DNA of 64,000 bases from NCBI GenBank assembly GCA_028823885.1, contig JAPPFK010000055.1, positions 6,971 to 70,970 on the forward strand. The letters are read 5' to 3'. This DNA is from Rhodospirillales bacterium. GTDB taxonomy: Bacteria > Pseudomonadota > Alphaproteobacteria > Rhodospirillales > UBA2165. A model generated the notes under the pieces. It did not search any database and had not been told where the DNA came from. It saw nothing but the letters and a program-made list of their open reading frames with translations. Positions 1-64,000 of this stretch are shown piece by piece; within the stretch, counting starts at the first letter, position 1, and every line of letters starts with the position of its first letter. A program made the translations under genes and the position numbers.

Positions 1-53
1 AACCCATAGATTTAACCTTCTTGCCTATCCACACATCTAGCCTGGAGGAAAAA

Positions 54-1988
54 ATGGATGCTGACGAGTTCAAAGTCACCGAGGTTCTAAACCAGAGCAG
101 GCGATTCGTCGTCCCACTCTATCAACGTCAGTATCAGTGGCACGATCACAAGAACTACGAAGGCAGAACAAGCGCGTTTTGGCTTGATTTAGCCGCTAAA
201 GCGGCGGAAGTCGTGGAAGGCCAGTCGCGGTTCGATCACTATATGGGCGCGCTTTTGCTTGCGCCGCCAGCTTCGGATTGGTCGTTCGGGGAAACGCCGA
301 TAGTGCAGGTGGTAGATGGCCAACAGCGCCTGACCACGTTTCTGATCCTGCTTGCCGCCATACGTGAAGTGGCGCGCGAACACGACCATTCCGCACTAAT
401 CGAACAGATTGAAAAGTATCTGTTTAACGAACTTGGGCGTGCGGATACTGACCCGCTGGCCCGCTACAAACTGACACCGACGCCGGTAGATCGAGATGTC
501 TTCCTTGATATCCTTGAGCATCCCTATGCGGAAGTTCGCACCAAGCAATCCGAATATTACTGGGGTGCCGTGGTCCCCCAAAATACATCCGCTCGCTCGT
601 TGAGGGCGTACGAATACTTTGTGGCCCAGATCAAGGAGTTCGTGGCGAGCGGTACGAGCGACGACACAGAAATCGATATCGACGAAGAAAGCGACGATGA
701 CGCGGTGGCCGAGGAGCCAAATGATGAGGCGCTCTTGAGGTTAGACGCGCTTCTAGAAGCCCTCGTATTCCACCTCAAGCTGATCGTCATCACCCTCGGG
801 CCAGAAGATGACGCGCAGGTTATCTTCGAAACATTGAACTCAAAATCACAACCACTCCTGGCTATGGATCTGGTCCGTAACAATATTTTTCATCGAGCAG
901 AGACGCAGCACCGTGGCGAGGCCGATGCTCGAGAAAGAGCGGAAGCTCTCTATCATGAGATTTGGAGTCCTTTTGACGAGGGTTGGTGGCGTGCGCCGGC
1001 CCCTAACGCCCGTCCAGCCCGTCCACGGATCGATCATTTCCTGGCCAACGTGCTTACTGCGGAGACTGGTCAACGCATCACGGTACGCGAACTCTACGCA
1101 GAGTATCGCGCGTGGGCGACGCCCAACCGGCAGCCGCGATTTGAGAGGGTCGAAGACGAGCTCGAGGTGCTTCAGCGACATGCGCCGGCCTACGAGACTT
1201 TGGAACATCGCCGAGAGGGAGATGAGGCAATCATGTGGTTGGGCGATAGGTTGCGGCTTTGGCAAAACACGACCGCCTACCCCATTGCGTTTCAAGTTGC
1301 AGCAGAGGACGTGGATTCGGACACCCGCTGGACCATCGTAAAATGGATTGATAGCTACCTTACCCGCAGGAGTCTATGCGACCTCACCCCAAAGAACTTG
1401 AACCAGATATTCCCGAGGCTCGCAGACACTTTGCGCCGGGAGGGTGTATCAGTGGAATCAGTACGCAATTTTTTCGCTGGCATGAAGACGGATACAACCC
1501 GATTCCCAAACAATGCCGCGTTTCGTATAGGCATCCTTGATAATCGCGCGTACGACCGCATTCCATCCCGCATACTCTCTGAGCTCCTGTGGTCACTGGA
1601 GTTGGCAATGCGCACCGATATGACTGAGGCAACACCACGGCCTCCCTCCTTATGGGTCGAGCACGTCTTGCCGTACCATTGGGAGGAGAACTGGCCACTC
1701 AATGGCGCCATAGTTGAGGTCGGAGATATTGAGGTGGAGGGCTACGCTGAACGTGAAAAAGCACTTCAAACCCTGGGAAACCTAACCATTACTACCAGCA
1801 AACTAAATCAGTCACTAGGTAACGCGGCCTTCGAGGACAAAGCACCCAAACTGATAGAGCACTCAAACCTCACTCTCAACCGTCATATTGTTGAGCACGA
1901 ATATTGGGACGAAGCGACCATTCGAGGCCGCGGCGAAGCCCTCGCTGACCTGGCTATCAAAATATGGCCCTCATTAGCTGATGGGTAA
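54..1988 (+). CDS. GmrSD-like DUF262/DUF1524 protein (putative type IV restriction / defence nuclease)
   Basis: N-terminal DUF262 motifs VVPLYQRQYQW and DGQQRLTT. C-terminal DUF1524-like EHVLP...LGNLTITTSKLNQSLGN. ATG at 54 has GGAGG 6 nt upstream (ORF track starts at TTG 21). A sampled 60-nt line is 47% GC, against about 70% in neighbouring genes. Confidence 0.8.
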   Translation: MDADEFKVTEVLNQSRRFVVPLYQRQYQWHDHKNYEGRTSAFWLDLAAKAAEVVEGQSRFDHYMGALLLAPPASDWSFGETPIVQVVDGQQRLTTFLILLAAIREVAREHDHSALIEQIEKYLFNELGRADTDPLARYKLTPTPVDRDVFLDILEHPYAEVRTKQSEYYWGAVVPQNTSARSLRAYEYFVAQIKEFVASGTSDDTEIDIDEESDDDAVAEEPNDEALLRLDALLEALVFHLKLIVITLGPEDDAQVIFETLNSKSQPLLAMDLVRNNIFHRAETQHRGEADARERAEALYHEIWSPFDEGWWRAPAPNARPARPRIDHFLANVLTAETGQRITVRELYAEYRAWATPNRQPRFERVEDELEVLQRHAPAYETLEHRREGDEAIMWLGDRLRLWQNTTAYPIAFQVAAEDVDSDTRWTIVKWIDSYLTRRSLCDLTPKNLNQIFPRLADTLRREGVSVESVRNFFAGMKTDTTRFPNNAAFRIGILDNRAYDRIPSRILSELLWSLELAMRTDMTEATPRPPSLWVEHVLPYHWEENWPLNGAIVEVGDIEVEGYAEREKALQTLGNLTITTSKLNQSLGNAAFEDKAPKLIEHSNLTLNRHIVEHEYWDEATIRGRGEALADLAIKIWPSLADG

Positions 1989-2202
1989 TTCGCCTACGAA
2001 TATTTGCTTACCTTCCCCGTACCGGCCCATGATGGCGGGGAATGTAGAGGTCGGGCGCTCGTGGAAGCGGTCCCAACAATGCCGGCGTGTTCGCGGACGG
2101 CATATGGGATAGGAGATTTGCGGCGGCCCTGGCGCGGGCGATCCCTTCCTGCCCTGGACAAGTACGGCCCGCCGGTTAGACTTTTCGCAAGGGAGGGATC
2201 GA

Positions 2203-2406
2203 ATGCAACCGACGAAATCCTTCGAAGAGCTGTTTCACGAGACCCGCCCGGGCTTTTTCCGGATGATCCGGCGGGATTTCCGCTGTCTCAAATATCTCGG
2301 CATGCTGGTCCTGATGAATCTGACGGTGGGGCGGAAGGTTCAGAAAAAATACCGCGCCTGCAAGGCGTCCGGCGAGCCGTTCTGGCTTGACCAGGGCAAC
2401 GAGTAG
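2203..2406 (+). CDS. small hypothetical protein (67 aa)
   Basis: GGGAGGG Shine-Dalgarno 7 nt upstream, G/C-rich third codon positions, stop 10 nt before the next gene. No family recognised. Confidence 0.45.
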   Translation: MQPTKSFEELFHETRPGFFRMIRRDFRCLKYLGMLVLMNLTVGRKVQKKYRACKASGEPFWLDQGNE

Positions 2407-2416
2407 GGGGCGGGCC

Positions 2417-3412
2417 ATGAAGCTGGACAATCCGCCGCCGCCGGAATACGTCTTCAAGTATCACGAGCCGCCGAAAAGCGGCAATATTACCAATGGCTTG
2501 GGGGAGTCCCAGGTGCGCCGGGCGACCCGGGTTTTCCATTGGCCGTTCGGCAAGCCGCCGCATCACTGGCAGGCGCTCGATCTGCACTTCAATCTGATCG
2601 GCGGGATGGGCGGGCCCTATATGGGTTACGGCATGATCTGGCAGCGGTTGTGGAACCTCTGGCAGATCAGGCGCGCCAACGGACCCGTCGCGCCGAAACG
2701 CCGCGAGGTTGCCGACCCGAAGGCGATGGCCGGCGAAATCAAGGCCTACATTCAAAGGCATTTCACGGAGAGCATCGTCGGGATCACCCGGGTCGTTCCG
2801 ACGGATATCGTCGAGGGCGAGAGCGTCGATTTCGAGTACGTCATTTGCGTCGGCCAGCCCATGGAGCGGGACATCATGCTCCAGGCCCCCAAGCCGGCCG
2901 CCGGCTGGGAGGTGATGCGGGGCTATCGCCGGGTTTCCAGGCAGGCGGTCAAATTGGCGGCCCATATTCGCGGCCTCGGCTGGGAAGCGAAGGCCCACGC
3001 CGATCCCAAGACCGGTTCGCTGCTCCATATCCCCCCGGCGATCCGCGCCGGACTGGGCGAGCTCGGCAAGCACGGGTCGATCATCACCAGGGAATGGGGC
3101 TCCAACGTCCGGCTGGCCGCGGTCACCACGAATTTGCCGCTCGCCGTCGACGATCCGGTGGATATCGGCGTTGACGACCTCTGCGTCGCTTGCCGCCGGT
3201 GCACCCTCGACTGTCCGCCGGGCGCGATCATGGACAGCAAGCAGATGGTCCGGGGGGTGGAGAAGTGGTACGTCGATTTCGACAAGTGCGTGCCCTACTT
3301 CGCCGAGAATTCGGGCTGCGCCATCTGTATCGAGGTGTGTCCGTGGGCGGAACCGGGCCGGGGTCCGAAACTGTCCGAGACGCTGCTCGCCAAACGGCAG
3401 AAGGCCGCTTAA
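2417..3412 (+). CDS. QueG/RdhA-family 4Fe-4S dicluster protein
   Basis: Motifs CVACRRCTLDCPPGAI and C-x9-CAICIEVCPW. AGLGELGKHGSIITREWGS resembles the epoxyqueuosine reductase core. Start taken at MKLDN rather than the ORF-track 2387. Confidence 0.7.
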   Translation: MKLDNPPPPEYVFKYHEPPKSGNITNGLGESQVRRATRVFHWPFGKPPHHWQALDLHFNLIGGMGGPYMGYGMIWQRLWNLWQIRRANGPVAPKRREVADPKAMAGEIKAYIQRHFTESIVGITRVVPTDIVEGESVDFEYVICVGQPMERDIMLQAPKPAAGWEVMRGYRRVSRQAVKLAAHIRGLGWEAKAHADPKTGSLLHIPPAIRAGLGELGKHGSIITREWGSNVRLAAVTTNLPLAVDDPVDIGVDDLCVACRRCTLDCPPGAIMDSKQMVRGVEKWYVDFDKCVPYFAENSGCAICIEVCPWAEPGRGPKLSETLLAKRQKAA

Positions 3413-4854
3413 GGCGCTGAAACTCCGGGTCCGGGCATCGGCGGGCGGATGGCTTCATAGGCCGCGCCGATGGCCAGCAGTTTCCGGTCCTCGCCGGGCA
3501 GGCCGTCGAACCCGATCGCGGCCGGCAGTCCGTTGCCGCACAATCCCATGGCGACCGTAAGCCCGGGGAAGCCGGCCTGGCTCGCCGGCTGAACATTGTG
3601 CCCGGTCGCCGCGAAATGGGTGATTTCACCGCCGCGGAAGGGGTGCATCAGGACTTCCTGCAGCGGGCTTGCCGTGACCATGACCGACGGGAATACCAGG
3701 GCGTCCAGCCGGTTGCCGGCGAACGCGCCGCGATAGGTCTCCTGCAGCGCCGGACGCTGTTGGCCGAGGCAGCGCCCGTATTCCTCGTCCGTGACGGCCT
3801 CCGGCCCGACAAGCGAACCCAGCCGGTCTTTCAGGCCGCTGGCGGCGATCCGCCCGATAATTTCATCGCGGGTAACGGCCGCGCCGCTTTCCTCCAGATA
3901 CCTGGGCAGCGCCCGGACGATCTCGTACATGGAGACGACCTGGCCCATCTCGGCGATTTGCGTCTCGAGTTCGGGGATCGTGATCTCCACGATCTCGGCG
4001 CCGGCATCGGCAAGCCGGTTCAACTCGCGCTCGAAGACGGCGAGCACGCCGGCTTCGGCGCCGTCGCAAAAATAGCCGCGGTCGAGGCCGAGACGGAGCG
4101 ACGGCAGCGAAATTTCGGGGCGGTCCTCCTCGCCGGTAATCACCTCGTCGAGCAGTTGAAGATCGGCGACGGTTCGCGCCATCGGGCCGATGGTGTCCCG
4201 GGTCCATGAGATGGGGACGACGCCGGTCTGGCCGTAGCGGTGAAGCGTCGGCCGAAGCCCCGTGATTCCGCACCATGCGGCGGGATTGCGGACGCTGCCG
4301 CCGGTATCCGAGCCCAGTCCCGCAGGCGCGATGCGGGCGCCGACGGCGGCCGCCGTCCCGGTCGAACTGCCCGCCGGGGATCTATCCATATCGTAGGGAT
4401 TCCGGGCATTTCCGTGGCCGCCGAACACCAGCTCCGAGGTATCCCCGGGCGATTTGGTTATCCCCGGGCTGAACGCCAGCTCGTGCATGTTGGTCTTCGC
4501 CATGACGATGGCGCCGGCGGCGAGCAGCTTTTCGGCGACGGGCGCCGTCCGGTCGGGACGGTGATCGAACAGGGCCGGCGTGGCGGCGGTGGTCGGAAAC
4601 CCGGCGACGTCGATATTGTCCTTGATCACCAGCGGCAATCCATGGAGGCGGCCCCGAACGTCGCCTCGGCTTCTTTCGTCGTCCGAGTTCCGCGCCGCCG
4701 CCAGAAACCGCTCCGCGTCGAACCCAACGAGCGCGTTCAGGGACGAGAGTTCGGCGGCGCGCCTGCAGAGCGCTTCGGCGATCCCGAGCGCGGTCATCCC
4801 GCCGCTCTCCAAGCCTGAGAGAAGCTCCCCGGCGGTAAGGTCCGAAATTGCCAT
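3409..4854 (-). CDS. amidase (amidase-signature family)
   Basis: AS-family motifs GSDTGGSVRNPAAWCG and AGSSTGTAAAV. Start moved to MAISD (AGGAG 6 nt upstream). Its 3' end overlaps the previous gene by 4 nt, convergently. Confidence 0.85.
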   Translation of the reverse strand: MAISDLTAGELLSGLESGGMTALGIAEALCRRAAELSSLNALVGFDAERFLAAARNSDDERSRGDVRGRLHGLPLVIKDNIDVAGFPTTAATPALFDHRPDRTAPVAEKLLAAGAIVMAKTNMHELAFSPGITKSPGDTSELVFGGHGNARNPYDMDRSPAGSSTGTAAAVGARIAPAGLGSDTGGSVRNPAAWCGITGLRPTLHRYGQTGVVPISWTRDTIGPMARTVADLQLLDEVITGEEDRPEISLPSLRLGLDRGYFCDGAEAGVLAVFERELNRLADAGAEIVEITIPELETQIAEMGQVVSMYEIVRALPRYLEESGAAVTRDEIIGRIAASGLKDRLGSLVGPEAVTDEEYGRCLGQQRPALQETYRGAFAGNRLDALVFPSVMVTASPLQEVLMHPFRGGEITHFAATGHNVQPASQAGFPGLTVAMGLCGNGLPAAIGFDGLPGEDRKLLAIGAAYEAIRPPMPGPGVSAP

Positions 4855-4961
4855 GCGAGACTCCTGAATGCCGTTTCTCATCCTATGCGGCCGGGGGCCG
4901 GTGACCCGGGGGCGCCGGTTCGGAGTGATATTGTTTTTGTGCCAGCCGGCTAGGCGGAAAA

Positions 4962-5038
4962 TGGTCGGGGAGAGAGGATTTGAACCTCCGGCCCCTGCCT
5001 CCCGAAGACAGTGCTCTACCAGGCTGAGCTACTCCCCG
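4962..5038 (-). tRNA. tRNA-Pro (anticodon CGG)
   Basis: Reverse complement CGGGGAGTAGCTCAGCCTGGTAGAGCACTGTCTTCGGGAGGCAGGGGCCGGAGGTTCAAATCCTCTCTCCCCGACCA folds as a cloverleaf. It has a 7-bp acceptor stem, a TTCAAAT T-loop, an encoded CCA, and anticodon loop TTCGGGA. Confidence 0.9.
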
Positions 5039-5129
5039 ACGGATTTGGTGGTGGAATTCGGGATAGGTGCGGCAAGGGGAGCGGATTTATAGCGTCGGCC
5101 CGGCACCCCGGCAAGGCTTCTAAATCGCC

Positions 5130-6146
5130 TCAGTAGGCCCGCTCGATGCAGAAATCGATGACGTCGACGAGCGCCTGCTTGTGCGGGCTGTCGTCGAAGA
5201 TGCCCATGGCGTCACGGGCGATCGCCCCGTAGTGGCGGGCGCGCTCGACCGTGTCGTCCAGCGCCCCGTGCTTCTCGAGCAGGCCGATGGCGCGGTCCAG
5301 GTCGCCGCCGCCCTGATCCAGATCCTCCAGGGTCCGGCGCCAGAATACCCGCTCGTCGTCATCGCCTCGGCGGAAGGCAAGAATAATCGGCAGGGTGATT
5401 TTACCCTCGCGGAAATCATCCCCGACGGTCTTGCCCAAATTGGCCTGTTTCGCCGAAAAATCGAGGACATCGTCGATCAGCTGAAAAGCGATCCCCAGAT
5501 TCATGCCGAAGGTCTCGAGCGCGTCCTCCTCGACCTTGGGGCGGTCGGCGACCACGGCCCCGATGCGGCACGCGGCCGAGAACAATTGCGCGGTCTTGGC
5601 GCGGATCACCTCCAAATAGGCCGTCTCTCCGGTGCTGGTGTCATTGGATGTGGTCAACTGCATCACCTCGCCCTCGGCAATCACCTTGGAGGCGTGGGAC
5701 AGCACTTCGAGTATGGTGAGCGAGCCGTCCGCGACCATCAGCTCGAACGCCCGGCTGAAGAGAAAATCCCCGACCAGCACACTGGCCTGGTTTCCCCAGA
5801 CCGCGTTGGCGGAGGCGAGGCCGCGGCGCAACTCGCTTTCGTCCACCACGTCGTCATGCAGGAGCGTGGCCGTATGGATGAACTCGACGCAGGCCGAAAG
5901 CCCCTTGTGGCGATTGCCCTCGTAGCCGCACATGCGCGCCGACGCCAGGGTCAGCATGGGCCGGAGCCGCTTGCCGCCCGCGGCGACGATGTGGCCGGCG
6001 AGTTGAGGTATCAACGCGACCGGACTGTCCATTGCCCGAACGATGAGGTCGTTGACGTCCCGGAGGTCATCGGCGGTCAGCGTCGCCAGTTGTCCGAGAT
6101 CGCCCTTTCGGTCCGCTCTTTCTTCGAGGTTTACAACGACGCCCAC
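5130..6146 (-). CDS. ispB: polyprenyl (octaprenyl-type) diphosphate synthase
   Basis: Two aspartate-rich motifs, LLHDDVVDES and QLIDDVLDF. 338 aa, GTG start. Confidence 0.9.
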   Translation of the reverse strand: MGVVVNLEERADRKGDLGQLATLTADDLRDVNDLIVRAMDSPVALIPQLAGHIVAAGGKRLRPMLTLASARMCGYEGNRHKGLSACVEFIHTATLLHDDVVDESELRRGLASANAVWGNQASVLVGDFLFSRAFELMVADGSLTILEVLSHASKVIAEGEVMQLTTSNDTSTGETAYLEVIRAKTAQLFSAACRIGAVVADRPKVEEDALETFGMNLGIAFQLIDDVLDFSAKQANLGKTVGDDFREGKITLPIILAFRRGDDDERVFWRRTLEDLDQGGGDLDRAIGLLEKHGALDDTVERARHYGAIARDAMGIFDDSPHKQALVDVIDFCIERAY

Positions 6147-6211
6147 TGGACTGCCCTGGTGGTTGATGCTTGACGGGTCGATAGGCTCGGGCGAGCATAT
6201 TTGCGCGACTC

Positions 6212-6233
6212 GGCATGGGTCAAGACCCGTGCC
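6212..6233. promoter_or_regulatory. 22-bp near-perfect palindrome in the ispB / DUF2007 divergent intergenic region
   Basis: GGCATGGGTC-AA-GACCCGTGCC, with 9 of 10 arm positions complementary. Confidence 0.35.
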
Positions 6234-6292
6234 CCATTTGCTTCACAAGGTCATACGGACGTACGTGGCCGCCAGATCGGTAGGACGCAAGC

Positions 6293-6511
6293 ATGGTCGA
6301 ACTGCTCAGAACCAATGACCCGGTTCTTATTTCGTGGCTCCAGGCGCTGCTCGCCGATGAAAACATCGAGACCTTCGTGCTGGACGTCCATGTCAGCGTG
6401 CTCGAGGGAAGCGCAAACGCCATACCGCGCCGATTGATGGTCGAGGACGGAGACCTCGCCCGCGCCAGGCAGCTTATGGAAGAGTCGGATGAATTCCACG
6501 ACCGCGCTTGA
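6293..6511 (+). CDS. DUF2007-like small protein
   Basis: 72 aa. ELLRTNDPVLISWLQALLADENI...LEGS pattern is typical of the DUF2007 putative signal-transducing fold. Confidence 0.6.
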   Translation: MVELLRTNDPVLISWLQALLADENIETFVLDVHVSVLEGSANAIPRRLMVEDGDLARARQLMEESDEFHDRA

Positions 6512-7253
6512 GGGGCTGACCGACGATCGCCTGCTCGGCGGCCGGGTTGCCCTTTATCAACCGGCGGCGGGCTACCGCGCGGCGATCGACCCGGTCCTGC
6601 TCGCGGCCTCCATCCCGGCGCGGGAGGGTCAAACGGTGCTCGAGATCGGCGCGGGCGTCGGCGGCGCGGCGCTCTGTCTGGCCGCCAGAGTCCCCGGCAT
6701 TGTCGTACACGGCCTCGAAATCCAAGCGGATTTGGTTGACGTCGCCGCGCTCAACATAGATCGGAACCACGCGGCGGGCACGGTCATCCGCCAGGCCGAC
6801 ATTCTCGCCCCGCCTGACGACCTGTTGAACGCATATGACCATGTCATGGCAAACCCTCCTCATTTGAAGGCAACTGCGGCTCGGTTGCCGCCAAATGCGG
6901 CCAAAGCGGCCGCAAATGTCGAGGGCCGCGCGGGGCTCCGGGATTGGGTGTCGATGGCCGTATCGAGGGCCGGCCCTGGTGGCACTGTTACGTTTGTCCA
7001 CCGCTTCGACCGATTGGCGGATCTCGACGATGCGTTCTCGCCGCATAGGGGTTCCATCACGGTCTTTCCTCTGTGGCGCAATGCCTCGCGGCGGCAGGCT
7101 CGACGGGTCTTGTACCGCTGGCGGAACGGCGGGCAAGGCAAACGCGCGGTCAGCGAGGGGATGATCCTCCACCGCGACGGTGGAGAATTTACCGCCCGGG
7201 CGGAGGCTGTCCTCAGGGGCGGCAACCTCATCGACATCGAACCCGGCCGGTGA
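6489..7253 (+). CDS. SAM-dependent N6-adenine methyltransferase (TrmN6/YfiC-like)
   Basis: SAM-binding LEIGAGVGGAAL and catalytic NPPH (MANPPHL) motifs. Confidence 0.7.
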   Translation: MNSTTALEGLTDDRLLGGRVALYQPAAGYRAAIDPVLLAASIPAREGQTVLEIGAGVGGAALCLAARVPGIVVHGLEIQADLVDVAALNIDRNHAAGTVIRQADILAPPDDLLNAYDHVMANPPHLKATAARLPPNAAKAAANVEGRAGLRDWVSMAVSRAGPGGTVTFVHRFDRLADLDDAFSPHRGSITVFPLWRNASRRQARRVLYRWRNGGQGKRAVSEGMILHRDGGEFTARAEAVLRGGNLIDIEPGR

Positions 7254-7316
7254 GCCGTCCCCCGCGCCGCGGGCGCCCCGCTGGCGGGACGGCGCATAAC
7301 CGCCTATGTTGAAGCG

Positions 7317-8183
7317 ATGAACCGACGACGCAAATTCAGAATTCCCTATTTCAGCAAGCCCCACCCCGCCGTCGCCGTGGTTCGCCTGGCGGGCGTCATA
7401 GGACGGGGGACGCCGCCGGTCCGGTCGGGATTGTCGGCATCGGGCCTGGTGCAGACGCTGGAGCGCGCCTTCAGCCTCAAGGGCCTGCGGGCCGTGGCGC
7501 TGGCGGTCAACTCGCCCGGCGGGGCGCCGGCGCAATCGGCGCTCATTCAAAAACGCATCCGGGCACTGGCCGAAGCGAAAGACGTGCCGGTGATCGCTTT
7601 CGCCGAAGACGTCGCGGCGAGCGGCGGATACTGGCTGGCGTGCGCCGCCGATGAAATTTACGCCGACGAGTCATCCATCATCGGCTCCATCGGCGTCATC
7701 TCGTCGGGGTTCGGGTTCACCGAACTGCTGGACAAAATCGGCGTCGAGCGCCGGCTGCACACTTCGGGCGACCGCAAGGGCATGCTCGATCCCTTCTCGC
7801 CGGAAAACCCCGACCACGTCGAGCGCCTGGAAAAACTTCAGGGCGAAATTCACGAAAGCTTCAAGCAGATGGTCCGGGAGCGGCGCGCCGGTAAGCTCAA
7901 GGGAGATGAACGGGACCTGTTCTCCGGCGAGTTCTGGACCGGAAAACGGGCGCTCGAATTGGGCCTGGTGGACGGCCTCGGCGAGCTTACCCAGGTGATG
8001 CGGGAGAAATTCGGCGAGAATGTGAAGTTCCGTCCCGTGGGACAGCGGCAAAGCTGGCTGAAGCGGCGATTCGGGCTGAGCCCGGCATGGTCCGGGGGCT
8101 TGCCCGATTGGCACGGCGGATGGGCCGACGACCTCCTGGGAGCGGTCGAGGCCCGGGCGTTATGGGGCCGTTACGGGCTTTAG
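7317..8183 (+). CDS. S49 family peptidase (SppA-like)
   Basis: AVNSPGG and ASGGYWLACAADEIYA motifs of ClpP/crotonase-fold S49 peptidases. Confidence 0.85.
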   Translation: MNRRRKFRIPYFSKPHPAVAVVRLAGVIGRGTPPVRSGLSASGLVQTLERAFSLKGLRAVALAVNSPGGAPAQSALIQKRIRALAEAKDVPVIAFAEDVAASGGYWLACAADEIYADESSIIGSIGVISSGFGFTELLDKIGVERRLHTSGDRKGMLDPFSPENPDHVERLEKLQGEIHESFKQMVRERRAGKLKGDERDLFSGEFWTGKRALELGLVDGLGELTQVMREKFGENVKFRPVGQRQSWLKRRFGLSPAWSGGLPDWHGGWADDLLGAVEARALWGRYGL

Positions 8184-8190
8184 GAGCGGG

Positions 8191-8424
8191 ATGATGTTCG
8201 AGGTGCAAAAACGCGGTATGAGACGGCGGGCGGAAATACGCGCAATTCCAAAAACGGCCGAGCCGTTCTTTTCCGCGCTCCTGGTCGCGGTTTCGCTGCT
8301 GATGTCAGTGATGCTTTTTGGAGCGGGCAGCGTCTTCGGCGGACTGCTGTTCGGCTCCATTCTGATCCCGGTGGCGTTCGTCTTCTGGCCGGACGGCACC
8401 GGCGGCCCCGCAGCTTCCGATTGA
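8191..8424 (+). CDS. hypothetical small membrane protein
   Basis: 77 aa with two hydrophobic helices. Codon bias is compatible with coding. No family recognised. Confidence 0.4.
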   Translation: MMFEVQKRGMRRRAEIRAIPKTAEPFFSALLVAVSLLMSVMLFGAGSVFGGLLFGSILIPVAFVFWPDGTGGPAASD

Positions 8425-8456
8425 CCCGCCGCCCTGCCGGCAACTAGAACTAGTTC

Positions 8457-8696
8457 ATGTTTGGATTCAGTCTTCCCAAGCTCATCCTGCTGGCGGCGAT
8501 CATCGCCGTCATCTGGTGGGGATTCAGCCGGTTCGGCGGGCGCAAGAATCGCTTGTCCCGGGAGGCGGACGACAAACGCCGGACCCGGGCTTCCGGGACC
8601 GCCGACGCCGTCGATATGAACAAATGCGGGGTCTGCGGCGAATACGTGCCGGAAAACGCCGGCAATTGCGGAGAATCGGGGTGTCCGTACACATAG
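8457..8696 (+). CDS. small membrane-anchored Cys-rich protein
   Basis: N-terminal TM helix LILLAAIIAVIWWGF, then a C-terminal CGVCGEYVPENAGNCGESGCPY zinc-ribbon-like motif. Strong GC3 bias. Confidence 0.55.
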   Translation: MFGFSLPKLILLAAIIAVIWWGFSRFGGRKNRLSREADDKRRTRASGTADAVDMNKCGVCGEYVPENAGNCGESGCPYT

Positions 8697-8828
8697 CGGC
8701 CGCCGCGTTGCGGGCCTTGGGTTTGCGGGTTCCGGGGATGGCGATTGCGCCGCCCGGAGGGGTTTCTTGACTCGCCACGGGTCCCCCATTACCACTCCCG
8801 CTCAATCCAGGAATAGCCGGACGTCATC

Positions 8829-9758
<930 letters not shown>

Positions 9759-9763
9759 TCGAG

Positions 9764-11863
9764 ATGCCTGAACTTCTCTTGGAAATCCTGTCCGAGGAAA
9801 TCCCCGCCCGCATGCAGGCCCGGGCCGCCGAGGACTTGAGGCGGCTGGTGACCGGCGGCCTCGAGGAGGCCGGGCTGGCGTTCGATTCCGCCCGGGCATT
9901 CGCGACGCCGCGCCGCCTCGCGCTGGTGGTCGACGGCCTGCCGGCGAAAACCCCGGATATTTCCGAGGAACGCCGGGGACCGCGCGCCGATGCGCCCGAC
10001 CGGGCGGTGGAAGGTTTCCTGCGCGGCAACGGCATCACCAGGGATCAGGCCGAAATCCGCGAGACCGGGAAGGGGTCGTTCTACTTCGCGGTGATCGAGA
10101 AGAAGGGTGCGAAGAGCGTCGACCTGCTGCCGGAAATTCTGGCGGAAGCCATTGATGCGCTTCCCTGGCCGAAGTCCATGCGCTGGGCCGGCCGGTCCGA
10201 ACGCTGGGTCCGGCCCATTCACGGTCTCTTGTGTTTGCTTGACGGCAGGAAGGTGAGCCTTGCGCGAGGCGGGATCGAAAGCGGATCCAAGACCGTTGGC
10301 CACCGTTTCCTGGCGCCCAAGGCGTTTGCGGTGAAGGGTTTCGACGACTACGAGGCCAAGCTCCGGAATGCGAAGGTGATCCTCGATGCCGCCGAGCGCC
10401 GGGAAATTATCCTCGCCGATGCCGTCAAGCTGGCGGACGAGGCCGGTCTCAGGCTGAAGGACGATCCGGGTCTCGCCGACGAGGTGGCCGGACTGGTCGA
10501 GTGGCCGGTCACCTACATGGGCACGATCGACGGCGAATTCATGGACCTGCCGCCCGAGGTGCTCACCACCTCCATGCGGGCCCACCAGAAGTATTTCGCC
10601 CTTGAAACCACGTCCGGGGCCTTGGCGCCCAATTTCATCGTCGTCGCCAATACGGAAACCTCGGACAAGGGCAAGGCGGTGGTCGCCGGCAACGAGCGGG
10701 TGCTCCGCGCCCGGCTGGCCGACGCCAAGTTTTATTGGGATCAGGACCGTCGCGCCTCACTTCAGTCCTACAAACCGTTCTTGGAGAATTTGGTATTCCA
10801 CGCCGACGCAGGAACGGTTGCTGTGAAGATTTTTCGGATGGAGAATTTGGTCGATGTATTACTGAACAGTTTTTCGCCTGAGTTCATCAAAGGAACCTAT
10901 TCCGAGGACTACCGTGAGGCGGTTCGCCTCGCGAAGTGTGATCTTGCGTCCGGGATGGTTAGAGAGTTTCCAGAGTTGCAAGGTCTGATGGGTCGTTACT
11001 ACGCCTTGGAGGATAAGGTAAATCCCTCAGTCGCGACCGCGATCGCTGAGCATTACTCACCGAAGGGGCCTCGGGATAGTTGTCCAACAAAGCCGATAAG
11101 CGTTTTTGTTTCGCTTCTAGACAAGCTCCATGACCTTGGCGCCCTTTACGCCGTCGGTGTACGTGCCACCGGGTCCGGCGATCCATACGGCCTGAGAAGA
11201 ACCGCTCTCGGAATTATCAGGCTCATTTTGGAGAACTCCCTGCGGGTACCACTGCAAAGACTGCTCTACCTGATTGTCCGACAATATAACCCCACGGACA
11301 CGATTGAGGATGATGAGGCGATCGTGGACGAGATTTTGGACTTTATCGCCGACCGGCTAAAGGTTCATCTCCGCGAACAGGGCACCCGTCACGACCTCAT
11401 CTCGGCGGTCTTTGCGCTCGGTGGCGAGGATGATCTGGTGCGCCTCACCAAGCGGGTCTCCGCGCTCGGCAGATTCCTCGAGACCGACGACGGCGCAAGT
11501 CTGCTGACGGTCTATAAGCGGGCCGCCAACATTCTGAGAGCCGAAGAAAAGCGGGACAACACCAAATACAGTGATGAGGGGACTAACCCGCTGACGTCAC
11601 GGGAATCTGCTGAGCAGGATTTAATAGACCGCCTATGGGATGTCGGCCCCAAAATTACAAAGGCAAACGAGAACGAAGAATTTGACGAATCGATGCGTCT
11701 TTTGTCGTCTACACGACCTGACCTGGACAAATTCTTTGATAACGTCACTGTAAACGTCGAGGATTCAGAGCTTCGAGAGACACGACTTCGGATGCTTGAT
11801 TTCATCAGGAAGTCGTTCCATTACATCGCTGATTTTTCTCAAATCGAAGGGGGCGAGCGTTGA
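9764..11863 (+). CDS. glyS: glycine--tRNA ligase beta subunit
   Basis: 699 aa directly after glyQ. GlyS motifs AKCDLASGMVREFPELQGLMGRYYA and DPYGLRRTALGIIRLI. Confidence 0.95.
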   Translation: MPELLLEILSEEIPARMQARAAEDLRRLVTGGLEEAGLAFDSARAFATPRRLALVVDGLPAKTPDISEERRGPRADAPDRAVEGFLRGNGITRDQAEIRETGKGSFYFAVIEKKGAKSVDLLPEILAEAIDALPWPKSMRWAGRSERWVRPIHGLLCLLDGRKVSLARGGIESGSKTVGHRFLAPKAFAVKGFDDYEAKLRNAKVILDAAERREIILADAVKLADEAGLRLKDDPGLADEVAGLVEWPVTYMGTIDGEFMDLPPEVLTTSMRAHQKYFALETTSGALAPNFIVVANTETSDKGKAVVAGNERVLRARLADAKFYWDQDRRASLQSYKPFLENLVFHADAGTVAVKIFRMENLVDVLLNSFSPEFIKGTYSEDYREAVRLAKCDLASGMVREFPELQGLMGRYYALEDKVNPSVATAIAEHYSPKGPRDSCPTKPISVFVSLLDKLHDLGALYAVGVRATGSGDPYGLRRTALGIIRLILENSLRVPLQRLLYLIVRQYNPTDTIEDDEAIVDEILDFIADRLKVHLREQGTRHDLISAVFALGGEDDLVRLTKRVSALGRFLETDDGASLLTVYKRAANILRAEEKRDNTKYSDEGTNPLTSRESAEQDLIDRLWDVGPKITKANENEEFDESMRLLSSTRPDLDKFFDNVTVNVEDSELRETRLRMLDFIRKSFHYIADFSQIEGGER

Positions 11864-14541
11864 CAGCCAAATATGTCTACGCTTTTGGCGGCGGCACTGC
11901 CGAGGGCGGGGCCGAGATGCGCAATCTGTTGGGCGGCAAGGGGGCGAACCTCGCCGAGATGGCCTCGCTGGGCCTGCCGGTGCCGCCCGGATTCACCCTG
12001 ACCACCGAAGTCTGCAACGCCTATACCCGGGCCGGCGGCGACTACCCGGACGGTTTGCGGGCCGAGGTCGAAGCGGCTCTGGCGGCGGTCGAGCGGACCA
12101 TCGGCAAGACGTTCGGCGATCCGGACGATCCGCTGCTGGTTTCCGTCCGCTCCGGCGCCCGGGCCTCCATGCCGGGCATGATGGACACGGTTCTCAATCT
12201 GGGGCTCAACGACGAGACCGTCGGCGGGCTCGCCAAGTCGTCCCGCGACGAGCGGTTTGCCTGGGACAGCTACCGGCGCTTCATCCAGATGTACGGGGAC
12301 GTGGTGCTGGGCGTGGAGCATCATCACTTCGAGGACATCCTGGCCGACCACAAGGACGCCAAGGGCGTCAGCCTCGATACCGATCTCGATGCCGGAGACT
12401 GGAAGAAAGTCGCCTGCGGCTTCGCGGCCAAGGTGGAAGAGGAACTGGGCGCGCCGTTCCCCCAGGACCCCAAGGACCAGCTTTGGGGCGCCATCGGCGC
12501 GGTGTTCGGCAGCTGGATGAACGACCGGGCGATCACCTACCGGCGGCTCCATGATATCCCCGAAGCCTGGGGCACGGCGGTCAATATCCAGTCCATGGTA
12601 TTCGGCAATATGGGCGACACGTCGGCGACCGGCGTCTGTTTCACCCGCAACCCGTCCACCGGCGAGAACACCTTCTACGGCGAATACCTGATCAACGCCC
12701 AGGGCGAGGACGTGGTCGCCGGCATCCGGACGCCGCAGCCCCTGACCGTGGCCGAGCGCGAGACGAACGGCGGCGGTCAGCCCTCCATGGAAGAGACCAT
12801 GCCCGGGCTGTTCGGCGAATTGGATACGGTCCGCCAGAAGCTCGAAGCCCATTACAAGGACATGCAGGACATGGAATTCACGGTCCAGGAGGGCAAGCTG
12901 TGGATGCTTCAGACCCGGACCGGCAAGCGGACCGCCAAGGCCGCCCTGAAGATCGCCATCGATATGGCGGACGCCGGGCTCATTTCCCGCGACGAGGCCA
13001 TCCGCCGCATCGATCCCGGACAGCTTGACCAGCTCCTCCACCCGACGCTGGACCCGGCGGCCATTCGGAATGTGCTGGCGCGCGGACTGCCGGCATCGCC
13101 GGGCGCCGCCTGCGGCAAGGTGGTGTTTTCCGCCGCCGAGGCCGAGGCCCTCGCGGCCCAGGGCGACAAGGTCATCCTGGTGCGGATCGAAACCAGCCCG
13201 GAGGACATCGGCGGCATGCATGCCGCCGAGGGCATTCTCACCACCCGCGGCGGCATGACCTCTCACGCCGCCGTCGTCGCGCGAGGCATGGGCCGTCCGT
13301 GCGTCGCCGGGGCCGGTGAGATACGGGTCGACTACAACGCCAAGACCCTGACCGCCATGGGCCAGACGGTGGGCGAGGGGGAGATGATCACCATCGACGG
13401 CGGACGCGGCGAGGTGATGCTGGGCGAGGTGAAGAGCATCCAGCCGGAACTGACCGGCGACTTCGGCACGCTCATGTCCTGGGTCGACGAGGTCCGCGAG
13501 CTTCGCGTCCGGACCAATGCCGAAACGCCCGAGGATGCCGCGACCGCGCGCAAATTCGGCGCCGAAGGCATCGGCCTTTGCCGCACCGAGCACATGTTCT
13601 TCGATCCGGCGCGGATCGTGAATATGCGGGAGATGATCCTGGCCGCCGACGAGGATGGCCGCCGCGCCGCGCTCGCCAAGCTGCTGCCCTACCAGCGGGA
13701 CGATTTCATCGAGCTGTTCACCATCATGAAAGGCCTGCCGGTCACGGTCCGGCTGCTGGACCCGCCGCTGCACGAGTTCCTGCCCAACACGGACGAGGAG
13801 ATGGCCGAGGTCGCGGACGCGGCCGGCACCGAAATCCGCGAGGTAAAGGCCCGCGCCGCGTCGCTGCACGAGGCCAACCCCATGCTGGGCCTGCGCGGCT
13901 GCCGGCTGGGCATCATGTATCCGGAAATCTACGAGATGCAGTGCCGTGCCATATTCGAGGCGGCTTCCGAGGTTCAGAAATCCACCGGCGAAGCGGTCAC
14001 GCCTGAAGTCATGATCCCGCTGGTCGGCGCCAAGGCGGAACTCGATATCCTCAAGGATGTCGTCGACCGGGTGGCGGCCGAGGTGAAGGAAGCCGGCGGT
14101 GCCGGCGTCGAATACATGACCGGGACCATGATCGAATTGCCGCGCGCCGCCCTGACGGCGGACGCCATCGCCGAAACCGCGGAGTTCTTCTCATTCGGCA
14201 CCAACGACCTGACCCAAACCACCTACGGGCTCAGCCGGGACGATTCCGGGTCGTTCCTCGACACCTACCGCTCGAAGGGCATCTACGAGACCGACCCCTT
14301 TGTCAGCATCGATCCGGCGGGCGTCGGCGAGTTGGTGAGAATCGCCGCCGAAAAAGGGCGCGGCGCCCGGAGCGATATCAAGCTCGGCATCTGCGGCGAA
14401 CATGGCGGCGATCCGGCGTCGGTGGCGTTTTGCCACAAGGTGGGGCTGGAATACGTGTCGTGCTCGCCCTATCGGGTGCCCATCGCCCGGTTGGCGGCGG
14501 CGCAGGCGGCGCTCGGCGTCGAGGCGCTGGTCGACGCGTAG
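11860..14541 (+). CDS. ppdK: pyruvate, phosphate dikinase
   Basis: 893 aa. Phosphohistidine loop GGMTSHAAVVARGMG and PEP-utilising C-terminal GICGEHGGDP. The TTG start overlaps the glyS stop (TTGA). Confidence 0.95.
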   Translation: MTAKYVYAFGGGTAEGGAEMRNLLGGKGANLAEMASLGLPVPPGFTLTTEVCNAYTRAGGDYPDGLRAEVEAALAAVERTIGKTFGDPDDPLLVSVRSGARASMPGMMDTVLNLGLNDETVGGLAKSSRDERFAWDSYRRFIQMYGDVVLGVEHHHFEDILADHKDAKGVSLDTDLDAGDWKKVACGFAAKVEEELGAPFPQDPKDQLWGAIGAVFGSWMNDRAITYRRLHDIPEAWGTAVNIQSMVFGNMGDTSATGVCFTRNPSTGENTFYGEYLINAQGEDVVAGIRTPQPLTVAERETNGGGQPSMEETMPGLFGELDTVRQKLEAHYKDMQDMEFTVQEGKLWMLQTRTGKRTAKAALKIAIDMADAGLISRDEAIRRIDPGQLDQLLHPTLDPAAIRNVLARGLPASPGAACGKVVFSAAEAEALAAQGDKVILVRIETSPEDIGGMHAAEGILTTRGGMTSHAAVVARGMGRPCVAGAGEIRVDYNAKTLTAMGQTVGEGEMITIDGGRGEVMLGEVKSIQPELTGDFGTLMSWVDEVRELRVRTNAETPEDAATARKFGAEGIGLCRTEHMFFDPARIVNMREMILAADEDGRRAALAKLLPYQRDDFIELFTIMKGLPVTVRLLDPPLHEFLPNTDEEMAEVADAAGTEIREVKARAASLHEANPMLGLRGCRLGIMYPEIYEMQCRAIFEAASEVQKSTGEAVTPEVMIPLVGAKAELDILKDVVDRVAAEVKEAGGAGVEYMTGTMIELPRAALTADAIAETAEFFSFGTNDLTQTTYGLSRDDSGSFLDTYRSKGIYETDPFVSIDPAGVGELVRIAAEKGRGARSDIKLGICGEHGGDPASVAFCHKVGLEYVSCSPYRVPIARLAAAQAALGVEALVDA

Positions 14542-14706
14542 TGTCTGTTTTCCCCGAGCGCGCAACGGAGGACCCATCCCATGCCTGACGACGTCAAACC
14601 CGCCGATCACATGGGCCAGGGCGAGAACGGCGAACAGCAGCAAGCCGATTACCAGGAGGGAATGCGAGAGAGGCTCTATTAGCGCCGCCGGCGAGGAGGG
14701 CATTTC

Positions 14707-15720
14707 ATGGCCATCGACGTTCACACCCACTACTTCCCGGAACCGGTCGCCGACATGTTCCGCGGCCGGACCAAGGCGCCGTGGATCGAGCGGATGCCCG
14801 GTGGCGGCGAGCGGCTGCACCTGCCGGTCAACATCCTCGCCTTCACCGAGGATTACGTCGACATGGACGCGCGGCTGGCCTTCATGGACCGGATGGGCGT
14901 GGACGCTCAATTGCTGTCGCTCGCCGGATTGTTCGGCGCCGACAGCCTGCCCGTGGAAGAAGCGCAGCCCATTTGCGAGACCTTCAACAATGAAGCGGCG
15001 GCGCTTCACCGGTCACATCCGGAGCGGTTCGCCTGCCTCGCCGCCCTGCCGTTTGCCGACATGGATGCGGCGCTGGCCGAGTACCGCCGGGGCCGCGAGC
15101 TGGGTCTGGTGGGGGCCGTTCTGCCGATGAACTTCTTCGACAGCCTGGAACAGGCGGAACGGCTGCGTCCGCTGTTCGATCTTGCCGAAGCGCTCGGCGG
15201 CCACTTGTTTCTGCATCCGGGTCCCCGGCCCGACCAGCGCCCGGATCTGAAGGCCGATGCGCCGGCGCCGTTTTCGGATAACGGGGTGTACCGGAGTTCG
15301 CTCGAGGTTCAGAACAAAGTCGGCCAGGCCATGGTGACGTTGCTGATGACCGACTTCCTGGACGGCTACGGGAATTTGACCGTCCATGTCGCCAATCTGG
15401 CCGGCACCCTGCCGGCGGTCGTCGAGCGTCTCGACAATATCGTCATTACCCGCGATCCGGACGCGCCCTTGCCATCTTCGATGATGAAGAAGGTCGCGGT
15501 CGATTGCTCCTCGTTCGGGTCGGAATCCATCGAATTTGCCGCGAAGTTCATCGGCGCGGAGCATATTCTGCTGGGCACCGACTGCCCGATCTTTCGCACC
15601 GACCGGACCATTTCAGGCATCGAAGCGACCCGGCTGAGCGCGCCGGAGAAGCAGGCTATCCTGCATGGCAATGCCGTCCGGCTGCTGAGCGGCGTTTGGC
15701 CGGCGCTGGGTGAAAGCTGA
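14707..15720 (+). CDS. amidohydrolase-2 family protein (ACMSD-like hydrolase/decarboxylase)
   Basis: N-terminal metal motif MAIDVHTHYFP. 337 aa. Confidence 0.8.
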   Translation: MAIDVHTHYFPEPVADMFRGRTKAPWIERMPGGGERLHLPVNILAFTEDYVDMDARLAFMDRMGVDAQLLSLAGLFGADSLPVEEAQPICETFNNEAAALHRSHPERFACLAALPFADMDAALAEYRRGRELGLVGAVLPMNFFDSLEQAERLRPLFDLAEALGGHLFLHPGPRPDQRPDLKADAPAPFSDNGVYRSSLEVQNKVGQAMVTLLMTDFLDGYGNLTVHVANLAGTLPAVVERLDNIVITRDPDAPLPSSMMKKVAVDCSSFGSESIEFAAKFIGAEHILLGTDCPIFRTDRTISGIEATRLSAPEKQAILHGNAVRLLSGVWPALGES

Positions 15721-15723
15721 GAC

Positions 15724-16467
15724 TTGTCCGGGCTTTTCGCGTTCGTCACAACGGTGGATTTTGCCGTGGCGCTCGGCGTCATGCTGCTGGGCGGCATGGT
15801 TCACGGGCTGACCGGCTTCGGCGGCGCTCTCCTTACGATGCCGCTATTGGCCCTGTTGTTCGGTCCGGTGGAGGCCCTGGCGCTTTCGGCGCCCGCCTGG
15901 GTCCTCGGCACGTTGCAGATGCTGCCCCGCGCCTCCCGCGAGGCCGATTGGCCGGCGCTACGGCCAATCCTCATACCGGCGGTGCTGGCGACGCCGCTCG
16001 GCACGCTGCTGCTGTTCGTCATGGAGCCGGATATCGTCCGCCGGACCATCGGCCTGTTCGTCCTGGCCGGGGCGGTGATGCTGGCCACGGGCTGGACCTA
16101 TAGGGGCCCCCGCGGACGGCTGCCCGGGATTGTCGTGGGATCGCTGTGCGGCGGCATCACAGGATTTTCCGGGGTGGGCGGTCCGCCCGTCGTCGTCTAC
16201 GTCATGGCCTTGCCGGACTCTCCGGCAATGCAGCGGGCAAACATCGTCGTCATCGTCGGATTCGTGGGCGTCATGACTTTGCTCGGCGTTACCGTCGGCG
16301 GGGCCTACGACGGGACGGTTGTGCTGACCGCCCTCATTCTTGCCGTCGCCTATGTGGCCGGAACCTGGAGCGGCAGCGCCGGATTTCGGGCGGCATCGGA
16401 CGCATTCTTCCGGCGCGCCGCGCTGACCGTATTGTTCGCGAGCGGTATCGCGGCGATCGTCCTGTAG
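15724..16467 (+). CDS. TauE/SafE family anion exporter
   Basis: 247 aa polytopic membrane protein with Gly-rich GGMVHGLTGFGGALL and GITGFSGVGGPP repeats. Confidence 0.8.
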   Translation: MSGLFAFVTTVDFAVALGVMLLGGMVHGLTGFGGALLTMPLLALLFGPVEALALSAPAWVLGTLQMLPRASREADWPALRPILIPAVLATPLGTLLLFVMEPDIVRRTIGLFVLAGAVMLATGWTYRGPRGRLPGIVVGSLCGGITGFSGVGGPPVVVYVMALPDSPAMQRANIVVIVGFVGVMTLLGVTVGGAYDGTVVLTALILAVAYVAGTWSGSAGFRAASDAFFRRAALTVLFASGIAAIVL

Positions 16468-16477
16468 GTCCGGACCA

Positions 16478-17221
16478 GTGACCGAAACCATCCTCGCCAC
16501 TCTCGATCTCGATCTTGCTGTCGCATTGCTGGTCGCTATCGCCGCCGGCATGGCCCATGGCTTTACCGGGTTCGGCGGGGCGCTGGTCGCGATGCCGCTC
16601 TACACCGTGTTGTTCGGCCCGGTCGAGGCGCTGGCGATCCTGGTCTTCGCCGGGGTTGTCGGCTCGGCACAACTCACACTGCCGGCGATGAGGATCGCCC
16701 GGTGGCCGCACCTGATCCCGATGATGGCCGCGGCAATCATCTTCACGCCGCTCGGCGTGCTTTCGCTGGTGACCATCGATCCGGATCTCATCCGGCGGGC
16801 AATCGGAATCCTCGTCCTGTTGGGCGCCTTGGTCATCGGCTTCGGCTGGACCTACAAGGGGCCGAGAAATACCGCTACCGGCGCCGCCGCGGGCGCGCTG
16901 GCCGGGTACCTCACCGGCGCCACCGGCATGGGCGGGCCGCCGCTGGCCGCCTACATGCTGGCCTTTCCCGATCCGGCAGACGTCCAACGGGCCAACATCG
17001 TCCTGATGACGGCATTGCTGATCACGACCACGCTGATCGGCCTGATCGTCGCCGGCAGCTATCATCCCGAGACCATTGTGCGGACCATATTGCTCACGCC
17101 GGTCTATATGTTCGGCGCCTGGTGGGGCGGGCGGCTTTTCCACAGCCGGTTCCAGACCCTGTTTCGCCGCGTGGCCATCGGGCTGCTGGTCGCCGGCGGA
17201 ATCATCGCATTGGCCGCCTAA
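16478..17221 (+). CDS. TauE/SafE family anion exporter (tandem paralogue)
   Basis: Same length and motif layout as the upstream gene (AGMAHGFTGFGGALV, GATGMGGPP). Confidence 0.8.
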   Translation: MTETILATLDLDLAVALLVAIAAGMAHGFTGFGGALVAMPLYTVLFGPVEALAILVFAGVVGSAQLTLPAMRIARWPHLIPMMAAAIIFTPLGVLSLVTIDPDLIRRAIGILVLLGALVIGFGWTYKGPRNTATGAAAGALAGYLTGATGMGGPPLAAYMLAFPDPADVQRANIVLMTALLITTTLIGLIVAGSYHPETIVRTILLTPVYMFGAWWGGRLFHSRFQTLFRRVAIGLLVAGGIIALAA

Positions 17222-17880
17222 GGGCTACCGCCCTGCCGTCTGACGAAAATCGTCCACTCCCTGTCGTCGTAGCCGTCGAACAGGCGGCTGTCGGGCGACA
17301 GGACCCGCCGGCAGAAAGCGAGGAATATCCGGGGATCGGCGTAATAGAGGGTCCGGTGCTTCTCCGGCGTGTGAATACTCATCATGTTGAAGGCGAGGCC
17401 GGTGTGCGTCCTGGACCAAAGTTGGGTCAGGTTATCGAGCACGAATTCCAGCCATTCCCTGTCCCCGGCGTGCATCTTGATGTTGTAGCTCCCCGAGACG
17501 AAGGAGTAGTCGGCGTCCCGGGTCGCCTCATGGGAAAGGATGAACGAGGCCCGTTTGTCCCGGATACGCGAATTCGCCTGGGCCAGCATCTCCCGGCTGA
17601 TGTCGTAACCGAAGTACCGGCCCCGTTCGAGCTGCGGCAAATCGGCGTACGCCTCGAACATGGCGCCATAGCCGCAGCCGAGATCGTTGATGACCAAACG
17701 ATCCGAACACTCATCGGCGAACAATCCGGCGAATATCCGGAAACGGTGCTGCTGACGTTCGGCGCTCGACCATCCGACGCCTTTGTTCATGGCGCCGTGT
17801 TTCCGAATGGTCCGCCCGAAGCTGCGGGAGACGGGTTCGAGAATATCCGGAAGCGGAGCGCGGCGCCGGCGGCCAAACAT
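17218..17880 (-). CDS. class I SAM-dependent methyltransferase
   Basis: Motif I VINDLGCGYG. 220 aa. The exact start is uncertain. Confidence 0.7.
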   Translation of the reverse strand: MFGRRRRAPLPDILEPVSRSFGRTIRKHGAMNKGVGWSSAERQQHRFRIFAGLFADECSDRLVINDLGCGYGAMFEAYADLPQLERGRYFGYDISREMLAQANSRIRDKRASFILSHEATRDADYSFVSGSYNIKMHAGDREWLEFVLDNLTQLWSRTHTGLAFNMMSIHTPEKHRTLYYADPRIFLAFCRRVLSPDSRLFDGYDDREWTIFVRRQGGSP

Positions 17881-17923
17881 GGGCCGGAGTCTACGCCAGC
17901 CCCGGTCTGCGCCGCAACGAAAC

Positions 17924-18817
17924 CTATTCGGCCTCGGGCAGCGCCACCCAGGGCGCGATATCGGGGATGATCCGCGTCTCGCCCGCCATCAATGGCGCCT
18001 CGCCGCCCACCGCCTCCAGTCTCAGCAGGGCGATGGCGCGGCTGCCTTGGCCCGAGCGCATCTCGCCCGCATCCTTGCCGCCGGCGGTGATCCGGGTTCC
18101 CGGCGAGGGAAGCGGCCCGTCGATCTGGACTGGCAGCAGGCGCTTCTTCACCAGGCCGCGGTACTTGGTCCGCGCGGTGAGCTCCTGCCCCATGAAGCAG
18201 CCCTTGTCCCAATCCACCCCGTGCAACTCTTCGAAGCCGCTCTCCAGGAGAATCGCCTTGTCCACCTCCATATCCCGGCTGCCGTCGGGAAGCCCCAGCG
18301 CCAGCCGATGCGCGTCATAGCTCTCCGCAGCCGCTTCGGCACAGCCCATTGCCTCGAGCGCGGGACCGAGATTTGCGGCCGGCGCAATGCCGCGGAGACC
18401 GGCATCGGCCAGCCTGGGATCCACATAGGCGATCCCCTCGGCGCACGGCCGGGCGGCGCCGGGTTCCGCCTCGAAACCGAGAGAAGCCGCCGTTTCGCCG
18501 CCGAAAACCGCGGCGACGGCGAACGAGCCGGTGACGTCTTCGATGTCCACGGCCGCGCGTAGCCTGTACATGTTCAGCCGGCGCATGAAATCGTCCAGCC
18601 GGTCGGCCTCGCAATCGATCAACAGCCCACCGTCGGCAGCCTGAACAATGAAGAAGTCGAACAGATATTTGCCCTGGGGGGTCAAGAACGCAGCGTAGAT
18701 GCTTCGTTCCGGCGATACCTTCTCGACATCGTTGGAGACCAGGCCTTGAAGGAAATCCCGGGCGTCGGCGCCCGAAACCCGGATCACCCCCCGGTTGGGC
18801 AAAATGGCGTATTTCAT
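17924..18817 (-). CDS. ygfZ: folate-binding protein YgfZ
   Basis: Aminomethyltransferase-like fold with the signature KGCFMGQELTARTKYRG. Confidence 0.85.
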   Translation of the reverse strand: MKYAILPNRGVIRVSGADARDFLQGLVSNDVEKVSPERSIYAAFLTPQGKYLFDFFIVQAADGGLLIDCEADRLDDFMRRLNMYRLRAAVDIEDVTGSFAVAAVFGGETAASLGFEAEPGAARPCAEGIAYVDPRLADAGLRGIAPAANLGPALEAMGCAEAAAESYDAHRLALGLPDGSRDMEVDKAILLESGFEELHGVDWDKGCFMGQELTARTKYRGLVKKRLLPVQIDGPLPSPGTRITAGGKDAGEMRSGQGSRAIALLRLEAVGGEAPLMAGETRIIPDIAPWVALPEAE

Positions 18818-18945
18818 CTGCTCGGTCCTGTCATTCCGTCACACCATATAGGCCCTTGGCCGGGCTCGGCAAGAACGGCAAAAACCCCAAAATATTCAAG
18901 GGTTTCCCGCTTTTCTTGGCGCGGGGCTCCGCGTATAAACCAGCC

Positions 18946-19986
18946 ATGAGGATCACCATGATCGACGACACGATTGCCTTCGATGGCCGAACGCCGTCGG
19001 TTCGCGCCCTCGGCGGCGCCGAGAAGGCCGTCGCGGGCCTGGCTGCCGCGCTTGCCGCCCGCGATCACGCCGTCAGCGTCGTCAATCGGTGCGACAAGGG
19101 AGAGGTTATCGACGGCGTCACCTGGGCTCCCTGGGACGCCCCGCGTCCGCCGGCCGCCGACGTGACCATCGCGCAACGCGACCCGCGCCTGTTCCAGGAA
19201 TTGCCCGAGGCGCCGGCCAACATACTTTGGTATTGGGGTAATCCGGCGCAGCTCAATCAGCCGGAAAATCAGGCGGCGATGGAGCGGTACAAGCCGATCG
19301 TGGCATTCGTGGGCGAAGCCCAGAAACAGTTGTGGCGGTCGTGGCGGGATTTCATCGAGGTGGTCATCCCGCCGGGTCTCTGTCCTGACTACATCCGCGC
19401 CGAAGCGCCCGAGGAGCATCCTGATCCGATCGCCGTCATGACCACTCATCCGGTGCATGGCATGACGGATTTCGTCCGGCTCTGGCGGGAGAGGATTTAC
19501 GCTCAACGGCCGGCGGCCAAGCTCCACATCTACTCGGCATCACTGGCAAAAGCGGCGTCGGGCTCCAAGCCCCTCGACCGGATTGCCGACGTCTTCGAAG
19601 AAGTGCGGGAAGCGGCGGACGATGGGGTCGAGATCAAGGCGCCCGGACCCGATGCGGACATGGCCGCGGCGTATGCCGCCGCGCGGGTGCACCTCTATCC
19701 GGCGATTCCGAGCGAAATGTACGGCTCGACGCTTGCGGAGAGCCAAGCGGCCGGTCTGCCCGCCGTGGTACTCCGGCCGGAAACCGCGTCCCCCGCCGCC
19801 GAAAGGGTGCACAACGGGCGTACCGGATATCTGGTGCCTGATTTGGAGGCGGTCGCAAATATTGCCCTCGAACTGCTATCGGATGATTTTGGCATGTATG
19901 ATGGGCTGCATCGGGACGCCCGGATATTGCAGGCGGCCCGCAAATGGGAGACGGCGGCCATCGAATTCGAAGGATTGTGGTCTTGA
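18946..19986 (+). CDS. glycosyltransferase family 4 (GT-B)
   Basis: N-terminal IAFDGRTPSVRALGGAEKAVAGLAAALAARDHAV and C-terminal E-x7-E-like region SEMYGSTLAESQAAGLPAV. Start taken at MRITMIDD. Confidence 0.75.
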   Translation: MRITMIDDTIAFDGRTPSVRALGGAEKAVAGLAAALAARDHAVSVVNRCDKGEVIDGVTWAPWDAPRPPAADVTIAQRDPRLFQELPEAPANILWYWGNPAQLNQPENQAAMERYKPIVAFVGEAQKQLWRSWRDFIEVVIPPGLCPDYIRAEAPEEHPDPIAVMTTHPVHGMTDFVRLWRERIYAQRPAAKLHIYSASLAKAASGSKPLDRIADVFEEVREAADDGVEIKAPGPDADMAAAYAAARVHLYPAIPSEMYGSTLAESQAAGLPAVVLRPETASPAAERVHNGRTGYLVPDLEAVANIALELLSDDFGMYDGLHRDARILQAARKWETAAIEFEGLWS

Positions 19987-20972
19987 GCAGCGCCCGAACG
20001 GAGCCGGGCGGAACGAGAATCCTGTTTGTCACCGCTTCGGGCATCGGCGACGCCGTCCTGTCGACGGGCGTCCTCGACCATCTCATTCGATCGAACTCCG
20101 GGGCCCGTGTCACCATCGCCTGCGGCCCGGTCGCCGCGCCGTTGTTCAACTATGTACCCGGCCTGGAACGTCTCATCATATTGGAAAAGCGGCCCTTGTC
20201 CTTTCATTGGCTGGACCTTTGGGCAAAATGCGTCGGGCGTTACTGGGACGTTGTCGTTGATTTCCGGGATGCACCGCTGACCTATCTTCTGGGCCGCCGG
20301 CGGCGGCTGAGCGTCACCCGCCACAATCGGCCGGAGCGCCAGGTCGAGCGATATGCCTCGGCCCTCTCATTGGACCGGCCCCCGGCGCCGACCCTGTGGA
20401 TCGATGACCGGATTGCCGGGGAGGCGGCGAACCTGATCCCCGGCGATTCCAAGGTTCTGGCCATCGGACCGACCGCCAACTGGCGGGCGAAGACCTGGCG
20501 CGCCAAGCACTTTGCGGAGTTGACCGACCGGCTGACGGGACCCGGCGGAATCCTGCCGGGCGCCAAGGTGGCGTTGTTCGGCCATGAAAGTGAACGGCCG
20601 ATGGCGCAGGAGTTGATCGACGGCATTCCGCAAAGCCAACTCATCGACCTGATGGGACGGATCGATTTGCTGACGGTCTATGGCTGCCTCCAAAGATGCG
20701 ATTTTTATGTCGGCAACGATTCCGGCCTCATGCATATGGCGGCAGCTTCGGGAACGCCGACCCTCGGCCTGTTTGGTCCGACACGGGAATCGCGGTATGG
20801 GCCTTGGGGGCATCACACCGCGGTGGTTCGAACCATGGTTCCCTTCGAGGAAATATTTCCTCCCGGTTTCGATCATGTGAACAGCGGCAGTCTCATGGAC
20901 TCGCTGACCGTCGAGATGGCGGAGCAAGGTGCGCGGGAGTTGTGGTCACGGGCGGAAGGAATTGCGGCGTGA
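19977..20972 (+). CDS. glycosyltransferase family 9 (heptosyltransferase-like)
   Basis: RILFVTASGIGDAVLSTGVL N-terminus and GNDSGLMHMAAASGTPTLGLFGPT C-terminal motif. Start is ambiguous (GTG 19977 or TTG 19983) and overlaps the upstream stop. Confidence 0.75.
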   Translation: MVLSSARTEPGGTRILFVTASGIGDAVLSTGVLDHLIRSNSGARVTIACGPVAAPLFNYVPGLERLIILEKRPLSFHWLDLWAKCVGRYWDVVVDFRDAPLTYLLGRRRRLSVTRHNRPERQVERYASALSLDRPPAPTLWIDDRIAGEAANLIPGDSKVLAIGPTANWRAKTWRAKHFAELTDRLTGPGGILPGAKVALFGHESERPMAQELIDGIPQSQLIDLMGRIDLLTVYGCLQRCDFYVGNDSGLMHMAAASGTPTLGLFGPTRESRYGPWGHHTAVVRTMVPFEEIFPPGFDHVNSGSLMDSLTVEMAEQGARELWSRAEGIAA

Positions 20973-21754
20973 GCGAGATCAAAATTTCCGCGGCCCTCAA
21001 TGTTCACAACGAAGAGACCAATTTAAAGGAGTGCTTGGAGACGTTGGGCTTTGCCGACGAGATTGTCGTGATCCTCGACAATTGCACCGATGGGTCAAAG
21101 GAGATTGCCCAGGCCTTCAACGCCAAAATGGAGGAAGGAGTGTGGGAGTTCGAAGGGGAACGCCGCAATCGGGCTATCGCCTTGGCGAGCGGGGACTGGA
21201 TCTTCGAAATCGACCCAGATGAACGGGTCCCGGCCGAGCTGGCGGACGAAATTTTCGCCAAAACCGGAGCCGGCGACGCGGACTTTTACCTGATCCCGGT
21301 GGGCAACTATGTGGGGGCACGCCACGTGCGCTACGGGTGGGCCGGAAATTTCGGCAAGGTGGCCTATGTCGGACTGTTTCGCAACGGCGCCAAGAACTGG
21401 CATCGGGGCCGGGTCCATCTCGGGTTCGATATTACCGGTAAAGGAGGCGGAACGCTGAGTGCTCCGATCATCCGTCACCTCGGTTGCAGCATTTCGGATG
21501 TGCTGCGGCGGGTGGACCGTTGCACCACCAGCCGCGCCCGAGAATTGGCGGAGCTCGGAGAGGTCTCGGGTTATGCCGGAACGATCCGAAAATCCCTCGG
21601 CTGGTTCATCCGTTCATACCTCACCAAGCGCGGCTACCGCGAGGGCGCCATCGGGTTGGCGATCGCTATCTGTGTCGGTCTCTGTCCGCTTTTGTCCCAA
21701 TTCAAGGCCAAGTTGGAAGTATCGAGTTCCGCCGCCGGGGGAGGAGGGCAGTGA
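20969..21754 (+). CDS. glycosyltransferase family 2
   Basis: SAALNVHNEETNLKECLETL...VVILDNCTDGS and a DxD-like EIDPDE. The GTG start overlaps the upstream stop (GTGA). Confidence 0.8.
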   Translation: MSEIKISAALNVHNEETNLKECLETLGFADEIVVILDNCTDGSKEIAQAFNAKMEEGVWEFEGERRNRAIALASGDWIFEIDPDERVPAELADEIFAKTGAGDADFYLIPVGNYVGARHVRYGWAGNFGKVAYVGLFRNGAKNWHRGRVHLGFDITGKGGGTLSAPIIRHLGCSISDVLRRVDRCTTSRARELAELGEVSGYAGTIRKSLGWFIRSYLTKRGYREGAIGLAIAICVGLCPLLSQFKAKLEVSSSAAGGGGQ

Positions 21755-22512
21755 GCGAGCCTCCGCGACTCTCCGCGGTGGTCAGCATCCACAACGAGGA
21801 AGACCGCCTAGCTGCCTGTCTGGAGAAACTTGCGTTCGCCGATGAAATCGTCGTACTGCTCGACCGTTGCACGGATCGGAGCCTGGAAATCGCCCGGCAA
21901 TTTTCCGATCGCATCATCGAAGGCGCTTGGCCGGTCGAAGGCGACCGCCGAAATGCCGGCATTGAGGCATGCGCGGGACCCTGGGTGCTTGAGGTCGACG
22001 CCGATGAACACGTGTCGCCCGAATTGGCGGAAGAGATTCGATCAACCGTTCGTCAAACCCGGTCGGATTGGCATGAAATCCCCGTTGACAATTACATCGG
22101 AAATCGCCTGGTGCGCCACGGCTGGGGCGCATCCTACGGAAAAGCCGCCTACCCCGGCCTGTTCAAGCGTGACGTTAAACGCTGGGGACGGCAACGTGTG
22201 CATCCCCGTCTTGAATGGTCGGGCAAGAAGGGCGACATGCTGACCAACCGATTGGCGCATTTCGTCGACCGGGATATTTCGGACATGGTGCGCCGCCTGG
22301 ACAGCTATTCCACGGCGCGTGCCCGGGACCTTCGCGATGCGGGCGACATCGGATCGACCGCCAACAACGTCCGGCGGCTGTTTTCCAGGTTTATCAAATG
22401 CTACATCGGCCGGCGCGGCTACCGGGAGGGCGGCTACGGCTTCCTGATCGCTTTGTTTGCCGGGCTATATCCGTTGCTCTCCCATCTCAAGGCCAAGGCG
22501 GAGCTCGATTGA
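21751..22512 (+). CDS. glycosyltransferase family 2 (tandem paralogue)
   Basis: SAVVSIHNEEDRLAACLEKL...VVLLDRCTDRS and EVDADE. GTGA overlap with the upstream gene. Collinear with the previous GT2. Confidence 0.8.
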   Translation: MSEPPRLSAVVSIHNEEDRLAACLEKLAFADEIVVLLDRCTDRSLEIARQFSDRIIEGAWPVEGDRRNAGIEACAGPWVLEVDADEHVSPELAEEIRSTVRQTRSDWHEIPVDNYIGNRLVRHGWGASYGKAAYPGLFKRDVKRWGRQRVHPRLEWSGKKGDMLTNRLAHFVDRDISDMVRRLDSYSTARARDLRDAGDIGSTANNVRRLFSRFIKCYIGRRGYREGGYGFLIALFAGLYPLLSHLKAKAELD

Positions 22513-23546
22513 TGGCGCGGATCGTGCTCGCCGACGACGGCATCGCGTTTGACGGCAGAAGTCCGGAGGCCGGCCCGTTGGGCGGCGTCGAGTCGGCAGT
22601 GGTCTATCTGGTCCGCGAATTGGCGCGGCGGGGGCATCAGGTCAGCGTTCACAACAAGTGCGAAAACAGGGAGGAAATCGATGGCGTTCTTTGGTCACCC
22701 ATCGGCGACGGGCTGCCGGGAGAGGCCGACCTCTATATCGCCAATCGCGGCGACAAGCTCCTCCCGCTGATGCCCCATGCCCGGCGAACCATATTCTGGA
22801 TCCACAATCCGGCGCGATATCTCCTGAAATTGCGTTACCTCTCCAAACTGTGGCGTCTCAAGCCGGCCATCGTTTTCGTCGGCGACTACCACGCGACCAC
22901 CTACCCCGCCTGGGCACCGGTCGGAGATCGGGTGGTCATTCCCTACGGGGTCGCGCCATTATTCTCCGGGCTTGCCGAGATAGAAGATCCGCCACCCGCG
23001 CGGGCGATATTTACCTCAAATCCGTTACGGTCGCTGAACTGGTTGTTGGATTTGTGGACGGCAAGAATCCGCCCGCAGGTGCCGGACGGCGAACTGCATC
23101 TGTTTACGGGTGCGCTGACCTACGGAGCCATCGGGGCGCGCAAGTCCGATCCCATGGAGCAGGTTCTGGCGCGGGCCCGCGAGCTTGCCGACCATGGCGT
23201 GGTTCTCCGGGAGCCGGTATCGAAGACCGAGCTGTTGTCAGAGCTTAGGTCGTCACGGGTCATGCTGTATCGAGGAGATCTCAACGAGACGTTCTGCCTG
23301 GCCGTGGGTGAAGCGCAGGCGGCCGGGGTGCCGGCGGTGGTTCAGCGTTTCGGATCAATGGTCGAACGGGTGATTGACGGCGAAACCGGATCGGTGACAG
23401 ATAGCGACGATGAATTTGCTTCGGCGGCGATCCGGCTCCTGACCGGGAATGAGACTTGGCGGTCCCAACATCGGGCCGCGCTGGAAAAGCAGTCCCGATG
23501 GACTTGGCCGCATGCCGCGGCCGCGTTTGAAAGGCTGATCCCCTGA
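22512..23546 (+). CDS. glycosyltransferase family 4 (paralogue of 18946-19986)
   Basis: IAFDGRSPEAGPLGGVESAVVYLVRELARRGHQV mirrors the first GT4. ETFCLAVGEAQAAGVPAV. ATGA-type overlap with the upstream stop. Confidence 0.75.
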   Translation: MARIVLADDGIAFDGRSPEAGPLGGVESAVVYLVRELARRGHQVSVHNKCENREEIDGVLWSPIGDGLPGEADLYIANRGDKLLPLMPHARRTIFWIHNPARYLLKLRYLSKLWRLKPAIVFVGDYHATTYPAWAPVGDRVVIPYGVAPLFSGLAEIEDPPPARAIFTSNPLRSLNWLLDLWTARIRPQVPDGELHLFTGALTYGAIGARKSDPMEQVLARARELADHGVVLREPVSKTELLSELRSSRVMLYRGDLNETFCLAVGEAQAAGVPAVVQRFGSMVERVIDGETGSVTDSDDEFASAAIRLLTGNETWRSQHRAALEKQSRWTWPHAAAAFERLIP

Positions 23547-24574
23547 TGAAGGTTCTCCAGTGCATGGCGGGCGCCGAGTTCGGCGGGGCCGAGGCGTTTT
23601 TTACCCGCCTGATCATCGGGCTCGGCCGGGCCGGGCTGGATCAGCGGGTTGTGATTCGGGCCAATGGGGATCGCGCCAGATTGCTCAGGGGCGCCGGTAT
23701 CGAGCCCGATGAGCTCAAATTCGGCGGGCCGTTGGACGTTGGTTCCGGACGCAAGCTCGGCAAGATGATCAAAGAGTACGAGCCCGACGTGGTCATGAGC
23801 TGGATGAACCGGGCCACCGCGGCGGTTCCCAGGCCGGACGGGAAGTTCATCCACGTCGGCCGGCTCGGCGGCTACTACAACCTCAAATACTACCGGAACT
23901 GCGATCATCTGGCCGCCAACACGGAAGACATCGCCGGCTATCTCATCAAGAACGGCTGGGCGCCGGAGCGCGTGCACTACCTGCCGAATTTCGTTTCCGC
24001 CGAGAAAGCGGCGCCCCTTTCCCGAAGCACGTTTTCCACGCCGGAAGGGACGCCGCTCATCCTCGCCTTGGGACGCCTGCACGAGAACAAGGCCTTCGAT
24101 ACGCTGCTCCGGGCGGTGGCGCGGGTGCCAGACGCCTATCTCTGGCTGGCCGGTGAAGGTCCGCTCCGGGGCGAGCTCGAGGAGTTGGCCGAACAACTCG
24201 GCATCGAGCCCCGGGTCCGCTTTCTCGGTTGGCGCGACGACACCGAGGCGCTGTTCGCGTCGGCGGACATATTCGTTTGTCCGTCCCGCCGCGAACCGCT
24301 CGGCAACGTGGTGATCGAGGCCTGGGCGCAGGGGGTCCCGGTGGTCGCCGCCGACAGCCCGGGCCCCGGTACTCTTGTTCGACACGGCGTATCCGGGTTG
24401 CTGAGCCCGATCGACGACGTACAGGCCCTGGCGCGGTCGATCAAGCGGCTGGCCGACGATCCGGGTGCACGCGAGGAACTTTCCCGTGGCGGCCGGGACG
24501 CCTATGAGGCCGAGTTCACCGAGTCCATCGTGGTCAGGAAGTACCTCGACTTCTTCGAAAAGGTCACTGCCTGA
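23546..24574 (+). CDS. glycosyltransferase family 4
   Basis: MKVLQCMAGAEFGGAEAFF N-terminus and REPLGNVVIEAWAQGVPVVA C-terminal motif. The start overlaps the upstream stop. Confidence 0.8.
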   Translation: MKVLQCMAGAEFGGAEAFFTRLIIGLGRAGLDQRVVIRANGDRARLLRGAGIEPDELKFGGPLDVGSGRKLGKMIKEYEPDVVMSWMNRATAAVPRPDGKFIHVGRLGGYYNLKYYRNCDHLAANTEDIAGYLIKNGWAPERVHYLPNFVSAEKAAPLSRSTFSTPEGTPLILALGRLHENKAFDTLLRAVARVPDAYLWLAGEGPLRGELEELAEQLGIEPRVRFLGWRDDTEALFASADIFVCPSRREPLGNVVIEAWAQGVPVVAADSPGPGTLVRHGVSGLLSPIDDVQALARSIKRLADDPGAREELSRGGRDAYEAEFTESIVVRKYLDFFEKVTA

Positions 24575-26346
24575 TGTGCGGCATCGCCGGGGTCGCCATG
24601 GCCGATGGCAGTGCGCCGGACGGCGCGCTGGTCGGCCGGATGATCAAGGCGATCGCCCATCGCGGGCCCGACGGCGAAGGCGCCCATGCGGGCGGCAGTG
24701 TGGCGATGGCCCACAACAGGCTGGCCATCATCGATCTCGAGACCGGCAATCAACCGATCCGCGGCCCGCGCGGCATCGTCCTCGCCGCCAATGCCGAGAT
24801 CTACAATTACATCGAACTCAGGCGGGAATTGGGCGAGTCCATGTTCAACACGCGGTCGGACTGCGAGCCGCCGGTGCATCTCTATGCGGGCGAGGGGACG
24901 GGGTTCGGCCGGGCGCTCCGCGGCATGTATGCCATCGCAATCGCCGACGAGGCGGCGGGCCGGGTGGTGCTGTCCCGTGATCCGTTCGGGATCAAGCCGC
25001 TCTATACCGCGGCCATCGAGGGCGGGACGGCGTTTGCGTCGGAACCGGCGGCGCTTGTCGCCGCCGGGCTTGTCGCCCCCCGCCTCAACGCGACCGCACG
25101 GGATGAGATGCTCCAGCTCCAATATTCGACCGGCCGGCGGACCATATTCGAGGGCGTGGACCGGGTGCTGCCCGGAGAGACCTTGACCATCGAGGCGGGC
25201 GGTATCGTCGACCGGCTCGACAAGGCGGCGCTGCCGGACGGCGCACCGGCGGACTGGGATGAAGAAGAGGCCGTCCGGCGATTCGACGCGGCATTCATGA
25301 ACAGCGTCGAGGTCCACCAGCGCGCCGACGTGCCGTATGGCATGTTTCTGTCGGGCGGCATCGATTCATCGGCGGTGCTCGCCGCCATGCGGGATTTGAA
25401 CGACCGGCCGGTCCAGGCCTTCACCGCCGGTTTTTCCGGGACCCGGGCCGCGGATGAGCGGGAGCACGCGGAAGCCGTCGCCCGCGCGGCCGGAGCGGAC
25501 TTCCACGCCATCGACGTGGATGCGGCGGATTTCTGGCGAGACTTGCCGGCGATCGCCGCGGCGCTCGACGACCCGGCGGCGGACTACGCCGCCATTCCGA
25601 CCTACAAGCTGGGCCGGCTGGTTCATGACCGCGGCCTGAAGGTCGTTCTCTCGGGCGAGGGGGGGGATGAACTGTTCGCCGGATACGGCCGCTACCGCCG
25701 CCTGCTGCGGCCCCGGTTCCTGGGCGGCGGCGCCATGCGCCGCAAGGGCGCCTTCGAGGGGCTGGGGGTCCTCCGGGATGACGGCGACGGCTGGCGGGCC
25801 GGTCTCGACCGGGCCCTGGCCCGGGAGGCCACCGCCGGCCGCACGCGGCTTCAAGCGGCTCAGGCAATGGATTGCGCGGACTGGCTGCCCAACGACCTGT
25901 TGATCAAGCTGGACCGGTGTCTGATGGCGCACGGCGTCGAAGGCCGGACCCCGTTTCTCGACCGGCGGGTCGCCGATGTGGCCATGCGGCTTCCCGACAA
26001 TCTCAAGGTACGGGGGCGCACCGGCAAATACGTTCTCCGGCGCTGGCTGGAACGGAAGCTGCCCGAAGCCCGGCCGTTCGCCCGCAAGAAGGGCTTCACC
26101 GTGCCGGTCGGGGAGTGGATCGCGGCGCGGTCCGGCGAGCTATCCCGACTGGTGGCCCGGCAGCCCTGCATCGAGGAGGTGTGCCATCCGGCCGCGGTGG
26201 AGGCCTTGTTCCGCACCCTCGATCCCAACCGCCCGCGGGCCGCGCAAGCCGCCTGGCGGCTGCTTTTCTATGCGCTGTGGCACCGGCGTCACATGGAGGG
26301 CCGGGCACCGGACGGGGATGTGTTCGAGGTCTTGTCGGCGAACTAG
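24574..26346 (+). CDS. asnB: asparagine synthase (glutamine-hydrolysing) family amidotransferase
   Basis: Ntn-glutaminase start MCGIAG and PP-loop LSGGIDSS. The start overlaps the upstream stop, making it the last gene of the cluster. Confidence 0.85.
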   Translation: MCGIAGVAMADGSAPDGALVGRMIKAIAHRGPDGEGAHAGGSVAMAHNRLAIIDLETGNQPIRGPRGIVLAANAEIYNYIELRRELGESMFNTRSDCEPPVHLYAGEGTGFGRALRGMYAIAIADEAAGRVVLSRDPFGIKPLYTAAIEGGTAFASEPAALVAAGLVAPRLNATARDEMLQLQYSTGRRTIFEGVDRVLPGETLTIEAGGIVDRLDKAALPDGAPADWDEEEAVRRFDAAFMNSVEVHQRADVPYGMFLSGGIDSSAVLAAMRDLNDRPVQAFTAGFSGTRAADEREHAEAVARAAGADFHAIDVDAADFWRDLPAIAAALDDPAADYAAIPTYKLGRLVHDRGLKVVLSGEGGDELFAGYGRYRRLLRPRFLGGGAMRRKGAFEGLGVLRDDGDGWRAGLDRALAREATAGRTRLQAAQAMDCADWLPNDLLIKLDRCLMAHGVEGRTPFLDRRVADVAMRLPDNLKVRGRTGKYVLRRWLERKLPEARPFARKKGFTVPVGEWIAARSGELSRLVARQPCIEEVCHPAAVEALFRTLDPNRPRAAQAAWRLLFYALWHRRHMEGRAPDGDVFEVLSAN

Positions 26347-26393
26347 GCGCGAGGCAAAACCCCGTCAAAGGGCGGGGCAACGCCTAGAAGCGC

Positions 26394-27602
26394 CTAGAAT
26401 CGATAATCCGACACATCGAGGCCGAGGGCCTCGCGGCCCCAGGCCGTGAGATAGATATCCCAGTTGTTCTGGTGGTGGGCGCCCGCGGCCTTCACGTCGC
26501 GCAGCTTGCGCTGGATGTCGTTGTCGTTATAGAGCCCGTTGCCGCCCCAGGCGTAGAACAGCCGGTCGACCGCCTTCTGGCAGAGGACGCAGACGTAGGC
26601 CATGTCCCGCTTGTTGCGGAGCCGCTCCTCGTCGGTGAGGGGACGATCCCGCAATATCTCCTCGGTCTCCCGGAGGTTGCGCAGCATCAGGCTTTCCGCG
26701 GCCCGCGCATCCGCCGCGCTTTCGGCGATCCTCAGGTGGATGGACTGGAAGTCGGCGACCTTTTCGCCGCCCCGGTTGATCCGCGTCTCCATGGCGTCGA
26801 TGAACTGCTCGACGGCGCCCAGCGCAAGTCCGACCGATACCGAGACCAGGGAGTAGGGCGCAACCGAGATGCGGGGCAGCCGGAAGACGGGGTGGTCGTA
26901 CATTTCGGCTCCCGGCGTGGTGCCGTCGAGCCCGTCCCTGGACGGGAAGGTGCGGTGTTCGGGCACGAAGGCGTCCTCGAACTCGACGAAGCAGGAGCCG
27001 GTGCCGCGCAGCGCGAAGGTATCCCAGTTGTCGATGATCCGTCCTTTGTCGCGCTCGATCAGGATATGGAGCATGCCGGACCCGTCGGCGAGGACGGCGT
27101 TGTTGGCGAGCCAGCCCGCATGTTTGCACCCTGACGAGAAGGTCGCCCAGCCGTTCAGCAGATAACCGCCGTCGGCGGGGGTGAGGGCGCACTTTCTGGC
27201 GATGCTTTCCTCGGTGCCCGTATTGCCGCCGGAACAGATGAACTGGTCCGGGCCGGAGGCCCACAATTCGTTCTGCGCCCGTTCCGGAAATCCGGCACAG
27301 GTGTTGGCGTGCTCGGCGTAGACCGCATAGACCCAGGCGGTGGAAGCGCATCCCTTGGCGAGCTCCGCGCATACCTGGACCAGCACGTCCCATCCGTATT
27401 CGTAACCGCCGTACTTCCTGGGCATGCAGACCCGGATCAGCCCGTGGCGGCGGAAGTCGCCAAGGGTTTCCTCGGGGATGGCGGCGGCCTCTTCGCAGGC
27501 CGGCGCGCGGGCCAGCAGATCGGGCACCATGGACCGCGCCCGGGAGATCAGCTCCGCCGGGCTCGGGATATCGATGTTGGTGTCGGCGGCGACGCCCTCC
27601 AT
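26394..27602 (-). CDS. acyl-CoA dehydrogenase-fold flavoprotein (two-component monooxygenase-like)
   Basis: ACAD-like length and layout. RHGLIRVCMPRKYGGYEY N-domain motif. Start taken at MEGVAAD. Confidence 0.7.
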   Translation of the reverse strand: MEGVAADTNIDIPSPAELISRARSMVPDLLARAPACEEAAAIPEETLGDFRRHGLIRVCMPRKYGGYEYGWDVLVQVCAELAKGCASTAWVYAVYAEHANTCAGFPERAQNELWASGPDQFICSGGNTGTEESIARKCALTPADGGYLLNGWATFSSGCKHAGWLANNAVLADGSGMLHILIERDKGRIIDNWDTFALRGTGSCFVEFEDAFVPEHRTFPSRDGLDGTTPGAEMYDHPVFRLPRISVAPYSLVSVSVGLALGAVEQFIDAMETRINRGGEKVADFQSIHLRIAESAADARAAESLMLRNLRETEEILRDRPLTDEERLRNKRDMAYVCVLCQKAVDRLFYAWGGNGLYNDNDIQRKLRDVKAAGAHHQNNWDIYLTAWGREALGLDVSDYRF

Positions 27603-27769
27603 GACGCTCTCTCTCCTGTTGGAACCGGCATCGGCCGGCACAGGCCAGCATAGGTGTGGCGTATTTGCCGGTAAAGGGCCGCCCCGAAACACATCGGGCA
27701 TGGCGGCGGGGCCGTCGGCATCGCCGAAAACCGGCGACGCGCCGGGCGGTTTTGCGTATTGTCCGGGCC

Positions 27770-28198
27770 ATGGAACTCGATTTCGACTGGTTCAACCTGC
27801 ACGTCGGCGCCTTGGTGGGGACGGCGCTGGTATTCGGCGGCATGTCGTTCTTCGCCTTCGTCTTTACGCCCATGGTCTTCAAGTTCGTCGAGCGCGAGGA
27901 CGCGGCGCACTTCCTGCGCCAGGTGTTTCCGGTCTATCACCGGGTGATCGCGAGCCTCAGCTGTGTCCCCGCCATTTTGCTGATCCCCGGCGGCCGGTCC
28001 TACACGCCGGAGGTGACGGCGCTGTTGGCGGTGGCGCTGCTCAACCTCGTCTCGGCGCGGTTCATCGTGCCGGCGGCCGACGCGGCCCGCGAGGCCGGCG
28101 ATCAGAAAAAGTTCGCCGCCATCCACCGGTTGAGCGTGATCCTGCACACGGGCGAACTGGTCGCTATGCTCGTCGTACTCATTAGACTGGCCCAGTAG
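27770..28198 (+). CDS. DUF4149-like integral membrane protein
   Basis: 142 aa with four predicted TM helices. Start at MELDFDWF. Confidence 0.5.
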   Translation: MELDFDWFNLHVGALVGTALVFGGMSFFAFVFTPMVFKFVEREDAAHFLRQVFPVYHRVIASLSCVPAILLIPGGRSYTPEVTALLAVALLNLVSARFIVPAADAAREAGDQKKFAAIHRLSVILHTGELVAMLVVLIRLAQ

Positions 28199-28227
28199 CG
28201 GGGCAAGTAGAGCCCATCACGCGCGCA

Positions 28228-28236
28228 TGATATAAT
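28228..28236 (+). promoter_or_regulatory. extended -10 promoter element TGaTATAAT
   Basis: Perfect TGnTATAAT about 50 nt upstream of the ATG at 28287, at the GC-content drop. Confidence 0.4.
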
Positions 28237-28286
28237 TTCGGCTACACGGAAAACGGGCGGAACAGGTATGCGCCCAAGGGTAGTGG

Positions 28287-29171
28287 ATGCGACGTTTATT
28301 TAGATCAAGCCGGCTGCTGTGGGCGGTGTTGGTGTTGTTTGGGCTGACGTTTGGCTGGACGCTCGACAGCAACGTCGCAGGTGAACTGGTTTGGTCTCGA
28401 ATTGATGCGGCCGCGCGAAATGACACAACAAGGAGGTGGGAAGAATTTCAGAAGGCCGTCCCGCATTTCGATTTGGAACAGGCGCTATTCGCCTACCAGC
28501 ACTACCGACGAGATCCGGATCGCTACCGACTGGCCCTAAAACTGTATGTCATCCGCCATCCCGAGGCCCGGGTGAAGGCCAACCGTGAGTATGTCGAATG
28601 GCAGGATTGGCCCAAATTCTTTCGCGACGACTTCGACAAGGAGATCAATTGGCTAAAGCGTGTCTCAGCCATGCCGCCGGACGACATCTTCGAGTTGTCG
28701 CGACGGTTAAAGGGGAGGGTGGCAGACGATGCGAGCGACGAAGTCCGCAGCCTCAATGGTTCGATTTCCCATGCGTTGGCGATATACGCCGAAAACGCGG
28801 GTTCGGGCGCGGCGATGTATTTTCATGCGAAGGCGAATTTGGTCTCAGCGGTCGAATCTGCGCGTATCTTCGGATGCAACCCAGGGGCACCGGAACTCGT
28901 TATGTGGAAGGCCGCTGACCTGGAGTACGGTCCCGCTATCATCGATCTCATTTCGATGTATCTGATTGGTCGCTGCGTCGCGGAGGATTTTACGCGCGCC
29001 TATTACTGGGTGCTGAGGGGACGTCGGGCCGGGATAGACGTGAGCGGCCCTGCCGCCCGGGTGGAAGCCGGGGTGTCACCGGGCCAGCGTTCATTGGCGG
29101 AGAATTGGCTGGCCCGTGCCGAGGTACCCTCGGTCCATGACTACAAGAATTTAAACCGAACGACGCGGTAG
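28287..29171 (+). CDS. secreted hypothetical protein with a Sel1-like C-terminal repeat
   Basis: Signal-peptide-like MRRLFRSSRLLWAVLVLFGLTFG. C-terminal ISMYLIGRCVAEDFTRAYYWVLRGRRAG resembles a Sel1/TPR-like repeat. A sampled 60-nt line is 52% GC. Confidence 0.55.
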   Translation: MRRLFRSSRLLWAVLVLFGLTFGWTLDSNVAGELVWSRIDAAARNDTTRRWEEFQKAVPHFDLEQALFAYQHYRRDPDRYRLALKLYVIRHPEARVKANREYVEWQDWPKFFRDDFDKEINWLKRVSAMPPDDIFELSRRLKGRVADDASDEVRSLNGSISHALAIYAENAGSGAAMYFHAKANLVSAVESARIFGCNPGAPELVMWKAADLEYGPAIIDLISMYLIGRCVAEDFTRAYYWVLRGRRAGIDVSGPAARVEAGVSPGQRSLAENWLARAEVPSVHDYKNLNRTTR

Positions 29172-29175
29172 GAAT

Positions 29176-29862
29176 TCAGCATCGATAGCCGTGACTTTTG
29201 CGGCAGTTGCAGAAGTCGTTCCAGGATTTCTCGGCCTGACGCCTGTCCGTTGCAAGCTTCCTGTTGATTTCTTCCAGTTCGGATTGCGCCTGAGACAGTT
29301 CCGCTTCCAGTCTTTGAATTACCTGTCGTTTCTTGGAATTTTCCAACGCCTGTTTCGCCGCAATGGCGGCATCTAACGCCATTAGAGCTGCTCGCGTCGC
29401 TGGTGTTAGCTTTACCAGGTCACGCATCACGGTGACGGCCGCAGGAAGTTTATCTTCTTTCAGGTTGGCAATGGCTTCCATACGTCGCTTCACGTCGTCT
29501 GATTTTTTCAGCGAAGCCTCATCCAACGGTTGGACCACTTCTATATCCGCTCGATGGTCCCACCAAAGGTCTCGGCACGGATCGTCGGCGGAGCTAGGCG
29601 GAGGCTCTTTCGGCTTCTCGTCTTCGGGCAGGTTAGCGGGCGGCGGCGGTTTGGGCTTGTCGTCTTTCGGCGGGTCTTTGGGCGTTTCCCCCTCACCTTC
29701 CTTGGCGGCGATCCGCTGGGCGTAGGGCGCCAATGCCCGCATGGTCTCGCCGTCCGGGTTGGCGTAGCCGTCGACTTTCAGGTTGTTCGCGTTCTGAAAA
29801 CTCTCCAGCGAGGCGGCGAGGGAATAATCTCCCCAGCCCGCCGGACATGGTCCCGGTCTCAT
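29176..29862 (-). CDS. hypothetical protein: PG-binding-like fragment, Pro/Lys-rich linker, coiled coil, Cys-rich tail
   Basis: SLESFQNANNLKVDGYANPDGETMRAL resembles the last half of a PG_binding_1 domain. It is followed by PKDPPKDDKPKPPPPANLPEDEKPKEPPP, heptad-like ELSQAQSELEEINRKL, and then NDFCNCRKSHGYRC. Confidence 0.55.
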   Translation of the reverse strand: MRPGPCPAGWGDYSLAASLESFQNANNLKVDGYANPDGETMRALAPYAQRIAAKEGEGETPKDPPKDDKPKPPPPANLPEDEKPKEPPPSSADDPCRDLWWDHRADIEVVQPLDEASLKKSDDVKRRMEAIANLKEDKLPAAVTVMRDLVKLTPATRAALMALDAAIAAKQALENSKKRQVIQRLEAELSQAQSELEEINRKLATDRRQAEKSWNDFCNCRKSHGYRC

Positions 29863-29909
29863 GGAAACAATTGGAAGCCAGGACCCAAACCGCCTTAGGG
29901 GAGAACGCC

Positions 29910-30107
29910 ATGGTTTGGGGCGAAGACTACAGCGTCGGCGACACGCGGTTCGACGACGGCCACAAGATCATCATGGAGCTGATCGGCGTATGCCGCGACA
30001 CCGACAAGCGCGACGAGATGGAGACCCGGCTCCGCGAGCTCCATGAACGGCACAGTGGCGGAGATACAGGGGTTGCCGCCGACATGATCGTATTCCTGAA
30101 CGATTGA
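29910..30107 (+). CDS. hemerythrin-like N-terminal fragment (65 aa, possibly truncated)
   Basis: MVWGEDYSVGDTRFDDGHKIIMELI matches the bacteriohemerythrin start W-x-D-x-YSVG-x3-D-x2-H-x2-L. It is only about half the normal length. GGGGAG SD upstream. Confidence 0.35.
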   Translation: MVWGEDYSVGDTRFDDGHKIIMELIGVCRDTDKRDEMETRLRELHERHSGGDTGVAADMIVFLND

Positions 30108-30224
30108 CGGCGTTGGCACGGTCTCGAGAATGATTCGGAATATGCCCGCCGCGCCGGGGAACCGGGCGTCATGCAGCGGTGCGGATTTTGTCGGGGTGCC
30201 GTCCGGTACCGGACCGCGGGCGGC

Positions 30225-30258
30225 AAAAAGGCCGGCCCTTTGGGGGCCGGCCGTTTTA
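30225..30258. terminator. bidirectional rho-independent terminator
   Basis: AAAAA-GGCCGGCCC-TTTG-GGGGCCGGCC-GTTTTA. On the minus strand the stem is followed by CTTTTTG, directly after the small gene ending at 30300. Confidence 0.6.
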
Positions 30259-30299
30259 GTGCGAACTCGGAGCCTCAAGAGCTCGGGCGGTTTGCCTCG

Positions 30300-30470
30300 T
30301 TAGATGGCGATCGCCGCCTGGCGCCACGCCGAGGTACCCTTGCAGTCAGGACATACCCGCTCACCAATATGGTGCGACGTGAAATCCTTCGAACACATCA
30401 AGCACTTGCGCTTCTTGATGTTCTGGTTGTCAGCCTGAGGCTTTTTGTTCATCTCGCTGCGAGACGACAT
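30300..30470 (-). CDS. small zinc-ribbon protein (56 aa)
   Basis: MSSRSEMNKKPQADNQNIKKRKCLMCSKDFTSHHIGERVCPDCK has a CxxC...CxxC pattern. Perfect AGGAGG SD 6 nt upstream. A terminator follows. Confidence 0.6.
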   Translation of the reverse strand: MSSRSEMNKKPQADNQNIKKRKCLMCSKDFTSHHIGERVCPDCKGTSAWRQAAIAI

Positions 30471-30836
30471 GGTATCCTCCTGGGTGCTCTTTCCAGTCCG
30501 CAAAGTCACTCGTACCCGGCCCGATGACCGGGGCCACACGCAACCGCGCAGATTGGATTGTCTGTCCGAAGGGCGCGCCAATTGGGAATCCAGGAACGCG
30601 CCCGTTACAGGGGACAAGTATATAACGACACCCCGGCGAAATAGCTATGCATTTTTTGCATGACTGATATGCGGGACGTCAACGAACAATCATCTCAATC
30701 CTAAATGGTTCACAAATCATCAACCGCAAGGGCCCGTTCACCGGTCATTGCCCCGATATTCCGGGATTTATCCACAAGCGGACCACCCAACAACCGGCCG
30801 CCGCGAATTTTGCGCCGCCGCCCGTTTTTCGCGCGA

Positions 30837-31658
30837 CTACTCCCCCGGCTGCGGGCTTGCCTCTTGTGCCGCGGCGGTTTTTGCGGCCGCCGGCGCGCCC
30901 GGCATAGGGGCTTCGGAGACGTCGTCGGGCTGGTTTTTGAACTTCCCGTGCTTCTTGTAATAGGCGTCGGTCTTCACATGCTTGGAGACCACGAACGGCG
31001 CGCCCTTGACGAAGTCATAGAGGGCGACGATGCCGCCGGTCCACATGGTGCGGATCATGTGCATCTTGGCGCGCGACGCGCGAAGCTCGAACAGGTCCGC
31101 GTTTTCGTGGGTGTGATAGGTCTCCCGGTCGTTCAGCACCTCGCGCACCTTCTCGGGCGTCGCCCAGTTGCAGCGGTAGTGAATGGTGCCGTCGGGCCGG
31201 ATCACGTAGAGCACGTTGGGCATGGCGCCGTAGCCGCGGTGGAAATCACCGGCCAGGTTGTCGACCAAAACCCGGCGGTGCTCGCCGTAGCGGGGCGTCA
31301 CCAGCTTGGCCGCCGCCATCTTCTCGTCCATGGTTTCATGGGGGCCCAGGCGCTCGCCGGGATGGGCCTCGCGGACATAGATCAGCAGGAAAGTGACATC
31401 CGGGTACTCGCCGGTGATGTCCTTCATGGTCGGGATATTCTTGGTGTACATGGAGCAGGTGGACGACCCGGTCTCCAGCACCACCCACCTTCCCTCGAAA
31501 TCGGAAAGTCTGACCTCGTTGCCGGTCTCGAGTTCGGTGAAGGTGTGATCGACGAACCGCTCACCGGCCCGCGGGCCGATGAACATGTCGAAATTGTAGT
31601 CGTTGGGCTTAAACCGCTTGTTGTTGTAGACGGGGCCTTTTGGTTGCTCGCTCATCAC
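30837..31658 (-). CDS. thioredoxin-fold protein, iodothyronine-deiodinase-like / peroxiredoxin-like
   Basis: VVLETGSSTCSMY active-site-like segment and IYVREAHPGE motif, as in T4-deiodinase-like proteins, with Cys in place of Sec. Lys/Pro/Ala-rich C-terminal tail. Confidence 0.65.
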   Translation of the reverse strand: MMSEQPKGPVYNNKRFKPNDYNFDMFIGPRAGERFVDHTFTELETGNEVRLSDFEGRWVVLETGSSTCSMYTKNIPTMKDITGEYPDVTFLLIYVREAHPGERLGPHETMDEKMAAAKLVTPRYGEHRRVLVDNLAGDFHRGYGAMPNVLYVIRPDGTIHYRCNWATPEKVREVLNDRETYHTHENADLFELRASRAKMHMIRTMWTGGIVALYDFVKGAPFVVSKHVKTDAYYKKHGKFKNQPDDVSEAPMPGAPAAAKTAAAQEASPQPGE

Positions 31659-31829
31659 ACATCCTCGTTCAAATTCCCTGTGTCGGTCGCCGAGAGGGCC
31701 TCAAACGCCCTTTCACGCCGCCAAGGGCAGGGAATCTAGCCCCAAAGCCGAAACCGTTCAACAGAACCAAAAGGTGCGTGGCTCGCATATTGGTATGAGC
31801 GTTCCGCGCTCGGGGGGGGTGTGAGCGGC

Positions 31830-32756
31830 TTACGCGGCGTCCGCCGTGCGGAGGCTCCGGGCAATATCGTCGGCGATGGTCTCGATGCGCCGGCGAATCC
31901 AGATATGGGCCGGATCGTTGTTGCTGCGCTCGTGCCATACCAGATAAAGGGAAATGCCGTCGCTCCTGAAGGGCAGCGGCGCCATGGCCAGATCCCGCAA
32001 CGGGCCGATGTGCATGGAAGACATTTCGGTGGCGATCAGGTCGGTCCCCTTCACGAACGAGGGAATGGCGTTGAAGTTCGAGACGGTGAGGGTCGGCTCG
32101 GGCAGTTCGGGAATATCGGCCCCGCGCAACGCCACACTGCTCCCCAGACCGCCGGCGAAGCGCACGGTTATATGGTTCGAGTTGAGATACTCGACGGACG
32201 TTTTCGGCGCCTCCCGCACACTCGCATCGTAAAAGCACATCATTGCGCCGCTGATCAGCCGGCGTTGGAAAATATCCGGCGCGTCCGGCGGGAGGGGCGT
32301 CAGAACCAGTTGGCACCGGGCGTCCCGGAGCATGGAAATACTGGGCACCCCCGACGGCATGAACTCGAGCCGGAGCCGGATTCCGTCTTCTTGAGCCTCG
32401 CGCCACAGCCGGGGAAAGATCAACTCCCGCTGGAGGTCGTTGGCCGCGACCACGAATTCCATCTCTTCGGTGCGCGGATCGAAGGGCCGCTGGTCGGTGA
32501 GACTGGAAAGGCCGTCGAGTACGCGAAGCACCGGTTCCTTCAGCGAAATCGCCGTTTCGGTCGGCGTCAGGCCCTGGCCCGAGCGGACGAAAAGCGGGTC
32601 TCTCAACACGGTGCGCAGCTTTGCGAGTGAATGGCTGACGGCCGATTGGGTCACGTTCAGCCGGACGGCCGCCTTGGAGACCGAGGATTCCTCGAGAATG
32701 ACGAGGAATGTCCTCAGAATTTTGCCATCGACCTCATCTATATGAGAAATTTTCAT
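31830..32756 (-). CDS. LysR family transcriptional regulator
   Basis: N-terminal wHTH LRTFLVILEESSVSKAAVRLNVTQSAVSHSLAKLR. Divergent from the TRAP operon. Confidence 0.9.
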   Translation of the reverse strand: MKISHIDEVDGKILRTFLVILEESSVSKAAVRLNVTQSAVSHSLAKLRTVLRDPLFVRSGQGLTPTETAISLKEPVLRVLDGLSSLTDQRPFDPRTEEMEFVVAANDLQRELIFPRLWREAQEDGIRLRLEFMPSGVPSISMLRDARCQLVLTPLPPDAPDIFQRRLISGAMMCFYDASVREAPKTSVEYLNSNHITVRFAGGLGSSVALRGADIPELPEPTLTVSNFNAIPSFVKGTDLIATEMSSMHIGPLRDLAMAPLPFRSDGISLYLVWHERSNNDPAHIWIRRRIETIADDIARSLRTADAA

Positions 32757-32853
32757 ATGGTTTATAAATTAACATGAATAGATTTAATGTCCAGGAACCA
32801 ATAGATTCCCCGGTCTCAACTTCCAGAGAAGTTTGTAGTCCGAGGAGGCTTCA

Positions 32854-33864
32854 ATGAAGCGATCACTAATTCTTGCAGGCATGGCGTTGGCCGTGTCGAC
32901 GCCGTTCGCCGCGGAGGTAAAGGCCGAAGAGCTGACCGTCGCGACCTTCATGCCGCCCCAGCATCACATCAACCGCAACCTGTTCGGCTGGTTCGGAAAG
33001 GAAATCAAGGCACGCTCCGGCGGTTCCCTGACCATGAAACTGTTTCCGGCTGGCCAGCTCGGCGCCGGACCCGTCCAGCAGTACAAGCGCGTGGTCGAGG
33101 GCGTCGCCGACATCGTCTTCGGGGTCAGCGCCTACACCGCCGCCGTGTTTCCGCGCACTATGCTGATCATCCCGCCCGGCAAGTCGAAGAATGCCAAGGA
33201 GTCGACGACCCGGATGTGGAACGTCTTCGACAAGTACATGGCCGGCGAATACAAGGCGGTCAAAAGTCTTGGCGTATTCACCGTCGCCGGCAGCCTGTGG
33301 GCGTCGACCAGGGACATGAGCACCATGGACGGGCTCAAGGGCGCCAAGCTGGTGCCGTACGCCGCCATGACCACGCCGATCATGAAGGCAATGGGGGCGG
33401 TGCCCGTACAGATGCCGGTGACCCAGATGTACACCGGTCTCTCCACCGGGACCATCGACGGCACCTACGCGTCCTACAACAACATCACGCCGCCGTGGAA
33501 CTTCTGGGACGTTTCCAAATATGTGGTCGACAATATTCCGGTGCAGTTCGCCGCGACCTTCGTCGCCATGAACAAGGAGCGCTACGCCGGCCTGTCGCCG
33601 GCCCACCGGAAGATCATCGACGAGCTTTCCGGCAAGACGCTCTCCATGGAGGGCGCGGCCACATTCGACGGGGCCGACAATCGCTCCGAGAAGATGATGC
33701 GGTCGTCGGACAAGATGAAGAAGGTGAAGTGGGTCAAGGTGTCCGATGCCGAGCGCGCCAAGATGGATGCGGCGGTCAAGAAGGGCCTCGAGAGCATCTT
33801 CGCCGACTATGAAAAGCGCGGCATCAAGAACGCCCGGGAAATCTACAACGCCTTGAACCAATAG
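32854..33864 (+). CDS. dctP: TRAP transporter substrate-binding protein (DctP family)
   Basis: Signal peptide MKRSLILAGMALAVSTPFAAEVKA. 336 aa. Followed by DctQ and DctM genes. Confidence 0.85.
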   Translation: MKRSLILAGMALAVSTPFAAEVKAEELTVATFMPPQHHINRNLFGWFGKEIKARSGGSLTMKLFPAGQLGAGPVQQYKRVVEGVADIVFGVSAYTAAVFPRTMLIIPPGKSKNAKESTTRMWNVFDKYMAGEYKAVKSLGVFTVAGSLWASTRDMSTMDGLKGAKLVPYAAMTTPIMKAMGAVPVQMPVTQMYTGLSTGTIDGTYASYNNITPPWNFWDVSKYVVDNIPVQFAATFVAMNKERYAGLSPAHRKIIDELSGKTLSMEGAATFDGADNRSEKMMRSSDKMKKVKWVKVSDAERAKMDAAVKKGLESIFADYEKRGIKNAREIYNALNQ

Positions 33865-33923
33865 CGTTGCGATGGGGCCGGGGTCTCCCAATACCCGGCT
33901 CCATCTTTTTCCGGGCATCGACT

Positions 33924-34460
33924 ATGATCGACCGACAGAAACCGCTGCCGTGGCTGGACAGGCTGGACACGATCATCGTCCGTTTCACGGTGATCGCCGG
34001 CGGCCTCGGTCTCGCCTTCATGGTCCTGCTGACGTTCTTCAACGTCATCATCATGCGGAAGATGCTCAACAACCCGATCACCGGGGCCGAGGATCTGCTG
34101 ATCCTCAATCTCGTCCTGATCGTCGCCATCGCCATCCCCTTCGGCGGCCGGGTCGGGGCGCACATCGAAATCGAGATTTTCGAATCCCGGATGTCGCCCG
34201 GATTCGCCCGCTGGTCGCTCTTCATGCTCAAGATCGTCGGGATCGTGTTGGTCGCGCTGCTGTCGTGGCGGTTGTTCGAGTCCGGCGTTTCGGCGAGCAC
34301 GTTCGGCGAGGCGACCCAGCAGCTGCTGATCTCCTACGAGCCCTACTACTACGTCATGAGCGTGCTGGTCGGGTTCTACGGGCTCATCCTGGTGACCGAC
34401 GCCGTTCAGCTGGTGGTCCGCGGCGCCATCAGCGAGATCGGCGGAATCCAGGACGAATAG
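33924..34460 (+). CDS. dctQ: TRAP transporter small permease (DctQ family)
   Basis: About 178 aa with four TM helices, located between dctP and dctM. Start taken at MIDRQKP. Confidence 0.8.
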   Translation: MIDRQKPLPWLDRLDTIIVRFTVIAGGLGLAFMVLLTFFNVIIMRKMLNNPITGAEDLLILNLVLIVAIAIPFGGRVGAHIEIEIFESRMSPGFARWSLFMLKIVGIVLVALLSWRLFESGVSASTFGEATQQLLISYEPYYYVMSVLVGFYGLILVTDAVQLVVRGAISEIGGIQDE

Positions 34461-35822
34461 ATGATCAGCATGTCGCTCATCGGCGTCGTCGGGCTGCTGG
34501 TGCTGTTCGCCCTGCTGGCGCTCAGGTTTCCGGTAGCGCTGTCGATGATTTTCGTCGGCACCGTCGGCACCATCGCCGCCACCGCCAACCGGTTCCTCGG
34601 CCTCGGCATGTCGCCCGAGCAGGCGTGGGAACGGGGCTGGAAGACCGCCATGTCGAACCTGTCCGGCGAAGCGTTCGAGGCGGCGTCCAATTTCAACCTG
34701 CTGGTCATCCCCATGTTCATCCTGATGGGCAATTTGGCCGGCGCGTCGGGCATGTCCCGGGATCTGTTTACGGCGGCCTACCGATGGATCGGCCACTACA
34801 AGGGCGGGCTCGCTTCGGCGACGATCACCGCGTGCGCCGGGTTTGCGGCGCTGTCCGGCTCGTCGCTCGCCTCCGCCGTCACCATGGGCCGGGTGGCGCT
34901 GCCCGAGATGAAACGCTTCAAATACGCGCCCGAGCTCTCGACCGGCGCGGTGGCGGCCGGCGGCACCCTCGGATTTCTGATTCCGCCGTCCGGCGGCATG
35001 ATCATCTATGCGGTCCTGACCGACCAATCCATCGGCCGCCTGTTCATGGCCGGCGTGGTCCCCGGCATCATTCTGACCCTGCTGTTCGTCGGCACCATCT
35101 GGCTTTTGGTGCGGATGAAGCCCGAGCGGGGACCGGCCGGAGAGCGGGCGAGCGCCCCGGAGCGGCGGGAGTCCTTGATCTCCGCGGTGCCGATTGTCGT
35201 GGTGGTCGGTATCACCATCGGCGGCATGTACACCGGTTTCTTCACGCCGGTGGAGGCGTCCGCCGTCGGCGCATTTCTGACGTTTATCGTCGGCGCGGCG
35301 CGCCGGTCGCTCAAGTGGTCCATGGCCCGCGAGATCATTCTTCAAACCATGAAGGCGACGGCGACCGTGTTCCTGATCATCATCGGCGCCTTCATCTTCA
35401 TCCCGTTCATGTCGCTCACCGGTCTCGCCGCCGACATGGTCACCTTCCTCACCTCGCTGCCCATCGGCGAGTTGGGCATCCTGATCGTGGTCATCCTGAT
35501 CTATATGTTCCTGGGCACGTTCCTCGAGAGCATCGCCATGCTGGTGCTGACCATACCGGTGGTGGTGGCGCTCGCGACCCAACTCGGTTGGGACCTCATA
35601 TGGTTCGGCATCATCGTCGTGATCGTTCTCGAGATGGGGATGATTTCGCCGCCGGTCGGCATCAACGTGTTCGTGGTCAAATCCATCGCCCCGGATGTTC
35701 CCATGCGGACCATCTTCAGGGGGATTTGGCCGTTCTGGTTTGCGATGGCGGTGATGATCGCGCTACTTGTCGCGTTTCCGCCCATCGCCATGTACCTGCC
35801 CGAAACCATGCTCGGGCAATAG
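34461..35822 (+). CDS. dctM: TRAP transporter large permease (DctM family)
   Basis: 453 aa polytopic protein. GGLASATITACAGFAALSGSSLASAVTMG and ISPPVGINVFV motifs. Confidence 0.9.
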   Translation: MISMSLIGVVGLLVLFALLALRFPVALSMIFVGTVGTIAATANRFLGLGMSPEQAWERGWKTAMSNLSGEAFEAASNFNLLVIPMFILMGNLAGASGMSRDLFTAAYRWIGHYKGGLASATITACAGFAALSGSSLASAVTMGRVALPEMKRFKYAPELSTGAVAAGGTLGFLIPPSGGMIIYAVLTDQSIGRLFMAGVVPGIILTLLFVGTIWLLVRMKPERGPAGERASAPERRESLISAVPIVVVVGITIGGMYTGFFTPVEASAVGAFLTFIVGAARRSLKWSMAREIILQTMKATATVFLIIIGAFIFIPFMSLTGLAADMVTFLTSLPIGELGILIVVILIYMFLGTFLESIAMLVLTIPVVVALATQLGWDLIWFGIIVVIVLEMGMISPPVGINVFVVKSIAPDVPMRTIFRGIWPFWFAMAVMIALLVAFPPIAMYLPETMLGQ

Positions 35823-35837
35823 CGGGAGGCAATTGCA

Positions 35838-36602
35838 ATGGTTGTGATCACACCGAAGGATAAATCCGTCGCCGCGCTGACCGGCATTCACCTCTACCAC
35901 GGAGACATTTCCAATTGCTCCATGCGGGTCCGGATGACCCTGGAAGAGAAGGGGCTGGATTGGGAAAGCCACCACATCGACCTGAAAAAGAAAGAGAATC
36001 TCGACGAGGGCTACTTCGCCATCAATCCCAACGGCCTGGTGCCGACGATGATCCACGAGGGCGTGGTTCATATCGAATCCAACGAGATCATCGCCTATCT
36101 GGACGAGACCTATCCCGAGCCGCCCCTCAGGCCGGCGGCCCATGCCGAGGCCATCGATACCTGGCTCGCGCGGGCGGCCGACCTCCATGTCAAGGCGGTC
36201 AAGCCCTATGTCTACGCGACGAAGATGGCGCCCAAGCTGCACAAGACGGCCGAGGAGCAGGAACTCTACGACTCGCTCCAGACCAACGAAGAGCTGATCG
36301 AGTTCCATGCCAAGCACGCGGGCGCCTCGCAGTTTTCGGCGGAAGACGTCAGGACCGCCGTCGAGCTGCTGGACGCGGCGTTCTCCGATGCCGAAGAGGT
36401 CCTGAATACGTACGATTGGCTGTCCGGAGAAAAATTCGGCTTGGCTGATATCTCCTGGTTGCCCATACATTTTGTCCTGGTGGGCTGCGGCTATGACTTC
36501 GACCGGTTCCCCAAGGTGATGGGGTGGGTCGAGGCGGCCCGGCAGCGGCGGAGCTATCAAAAGGGCATTCTCGAGTGGTGCCAGGATTTCGCAGACGTTT
36601 AA
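35838..36602 (+). CDS. glutathione S-transferase family protein
   Basis: Thioredoxin-like N-domain LYHGDISNCSMRVRMTLEEKGL...NPNGLVPTM...ESNEII, followed by a helical C-domain. Confidence 0.75.
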   Translation: MVVITPKDKSVAALTGIHLYHGDISNCSMRVRMTLEEKGLDWESHHIDLKKKENLDEGYFAINPNGLVPTMIHEGVVHIESNEIIAYLDETYPEPPLRPAAHAEAIDTWLARAADLHVKAVKPYVYATKMAPKLHKTAEEQELYDSLQTNEELIEFHAKHAGASQFSAEDVRTAVELLDAAFSDAEEVLNTYDWLSGEKFGLADISWLPIHFVLVGCGYDFDRFPKVMGWVEAARQRRSYQKGILEWCQDFADV

Positions 36603-36629
36603 ACGAACAGAGTTCAAGGAGACACTGAA

Positions 36630-37385
36630 ATGAGCAGACTGAAAGACAAGGTGGCCATCGTCACCGGCGCCGCCCAGGGGATCGGCGAGACCTACGCCAA
36701 GGCCATGGCCGCCGAAGGCGCCAAGGTGGTGGTCTCGGATATCGCGGATCCGAGCCGGGTGGCGGACGAAATCAACGCCGGCGGCGGGACGGCGATCGCC
36801 GTTTCCGCCGACGTCACCAGCGACGACAGCATCGCCGACATGGTGGCCGAGACCGACAAGCAATTCGGCCCCGTCGAGATCCTGGTCAATAACGCGGCGC
36901 TGTTCGCCGAGCTTCGCCTGACGCCGATCATGGAGATGTCCAACGAGGAGTGGGACCGGGTGATGACGGTCAACGCCCGCGGCTCGTTCCAATGCATCAA
37001 GGGCGTCGTCCCGTCGATGCTCACCAACGGGCGCGGCAAGATCATCAATATCTCGTCCGGCACCTTCTATTACGGCGGCCCCGGTTTCGCCAACTACGTG
37101 AGCTCCAAGGGCGCGATCCTCGGCCTGACACGGTCGGCGGCGCGGGAATTCGGCGACAAGAACATTTTCGTCAATTGCATCGTTCCCGGATTCACCGAGA
37201 GCGAGGGCGTCGCCAACCACCCGCAGCTTCACGTCGCCCGCGCACCCACCCTCGCGTCCCGCATCATCAAGCGCGACATGATGCCCGAGGACCTGGTCGG
37301 CACGCTGATATTCCTGGCCTCCGAGGACAGCGATTTCCTCTCCGGCCAGAGCATCAATGTGGATGGCGGCAGATACTGCCAGTAG
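36630..37385 (+). CDS. SDR family oxidoreductase
   Basis: TGAAQGIG cofactor motif, NNAA, and catalytic Y-x3-K (YVSSK). Confidence 0.9.
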   Translation: MSRLKDKVAIVTGAAQGIGETYAKAMAAEGAKVVVSDIADPSRVADEINAGGGTAIAVSADVTSDDSIADMVAETDKQFGPVEILVNNAALFAELRLTPIMEMSNEEWDRVMTVNARGSFQCIKGVVPSMLTNGRGKIINISSGTFYYGGPGFANYVSSKGAILGLTRSAAREFGDKNIFVNCIVPGFTESEGVANHPQLHVARAPTLASRIIKRDMMPEDLVGTLIFLASEDSDFLSGQSINVDGGRYCQ

Positions 37386-37426
37386 CGCCGTCGCGGACAC
37401 TTTCCGTTTCGCGGACAGTGAGCGGG

Positions 37427-37445
37427 TTGTCCGTCATCTGGACTG
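37427..37445. promoter_or_regulatory. TTGTCC-N7-GGAC palindrome upstream of ligAB (candidate IclR-type operator)
   Basis: TTGTCCGTCATCTGGACTG. It is nested in GGGTTGTC-N13-GACAACCC and preceded by two CGCGGACA direct repeats (37392, 37410). Same core as the boxes at 55169, 55231 and 56108. Confidence 0.4.
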
Positions 37446-37545
37446 ACAACCCGGCTGGGCGTGATACTGTGCGCCGGCAATGGTCGACTGACGAGACGCG
37501 CCGGGTGTCATAAGGCGCAATTAAGGCAGAACCCAGGGCAGAACC

Positions 37546-37908
37546 ATGTTTGAAAAAGACTACGACGATATTCCGGGCACCTACGTCTATGACGGGCGGA
37601 TGGCCATGAAAGGCTACGTGCTCAACAAGATGTTCATGTCGTTCATCGACCCGGCGAACCGGGAGCGCTTCGAGGCCGACGAGTGGGCGTACATGAAGGA
37701 GTACGGCCTTTCGGACGAGCAGTGCCGGGCGGTCATGGACCGGGATCTGCTGCGCATCCTCCAACTCGGCGGCAATGTCTATTACGTCTGGAAAATCGCC
37801 GCCATCGCCAAATGGAACATGCGGATGGTGTGCGCCAATCAGGCGGGCATGGAGTACGAGGATTTCCTCGAAAACCGTCTCGGCCTGGAACCGGCGGGAG
37901 ACGGATAA
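37546..37908 (+). CDS. ligA: protocatechuate 4,5-dioxygenase-type alpha subunit (LigA family)
   Basis: 120 aa. KGYVLNKMFMSFIDPANRERFEADEWAYM...LGGNVYYVWKIAAI matches the LigA domain. Confidence 0.8.
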   Translation: MFEKDYDDIPGTYVYDGRMAMKGYVLNKMFMSFIDPANRERFEADEWAYMKEYGLSDEQCRAVMDRDLLRILQLGGNVYYVWKIAAIAKWNMRMVCANQAGMEYEDFLENRLGLEPAGDG

Positions 37909-38747
37909 TGGCGCAAATGATCGGCGGCGTCGGTGTGTCGCACATTCCGGCCCTGGTGCCATACCAGGATCAGGGCCGGGAAAACGAGGGCGAGTATGCG
38001 CCGTTTTTCGAAGGTGCCCAGCCGGTCCGCGACTGGGTCCGGGAGAACCGGCCGGATACGGCGATCGTCATCTACAACGATCACGGCTTGAGCTTCTTCC
38101 TGGACGCCATGCCGACCTTCGCGCTCGGCGCGGCGCCCGGTTACGTGTGCGGGGACGAAGGCTGGGGCGCCCGGCCGCTGCCCCCGGTGCCGGGTCACCA
38201 GGATCTGTCCTGGCATATCATCGATACGCTGATCGAGGATGAGTTCGATCCCGCTATCTGCCAGGAGCTGGAACTCGACCACGGCGCATCCATGCCCATC
38301 CGCCTGTTGTGGAAGCCGGAGCCCGACTGGGACATCAAGATCGTGCCGGTGGCGGTCAACGTCATCCAGCATCCGATCCCCAAGGCCAAGCGCTGCCACG
38401 ATCTCGGCAAGGCCATCCGCCGCGCCGTTGACAGCTTTCCCGGCGACGAGAAGGTGATGATGCTGGGCACCGGCGGCCTGTCCCACCAACTCAGCGGCGA
38501 GCGCGCCGGGTTCAACAATCCGGAATTCGACCAATCCTTCATGGATCGCCTCGCCAACGATCCCGAGGCCCTGACCCGGCTCAGCTCCGGGGACATCATG
38601 CGCGAAGCGGGCGCCGAGGGCGTCGAGGTGGTCATGTGGCTGACCATGCGCGGCGCCCTGGACGAAAACGTGAACGAGCTCTATCGGAACTACTATTCCC
38701 CGGTGTCGGTGACCGCCTCCGGTCTCCAACTGCTCGTCAACGCCTGA
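37908..38747 (+). CDS. ligB: class III extradiol dioxygenase beta subunit (LigB family)
   Basis: MAQMIGGVGVSHIPAL...VIYNDHGLSFFLD...GTGGLSHQL. TAATG overlap with ligA. Confidence 0.85.
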   Translation: MAQMIGGVGVSHIPALVPYQDQGRENEGEYAPFFEGAQPVRDWVRENRPDTAIVIYNDHGLSFFLDAMPTFALGAAPGYVCGDEGWGARPLPPVPGHQDLSWHIIDTLIEDEFDPAICQELELDHGASMPIRLLWKPEPDWDIKIVPVAVNVIQHPIPKAKRCHDLGKAIRRAVDSFPGDEKVMMLGTGGLSHQLSGERAGFNNPEFDQSFMDRLANDPEALTRLSSGDIMREAGAEGVEVVMWLTMRGALDENVNELYRNYYSPVSVTASGLQLLVNA

Positions 38748-38767
38748 ACCGACCGGACATCAGACCC

Positions 38768-40459
38768 ATGAACGAGATCAAGCCTTCCGTCCATCCGGAC
38801 CTGAAAGCTCACCAGGACGGCATGAAGCCCCGGATCTACAAGCTGCGGGACCATATCTACTGCGCTTTCGGCTTCACGGTGGTGAACTGCACCCTGATCG
38901 AGGGTGAGGATTCCTGCATCCTCGTCGACACGATGACCGGCATGGACAATGCCGCGGTGGTCGCCGAGGAGTTCAAGAAGATCACCGACAAGCCGATCAA
39001 GACGGTGATCTACACCCACTTCCATGCCGACCATGTGAGCGGGACGCGCGCCTTTCTCACCGACGAGGAAATCTCGTCCGGCGAGGTGAAGATCATCGGC
39101 CAGGAAGAGCTCGCCGATCACGTAATGCGCGACGTCGGGCTGGTCGGACCGATCATCGGCCGGCGCGCCATGTATCAGTTCGGCATGCGGTTGCCGGTGA
39201 GCGAGGAAGGCACCGTCGGCGCCGGGCTGGGTCCGCCCCAGCGGCCCGGGCCCCGCAGTTTCGTCCCGCCCAACACCACCTTCGAAAGCGTCTACAAGGA
39301 CGAGGTCGGCGGCATCAGGTTCGAGGTCCACCTCAATCCCTCGGAAACCGAGGACCAATGCTGCGTCTGGCTGCCGGATGAAAAGGTGCTGTTGTCGGCC
39401 GACGCCATCTACGAGTCGTTTCCCAACGTCTACGCGCTCCGCGGCACCCGGTTCCGCAACCCCATGGTCTGGGCCCAGGGGATTGATCACCTGCGGGAGT
39501 TCGGGGCCGAGCTGCTGATCCCGCATCACGGCCGGCCGGTCGAAGGCGCGGAGGAGATCGACGCCTTGATGACCGAATACCGGGACGCCATTCAGTTCGT
39601 CCACGATCAGACGCTCCGCTATATGAACAAGGGCTACCGGCCGGACGAGATCAAGGAAGTCGTCGAGATGCCGGACCGGCTCAAGGATCATCCCTGGCTC
39701 GGCGAGTATTACGGCTCGTACAAGCATTCGATCCCGGCGATCTATGCCGGCTATCTCGGCTGGTATCAGGGCGATCCGGTGGCCCTGAGTCCAACGCCGT
39801 GGCGGGAAAAGGCGAAGCGCTACGTGGTGATGATGGGCGGCCGGAGCACGGTTCTCGCCAAGGCGACGGAAGCCATCGACAACGGCGACGATCAGTGGGG
39901 GGCGGAGCTCCTGACGTGGCTGATCCAGGCCGACGTCGACGACCGGGAGGCGCGCAACCTGAAAGCCCGGGCATTGCGCGCCTGGGGTTACCGGCAGAAG
40001 AACGCCACCTGGCGGAACTGGGGCCTGACCAGCGCCCTGGAGCTCGAGGGCGAACTCGATTTGGCGGGCGGCGGCATGGTGCTGGGATCACCCGATCAGG
40101 TCCGCGGGTTCCCGCTCGCCGCCATCCTCCAGGTCATGACCGTGCGGCTGAAGGCCGAAGAGGCCTGGGACACCAATCTGCGCGTGGCGTTCGAGACCAC
40201 CGACACCAACGAGGCCTGCGCGTTGGAGATCAGGCGCGGTGTCTGCCAGTTCTTCCGCGACCCGCCCGCCGAACGGGACGCGGCGATGAAGTTCTCTCGC
40301 GAGTTCCTGCTCAAGTGGGTGTTCGGGCAGACCACCCTCGACGAGGCGATCGCCGCCGGCGACGTGACCATCGACGGCGAGGCGGCGACGGTGACCGAAT
40401 TCATTTCCAAGTTCGAGGCATTCAACGAGGCGGCCGACATTTCGGTCGCGGCGCGCTAG
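38768..40459 (+). CDS. MBL-fold alkyl/aryl-sulfatase (SdsA1/YjcS-like)
   Basis: THFHADHVSG metallo-beta-lactamase motif, 563 aa, with the C-terminal dimerisation and SCP2-like region typical of type III sulfatases. Confidence 0.75.
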   Translation: MNEIKPSVHPDLKAHQDGMKPRIYKLRDHIYCAFGFTVVNCTLIEGEDSCILVDTMTGMDNAAVVAEEFKKITDKPIKTVIYTHFHADHVSGTRAFLTDEEISSGEVKIIGQEELADHVMRDVGLVGPIIGRRAMYQFGMRLPVSEEGTVGAGLGPPQRPGPRSFVPPNTTFESVYKDEVGGIRFEVHLNPSETEDQCCVWLPDEKVLLSADAIYESFPNVYALRGTRFRNPMVWAQGIDHLREFGAELLIPHHGRPVEGAEEIDALMTEYRDAIQFVHDQTLRYMNKGYRPDEIKEVVEMPDRLKDHPWLGEYYGSYKHSIPAIYAGYLGWYQGDPVALSPTPWREKAKRYVVMMGGRSTVLAKATEAIDNGDDQWGAELLTWLIQADVDDREARNLKARALRAWGYRQKNATWRNWGLTSALELEGELDLAGGGMVLGSPDQVRGFPLAAILQVMTVRLKAEEAWDTNLRVAFETTDTNEACALEIRRGVCQFFRDPPAERDAAMKFSREFLLKWVFGQTTLDEAIAAGDVTIDGEAATVTEFISKFEAFNEAADISVAAR

Positions 40460-40476
40460 AGGATCAGGAGGAAGAC

Positions 40477-41274
40477 ATGGCTGAACCCGCTCAGGCGGCA
40501 AACCCGAGGCCGAAGAAAAAGCGCCCGCCCCCCAAGCGCGCCGAGGTCATCAAGGTCGAGCGGATCGTCCCGCGGCTCACGCGGGTAACCTTCGGCGGCG
40601 GGGACATGGCGGCCTTCTCGATGCCCAAACCGGGTGCGCATATCAAACTTCTGTTTCCGGAGCCGGGCGTCACCTGGTCGCCGGCCGACACGGATGCCCC
40701 CCGGCCGCCGAGCCGTACCTATACGCCCCGGCGGTTCGATGCCGATACTCACGAATTGGACGTGGAGGTGGTTCACCACGGCGAGGGGCTCGCGGCCAAC
40801 TGGGTGCGGACCGCCAAGCCGGGAGACGAGTTGTTCATCGGCGGCCCGGGCGGGGGGCTGGATATCCCGGACGGCACGACCCACGCCGTGTTGCTGGCCG
40901 ACGAAACGGCCATGCCGGCAGCCGGGATGATCCTCGAGGCGCTGCCGGAGGACTGCGAGGCGGTCGTCTTCTGTGAAGTGGCGGATGCGGACGACGAACG
41001 GCCGCTAAGCGCGGTCCGGGGGGTTTCGCCCACGTGGCTGCATCGCGCGGAAACCGGCGCGGTCCAGGGAAGCCTCCTGGAGCATGCCGCAAAGACCCTG
41101 GGCGACATGCCGGAGACGACGCTCTGGTGGATTGCCTGCGAGGCGGGCGCCATGCGCCGGGTCCGCAGGCACCTGATGGACGGCCGGGGCGTCGAGAAGG
41201 CGTGGATGAACACCCGGGGATATTGGCGGCTGGGAGAGACCAACTACCCCGATCACGATTACGGTGAAGATTAG
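40477..41274 (+). CDS. siderophore-interacting-protein-like FAD-binding reductase (FAD_binding_9 family)
   Basis: RTYTPRRFD (RxYT FAD motif), GLAANWVRTAKPGDELFIGGPGG and LLADETAMPAAG. Confidence 0.7.
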   Translation: MAEPAQAANPRPKKKRPPPKRAEVIKVERIVPRLTRVTFGGGDMAAFSMPKPGAHIKLLFPEPGVTWSPADTDAPRPPSRTYTPRRFDADTHELDVEVVHHGEGLAANWVRTAKPGDELFIGGPGGGLDIPDGTTHAVLLADETAMPAAGMILEALPEDCEAVVFCEVADADDERPLSAVRGVSPTWLHRAETGAVQGSLLEHAAKTLGDMPETTLWWIACEAGAMRRVRRHLMDGRGVEKAWMNTRGYWRLGETNYPDHDYGED

Positions 41275-41471
41275 CGGAAGCGTGACCGTCCGTCATGCGG
41301 GCGGTTGGGCGGGAGAAAATTGCGGCCGGCCGCCGAACTCGGCCATAAACCAACGAGAGCGGGTCAATCCGCCGGGCAAACGGACTGACAGGGACATGCG
41401 GGAGACGGGCGATCGGTAACGGGTCCCCTTCGTACGACTACATCATCGTCGGCGCCGGATCGGCGGGCTGT

Positions 41472-43049
41472 GTGCTGGCCAACCGGTTGAGCGCCGACGG
41501 GGCCAGTATATTGCTGCTGGAAGCCGGCAAGACGGATCGAAACTGGCTGATCCATGTGCCCCTCGGCGTCGGCAAAATCTGGCAGTCCCCGGCCTACAAC
41601 TGGAAGTACAACTCGGAGCCCGAGCCGGGGCTCGACAACCGCTCGGTGTGGCACCCGCGAGGCCGGGTGGTGGGCGGATCGTCGTCGATCAACATGATGG
41701 CCTATGTCCGGGGCCATCGCGCGGACTACGACCGCTGGCGGCAGAAGGGGCTCGAAGGCTGGTCCTTTGCCGACGTGCTGCCCTACTTCAAGCGCATGGA
41801 ATCCTATGACGGCGGGGCCGACGACTACCGGGGCGATTCCGGGCCGCTGCGCTGCATCGAGCATTGGGGGCAGGATCCCCTGTTCGATGCCTTCGTCGAA
41901 GCGGGCAAGGAGGCCGGATTCGGCTACACCGAGGATTTCAACGGCGCCGAGCAGGAAGGCGTCTGCCGGATGCAGTTTTCCATCGGCGACGGCAAGCGTT
42001 TTTCGTCCGCGACCGCCTATCTGCGCCCGGCGCTCAAGCGGGGCAATATCACGGTCAAGACCGGCGCCCAGGCCGCCCGAGTGGTGTTCGACGGCAACAG
42101 GGCGGCGGGCATCGACTACAAGGACGGAAGCGGCGAGGCCCGGGCCCATGCCGAGCGGGACGTGATCCTCTGCGGCGGCGCGTACAACTCTCCCCATTTG
42201 CTGATGCTGTCCGGCATCGGGCCCGCCGGCCATCTCCGGGAGATGGGCATAGAGGTGCGGGCGGACCGCGGGAATGTCGGCGAGAACCTGCAGGATCATA
42301 CGTCGGTCGGCGTCGACTATGCCTATGCCAAGCCGTCCCCCTATTATAAGTCGCTGCGCCTCGATCGGCTTGCCGTCAACATGATCCGCGCCTACGTTTT
42401 CCGCGAGGGACCTGCCACGCTGCCGCCGGGCGCCGGCACGGCTTTCCTGAAAAGCCGTCCCGAGGCCGACATTCCCGACGTCCAGATGTTCTTTCGTCCG
42501 GTGAACATGTTCGCCAAGGAATGGTTCCCGGTGATCATGCCGTCGCCGCCGGAGGGCTTTTCGCTTCGGACCTGCCATCTGCGGCCGGAAAGCCGGGGCT
42601 GGGTCAGGCTGCGCTCCGGCGATCCCTTTGATCACGCGCGGGTCTTCAATGATTTTCTGTCGACGGAAACCGACCGCCGGGCGCTCCGGGACAGCATCCG
42701 GATGATGCGCGAGATCGCCCATCAACCGGCCCTCGACGGCTATCGGGGCAAGGAGTTGGCGCCCGGCGAGGATGTTACGAGCCAGGACGGCATCGACGCC
42801 TTTATCCGCCAGACCATGATGACCGTGTTCCATCCCATCGGCACATGCCGCATGGGGTCCGACGACGCTTCTGTGGTCGATCTGGAATTCCGCGTCCGCG
42901 GGGTCGAGGGCTTACGAGTGGTCGATGCCTCGGTGATGCCCGATCTGGTGGGCGGCAATATCAATATTCCCGTGATGATGGTTGCCGAGAAAGCGTCCGA
43001 TGTGATTTTAGGAAAACCGCCTTTGCCCGCGGCGGAATTACAGGTGTGA
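41472..43049 (+). CDS. GMC family oxidoreductase (choline dehydrogenase-like); 5' end unresolved
   Basis: GMC signatures GGSSSINMMAY and HPIGTCRMG. The FAD motif YDYIIVGAGSAGC is encoded in frame upstream at 41433-41471, but no ATG, GTG or TTG precedes it. Confidence 0.85.
   Translation: MLANRLSADGASILLLEAGKTDRNWLIHVPLGVGKIWQSPAYNWKYNSEPEPGLDNRSVWHPRGRVVGGSSSINMMAYVRGHRADYDRWRQKGLEGWSFADVLPYFKRMESYDGGADDYRGDSGPLRCIEHWGQDPLFDAFVEAGKEAGFGYTEDFNGAEQEGVCRMQFSIGDGKRFSSATAYLRPALKRGNITVKTGAQAARVVFDGNRAAGIDYKDGSGEARAHAERDVILCGGAYNSPHLLMLSGIGPAGHLREMGIEVRADRGNVGENLQDHTSVGVDYAYAKPSPYYKSLRLDRLAVNMIRAYVFREGPATLPPGAGTAFLKSRPEADIPDVQMFFRPVNMFAKEWFPVIMPSPPEGFSLRTCHLRPESRGWVRLRSGDPFDHARVFNDFLSTETDRRALRDSIRMMREIAHQPALDGYRGKELAPGEDVTSQDGIDAFIRQTMMTVFHPIGTCRMGSDDASVVDLEFRVRGVEGLRVVDASVMPDLVGGNINIPVMMVAEKASDVILGKPPLPAAELQV
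42971..43035 (+). repeat. direct repeat copy A (3' end of the GMC gene)
   Basis: 55 of 65 nt identical by hand alignment to 46281-46345, at an offset of 3310 bp. Confidence 0.7.
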
Positions 43050-43216
43050 AAATGGGCGAACCGAGACCGCATTTTGCCGAAACTGGCTGCCCGGGGTGGG
43101 TGCAGGCCTATGAAAGTCAGCCGGCTTGTGGTCTCTTGCATGTAGACTTGGATAGACGGGTGCGCTGGCGCAGGCCGGCGGACCACAGGAATCATCTCTA
43201 ACAGGAGTTTTTAGAC

Positions 43217-44251
43217 ATGAAGAAAGTATTGGCAGTAACCGCACTCGCTGTGGGTGCCTCGGCCATGTTCGGGGCCACACAGGCGCAAGCAGCGGAACGT
43301 TGGACCTGTAACGTCTTTACCGGTCCCAAGCACTACGTGAACAAGGGCCTGAAGCCCTGGGGCAAGGAAGTCGGTAAAGTCACCAATGGCGAGGTCAAGA
43401 TCAACTTCCTGCCGGCCAACGCCGCTCCGCCGCCGAAGCAGTTGAACGGCATCGTCGCGGGCACATTCGACTGCGCGTTCATCTTCCATGCGTTTACGGC
43501 GAAGCAGGCCGCCGGTCCCGCCTTCGGCATCCTGCCGTTCCTGAACTCCGGCGGCGCCGAGTTGGGCGGCGCGGCCTATTGGCGGTCGTGGAAGGGAAAC
43601 TTCGAAGACAAGAAGGAATTCGACAAGCTGGGCATCAAGATCCTCAGCATGTTCCAATTCTCCCCTGTCCATTTCTTCACCGCGACGGACACGCCGATCA
43701 ACTCCATCGCCGACATGAAGAGCCAGAAAATGTGGGCGCTTGCGGGCACATCTTCCAAGACCATGAAGGTTGCCGGCGTGAGCCACGTCTCGGGCCCGGC
43801 GGCGCGTCTCGGTGAGTTTACCCAGACCAAGGTCGTTCAAGGCCTCGCCGGCATCACCCGCGGCGGCATCGTCAACTTCGCCGGCGAGCAGTTCGCGAAA
43901 CACGGGACGTTTACGGCCAACTCGATCATGATGCCGTCCTTTGCCTGGATGGTGTCGAAAAAGAAGTGGGAATCGCTGAACGGCGGCCAGAAAAAGGCGA
44001 TCGCGGCTATCTCCGGCGAAAAACTGGCCCGCAGCATCGGCCGTGCCTCCGACGCATTCGAGGAGGTTGCCAAAGTGAGGCTCGCCAAGGTCGGCATGAA
44101 GGAGCACAAGGCGACCGCGGCTTTTGAAGCGGAACTGGAGAAAGCCGGCAAGCCGCAATATGACGCGTGGTTCAAGCGTGTCAAAGCCCTGGGTGTCGAT
44201 GGCCCCAAGGTGATCGAACAGTACCAGAGCATCGTCCGGGCCGGCTCCTAA
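43217..44251 (+). CDS. dctP: TRAP transporter substrate-binding protein (DctP family)
   Basis: Signal peptide MKKVLAVTALAVGASAMFGATQAQA. 344 aa. AGGAG SD. Followed by DctQ and DctM genes. Confidence 0.8.
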   Translation: MKKVLAVTALAVGASAMFGATQAQAAERWTCNVFTGPKHYVNKGLKPWGKEVGKVTNGEVKINFLPANAAPPPKQLNGIVAGTFDCAFIFHAFTAKQAAGPAFGILPFLNSGGAELGGAAYWRSWKGNFEDKKEFDKLGIKILSMFQFSPVHFFTATDTPINSIADMKSQKMWALAGTSSKTMKVAGVSHVSGPAARLGEFTQTKVVQGLAGITRGGIVNFAGEQFAKHGTFTANSIMMPSFAWMVSKKKWESLNGGQKKAIAAISGEKLARSIGRASDAFEEVAKVRLAKVGMKEHKATAAFEAELEKAGKPQYDAWFKRVKALGVDGPKVIEQYQSIVRAGS

Positions 44252-44298
44252 ACGGCACGGGAAAGCGGGCGAATTAGATCCGCACGAAATCTGCTGAC

Positions 44299-44333
44299 GG
44301 CGGCGCCGGAAAACCGGGTTTTTCGGCGCCGCC
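44299..44333 (+). terminator. intercistronic GC-rich hairpin between dctP and dctQ (attenuator/stabiliser)
   Basis: GGCGGCGCCG-gaaaaccgggttttt-CGGCGCCGCC, a 10-bp perfect stem. Confidence 0.45.
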
Positions 44334-44386
44334 CTTAGCATCGGGGCGGGGGCAATCAACGGACCTGTGAGAGGCGGGTAATCCAC

Positions 44387-44926
44387 ATGATCGGGCTGAC
44401 TGATTTTCTGCACAAAATCATCAAGGTGCTCGCGGCGGTAGCGCTTCTGGTGATGATGGTTCTCACGTTCAGTGACGTGAACCTCCGCTATTGGCTCGGC
44501 GAACCCATCCTCGGCAGCAACGAGATGACCGAATTTCTGCTGGGGACCATCGTCTTCTCGGGTCTGGTCATCGTTTCCGGTGAGCGCTCGCACATCATGG
44601 TGACCCTGTTCGAGCCGTTCCTGATGAAGAAGATTCCCTACATCTACAGACTGCTTGGCCTGTTCACGAACATTGCCGGCATTATTGCGGTCACGCTGCT
44701 GATCGCGAACTACACCCAATTCATGCACAGCCAGGGAAACGAGACCGAAATCCGCGAATGGGAGTGGTGGTGGCTGGGCACGCTCCTGACCGCTCTGGCC
44801 GTGATCGCCATTCTCATGGCGGTCCGGTCCATACGGAGGCCGCTCAAGCAGATGGGCGCCGAGGACTTCGGCGCCGTCGACACCGGGGACGGCGCCCAAC
44901 GGCCCGAACAGGGAGGCCAGGCGTAG
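44387..44926 (+). CDS. dctQ: TRAP transporter small permease (DctQ family)
   Basis: 179 aa with four TM helices, located between dctP and dctM. Confidence 0.75.
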   Translation: MIGLTDFLHKIIKVLAAVALLVMMVLTFSDVNLRYWLGEPILGSNEMTEFLLGTIVFSGLVIVSGERSHIMVTLFEPFLMKKIPYIYRLLGLFTNIAGIIAVTLLIANYTQFMHSQGNETEIREWEWWWLGTLLTALAVIAILMAVRSIRRPLKQMGAEDFGAVDTGDGAQRPEQGGQA

Positions 44927-44928
44927 TC

Positions 44929-46257
44929 ATGGCAGTCTCACTTCTTGCATTCGTCGTCCTCCTGGGCCTGAGCTTCGTCGGCATCCCGCTGGCCTATGCG
45001 ACCCTCGCGGTCGGCTTCTTCGGTTTCTGGTACGTCCGGGGCGATTTCTTCGGCGCGGTCATTCTTTCGGGCCAGGAGATATTCGATTTTTCGACCTTGT
45101 TCGGTCTGTCGGTGGTGCCGCTGTTTATCATGATGGGAACCCTCATCCAGCGAGCCAACATTTCGGATGAACTCTTCGAGGCCGGCTATGCCTGGGTCGG
45201 AAAGTACAAGGGCGGACTCGCCATGGCGACCGTCCTGTCCTGCGCCGGCTTCTCGGCCGTTTCCGGCAGTTCGCTGGCGACGGCCGCCACTATGGCGCGG
45301 GTCGCCATGCCGCCCATGCGGAAGTACAAGTACAAGGACTCCCTGGCGTCCGGGACGCTGGCCGCCGGCGGAACGCTCGGGATCATGATCCCGCCCAGCG
45401 TGCCGATGATCATCTACGGCATCGTCACGGAAACCAATATCGGGCTGATGTTCATCGCCGGCGTGATACCGGGCATCCTGCTGACGCTTTCCTACATGGG
45501 GGCGGTGTACGGCAGCGTGCTGGTCAAGCCCGAACTCGGGCCGCCCGGGGACCCGGTCGGTTGGGCCGAACGGCGCCGGACCCTCTACAAGACCTGGCCG
45601 ATCTTCGTCCTGTTCCTGCTCGTGCTGGGCGGCATCTATCTCGGCGTGTTTACGCCGACCGAGGCGGGCGCCGTCGGTTGCGTCGGCGCGTTCATGTTTG
45701 CCTTGTCGCGCGGCCGGATGCGGACCATTCGGGAGATAATCGACGTGGCGGCCGATGCGAGCATCGTAACGGCGCGGATTTTCATTATCGGCGGCGCGGC
45801 ATTGATTTTCGGCCAATTCCTGAATTTCGCAGGCCTTTCCGGGGCCTTGGTCGACTTCACCGACGCGCTCAACCTGGGCCCGTTCACCCTGCCGCTGATG
45901 ATCTGCGTGATTTGCGTCATTTTGGGCATGATCTTCGAGAGCATCGGCATTCTGCTGCTGATCGTTCCGGTGTTCCTGCCGTCCCTCGAGGCGGTCGCCG
46001 GCGCATCCGGCATCCCGCCGGAGTTCTACCTGGTCTGGTTCGGGATCATCGTGATCATCGTCGTCGAGCTGGGCCTGATCACGCCGCCGATCGGAATCAA
46101 CGTGTTCACGGTAAAATCGGTGATTCCGGACATAGACCTGACAAAGATCTTTATCGGCGTCGTACCGTTCGTGATTGCCGATCTCGTTGTCCTGGCGCTG
46201 ATATTCCTGCTTCCGGGCCTGGCGATCTTCCTGCCATCGGTGATGCCGTCGTTTTAA
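44929..46257 (+). CDS. dctM: TRAP transporter large permease (DctM family)
   Basis: Start at MAVSLLAFVV. GGLAMATVLSCAGFSAVSGSSLATAATMA and ITPPIGINVFT parallel the first DctM. Confidence 0.9.
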   Translation: MAVSLLAFVVLLGLSFVGIPLAYATLAVGFFGFWYVRGDFFGAVILSGQEIFDFSTLFGLSVVPLFIMMGTLIQRANISDELFEAGYAWVGKYKGGLAMATVLSCAGFSAVSGSSLATAATMARVAMPPMRKYKYKDSLASGTLAAGGTLGIMIPPSVPMIIYGIVTETNIGLMFIAGVIPGILLTLSYMGAVYGSVLVKPELGPPGDPVGWAERRRTLYKTWPIFVLFLLVLGGIYLGVFTPTEAGAVGCVGAFMFALSRGRMRTIREIIDVAADASIVTARIFIIGGAALIFGQFLNFAGLSGALVDFTDALNLGPFTLPLMICVICVILGMIFESIGILLLIVPVFLPSLEAVAGASGIPPEFYLVWFGIIVIIVVELGLITPPIGINVFTVKSVIPDIDLTKIFIGVVPFVIADLVVLALIFLLPGLAIFLPSVMPSF

Positions 46258-46261
46258 CTTC

Positions 46262-46345
46262 CAGGCCGCATCGGCGTGCCGGTGATGATGGTTGCCGGAA
46301 ATGCGTCTGATGCTATTCTCGGAAATCCGCCTTTGCCCGCGGCGG
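46262..46345 (+). pseudogene. remnant of a GMC oxidoreductase 3' end (direct repeat copy B)
   Basis: Translates as GRIGVPVMMVAGNASDAILGNPPLPAA, against GGNINIPVMMVAEKASDVILGKPPLPAA at the end of the intact GMC gene. It begins right after the dctM stop, has no upstream coding part, and has lost the stop codon. Confidence 0.65.
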
Positions 46346-46370
46346 TAAAAAAAAAGGGAGGCAGGGCGTT

Positions 46371-48275
46371 ATGGGAATGGACAGCATCGTCCGTTGGAGC
46401 CGGGTGGTCGCCGACTTGTTGGCGTTGGGGCTGGCGGGGTTCGCCATTTACGTTGCCGGTTTCGGCGTGTTCGACGAGGTTTGGGTGCGCGCCGGGACGA
46501 CGGGCCTGCCCATCCTGATCTCCATTCTTTATTTCTCGTCCGAAAGCCTGGATGTGAAGCGCGACGATGTCCGCGTCGGTTCGGTGGTGCTCAACGCAGT
46601 CTTCTTTGCCGGGTTCTTCCTGATCTACTACCTGTGGATCACGTTGATGACCGAGCAGATGGACTTCTTCGTCGAGTTCACGACCTTCGACTATGCGGTG
46701 GGGTTCATGGGCGTCGGCCTCATTTTCTATCTGACGCTCCGGCATTTCGGCGTGCCCCTCTTTCTGGTCTGCCTCCTGTCGCTGCTGATCCTGTTTTTCG
46801 GCAATTTGATTCCGGGTACGCTGAATATCCCCGAGGTCAAATGGTTCCTGATTTCAGAGAAGCTCTGGTACTCCACCGACGGCGTTTTCGGCCGCCCGGT
46901 GGCGGTGGTCGGGCAGATCGTCTTGGTGTTTATCCTGTTCGGCGCCATCCTGGAAGCCAGCGGCGCCGGGGCGACATTGCTGAAATTCGCCTTTGCCGTC
47001 ACCGGTCGGCTGCGCGGCGGCCCGGCTCATGCCGCCATCGTCGGCAGCGCCAGCTTCGGGACCATGAACGGAGCCGCCGTCGCAAACGTGGTGACCACGG
47101 GCGTTTTCACCATCCCGATGATCAAGCGCACCGGGTTCCAGCCGAAGTTCGCCGGCGCCGTCGAGGCCACCGCCTCATCCGGCGGCCAGATCATGCCGCC
47201 GGTGATGGGCGCCGTCGCCTTCCTGATGGCGGACATCACCGGCATCCCCTACCTCGACATCATCGTTGCCGCGGCCATCCCGGCGCTGATGTACTACTTC
47301 AGCCTGTTTACCGTCGTGTGGCTGGAGGCCCGCAAAATGGGGCTGGAGCCGACCCCCAAGTCCGAACGCGTCAGCCTGACCGGCACCGACTGGATCCGCT
47401 CGATTTCCTTCTTCGTGCCGCTGGGCGTCATTGTCGCTGTGCTGCTGACCGGCCGCACGGCGCAAAATGCCGGATTCTACGGGCTGATCACCGCGTTTGT
47501 TCTGTCCCTGGTGCTGTATCCGGAATTTCGGTCCATCCGAGTGATTCTGCAGGCGCTGATGCGGGGCGGAAGGACATGCGCCACCATCATGATCGTGGTT
47601 GCGGCCATCGGCTTCGTCGTCGGCATGGTCAATATGTCGGGCCTCGGCATCAAGTTTGCCGCCGCCATCCTGACCATCTCCGGGGACAGTCTGTTCCTGT
47701 CGCTGGTCGTCGTGGCCATCGGCTGCCTGCTCTTGGGCATGGGCGTGCCGGTCGGCGCGGCCTACCTGATCATCGTGCTGATCATCGGTCCGGCCATCGG
47801 CAAGCTCGGTCTCTCGCTGCTGCTGACACACCTGTTCGTCATTTATTACGCGGTGCTGTCCGCCATTACACCGCCGGTTGCGGTGGCCGCGTTCGCGGCG
47901 GCGCCTATCGCCGGCTCCAAGCCCATCGAGACCGGCGTGGTCGCGGTGCGCCTCGCCATCGCCGGCTTCCTGATTCCTTTCATCTTCGTCTACCACCCCA
48001 GTGTCGTGTTGCTGGAGGAAGGCTTCAGCTACGTCGGCTTGGCCTGGGGGGTGGGTGCATTTATTTTCTCCACTGCGGCAATTGCGACATCGCTTGGCGG
48101 ATTTTCGCGGGCCGATATCGGCATTGTCCAGCGGACGGTCAGATTAATCGCGGGGGTCACCGTTTTGGTCCCCGTTCCTATGGTCGCGGCGACAAGTGCC
48201 GCGGTTATACTCGGGGCGTTCGTAGTGGAACGCATGATGGGCGCAATGCCGGTTGAGCAGCGCGCCGATAACTAA
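46371..48275 (+). CDS. TAXI-type TRAP transporter fused permease (DctQ-DctM fusion)
   Basis: 634 aa polytopic protein. GGQIMPPVMGAVAFLMA motif. Followed by a TAXI-family binding protein. Confidence 0.85.
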   Translation: MGMDSIVRWSRVVADLLALGLAGFAIYVAGFGVFDEVWVRAGTTGLPILISILYFSSESLDVKRDDVRVGSVVLNAVFFAGFFLIYYLWITLMTEQMDFFVEFTTFDYAVGFMGVGLIFYLTLRHFGVPLFLVCLLSLLILFFGNLIPGTLNIPEVKWFLISEKLWYSTDGVFGRPVAVVGQIVLVFILFGAILEASGAGATLLKFAFAVTGRLRGGPAHAAIVGSASFGTMNGAAVANVVTTGVFTIPMIKRTGFQPKFAGAVEATASSGGQIMPPVMGAVAFLMADITGIPYLDIIVAAAIPALMYYFSLFTVVWLEARKMGLEPTPKSERVSLTGTDWIRSISFFVPLGVIVAVLLTGRTAQNAGFYGLITAFVLSLVLYPEFRSIRVILQALMRGGRTCATIMIVVAAIGFVVGMVNMSGLGIKFAAAILTISGDSLFLSLVVVAIGCLLLGMGVPVGAAYLIIVLIIGPAIGKLGLSLLLTHLFVIYYAVLSAITPPVAVAAFAAAPIAGSKPIETGVVAVRLAIAGFLIPFIFVYHPSVVLLEEGFSYVGLAWGVGAFIFSTAAIATSLGGFSRADIGIVQRTVRLIAGVTVLVPVPMVAATSAAVILGAFVVERMMGAMPVEQRADN

Positions 48276-48297
48276 ACAAAACGGAGGTAAACGACCA

Positions 48298-49305
48298 ATG
48301 ATGAAACGTCTGGGACTATTTGCTGTTGCGGGTCTGCTTGCGGTGTCCATGGCCACCGCGGCGCAGGCCCAGAAGAAGCAGCTCAAGATGTCGACCATCG
48401 CGCCGGGTTCATCCATGTACCTGGTGATGACGACATTCGCCAACATCGTGAACCAAAACGTCAAAACGGTCGAAGTCACCGTCGACGCGACCGGCACGGC
48501 GACCAAGCACATGGTCGACGTGGCCCGGGAGTCCATCGACATGTCGATGACCGCGCCGTCGGTCTACGGCTGGATGAAGAACGGTTCGCGGATCTACAAG
48601 AAGCTGAAGGGCGTCAAGGAACTCGCCAAGAACCTGAATATGGTCTTCTGGTTCCCGCTCGGCGGCTATCACTATGTGACCTATGCCGATTCCGGCATCA
48701 AGACTTTGGCTGACTTGAAGGGCAAGAAGGCGTTCATCGGCCCGCCCTCCGGCGGTCAGCTGGTCAACGGACTGGCGTTCATTGCGGCCGCGACCGGCCT
48801 GTCGCCCAAGAAGGGCGACTTCAAGAGCGTCAATCTGAACTTCTCCTCGGCCTTCCAGGCCTTCCAGGACCGTCAGCTCGACGTCTACACCATCGGCTGC
48901 CTGGACCCGTGCGCCCAGCTTCAGCAGATCTCGGCCACCTCCAAGATCCGCATCCTCGGCCTTCCGAAGGAGAGCGATCTGATGGGCAACGACAGGCTGA
49001 AGAAGTTCTTCGGCGCTCCCGGCCGGCTTCCCGGCTCGATCAGCAAGGACGCCTATGGCTCCCAGCAGGTCAATGAGCACGACGTGTGGATCAACGACGC
49101 GATTCTCGGCGTCACCGTCCGCTCGACCCTTGACGCGCAGACCGTCTACAACATGGTCAAGGCGTTCTGGACGAACGTCGAGGATATCCGGAAGAGCGCG
49201 CCGTACATGAAGCAGGTCAACCTCAAGTACGCCGCCCGTCAGGAAAACATGGATTTCCATCCGGGTGCGCTGAAATTCTACAAGGAGGCCGGCGTCATCA
49301 AGTAG
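48298..49305 (+). CDS. TAXI family TRAP transporter solute-binding protein
   Basis: Signal peptide MMKRLGLFAVAGLLAVSMATAAQA. GGAGG SD. NMT1/TAXI-like layout. Confidence 0.8.
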   Translation: MMKRLGLFAVAGLLAVSMATAAQAQKKQLKMSTIAPGSSMYLVMTTFANIVNQNVKTVEVTVDATGTATKHMVDVARESIDMSMTAPSVYGWMKNGSRIYKKLKGVKELAKNLNMVFWFPLGGYHYVTYADSGIKTLADLKGKKAFIGPPSGGQLVNGLAFIAAATGLSPKKGDFKSVNLNFSSAFQAFQDRQLDVYTIGCLDPCAQLQQISATSKIRILGLPKESDLMGNDRLKKFFGAPGRLPGSISKDAYGSQQVNEHDVWINDAILGVTVRSTLDAQTVYNMVKAFWTNVEDIRKSAPYMKQVNLKYAARQENMDFHPGALKFYKEAGVIK

Positions 49306-49314
49306 CCGGCCGAC

Positions 49315-49358
49315 CGAGACCAATTGGAGGCGGTCTTCGGGCCGCCTCTTTTTGGTCT
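49315..49358. terminator. bidirectional rho-independent terminator
   Basis: Outer arms AGACCAA/TTGGTCT and inner GAGGCGG-tcttcggg-CCGCCTC, followed by TTTTT. It lies between convergent genes. Confidence 0.65.
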
Positions 49359-49361
49359 GGC

Positions 49362-49787
49362 CTAATCCGCCGCGACCACGCGGGCCGCCATCTTTTCCTT
49401 GAGATCGTCCGGGATTTCTACGGCCTTCCGCGCCTTGGTGTCGAAGAACACCTCGACCGAGGTCTGGGTGGCGCAGTGGGTCATGGTATCGGCTTCGTAG
49501 AGCCGGAGCTCGTGATGGAAACTCTTGGTGCCCACCCGCGTATAGCCGCCGCGGATGACGAACAGCTTCCCCTGCACCAGTTCGTGGTGGAAATCGATGG
49601 ATACGTTAACGACCACGGTGCCGAGGCCCCGGTCCTGAATATCCTCGAAGGCGATGCCGGCCAGATTGAGGATGTGCCAGCCCGCATCATCGAAGAATTG
49701 CGCGTAGTAACGGACGTTCATGTGTCCGTAGTGATCGCAATAGCGGGGGAGCGCGATCCCCCGCGTCAAATCAACCCAGTCGGCCAT
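49362..49787 (-). CDS. hotdog-fold acyl-CoA thioesterase (4HBT/YbgC-like)
   Basis: 141 aa. PRYCDHYGHMNVRYYAQFFDDAGW is typical of the 4HBT family. Start at MADWVD. Confidence 0.75.
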   Translation of the reverse strand: MADWVDLTRGIALPRYCDHYGHMNVRYYAQFFDDAGWHILNLAGIAFEDIQDRGLGTVVVNVSIDFHHELVQGKLFVIRGGYTRVGTKSFHHELRLYEADTMTHCATQTSVEVFFDTKARKAVEIPDDLKEKMAARVVAAD

Positions 49788-49930
49788 GGATACTTCTCCC
49801 CGGTCTGACGGCCTCACGATAGCGTGCCGGAAATTCGGACACCAAGGGGAAATGTCTGGCCAGCCGGGACGGGAGGCATAGAGTCCGAGCCAAGAACGAG
49901 AATGTTTGGGGACGTTCGGGCCGCCAATTC

Positions 49931-50848
49931 ATGAACTGGATCGAGAATTTTTCGCCGCGCCCTGCGCTGGCGTATGCCCTGTTGACGCTCGCGGCCTTCA
50001 TTTGGGCGGTCAACACGGTCATCAGCCGCGCCTTCTACGAGACCATTCCGCCGTTCGGGATGAATTTCTGGCGTGTCCTGGTCGCGGTCCTGGTGCTCCT
50101 GCCCATCGCCCTCCCGGAACTTCGGCGCTCTTGGCCTGTCATGCGGCGGCACTTCAAGATGTTGATTTTTCTCGGATTTCTCATGACCGGCGCCCAGGCC
50201 ATGCTGATCGTCGCGGTGAATTTCACCACCGCCATCAATGCGACCGTCGTCAACGCGACCCAACCGGCGATCACCGCCATCATGGCGGCGATTCTCGTCG
50301 GCACCCGGATTGGAGGATTGCAGGGCGCCGGAATCGTCGCGGCATTGGCCGGCATCGCGGTGATGGTCGTCCGGGCCGATCTGTCCGTTTTGCAGGCGCT
50401 TGCCTTCAATCCGGGAGATTTCATCGCGCTGATCGCGGTGGTTGGCTGGGCGTCCTATGCCATCTATTTCCCGCGCCTTCCCCATGAGCTTGGCCTGTCG
50501 GCGATGCTGTTCCTCATATTGACCAGCGGGCTTGTCGTCATGCTGCCGACCTTTCTGTTGGAGACCGCGTTCCATCGAACAACGCCGGCATCGACGGAGA
50601 CCGTCGGCGTTTCGGTGGTGCTGGGCCTGTGCAGCGTGGTGTCGATCTACGTCTGGAACGCGGGCTTGAGAGTGGTGGGCGCCATTCATGCGACCATGTT
50701 CATCAACTTGATCCCGATCTTCGGCGCGGCGGTCGCCATCACGTTCCTCGGCGAGCAGTTGTTCCTGTTCCACGTCATCGGCGCGGCGTTGGTCTGCCTC
50801 GGCATTTCGACCGTTGTCCTGACCGGACGGCGGAAGGAGGAGAGCTAG
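49931..50848 (+). CDS. DMT superfamily (EamA) transporter
   Basis: 305 aa, ten TM helices, duplicated EamA halves. Confidence 0.8.
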   Translation: MNWIENFSPRPALAYALLTLAAFIWAVNTVISRAFYETIPPFGMNFWRVLVAVLVLLPIALPELRRSWPVMRRHFKMLIFLGFLMTGAQAMLIVAVNFTTAINATVVNATQPAITAIMAAILVGTRIGGLQGAGIVAALAGIAVMVVRADLSVLQALAFNPGDFIALIAVVGWASYAIYFPRLPHELGLSAMLFLILTSGLVVMLPTFLLETAFHRTTPASTETVGVSVVLGLCSVVSIYVWNAGLRVVGAIHATMFINLIPIFGAAVAITFLGEQLFLFHVIGAALVCLGISTVVLTGRRKEES

Positions 50849-51781
50849 GTGCGACTGGCATTCGTGCGCACCATCGAGGAATACGCGCCTTCCACCCGAG
50901 CCGCCTATCTGATGCTGGCCGTCACGGTTTTTCTGTGGGCCATCGGGATTATTTTCGCCCGTGGCATGCGCGTCGATCTGCCGGGCGTCGGCCTGACCTT
51001 CTGGCGTTGGACCATTGCCGCCCTGATCGTGCTGCCCTTTGCCTGGCGGGACCTGACCGACCGCTGGCCGCTGATCCGGTCCAGGAAAGGATTGTTTCTG
51101 TCGCTGGCCTTTCTGCAGATGTTCGGGAGCGTCATGCTGTTTACCGGGGTCAACTTCACCACCGCCATCAGCGGCACCCTGGTCAATTCCAGCCAGCCCG
51201 CAATGACCGCCCTCGTTGCGCTTCTCATTCTTCGCCACCGGCTGTCCTGGGTCCAATCCATCGGGCTCGCCGCCGCCCTGTTCGGGGTCCTGATCAGCGT
51301 CTCGAAAGCGGACCTGACGGTGCTCACGGCGTTCCAGTTCAATATCGGCGATATCATGATGATCGCCGGGACGGTGGCTTACGCCGCCTATCCGGTGGCG
51401 CTGCACCGGCTGCCGCGGGGGTTCAGCCTGCTGACCCTGCTGTTCATCATTTCGGCGTCCGGATCGGTGATGCTCCTGCCGTTCTATATCTGGGAGACGA
51501 TTTATGTCCGGCCGATCGTCCTTACCCCGGCGAACGGGCTGGTCATCCTGTTCATGGCGCTGATTATTTCGGTCGTCTCCATCTTTCTCTGGAACGCCGG
51601 CATCCGGGCGGTGGGACCCAATCGTGCGGCCATCTTCGTCAATCTATTGCCGATTTACGGCGCCGCGCTGGCGATCCCGTTTCTCGGCGAAACCCTCGAG
51701 ATCTTTCACGTCGTTGCGGCGGCGCTGGTGATCTCCGGAATATTGATGGTGATCCGGGGACACAGGAAGGCCGGCGAATAG
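50849..51781 (+). CDS. DMT superfamily (EamA) transporter (tandem paralogue)
   Basis: The GTG start abuts the upstream stop. Collinear motifs, for example FTTAISGTLVNSSQPAMTAL against FTTAINATVVNATQPAITAI. Confidence 0.8.
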   Translation: MRLAFVRTIEEYAPSTRAAYLMLAVTVFLWAIGIIFARGMRVDLPGVGLTFWRWTIAALIVLPFAWRDLTDRWPLIRSRKGLFLSLAFLQMFGSVMLFTGVNFTTAISGTLVNSSQPAMTALVALLILRHRLSWVQSIGLAAALFGVLISVSKADLTVLTAFQFNIGDIMMIAGTVAYAAYPVALHRLPRGFSLLTLLFIISASGSVMLLPFYIWETIYVRPIVLTPANGLVILFMALIISVVSIFLWNAGIRAVGPNRAAIFVNLLPIYGAALAIPFLGETLEIFHVVAAALVISGILMVIRGHRKAGE

Positions 51782-51881
51782 GCCAGTGAATAGGCCGCCG
51801 ATCCGCGGCGCTGGCGCATGGCGGATTGCTTCGCTAAAACTCTTTCAACAATAAGACCTTACGCCCGCCCGGGGAGAAGCC

Positions 51882-52586
51882 GTGTCCGACATGGGTCAGG
51901 CATTCGTCTTGGCGCTGCAACTGATTGCAGCCCTGGATGCCGAGCTGCTTGAAATTATCGCGCGATCCTTCGCCGTGAGCCTGGCCGCGGTGGCCATCGC
52001 CGCGGCTATCGGCCTGCCGGCGGGCGCAGCGCTTGCGGTTTACCGGTTTCCCGGCCGCCGGGCCGTGATCGTCCTGGTCAACGCGCTGATGGGCCTGCCG
52101 CCGGTCTTCGTCGGGCTGCTGATCTATCTGTTTCTGTCGCGCGCCGGACCCCTCGGGTTTCTGGGGCTTCTGTTTACCCCGACGGCGATGATCATCGCCC
52201 AGGCGGTATTGGTGACGCCGATCATCGTCGCCATTTGCCACCGGTTGACCCGGGACCTCTATGAGGAGTACCGGGACCAGCTGTGTTCCTTCGGCGCCCG
52301 GCCCCACGACGCGGTGCGGACCATTTTGTGGGATGCGCGGGTGAGCCTGGTGACGGCGGTGATGGCGGGCTTCGGACGCGCCACCGCCGAGGTGGGCGCG
52401 GTACTGATCGTCGGCGGCAACATCGCGGGACTGACCCGGGTGATGACCACCACCATCGCGCTCGAAACGTCGAAGGGCAATCTGGCCCTGGCCCTGGCCC
52501 TGGGGCTGATCCTGGTCCTGACCGCCATCGGCGTGAACGCGGTCGCCATGTCGCTCGGCGGGGTCTCCGCCTATCGGCGGGGGTAG
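51882..52586 (+). CDS. tupB: ABC transporter permease, tungstate (TupB)-like
   Basis: 234 aa with five or six TM helices. The EAA-like loop, plus an adjacent ATPase and a TupA-like binding protein. Confidence 0.7.
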   Translation: MSDMGQAFVLALQLIAALDAELLEIIARSFAVSLAAVAIAAAIGLPAGAALAVYRFPGRRAVIVLVNALMGLPPVFVGLLIYLFLSRAGPLGFLGLLFTPTAMIIAQAVLVTPIIVAICHRLTRDLYEEYRDQLCSFGARPHDAVRTILWDARVSLVTAVMAGFGRATAEVGAVLIVGGNIAGLTRVMTTTIALETSKGNLALALALGLILVLTAIGVNAVAMSLGGVSAYRRG

Positions 52587-52595
52587 GCGCGGCGC

Positions 52596-53306
52596 ATGTC
52601 CATCCTCCCCTTGAGCCTCGACGAGGTTTCCTTCCGCGCCGGTGACCGGGCGCTGTTGGACGGCATCTCGCTCACCATCGAAAGCGGGCCCAAGACCGTC
52701 ATTCTCGGCGCCAACGGCGCCGGCAAGAGCCTGCTGCTCCGGATCTGCCATGGACTGCTCGGACCCAGCGGCGGCAAGGTCCGCTGGGCGGAGGGAACGA
52801 CCCGCCAGTACGAACGTCAGGCCATGGTGTTTCAGAAACCGGTGATGCTGCGCCGCAGCGTCGCGGCCAACGTCGCCTACGGGCTCAGGCTGAGGAAGAT
52901 CGAGGCCGGGGAACGGGCCCGGCGGGTGGCGGATGCGCTTCGGCGCACCGGACTGACCGACTTCGCCGACCAGCCCGCCCGCCTGCTCTCCGGCGGTGAA
53001 CAGCAACGCCTGGCCCTCGCCCGGACCTGGGCGCTGGAGCCCGAGATTCTGTTCCTCGACGAGCCCACCGCCAATCTGGACCCCGGCGCGACCCGGGCGG
53101 TCGAGGAGATCGTCTCCGGCTTTCACGACAGCGGCGCGAAGATCGTCATGACCACCCATGATATCGGTCAGGCGCGCCGCCTCGCCGACGAGGTGATCTT
53201 CCTCCACCGCGGGCGGGTGGCCGAACGGGCCGGCGCCGACAGGTTCTTCGCCCAGCCGTCCACCGAAGAGGCGGCGGCCTACTTGAGAGGAGATCTGTTG
53301 TGGTGA
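52596..53306 (+). CDS. tupC: ABC transporter ATP-binding protein (TupC-like)
   Basis: Walker A GANGAGKS, signature LSGGEQQR, Walker B ILFLDEP. Confidence 0.85.
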   Translation: MSILPLSLDEVSFRAGDRALLDGISLTIESGPKTVILGANGAGKSLLLRICHGLLGPSGGKVRWAEGTTRQYERQAMVFQKPVMLRRSVAANVAYGLRLRKIEAGERARRVADALRRTGLTDFADQPARLLSGGEQQRLALARTWALEPEILFLDEPTANLDPGATRAVEEIVSGFHDSGAKIVMTTHDIGQARRLADEVIFLHRGRVAERAGADRFFAQPSTEEAAAYLRGDLLW

Positions 53307-54175
53307 GGCGGCTGTCCGTTCCGGTCGTGGCGCCTGTCTGGGCGCCTGTCTGGGCGCTCGTCTGGGCGCTCGTCTGGGCCGGGGCGCCGGTCCAGGCGCC
53401 GGCTCACGCGCAAGACCGGTTCATCACCCTGGCGTCCACCACGTCGACCGACAATTCGGGCCTGTTCGCGGAAATCCTGCCCAGGTTTCAGGCCCAAAGC
53501 GGGATCGCCGTCCGGGTGGTCGCGGTCGGGACCGGCCAGGCCATCCGGCTTGCGGAACGGGGCGACGCCGACGTCCTGCTGGTTCACCACAAGCCGTCGG
53601 AGGAGAAGTTCGTCGCCGACGGTTTCGGCCTGGAGCGTCATGACGTGATGTACAACGACTTCGTGGTCGTGGGACCCGCGGCCGATCCGGCCGGGATCAA
53701 GGGTATGGTCCGGGCGAGGGAGGCGTTTGCGAAAATTGCCCGGGGCCGGCACCTGTTCGTCTCGCGGGGCGATAATTCGGGTACCCACAGGGCCGAGCAG
53801 TCCATCTGGCGGGCCAGCGGCTCGGACCCCGCGGCGGGACGGGGGAAATGGTTTCGCGAGGCCGGGGCGGGCATGGGCGCGGCGCTCAATACGGCGTCCG
53901 GCATGAACGCCTATATCCTGACCGACCGCGGGACGTGGACCAGCTTCTCCAACAAGGGATCGTTCGCGGTTCTGGTCGAGGGAGACCCGGCGCTGTTCAA
54001 TCAGTACGGCGTCATCGTCGTCAGCCCGGAGCGCCATCCGCACGTCAAGGCGGATGCGGCAAATCTGTTCGTCGCCTGGCTGACCGGGGCCGCCGGGCAG
54101 GCGGCGATCGCCGCGTTCCGCAAACGGGGCCGGCAACTGTTCACGCCCAACGCCAAACCCTCAACCGGCAACTAA
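53300..54175 (+). CDS. tupA: periplasmic tungstate/oxyanion-binding protein (TupA-like)
   Basis: LASTTSTDNSGL and VGTGQAIRLAERGDADVLLVH motifs of the TupA/PBP-2 type. Confidence 0.7.
   Translation: MVRRLSVPVVAPVWAPVWALVWALVWAGAPVQAPAHAQDRFITLASTTSTDNSGLFAEILPRFQAQSGIAVRVVAVGTGQAIRLAERGDADVLLVHHKPSEEKFVADGFGLERHDVMYNDFVVVGPAADPAGIKGMVRAREAFAKIARGRHLFVSRGDNSGTHRAEQSIWRASGSDPAAGRGKWFREAGAGMGAALNTASGMNAYILTDRGTWTSFSNKGSFAVLVEGDPALFNQYGVIVVSPERHPHVKADAANLFVAWLTGAAGQAAIAAFRKRGRQLFTPNAKPSTGN
53330..53377 (+). repeat. 12-bp tandem repeat, 4 units, inside the tupA signal-peptide coding region
   Basis: GCGCCTGTCTGG x2 then GCGCTCGTCTGG x2. It encodes APVWAPVWALVWALVW. Confidence 0.85.
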
Positions 54176-54766
54176 CGCCCGGGTCACCTCGGCAAGGGCG
54201 GTTCCCTGAATGCGCGCCGCGGCGAGTTCGGGGGCGGATGGCCGCTCGCCCGGCCCGTTGCCGATGCTCGCCGCGCCGAAGGATCCGGCGCCGGTGACGT
54301 CGCCCGCGCCGGATGCGGATAGGGCGCGGATGCCCAGCGGCACGATGGTCAGCCCGTGGGCGGCAAAGGTGCTCCACAGGGAGAGGATCGCGGTCTCGCT
54401 GCCGGCCCCCGATCCGCCGGCGACGAAGGCGGTCGCCGTCTTGCCGGTGATGTCTCCCCACTGCTTGCCCGTGTGGTCCCAGAAGTAGGCCATGGCCGAG
54501 CTCAGCCGGCCGAAATAGATCGGGCAGCCGACGGCGAACCCGTCGAAGTTCTCCAGATCGCCGGGGGACGCCGTCGGCAGATCGAGCAGCCCGGGGGGGC
54601 GCTCCTGAACCTGTCCGCCGAAGATGCTGTCGCCGTCATCGATGTCGGGCACCCGCCTGAGTTCGGCCCGGCAGCCGTCCACCGCCTCGATGCCCTCGGC
54701 GACCGCCCGGGCCAGCCGGAAGGCGCCGCCGGAAACGCTGTGAAACAGGACGAGAATGTCGGCCAT
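54161..54766 (-). CDS. WrbA-type flavodoxin-like NAD(P)H:quinone oxidoreductase
   Basis: MADILVLFHSVSGGAFRLARAVAEGIEAVDG parallels the WrbA N-terminus. Start at MADIL. The 3' end overlaps tupA convergently. Confidence 0.75.
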   Translation of the reverse strand: MADILVLFHSVSGGAFRLARAVAEGIEAVDGCRAELRRVPDIDDGDSIFGGQVQERPPGLLDLPTASPGDLENFDGFAVGCPIYFGRLSSAMAYFWDHTGKQWGDITGKTATAFVAGGSGAGSETAILSLWSTFAAHGLTIVPLGIRALSASGAGDVTGAGSFGAASIGNGPGERPSAPELAAARIQGTALAEVTRALVAG

Positions 54767-54845
54767 CGGGGCTCCTTTCTTGCATTCCGGCGCGAACGCC
54801 ATAGTTTTGTCATCTATTCAAACCCCGAGGCGGGAGACAAGCGTC

Positions 54846-55166
54846 ATGCTCATCGAAATGCGGATTTATACGTGCCACGCGGGGCGGGCAGCCGAGTTCG
54901 CCGAGCTCTACCGCCGGGTGGGCCTGGCCGTGCAGCTGCCCGTCGGCGGCCGGCTCAAGGGGTTTTACCGCACCGACGTGGGAGATCCGAACCGGGTGAT
55001 CCTGATCTGGGAGTACGAAAGCTACGAGGACCGCGCCGGGCGGCGGGTGAAATTGGCCGAGAACCGGGACTGGCTGGCCTTTCTCAAGCAGGCTGCGCCG
55101 ATGGTCGCCTCGGAAGAGAACATGATCCTGTCCGCCGTGCCGACACCGGAGGTGAAACCGGCCTAG
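54846..55166 (+). CDS. NIPSNAP family protein
   Basis: 106 aa. MLIEMRIYTCHAGRAAEF...VILIWEYESYEDR is a typical NIPSNAP/dimeric alpha-beta barrel pattern. Confidence 0.65.
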   Translation: MLIEMRIYTCHAGRAAEFAELYRRVGLAVQLPVGGRLKGFYRTDVGDPNRVILIWEYESYEDRAGRRVKLAENRDWLAFLKQAAPMVASEENMILSAVPTPEVKPA

Positions 55167-55168
55167 TA

Positions 55169-55188
55169 TTGTCCGAATAACGGACGAA
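55169..55188. promoter_or_regulatory. TTGTCC-N7-GGAC palindrome, box 1
   Basis: TTGTCCGAATAACGGACGAA, about 80-95 nt upstream of the first IclR gene. Confidence 0.45.
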
Positions 55189-55230
55189 ATAGGGCTAATT
55201 CCATATATTCGGACCGCGTTCTCCCCTATT

Positions 55231-55249
55231 TTGTCCACATTAAGGACAC
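55231..55249. promoter_or_regulatory. TTGTCC-N7-GGAC palindrome, box 2
   Basis: TTGTCCACATTAAGGACAC, 16-34 nt upstream of the ATG at 55265. Confidence 0.45.
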
Positions 55250-55264
55250 CCTGGGGAGGCACGC

Positions 55265-56080
55265 ATGAACCAGCTCGCACCGGAGGAATCCCGCAACGGC
55301 GTCAAGTCCATCCGCCGTCTGCTGGTGATCCTCAAGACCCTCAATCAGCACAATGGATCCAAGGTGCTGGAGCTCAGCCGGCAGACCGGCATTTCGCGCC
55401 AATCCATCTACCGGATGCTGGCGACCCTGGAGGAGTTCGGCTACGTGCGCCGCCAGGAAACCGACGACCGGTACTATCTGACCCATCTGGTTCGGGAACT
55501 GGCGGACGGATATTTCGAGGAAGGGTGGGTGACGGAAATCGCCGCGCCGGTTCTGGAGGATCTCCTGGCCGAGGTGGTCTGGCCGACGGATCTCGCCACT
55601 TTTCTCAACGACGCCATGTATCTCAGGGAAACCACGCGCCGCAACAGCCCGTTCACCATCGACCGGGTGACCGTCGGCCAGCGCCTGCCGATGCTGATCT
55701 CCGCCATGGGCCGGGCCTATTTGAGCTACTGTCCGGCGTTGGAGCGGGAACACATCCTGGACGCGCTTCGGAAATCGGACGACGAGTACGACCGGCTTAT
55801 TCACCGCAAGGGCTATGTCGATGCGGTCATCGAAACCACCCGCGAGCGCGGCTACGCGGTGCGTTATTCCAAATATGTGGCGGAAATCAAGACCTCCACC
55901 ATCGCGGTGCCGGTGATGAGCGGTGAACGGGTGATGGCGGCTGTCGGCATCACCTTCATCGCGTCCGCGGCGACCGCCGAGGAGATCGCGGCGCGGCATT
56001 TGGACGCCTTGTTGCGTGCCGCCCGCGAAATCGAAGTCCGCAGCCAGGAGCTTCAGCAACAGGCGCAGCCCGCCAAATAG
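55265..56080 (+). CDS. IclR family transcriptional regulator
   Basis: N-terminal wHTH VLELSRQTGISRQSIYRMLATLEEFGYVRR, then a C-terminal IclR effector domain. Confidence 0.85.
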   Translation: MNQLAPEESRNGVKSIRRLLVILKTLNQHNGSKVLELSRQTGISRQSIYRMLATLEEFGYVRRQETDDRYYLTHLVRELADGYFEEGWVTEIAAPVLEDLLAEVVWPTDLATFLNDAMYLRETTRRNSPFTIDRVTVGQRLPMLISAMGRAYLSYCPALEREHILDALRKSDDEYDRLIHRKGYVDAVIETTRERGYAVRYSKYVAEIKTSTIAVPVMSGERVMAAVGITFIASAATAEEIAARHLDALLRAAREIEVRSQELQQQAQPAK

Positions 56081-56107
56081 GCTTTTCAAACCGTTCTCCC
56101 TTGTATA

Positions 56108-56126
56108 TTGTCCGTTCAACGGACAA
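56108..56126. promoter_or_regulatory. TTGTCC-N7-GGAC palindrome, box 3 (near-perfect)
   Basis: TTGTCCGTTCAACGGACAA, 28-46 nt upstream of the ATG at 56154. Confidence 0.5.
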
Positions 56127-56153
56127 ACCGATGCAAAGACGTCCGGGGGAGTT

Positions 56154-56999
56154 ATGGCTGAAAAACCGAGTGAGAAGCGCGCAAGCGGCATGCGCAGCGC
56201 CGAGAGGCTGCTGATCGTTTTGCGCGCGCTGAATCTGCGGAACGGCGCGACGGTGCTGGAACTCAACCGGGACACCGGCATTTCCCGCCAGGCCATCTAC
56301 CGCATCCTCGATACCCTGCGGAATTTCGGCTACGTGCGCCGGCAGGAAGCGACCGACCGCTTCCACCTGACCCACATGGTCCGGCGGCTGAGTTCGGGAT
56401 TCAAGGACGAGGAATGGATCGCCGACATCGCCGTCCCCATTCTCGGACGTTTGGTGCAGGAAGTGGTCTGGCCGACCGAACTGTCCACCTTCTCCGACAA
56501 CGCCATGTATATCCGGGAATCCACCCGCGGCCGCTCTCCCTTCACCATAGACCGGGTCGCGGTCGGCCAGCGGCTGCCCATGCTGCAATCGGCGTCGGGC
56601 CGGGCATATTTGAGCTACTGCCCGGACCCGGAGCGGGAAGCGATCATCGAGAACCTCAAGAGTTCCGACGACGATTTCGACCAGGTGGCCCACAAACCGG
56701 ATTACATCGAGCGCATCCTCGCCGCGACCCGGAGCCGCGGCTGGGCGGTCGGCGACGATTCCTTCCGGCTGCATCCCAAGACCGAAACCCTGGCGGTGCC
56801 GGTTCTGGTGAACGGCTATGCCCGGGCGAGCCTGCCGCTCACCTACATCGCCTCCGCCGCGACCGCCGAGCAGATTGCCGAGCGGCACATGAGCCAACTG
56901 CAGGCGGCGGCCAAGGAGATCGCCGACCGGATGGAGGAGATGCAGGCCCGTACCGACGACGATGACGACGACCTCATTCCCATCCGCGAGGCCAGCTAG
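56154..56999 (+). CDS. IclR family transcriptional regulator (tandem paralogue)
   Basis: VLELNRDTGISRQAIYRILDTLRNFGYVRR. Collinear with the upstream IclR (for example VVWPTELSTFSDNAMYIRESTR against VVWPTDLATFLNDAMYLRETTR). Acidic D-rich tail. Confidence 0.85.
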   Translation: MAEKPSEKRASGMRSAERLLIVLRALNLRNGATVLELNRDTGISRQAIYRILDTLRNFGYVRRQEATDRFHLTHMVRRLSSGFKDEEWIADIAVPILGRLVQEVVWPTELSTFSDNAMYIRESTRGRSPFTIDRVAVGQRLPMLQSASGRAYLSYCPDPEREAIIENLKSSDDDFDQVAHKPDYIERILAATRSRGWAVGDDSFRLHPKTETLAVPVLVNGYARASLPLTYIASAATAEQIAERHMSQLQAAAKEIADRMEEMQARTDDDDDDLIPIREAS

Positions 57000-57066
57000 G
57001 CCCCGGTTCCCGCCAGGGTTACGCCCTGCGATGACTCCCCCGTAAGAAGAGGTTTTGGAGGCGGAC

Positions 57067-57879
57067 ATGCTGGAGCTTTATCACCATGGATCATCGGCCT
57101 GCGCCACCAAGGCGCGTCTGACCCTGGACGAGAAGGGCGTGCCCTGGGAGAGCCGGTATATCGACATTCTGAAGAGCGAGCAGTTCACCGCCGAATACGC
57201 CAGGCTCAATCCCAAGTGCGTGGTGCCGACCCTGGTCCATGACGGCCATGTGGTCCGCGAAAGCACGGTGATCTGCGAATACGTCGACGAGGTGTTCGAC
57301 GGCCCGTCGCTCGTGCCGGATGATCCGCTGATGCGGGCCGAGATGCGCTTGTGGACCAAGATGGTCGATGAGGATCTTCATCCGGCGACCCAGGTGGTGA
57401 CGTTCGCCGCGTCCCACCGGGTGGGGGCGCTGAAGAAAACCAAGGAGGAGTTCGATTTCTACATCAACTCCATTCCCGATCCGGTCCGCCGGGCGCGCAA
57501 GCGGAGCGCCATCGTCGACGGCTGGAAATCCCCGGAAGCCACCAACGCGCTCCTGACCTTCAACAAGGCGATCAAATGGATGGAGGACAGCCTCGGCAAG
57601 TGGACGTGGCTCGCCGGCGACGGCTATTCCCTCGCCGATATCGCCATGACCATCTATCTCAACCGGCTGCACATCCTCTCCATGTCGCCCATGTGGGAGG
57701 GCAAATTTCCGAAGGTGTCGGCATTCTGGGAGACGGTATCGGCGCGGCCCAGCTTTCAGCCCGCCATCTACGACTGGCTGCCCGGCGAGCTCGAAAACGA
57801 GATGCGCGCCAACGGCGCCCAGTCCTGGCCCGAAGCCGAGGCGCTGCTGGCCGAGCTTGAGAGGGAGAAGGCCGCCTGA
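57067..57879 (+). CDS. glutathione S-transferase family protein
   Basis: LELYHHGSSACATKARLTLDEKG...VPTLVHDGHVVRESTVICEYVDEVF and WLAGDGYSLADI. GGAGG SD before the ATG at 57067. Confidence 0.8.
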   Translation: MLELYHHGSSACATKARLTLDEKGVPWESRYIDILKSEQFTAEYARLNPKCVVPTLVHDGHVVRESTVICEYVDEVFDGPSLVPDDPLMRAEMRLWTKMVDEDLHPATQVVTFAASHRVGALKKTKEEFDFYINSIPDPVRRARKRSAIVDGWKSPEATNALLTFNKAIKWMEDSLGKWTWLAGDGYSLADIAMTIYLNRLHILSMSPMWEGKFPKVSAFWETVSARPSFQPAIYDWLPGELENEMRANGAQSWPEAEALLAELEREKAA

Positions 57880-57932
57880 ACCGGCGGGACGCGTTCTAAA
57901 TTATCGTCGTTCCCCGCCCCACCGGACCGGCG

Positions 57933-58592
57933 TCAAGCCGGGTCCCTGGCCGGCGCGACGCCGATCATGCTGTCCCGGGTCACCAGTTCCCGGAGCCGTT
58001 CTTCCGGCCAATCCTCCGTGCCGGCGGGCCGTTTCGGCAGCACCAGATAGCGCATATCGGCGTTTGAATCGTGGACCCGCAGCGCCACGTCGCCGGGCAG
58101 CTCGGTGCCGAACTCCTTCAGGACCGCCCGGGGTTCGTTGACGGCGCGCGAGCGGTAGGACTTGGATTTGTACCAGTCCGGCGGCAGCCCGAGGATGGTC
58201 CTGGGATAGCAGGAACACAGCGTACAGACGATGACGTTGTGAACGCTGCCGGTGTTTTCGACCACCACCAGCTCCGCCCCCGCCATCGGGATATCCAGCT
58301 CCGCCGCGGCGGCCGTCCCGTTGCTGAGCAGGCGTTCCTTGTAGGCCGGGTCGGTCCACGCCCTGGCGATGATCTCGGCGCCTTTCTCGGTGCCCCGGGA
58401 ATCGAAAAATTCCACGTATTCCCGAACCTCGGTAGCGGTCACAAGGCCTTTCTCGATGCTCAGCTCCTTGAGCGCATCGGCGAGCAGTTCGAAATGTCCG
58501 GTCTCGTTCCGGTCGTGGACCGAGTCGTCGGCATAGGTAAGGACCGGACCGCCGCCGTGGTCATGTCCATGATCATGGGTGTCGCCGGTCAT
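57933..58592 (-). CDS. nitrile hydratase family alpha (metal-binding) subunit, cobalt-type motif
   Basis: VVCTLCSCYPRTILGLPPDWYKSKSYRSR and RYLVLPKRPAGT. His-rich N-terminus MTGDTHDHGHDHGGG. The start overlaps the upstream stop. Confidence 0.9.
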   Translation of the reverse strand: MTGDTHDHGHDHGGGPVLTYADDSVHDRNETGHFELLADALKELSIEKGLVTATEVREYVEFFDSRGTEKGAEIIARAWTDPAYKERLLSNGTAAAAELDIPMAGAELVVVENTGSVHNVIVCTLCSCYPRTILGLPPDWYKSKSYRSRAVNEPRAVLKEFGTELPGDVALRVHDSNADMRYLVLPKRPAGTEDWPEERLRELVTRDSMIGVAPARDPA

Positions 58593-58906
58593 CACGCGTC
58601 TCCTTCCACCGGGCTCAGCCAGTGCTCTTGAATTTCAAGATCGATGGTGTCTTCCGGGTGGCCGTCATAGCCGTTCCAGACATCGGCCTGCTTGAACCGC
58701 ACCCGGTAGAGGTGCCGCTCGGGCAGCCCGTCGAACCCGTAGGCCAGTTCCTCCGGATTCCTGAACGAGCCGCAATAGCGCTCGATGACGCCGGCTTTGC
58801 CCCGGATATATTGGGGAATGCGCCGGTGCCCGGGCGGCCAGGTCAGCGCCACGCGCACCGCATCGCCGGCGGCGTAGCCGGGCGGGCCCAGGGCCGCCCC
58901 GGTCAT
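58592..58906 (-). CDS. nitrile hydratase family beta subunit, C-terminal half as a separate ORF
   Basis: 104 aa. IPQYIRGKAGVIERYCGSFRNPEELAYG...YRVRF matches the NHase beta C-domain. GGGAGG SD 7 nt upstream. ATGA overlap with the preceding ORF. Confidence 0.8.
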   Translation of the reverse strand: MTGAALGPPGYAAGDAVRVALTWPPGHRRIPQYIRGKAGVIERYCGSFRNPEELAYGFDGLPERHLYRVRFKQADVWNGYDGHPEDTIDLEIQEHWLSPVEGDA

Positions 58907-59217
58907 TCCGCCGCCTCCCGGGCCGCGCGCAGTTCCGCCATCCTGGCGTCCACCTCGTCCCGGGTGACGAGCCGCTTCTCGACCATCAGGTCGGTGAGCG
59001 CGACGGTCCAGCGTTCGTAGTAGCCGCCGTCGTAGATGTCCGGGGGCAGGTCCTCGATGCAGCGGCGGAGCTCGTCGGTGGTGAGTTCGCCCTTCAGGCG
59101 CATGACGGTGAAGACGGCGCTGACCATCTTGTGCCAGGGGAGGAGTTCGTGCTCCTCGAGATCGATCGGGCCGCCCGGCAGGCCGCCCAGATCGTGCTGT
59201 CCCCGTTCCAATGGCAT
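58903..59217 (-). CDS. nitrile hydratase family beta subunit, N-terminal half as a separate ORF
   Basis: 104 aa. MPLERGQHDLGGLPGGPIDLEEHELLPWHK...YYERW matches the NHase beta N-domain. GGAGGAA SD. Confidence 0.8.
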   Translation of the reverse strand: MPLERGQHDLGGLPGGPIDLEEHELLPWHKMVSAVFTVMRLKGELTTDELRRCIEDLPPDIYDGGYYERWTVALTDLMVEKRLVTRDEVDARMAELRAAREAAE

Positions 59218-59329
59218 TGGGTTCCTCCAAGGCGCTTCCGATTGTCGGACAAAGTGTCGCGCCGCGTTTGAGGGCCGTCAACCCGGCTGTCATACTTCAC
59301 CCCATTAGGATTCATCCAGGGAGGACACC

Positions 59330-59620
59330 ATGGCCAGGGGCTATTGGATTTCGCGCTACACCCACCCGGGCGGGGACGCTCAGGCGAGCTACCAGGAAAT
59401 CGCCCAATCGGTGGTGCCGGCCTTTGGCGGCAGACCCGTCATCCGCAACGGCCGGCACGAGACGCCGGAGGGCGACGAAACCGGCGCGACGGTGGTGATC
59501 GAGTTCGAGAGCTATGAAAAGGCCGTCGAGTGCTACCGCTCCGACGAATACCAGAAGGCGGTGCCGTTCATGGACGGCGCGCGGCGGAATCTGATCATCA
59601 TCGAGGGTGTCGACGAATAA
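59330..59620 (+). CDS. DUF1330 domain protein
   Basis: 96 aa. MARGYWISRYT...VVIEFESYEKAVECYRSDEYQKA is the typical DUF1330 pattern. Confidence 0.7.
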   Translation: MARGYWISRYTHPGGDAQASYQEIAQSVVPAFGGRPVIRNGRHETPEGDETGATVVIEFESYEKAVECYRSDEYQKAVPFMDGARRNLIIIEGVDE

Positions 59621-59622
59621 GG

Positions 59623-60465
59623 ATGGCCGGCCTCGACGCTCAATGGGCCCGGCCGGACCTGATCGCGGCCATCGACGCGGCGACCCGCGCGGCCGGTCTC
59701 GACCCGGACGACCTGGACGCCGACGGCCTGGCGGCGGTCGAACATCTGCATTCGGGCGGTATCGCCACGACCCGGGATCAGGCGGCCCAGGTCAACGGCG
59801 TCTCGGAGATCACGCCCGAAACCCATGTCCTGGACGCCGGCTGCGGGGTCGGCGGCCCGGCCCGCTGGCTGGCGCGGAAATTCGGCTGCCGGGTGACGGG
59901 CATCGACATCACGCCCGATTTCGTCGAGGCCGCCCGGGAGCTGACCCGCCGCCGGGGAATGGAAAATCTGGTGGAAATCTCCGTCGGCGACGCCACCGAC
60001 CTGCAATTCGAGGATCGGACGTTCGATCTCCTGTGGTGCCAGAACGTCACCATGAATATCGAGGACAAGGGCACGCTGCTCGGCGGTTTCCACCGGGTGC
60101 TCAAGCCGGGCGGCCGGTTCACCTTCGCCGAGTTCAGCTACGGCCCCGGGGCCGGCGAGGCCCGCGACATTCATTTCCCGGTCAACTGGGCCAGGACGCC
60201 GGACGTCAACTTCCTGAACTCGGAGAAAGGCCTGCGCCGCAACCTCGCGGGAAACGGCTTCGACGTCGAGGTGATGGAGAACTATTCCGGGACCATTCTC
60301 CGCCGGGTGCGCGAGGCGACGGAGAAAGCCGGCGGCAAGCCGCCGAGCCCCTTGGGCATCCAGGTGGTTCTGGGCGACGATGTGCCCGAGCGCAGCGCCA
60401 ACACCCAGCGAAATCTCGCCGAGGAGCGGCTGATCTACTGGATGGCCACGGCCAGGAAGGTTTAG
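59623..60465 (+). CDS. class I SAM-dependent methyltransferase
   Basis: Motif I VLDAGCGVGGPARWLA and post-I VTGIDI. Start at MAGLDAQW. Confidence 0.8.
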   Translation: MAGLDAQWARPDLIAAIDAATRAAGLDPDDLDADGLAAVEHLHSGGIATTRDQAAQVNGVSEITPETHVLDAGCGVGGPARWLARKFGCRVTGIDITPDFVEAARELTRRRGMENLVEISVGDATDLQFEDRTFDLLWCQNVTMNIEDKGTLLGGFHRVLKPGGRFTFAEFSYGPGAGEARDIHFPVNWARTPDVNFLNSEKGLRRNLAGNGFDVEVMENYSGTILRRVREATEKAGGKPPSPLGIQVVLGDDVPERSANTQRNLAEERLIYWMATARKV

Positions 60466-60617
60466 CGTTGGCCGGACACCGGCCTATCCGCGCCGTGGAA
60501 GATCTGATGCGGAAGCGGGACTTGATCAACCCATTCGGGCTATACTTGAATACATCCGATGGGTTTCGGCAGTGAGATAGGGCGTGCCGTTCGAGGCCGC
60601 CGCAGGAGAGGTTGGAA

Positions 60618-61676
60618 ATGTCTGAACTAGCGATGGAGCCCCTGGTCCCGAACGCCTGGTTTGTCGCCGCCTGGGCCCACGAGCTTGATGATGGTCCGAT
60701 CGCCCGCAAAATCATGGGCGAGAATCTGGTGATGTTCCGGGGCGCCGACGGCAAGGCGGCGGCGCTGGAGGACCGGTGTTGCCATAGGGGTGTCAAACTG
60801 TCCCTCGGGAAGACCGTCGAGAAGGGCCTCCAATGCGGCTATCACGGCATGGTCTTCGATGGCAGCGGCGCCTGTGTCGACAATCCCGGCGAACGGCTGA
60901 ACCCGAACCACCGCGTCCGCGCATTTCCGGCGGTCGAGCGCCAGACGATGATCTGGGTCTGGACCGGTGATCCCGGGCAGGCGGATGAAAGCCTGATCGT
61001 CGATTTTCCTTATCCCGACAAGACCGGCGAATGGAATTTCCTCTATGGCCGCTACGAGATAGCCGCCAACTACATGTTCATGATCGACAACCTGATGGAT
61101 CTGACCCACCTCGGCTATGTGCATCTCTCGACCATCGGCGGACACCCCGACGAGCAGAATATTGCCGAGCTGGACACGGTCCGCACCGAGCGGGGCGCCA
61201 GGTATGTCCGCTGGATGATGAACTCCACGCCGCCGCCCGCCTTCGTGAAAGCCGGCGGTTTCGATGGGCCCGTGGACCGCTGGGGCGAGTTCGAATACAT
61301 CGCGCCGGGAACCGTGTTGCAATGGGCCGGTGCGCACGACGCGGGAACCGGCGGTCGGGAAGACCGCAATAAGCCGGGCGGATTGGTATTCCGGCTGCTT
61401 CATCAGGCAACCCCGGCGGACGATGACAGCTATCACTACTTTTTTGCCTCCGCGGTACGCGGCGAGCCGGTGGACGGACCGGCGAACGTCGCGTTTCACG
61501 ACGCCAACCGGGAAGCCTTCCTGGAGGACAAGCTGTTCATCGAGGCGCAGCAGGAGGCGGTCGCCCAGGCGCCCGAGCGCAAGCTGATCCTGCGCGAACA
61601 TGACAAGGCGGTGGCCTACAGCCGCCAGGCCATTCATCGATTGCAGAGCGCGGACGTCGCCGAGGTGGCGGAGTAA
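60618..61676 (+). CDS. Rieske [2Fe-2S] oxygenase, VanA/phthalate-family alpha subunit-like
   Basis: Rieske motif CCHRG...CGYHG, with a mononuclear-iron region NLMDLTHLGYVH. AGGAGAGG SD. Confidence 0.85.
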   Translation: MSELAMEPLVPNAWFVAAWAHELDDGPIARKIMGENLVMFRGADGKAAALEDRCCHRGVKLSLGKTVEKGLQCGYHGMVFDGSGACVDNPGERLNPNHRVRAFPAVERQTMIWVWTGDPGQADESLIVDFPYPDKTGEWNFLYGRYEIAANYMFMIDNLMDLTHLGYVHLSTIGGHPDEQNIAELDTVRTERGARYVRWMMNSTPPPAFVKAGGFDGPVDRWGEFEYIAPGTVLQWAGAHDAGTGGREDRNKPGGLVFRLLHQATPADDDSYHYFFASAVRGEPVDGPANVAFHDANREAFLEDKLFIEAQQEAVAQAPERKLILREHDKAVAYSRQAIHRLQSADVAEVAE

Positions 61677-61736
61677 TCGTCAACGTGCCGGTCCCCGCGA
61701 TCGGGAAGGTCCAATTGCCGGCTTTCGCGGGCAGGC

Positions 61737-62723
61737 CTAGAGAAACCTCTCCAGCTTGAACAGCTTGGCCGCGTTGGTCCGCCCCACCTTCCGCCGCTCT
61801 TCATCGGACAGTACGGGCGTGCCGTCGAACCACTCGGCGCCGGCATTCATCACCTCCATCGGGTAGTCGATGGCGAACATCAGGCGGTCAACGCCCATTT
61901 CGGAGACCGTGCACCGCAGCGCAGGATCGCTGAAGTTTCCGCTCGTGGTCACATGAACGTTGTTTCTGAGATAGTGGCTCATGGGGTGTTTGGCCGGAAA
62001 GCCGTGCGGCACCCGCGCGATCCGGTTGTCGAGCCGCCACATGTCGAAGGGAATCCGCTCCCCCAGATGCCCCAGAACCACCTGCAGGCCGGGAAACTCG
62101 TCGAACAGGCAGGAGCCGATGAGGCGCAGCATGTGGAGCGAAGTTTCGACCGCGAACCCCCAGCCCGAACTGTAGAGCCAGGGATGACCGTCATAGGGCT
62201 GGGCGCGTTCGCGGACGATGGTGCGGGGGTGCAGATAGAACGGCACGTCCAGCTCGGCGACAACGCCCCAGAACGGCCGGTATTCGGGAATGTCGTAGTA
62301 GATGACCGAGTCCGAAACATCCCGCTGGGTAAATCCGTTCACCAGCGCACCGGGGAATCCCAAATCCTTGACGCTGCGGGCGAGTTCTTCCGCCGCCGCT
62401 TCCGGATCCTGCATGGGCAGGGTCGCGAATCCGCCGAAACGGTCGGGCCGCCTGGCAACCTCCTCGGCGAGAAAATCGTTGTACCTGCGGGCGTCCTCGG
62501 CGGCCTCCTTTGGATCGAGGACGCCCTGCACGGCCGGCGCATTGAGGGACAGGATGGCGTACTCGACGCCGAATTCGTCCATGTCTCTCAAGCGGTCGTC
62601 GTGGAAATCCATCAACCGCCGCGAGGTTTCGATCCACGATTCCGCGTGCTGCAGACGCCGCTCGATGTCCGCGTCGGGCGCTTGGTAGGCGAAGTGCTCT
62701 TCGAGCGCGATTTTACCCTGCAT
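61737..62723 (-). CDS. amidohydrolase-2 family non-oxidative decarboxylase (LigW / gamma-resorcylate decarboxylase-like)
   Basis: MQGKIALEEHFA start and overall ACMSD-family layout. 328 aa. Confidence 0.8.
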   Translation of the reverse strand: MQGKIALEEHFAYQAPDADIERRLQHAESWIETSRRLMDFHDDRLRDMDEFGVEYAILSLNAPAVQGVLDPKEAAEDARRYNDFLAEEVARRPDRFGGFATLPMQDPEAAAEELARSVKDLGFPGALVNGFTQRDVSDSVIYYDIPEYRPFWGVVAELDVPFYLHPRTIVRERAQPYDGHPWLYSSGWGFAVETSLHMLRLIGSCLFDEFPGLQVVLGHLGERIPFDMWRLDNRIARVPHGFPAKHPMSHYLRNNVHVTTSGNFSDPALRCTVSEMGVDRLMFAIDYPMEVMNAGAEWFDGTPVLSDEERRKVGRTNAAKLFKLERFL

Positions 62724-62796
62724 CCTGAAGTCCTCCCGGGTTCCGATTGCAGGGGCAGCTTAAGGGATGCCGGGGGATTGGCAATCCGGGATCGGT

Positions 62797-63558
62797 CTAG
62801 TCGTAGATCGCGCGGTCGTCTTCCATGCTCGCGGGCATGCCTTCCGGGACGAACAGCGCATCGGCGCGCCGGCCGATCTCCAGCACCCTGAGCGCCTCGA
62901 TACTCTCTTCGAGTTCCCGGTCCGAGGGCGGCACCAGGACCATCCGGTCCAGAACCGACCGCCGGTAGATATAGACCGGGATGTGGGCGCAGATTTCTCC
63001 GGCGTTCAGGCGGGCGGCGTCGCGGGAGAAGTCCCGGATCGTCCCCACCTTGGCTTCCGGCATCACATGGACCATGCGGTCCTCGTTCCACCGAACCGAA
63101 ATTTTCGGCGCCTGTTCGTCGGCCTCGGCGGGGAGCGGGGCGGCCAGCGTCGCCATCCCGACATCGTTGGAGGCCAGCGGGTACATGAGCGCCCTCAGAT
63201 ATTTTGCGTCGATATCCGCATAGTGCTCCGGCATGTGGATGATCAGGTCGTGATTGCAGAAACGGTCGAACCTGGTGATCGTGCGGGCGATGCGCGCAAG
63301 ACCGGAGGGCGGCTTGTAGTTGTGCGTCGGCGGAATCTCCGTTGGATCGGAGGTCACGCTGTAGCCGCCGGCGTCCCGGACGGCATCGGCCAGGGACGCA
63401 TCATGGCAGTCGACGATCGTGTTGCCGACGTCGGCTTCCTCGGCGCGCCGCCAGGCGGTGATGATCGAGGGAGCAGAGTCCTCACAGCTGCTCCCCCGAC
63501 CATCGGGAGTGACGCGGTCGAGCCGCGACGAGACGACGATGAGCGGATTGCGCTCCAT
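62797..63558 (-). CDS. divergent CTP_transf_3 (KdsB/NeuA-like) cytidylyltransferase homologue
   Basis: VGMATLAAP and ELEESIEALRVLEIG align with E. coli KdsB VGMATLAVP and LEHIEMLEQLRVLWYG. The N-terminal PARxxSxRxPGKP and QGDEP motifs are altered. Start taken at MERNPL (63558). Confidence 0.55.
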   Translation of the reverse strand: MERNPLIVVSSRLDRVTPDGRGSSCEDSAPSIITAWRRAEEADVGNTIVDCHDASLADAVRDAGGYSVTSDPTEIPPTHNYKPPSGLARIARTITRFDRFCNHDLIIHMPEHYADIDAKYLRALMYPLASNDVGMATLAAPLPAEADEQAPKISVRWNEDRMVHVMPEAKVGTIRDFSRDAARLNAGEICAHIPVYIYRRSVLDRMVLVPPSDRELEESIEALRVLEIGRRADALFVPEGMPASMEDDRAIYD

Positions 63559-63581
63559 CGGCTTGGGACCGAGTTCGTCGC

Positions 63582-64000
63582 CTACTTGTGGGTCGGGTAA
63601 CCCAACAAGGACGGGTGGTGGAAGTCGCCGGGACGGTAGTCGCCGACCGCTTCCTCCATATGTTCCATCTTGGTGAAAATCACCGGTCCGTCTTTGGACA
63701 CCAGGACGTTCTCCTCCAACCGGCAGGTTTGAGGCAGCCCCGGATGTCCGGCGAAAGTCTCGATGGCGAAGTACATGTTTTCCTTGATCTCCGCCGGATA
63801 TTTGAGCGAGTAGGCGCGGCTCATCCACATGCCCTCGTACAGCGTGATGCCGATGGAGTGGGCGAACTGCTGCAGCGTCACCGTCCCGTAGGTGTCGTCG
63901 TCATATTCCGGGAACTTGGAGACCACATCCGCGGACGTCATGCCCGGGCGCAGATTTTCCATTCCGGCATAAAGGGAATCGTAGGTTTCCCGGTAGAGAT
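63582..64000 (-). CDS. M24 family metallopeptidase/creatinase-like protein (C-terminal part; runs off the window)
   Basis: FAHSIGITLYEGMW...YFAIETFAGHPG...CRLEENVLV is the pita-bread fold C-terminus. The ORF is open at the window edge. Confidence 0.7.
   Translation of the reverse strand, partial: LYRETYDSLYAGMENLRPGMTSADVVSKFPEYDDDTYGTVTLQQFAHSIGITLYEGMWMSRAYSLKYPAEIKENMYFAIETFAGHPGLPQTCRLEENVLVSKDGPVIFTKMEHMEEAVGDYRPGDFHHPSLLGYPTHK

Follow-up and report, generated by a model that had tools for sequence, protein, structure and literature searches.

A probable three-subunit, cobalt-type nitrile hydratase with a split beta subunit and no linked activator gene in a Rhodospirillales genome

Three short, overlapping genes in a Rhodospirillales MAG raise the question of whether a nitrile hydratase (NHase) beta subunit encoded in two pieces, next to an alpha subunit and with no activator gene alongside, makes up a working enzyme, and if so, of which kind. 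The genes lie on the minus strand of the 64-kb stretch of DNA that was analyzed (hereafter, the window). A beta-N gene (58903..59217; 104 aa) encodes the N-terminal half of an NHase beta subunit, a beta-C gene (58592..58906; 104 aa) the SH3-like C-terminal half, and an alpha gene (57933..58592; 219 aa) an alpha subunit of the cobalt type. Read from the sequence, the beta-N stop and beta-C start overlap as ATGA and the beta-C stop and alpha start as TGATG; each gene has its own Shine-Dalgarno site on the minus strand, spaced 6–7 nt from its ATG: GGAGG for beta-N (59224..59228), GGGAGG for beta-C (58914..58919, within the beta-N 3' end), and AAGGAG for alpha (58600..58605, within the beta-C 3' end). 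The coordinates, lengths, overlaps, and Shine-Dalgarno sites reported in a preliminary description of this DNA are thereby confirmed. An alternative alpha start, GTG, lies one codon upstream of the ATG. The beta-C frame could also be read as a 233-aa ORF; the low GC3 of its 5' extension (0.46, versus 0.82 in beta-C proper) indicates that the extension is non-coding and favors the beta-C start at 58906. A promoter and terminator scan of positions 57700–59700 yielded nothing useful.

The first two ORFs had been proposed to correspond to the halves of a beta subunit, and domain searches bear this out: beta-N matches PF21006 (NHase_beta_N, E = 1.3e-20) and beta-C matches PF02211 (NHase_beta_C, E = 2.2e-19), alongside a PF02979 match (NHase_alpha, E = 4.7e-80) for the third ORF. 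Among NCBIfam models, alpha passes TIGR01323 marginally, by about 3 bits (253.0 bits; equivalog cutoff 249.85); against TIGR03888 the beta halves score 61.4 and 60.6 bits, both far below the cutoff of 152.2, with beta-N covering model positions 2–102 and beta-C positions 136–226. In the PDB, alpha is matched best by Co-type NHase alphas, with scores near 200 bits. The metal claw VCTLCSC, likewise recognized at the outset as cobalt-type, is present at 58209..58229 on the minus strand (alpha residues 122–128) and carries the Thr that marks cobalt enzymes, whereas the Fe-type reference 2QDY_A has Ser at that position (VCSLCSC).

Catalytic residues are retained across both beta pieces. Arg51, Tyr66, and Trp70 of beta-N are the equivalents of Pseudonocardia thermophila beta Arg52, Tyr68, and Trp72, and are kept in 76/76, 76/76, and 74/76 split homologs, respectively; His27 and Arg29 of beta-C are the equivalents of P. 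thermophila beta His155 and Arg157, and the beta-C His and Arg, together with Tyr161, are invariant in 78/78 homologs. In P. thermophila numbering, beta Arg52, Tyr68, and Arg157, the residues in contact with the oxidized cysteines, are thus all present in the window and invariant across the 76–78 homologs.

We consider it about 80% probable that the locus encodes a cobalt NHase with a heterotrimeric protomer (beta-N, beta-C, and alpha), translationally coupled and activator-free; the three genes are real and probably specify a functional three-subunit enzyme. In such an enzyme, the CTLCSC claw of alpha would hold low-spin Co(III), with two claw cysteines oxidized to sulfinate and sulfenate. 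Beta-N would contribute the Arg, Tyr, and Trp equivalent to beta Arg52, Tyr68, and Trp72, and beta-C the His and Arg equivalent to beta His155 and Arg157, which would hydrogen-bond to the oxidized claw cysteines; the predicted reaction is hydration of a nitrile to the amide.

Maturation of this putative enzyme is predicted to proceed without a dedicated activator. A search with an accessory-protein HMM, filters off, covered every stop-to-stop ORF of 40 aa or longer, both in the 64-kb window and across 80 related loci; it matched nothing besides beta-N, in keeping with the earlier observation that no activator gene flanks the operon. Beta-N scored 30 bits (E = 2.7e-7) in the window and 26–34 bits across the window and the 80 loci, as compared with 116–159 bits for true accessory proteins against the same model. 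An accessory gene was present in 7/7 fetched loci of classical references, and an annotated one in every fused-beta plasmid locus examined; split loci lacked it, with one exception (Aminobacter). Searches for the cobalt transporters HoxN, CbtAB, and HupE found none in the 64-kb window. In Streptomyces canus, the genome of which has no activator gene, AnhD forms an AnhD2A complex that acts as a swapping chaperone (PMC7329996). By analogy, beta-N, an activator-family homolog of about equal size, probably has an additional alpha-binding role, most likely doubling as a self-subunit-swapping and cobalt-insertion chaperone.

The His/Asp-rich N-terminal tail of alpha (MTGDTHDHGHDHGGG; 58548..58592, minus strand, read from the sequence) may help in Co2+ capture. 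Such a tail does begin the alpha subunit, as had been described, and recurs in 81/84 split-clade alphas; the accompanying idea that it replaces an activator is not supported, since the tail also occurs in SCNase (thiocyanate hydrolase) gamma and in 3/8 classical alphas with an accessory gene.

It is conceivable, though improbable, that beta-N is a maturation chaperone alone, an activator paralog, and that the mature enzyme consists of alpha and beta-C. Such a role would suit the accessory-protein size of beta-N (104 aa, against 104–148 aa), its match to the accessory-protein HMM, and a weak match to TIGR03889. However, the beta models fit far better (PF21006, E of 1e-20; TIGR03888 along the positions given above), the equivalents of beta Arg52, Tyr68, and Trp72 are kept in 74–76 of 76 homologs, and ScNHase, ToyJKL, and SCNase were all purified as three-subunit enzymes (PMC7329996).

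An alpha phylogeny, suggested as a check in the preliminary description, places the window's subunit outside the classical two-subunit NHases. The neighbor-joining tree spans 188 columns and includes 10 classical Co-type references plus a single Fe-type outgroup. In it, split-beta enzymes group with thiocyanate hydrolase in one clade (92–96% bootstrap), and all 10 sampled classical fused-beta enzymes fall outside. The window's alpha and that of a Streptomyces three-subunit locus (L096) group together in a clade with 92% support. The plasmid loci L096 (Streptomyces) and L082 (Microvirga terrae) stand in for the AnhA/ToyJ and M. flocculans sequences, so that the link to ToyJ, AnhA, and the M. 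flocculans enzymes is one of architecture and same-genus plasmid loci. The window's clade is found in hundreds of proteobacterial genomes from marine and soil settings, and its neighbors change from one to another; the branch proposed for the operon, with the gene order beta-N, beta-C, alpha, would be made up mostly of marine or other environmental Proteobacteria, chiefly Alphaproteobacteria.

Members of the split-beta/SCNase clade have in common an alpha CTLCSCYP-R motif and a beta 'RR' doublet. The Arg of the former, alpha Arg131 (58200..58202, minus strand), serves as a signature of the clade and lines up with SCNase gamma-Arg136; it is found in 87/87 split-clade alphas and 3/3 SCNase-type alphas. 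At this position all 10 classical Co-type alphas have W or F, and the Fe-type reference has W. The doublet arises from an additional Arg in beta-N, Arg52. Together these residues offer a sequence rule: CTLCSCYP-R with beta 'RR' denotes split-beta activator-less enzymes or SCNase, and CTLCSCYP-W/F denotes classical enzymes.

This kinship makes it necessary to weigh whether the locus is itself a thiocyanate hydrolase, that is, a ScnB/ScnA/ScnC ortholog converting SCN- to COS and NH3, which we regard as very unlikely. The SCNase of Thiobacillus thioparus (ScnB/ScnA/ScnC; PDB 2DD4) resembles the window in its split beta, gene order, three-gene logic, and superclade (92–96% bootstrap), as well as in gamma-Arg136, the beta Arg doublet, and an HDH-rich alpha-type N-terminus. 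Arakawa and colleagues reportedly found in 2007 that gamma-Arg136 and a cluster of beta arginines define thiocyanate specificity; of these, the window has gamma-Arg136 and two of the three beta arginines, with Leu in place of the third. Nonetheless, alpha scores 217.3 bits against TIGR03887, below the cutoff of 291.45, and passes the NHase alpha model; its identity to SCNase gamma is 45%, as compared with 51–58% to NHases. The window also lacks the gamma insertion around residues 96–110 (94% of the split clade, window included, has a gap there) and the ~45-aa N-terminal extension of SCNase beta, such that beta-N aligns from SCNase beta residue 45. Pocket residues differ: at P. thermophila beta-155 and beta-51 the window retains the NHase residues His and Leu, in place of the Tyr and Arg of SCNase. 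Ten alpha columns distinguish SCNase from classical NHases, and the split clade is SCNase-like in only 4 of them. SCNase itself forms a long separate branch (100% bootstrap), and no sulfur-oxidation context surrounds the window operon. Orthology to SCNase is rejected on the TIGR03887 score, the gamma insertion, the beta N-terminal extension, and the pocket residues.

As for the three-subunit cobalt NHase, split-beta layouts have been published for S. canus AnhD-AnhE-AnhA, ToyJKL, an M. flocculans enzyme, and SCNase (PMC7329996, PMC11573777). The activator-less layout and the chaperone role of the beta-N piece are thus already published and not novel; the locus is a further representative of this layout and not a new kind of system. 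The NHase of S. canus CGMCC 13662 (AnhD-AnhE-AnhA; Guo et al., 2019, 2020; PMC7329996) and that of the window share the order beta-N, beta-C, alpha; both are cobalt-type, lack an activator gene (for the window, within 64 kb), and have a beta-N homologous to swapping chaperones. The Streptomyces plasmid locus L096 matches the window in layout, His-rich alpha tail, CTLCSCYP-R, beta 'RR', and 92% clade; however, alpha identity to the Streptomyces type is only ~58%, the host is a Rhodospirillales MAG, and L096 has an adjacent HoxN cobalt transporter and aquaporin, neither of which adjoins the window operon. The M. flocculans plasmid NHase (2020 work cited in PMC11573777) likewise has a split beta and no activator. 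Loci from Microvirga terrae (L082), Burkholderia (L084), Polymorphobacter (L091), and Rhizobium (L092) have the YPR motif, His-rich tail, and superclade placement of the window. Unlike the window, M. flocculans-type loci have the order beta-C, alpha, beta-N and an adjacent HoxN or CbtAB cobalt transporter, and form a separate subclade (90–93% bootstrap).

Classical Co-NHases (P. thermophila 1IRE, P. putida 3QXE, and Rhodococcus L-/H-NHase) agree with the window in claw, second-shell residues, and fold families, with alpha identities of 51–53%. They differ in having a single fused beta of 220–250 aa with an interdomain linker, a P14K/NhlE/NhhG gene alongside, and Trp or Phe after CTLCSCYP with no beta 'RR', where the window has Arg and 'RR'. 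Because the classical enzymes depend on a chaperone expressed alongside them, activator-independent Co-NHases are attractive as biocatalysts; the locus would add a compact, self-contained three-gene example from an uncultured Rhodospirillales lineage.

A fused NHase from Monosiga brevicollis combines beta, a His17 stretch, and alpha in one polypeptide (PMC2603476, PMC3323583). Its beta-then-alpha order is that of the window, and its His-rich stretch falls exactly at the position of the His/Asp tail of the window alpha. Eukaryote-like fused proteins are among the best matches of the window beta-N, with split-clade loci as the nearest relatives of their alpha parts; the single eukaryotic fused enzyme checked (P0261) has CTLCSCYP-L, in contrast to CTLCSCYP-R in the window. 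The Monosiga enzyme is said to be active without an activator (Martinez and colleagues, in 2017), and its His17 stretch is reportedly dispensable, according to Yang, Bennett, and Holz in 2018.

ToyJKL of Streptomyces rimosus also has three subunits with a split beta and is of the cobalt type (PMC7329996). ToyJKL is encoded in a deazapurine nucleoside gene cluster and has toyocamycin as its substrate; genes of that kind were absent from the scanned window neighbors. Work by McCarty and Bandarian in 2008 and by Nelp and colleagues in 2014 is said to have described ToyJKL as a three-subunit, cobalt-type enzyme whose alpha can self-mature. We give very little credence to a comparable tailoring role for the window operon, on a 7-cyano-7-deazapurine or other secondary-metabolite nitrile: though the three-subunit layout is common to both and the Streptomyces locus L096 falls in the same superclade, no deazapurine or other biosynthetic gene was detected among the Pfam-scanned neighbors (41.5–64 kb of the window), the clade spans many genomes with changing neighbors, as noted above, and the identity of the window alpha to the Streptomyces alpha (58%) does not exceed its identity to other split enzymes.

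As judged by its distribution, the beta split underlying the three-subunit reading is genuine and heritable. It is found in every one of about 74 related loci with enough upstream DNA (80 fetched), and the beta-N/beta-C junction is a 4-nt overlap in 51/74. Standalone beta-N of ~100 aa is a common form, accounting for 59 clusters, with 189 representative clusters at E ≤ 1e-10. Assemblies bearing the split reach down to 55% alpha identity, and among them are both complete chromosomes and RefSeq plasmids from cultured strains. The interdomain linker, ~35 residues in an ordinary beta, is absent in split enzymes, and gene order differs in some members (L067, L082, L084), which indicates that the beta halves are independent genes. 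The preliminary description had named a fused beta in close relatives as the mark of a frameshift; none was found. An origin of the split in a sequencing frameshift, or in decay of an ordinary beta into a pseudogene, is accordingly dismissed as virtually impossible: beta-C does sit in the -1 frame relative to beta-N with a 4-nt overlap, but conservation in about 74 independent assemblies, the deleted linker, a Shine-Dalgarno site and start codon for each half, the GC3 profile, and the variable gene order all contradict it.

Gene neighborhood gives little purchase on a pathway. In a synteny test (tblastn of 12 window neighbors against 95 loci), the GST, DUF1330, methyltransferase, IclR pair, and NIPSNAP genes were syntenic only in five same-genus MAGs (L001–L005), and even within this group of five the Rieske and amidohydrolase genes are not constant. 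This restriction to the genus leaves the aromatic-nitrile or thiocyanate-related pathway that had been proposed from the neighbors unsupported. The related suggestion that the enzyme may act on something other than an ordinary nitrile is weakened as well, as ordinary organic nitriles are the substrates of both split-beta AnhDEA and the M. flocculans NHase (PMC7329996, PMC11573777). An amidase search of the 64-kb window found none adjacent to the operon; one distant amidase-like ORF lies at 3409–4881, ~54 kb away. From a different subclade, de novo clustering of neighbor ORFs recovered EamA (37 loci), UbiD (30), and Meth_synt_2 (17), as well as MarR, a cupin, and a luciferase-like monooxygenase; none adjoins the window operon.

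A proposal of low probability is that the operon belongs to a large, biochemically unstudied proteobacterial branch within the split-beta/SCNase superclade that could act on small nitriles of polar or anionic character, or on a pseudohalide, with the amide as an end or exported product, and whose operon type could be ancestral to the eukaryotic fusion. If true, this substrate would contrast with the hydrophobic nitriles of classical enzymes. Under this proposal, loci of the branch would combine the His/Asp-rich alpha tail with the lack of a linked amidase, activator, or cobalt transporter; they would have two additional active-site arginines in common with thiocyanate hydrolase, and an EamA-type transporter is adjacent in about half of them.

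Comparative sequence analysis indicates that the window operon encodes a real, conserved, and probably functional three-subunit cobalt nitrile hydratase (NHase) predicted to mature without a dedicated activator. Its three minus-strand genes encode the N-terminal half of the beta subunit (bN, 58903–59217, 104 aa; Pfam NHase_beta_N, PF21006, E 1.3e-20), the C-terminal half (bC, 58592–58906, 104 aa; NHase_beta_C, PF02211, E 2.2e-19), and the alpha subunit (57933–58592, 219 aa; NHase_alpha, PF02979, E 4.7e-80). bN covers positions 2–102 of the 226-position NCBIfam beta model and bC positions 136–226, while alpha falls narrowly above the cutoff of the NCBIfam nitrile-hydratase alpha model (253 vs. 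249.85 bits). The genes meet at ATGA (bN/bC) and TGATG (bC/alpha) junctions, and Shine-Dalgarno sequences GGAGG, GGGAGG, and AAGGAG, respectively, lie 6–7 nt 5' of each ATG. The metal claw VCTLCSC occupies alpha residues 122–128; the Fe-type reference has VCSLCSC. Pfam, NCBIfam, and the sequence itself confirm the preliminary description of the operon in every detail (coordinates, lengths, beta halves, overlaps, Shine-Dalgarno sites, and cobalt-type claw). A 233-aa ORF in the bC frame was rejected as a high-GC artefact; GC3 is 0.46 in its 5' extension, as compared with 0.82 in bC proper.

Scanning GTDB species, each represented by one genome, for relatives of alpha identified 458 stretches, the best 80 of which were fetched and inspected. 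Within this set, every locus whose upstream DNA reaches far enough (~74) has beta-N and beta-C in different frames or divided by a stop, down to 55% alpha identity, among Alpha-, Beta-, and Gammaproteobacteria and one Gemmataceae MAG; the fused beta that had been envisaged for close relatives is not observed. In 51 of the 74 loci, beta-N and beta-C overlap by 4 nt at their junction, and in 20 more they are 2–5 nt apart. Beta-N homologues likewise stand alone: all but one of 59 clusters from a word-indexed search measure 93–144 aa, and an exhaustive search returned 1044 representative clusters at E<=1e-3 (189 at E<=1e-10), the majority of the best 150 being 95–150 aa long. Alignment to P. thermophila beta (checked against the PDB) shows the ~35-residue interdomain linker to be missing from split betas. 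Catalytic second-shell residues are kept in 74–78 of 76–78 split homologues, with beta Arg52, Tyr68, and Trp72 conserved in beta-N and beta His155, Arg157, and Tyr161 in beta-C (P. thermophila numbering). Conservation across relatives of the split, its junctions, the linker loss, and these invariant residues, together with the standalone beta-N, rules out a frameshift; the beta split is ancestral and selected.

At 69 of the 74 loci, beta-C is read in the −1 frame with respect to beta-N, the two genes either overlapping by 4 nt or standing 2 nt apart; this probably reflects translational coupling passed down by descent, not programmed frameshifting. A Dongiaceae MAG locus (L067, 5666–7010) has the order beta-C, alpha, beta-N, yet its alpha falls inside the beta-N/beta-C/alpha clade, so the genes have been reordered on more than one occasion. 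In Aminobacter sp. MSH1 pUSP2 (L088, 3007–4683), an alpha-first operon of the classical type includes amidase, accessory-protein, and CbtAB genes, but its beta is annotated as two ORFs (103 and 118 aa), either an independent split or an assembly frameshift. In three ~200-aa proteins matched by bN (P0180, P0186, P0209), the beta-N domain occurs twice in tandem; P0180 outscores every other match in the representative library.

The three-subunit, activator-less layout is already published: the Streptomyces canus NHase has the same layout, anhD-anhE-anhA, where AnhD and AnhE are N- and C-terminal beta fragments, in a genome without an activator gene, and ToyJKL has been named as a further three-subunit enzyme (PMC7329996). 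In the M. flocculans plasmid enzyme, alpha lies between two beta genes (PMC11573777), a layout matched by the fetched Microvirga, Burkholderia, Polymorphobacter, and Rhizobium loci. In RefSeq, split plasmid loci of this kind are already annotated, with an nthA gene alongside two genes labelled "SH3-like domain-containing protein". A separate proteobacterial NHase branch from Global Ocean Sampling was noted in 2008 (PMC2603476). The window enzyme adds an uncharacterised example to this published type, and the remaining interest lies in the physiological substrate of the large marine/alphaproteobacterial branch and in the clade signatures common to thiocyanate hydrolase (SCNase).

The preliminary description took the split beta as a hint that the substrate might be no ordinary nitrile. 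However, the characterised S. canus and M. flocculans split-beta NHases hydrate ordinary organic nitriles, for example acetamiprid, thiacloprid, sulfoxaflor, and flonicamid (PMC7329996, PMC11573777), so a split beta alone is no sign of an unusual substrate. The proposed aromatic nitrile or thiocyanate-related pathway, drawn from the neighbouring genes, is also unsupported by conservation. These neighbours comprise a GST, DUF1330, a SAM methyltransferase, a VanA-like Rieske oxygenase, Amidohydro_2, two IclR regulators, and NIPSNAP, with TRAP and EamA transporters more distant. Among 95 loci compared, the synteny is found in five same-genus MAGs only (alpha 94–96% identical), and even there the Rieske and amidohydrolase genes are variably present. 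In a large sister subclade, the recurring context is instead an adjoining EamA transporter (37 loci), a UbiD-family decarboxylase (30), and Meth_synt_2 immediately upstream (17), as well as cupin, luciferase-like monooxygenase, and MarR genes. A search of the window found no amidase adjoining the operon. Given the restricted synteny, the differing sister context, and the lack of an adjoining amidase, the neighbours permit no substrate inference.

The tandem IclR-family paralogues (55265–56080 and 56151–56999, plus strand), directly downstream of the GST gene, are 97–99% conserved in the five MAGs, more tightly than the surrounding enzymes. The sole amidase-signature-like ORF in the window (3409–4881, minus strand) shares 27% identity with NHase-linked amidases; at ~54 kb from the operon, it has no obvious link to it. 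In the L024–L066 subclade, the NHase surroundings form a conserved gene cluster, not yet characterised: in 17 loci (e.g., L041, 4217–9107), Meth_synt_2 (MetE catalytic-domain-like) shares the strand of beta-N and stops 5 nt short of it, with an EamA transporter and luciferase-like monooxygenase downstream and a UbiD decarboxylase and bicupin upstream of the NHase.

For comparison, annotated NHase loci were taken from plasmids of cultured strains, and the SCNase gamma, SCNase beta, and Fe-type alpha references were checked against the PDB. A distance-based neighbour-joining tree of alpha (188 trimmed columns, 100 bootstraps, Fe-type root; same-genus plasmid loci standing in for ToyJ, AnhA, and the M. 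flocculans enzyme) places all split-beta enzymes and the SCNase group in one clade with 96% bootstrap support (92% once the Streptomyces three-subunit locus was added); none of the 10 classical Co-type enzymes sampled, whose beta is fused, falls within it. Alpha does not, then, nest among ordinary two-subunit NHases, the other outcome contemplated at the outset, and the clade has its own signatures. The residue following CTLCSCYP is Arg in 87/87 split alphas and 3/3 SCNase-type alphas (SCNase gamma-Arg136), as compared with Trp/Phe in 10/10 classical Co-type alphas; the Fe-type reference has Trp. The residue following beta Arg52 is Arg in 76/76 split beta-N and in SCNase, and variable in classical enzymes. 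The SCNase group forms a long branch with 100% support, while a group of split enzymes apart from it receives only 34–44%.

Membership of the window enzyme in SCNase itself is nonetheless rejected: alpha scores 217 bits against the NCBIfam thiocyanate-hydrolase gamma model, well short of its cutoff of 291; the beta N-terminal domain and gamma insertion of SCNase are both missing; and pocket residues are mixed, with the SCNase state followed in 4 of 10 discriminating alpha columns. Two plasmid loci annotated scnC (Roseomonas marmotae L083, 2535–4184; Azospirillum ramasamyi L087, 2042–3684) encode a single 283-aa beta equivalent to fused ScnB and ScnA, so the SCNase-type branch includes re-fused betas; these loci adjoin CbtAB or HupE plus a TauE/SafE exporter.

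In the plasmid sample, a "nitrile hydratase accessory protein" is annotated after 7/7 fused-beta loci; split loci have no annotated accessory gene, with the sole exception of Aminobacter MSH1. An HMM built from eight accessory proteins was searched, with its filters disabled, against every stop-to-stop ORF in the window and in all loci, scoring true accessory proteins at 116–159 bits, fused betas at 31–50, and split-clade beta-N at 26–34. The activator ORF reported absent beside the operon is indeed so: nothing in the 64-kb window matched besides bN (30.1 bits, E 2.7e-7). HoxN, CbtAB, and HupE homologues were sought in the same 64 kb and none was found; in the beta-C/alpha/beta-N subclade and the Streptomyces locus, cobalt transporters adjoin the NHase genes. 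The S. canus enzyme undergoes direct cobalt insertion under reducing conditions, its AnhD2A complex acting in self-subunit-swapping and as metal chaperone (PMC7329996); by analogy, beta-N of the window enzyme most likely doubles as a swapping chaperone.

In 81 of the 84 split-clade alphas, the conserved core has a His-rich tail ahead of it, with 3 or more His (median 5); the tail is therefore a family trait rather than a local oddity. Since SCNase gamma also begins with such a tail (MSADHDHDHDHDHDH), as do 3/8 classical alphas with an accessory gene (Pantoea, Sulfitobacter, Ensifer), activator-less enzymes are not alone in having it. The suggested built-in metal-acquisition tail could plausibly help to capture cobalt, but an essential role in place of the activator is unsupported. 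The His17 stretch of the Monosiga enzyme was reportedly deleted by Yang, Bennett, and Holz in 2018, leaving it still metallated and active. Some accessory proteins also have His-rich C-termini; those of classical operons at L088 (4306–4683), L089 (4304–4738), and L090 (3618–4043), e.g., HERDHDDHDDHGHQH, resemble split-clade alpha N-terminal tails.

Eukaryotic beta-alpha fusion NHases carry a His-rich stretch at the same position as the alpha tail (PMC2603476, PMC3323583), and eukaryote-type and beta-N/His-linker/alpha fusions rank among the top matches of bN. The alpha parts of the three checked (P0238, P0321, P0261) are closest to split-clade loci, which suggests that the eukaryotic fusions derive from the split operon type. 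Natural fusions of two kinds occur among the matches P0238 and P0321, and P0261, P0306, P0314, and P0316: one is beta-N/His-rich linker/alpha, the other a eukaryote-like beta-N/beta-C/His-rich/alpha. In P0306, the linker spans ~200 aa and is rich in His, Gly, Lys, and Glu. A 394-aa single-chain beta-N/beta-C/alpha fusion, P0224, has a degenerate claw (VVGTLDSSGYPR) missing the cysteine ligands and may represent an NHase homologue without catalytic activity.
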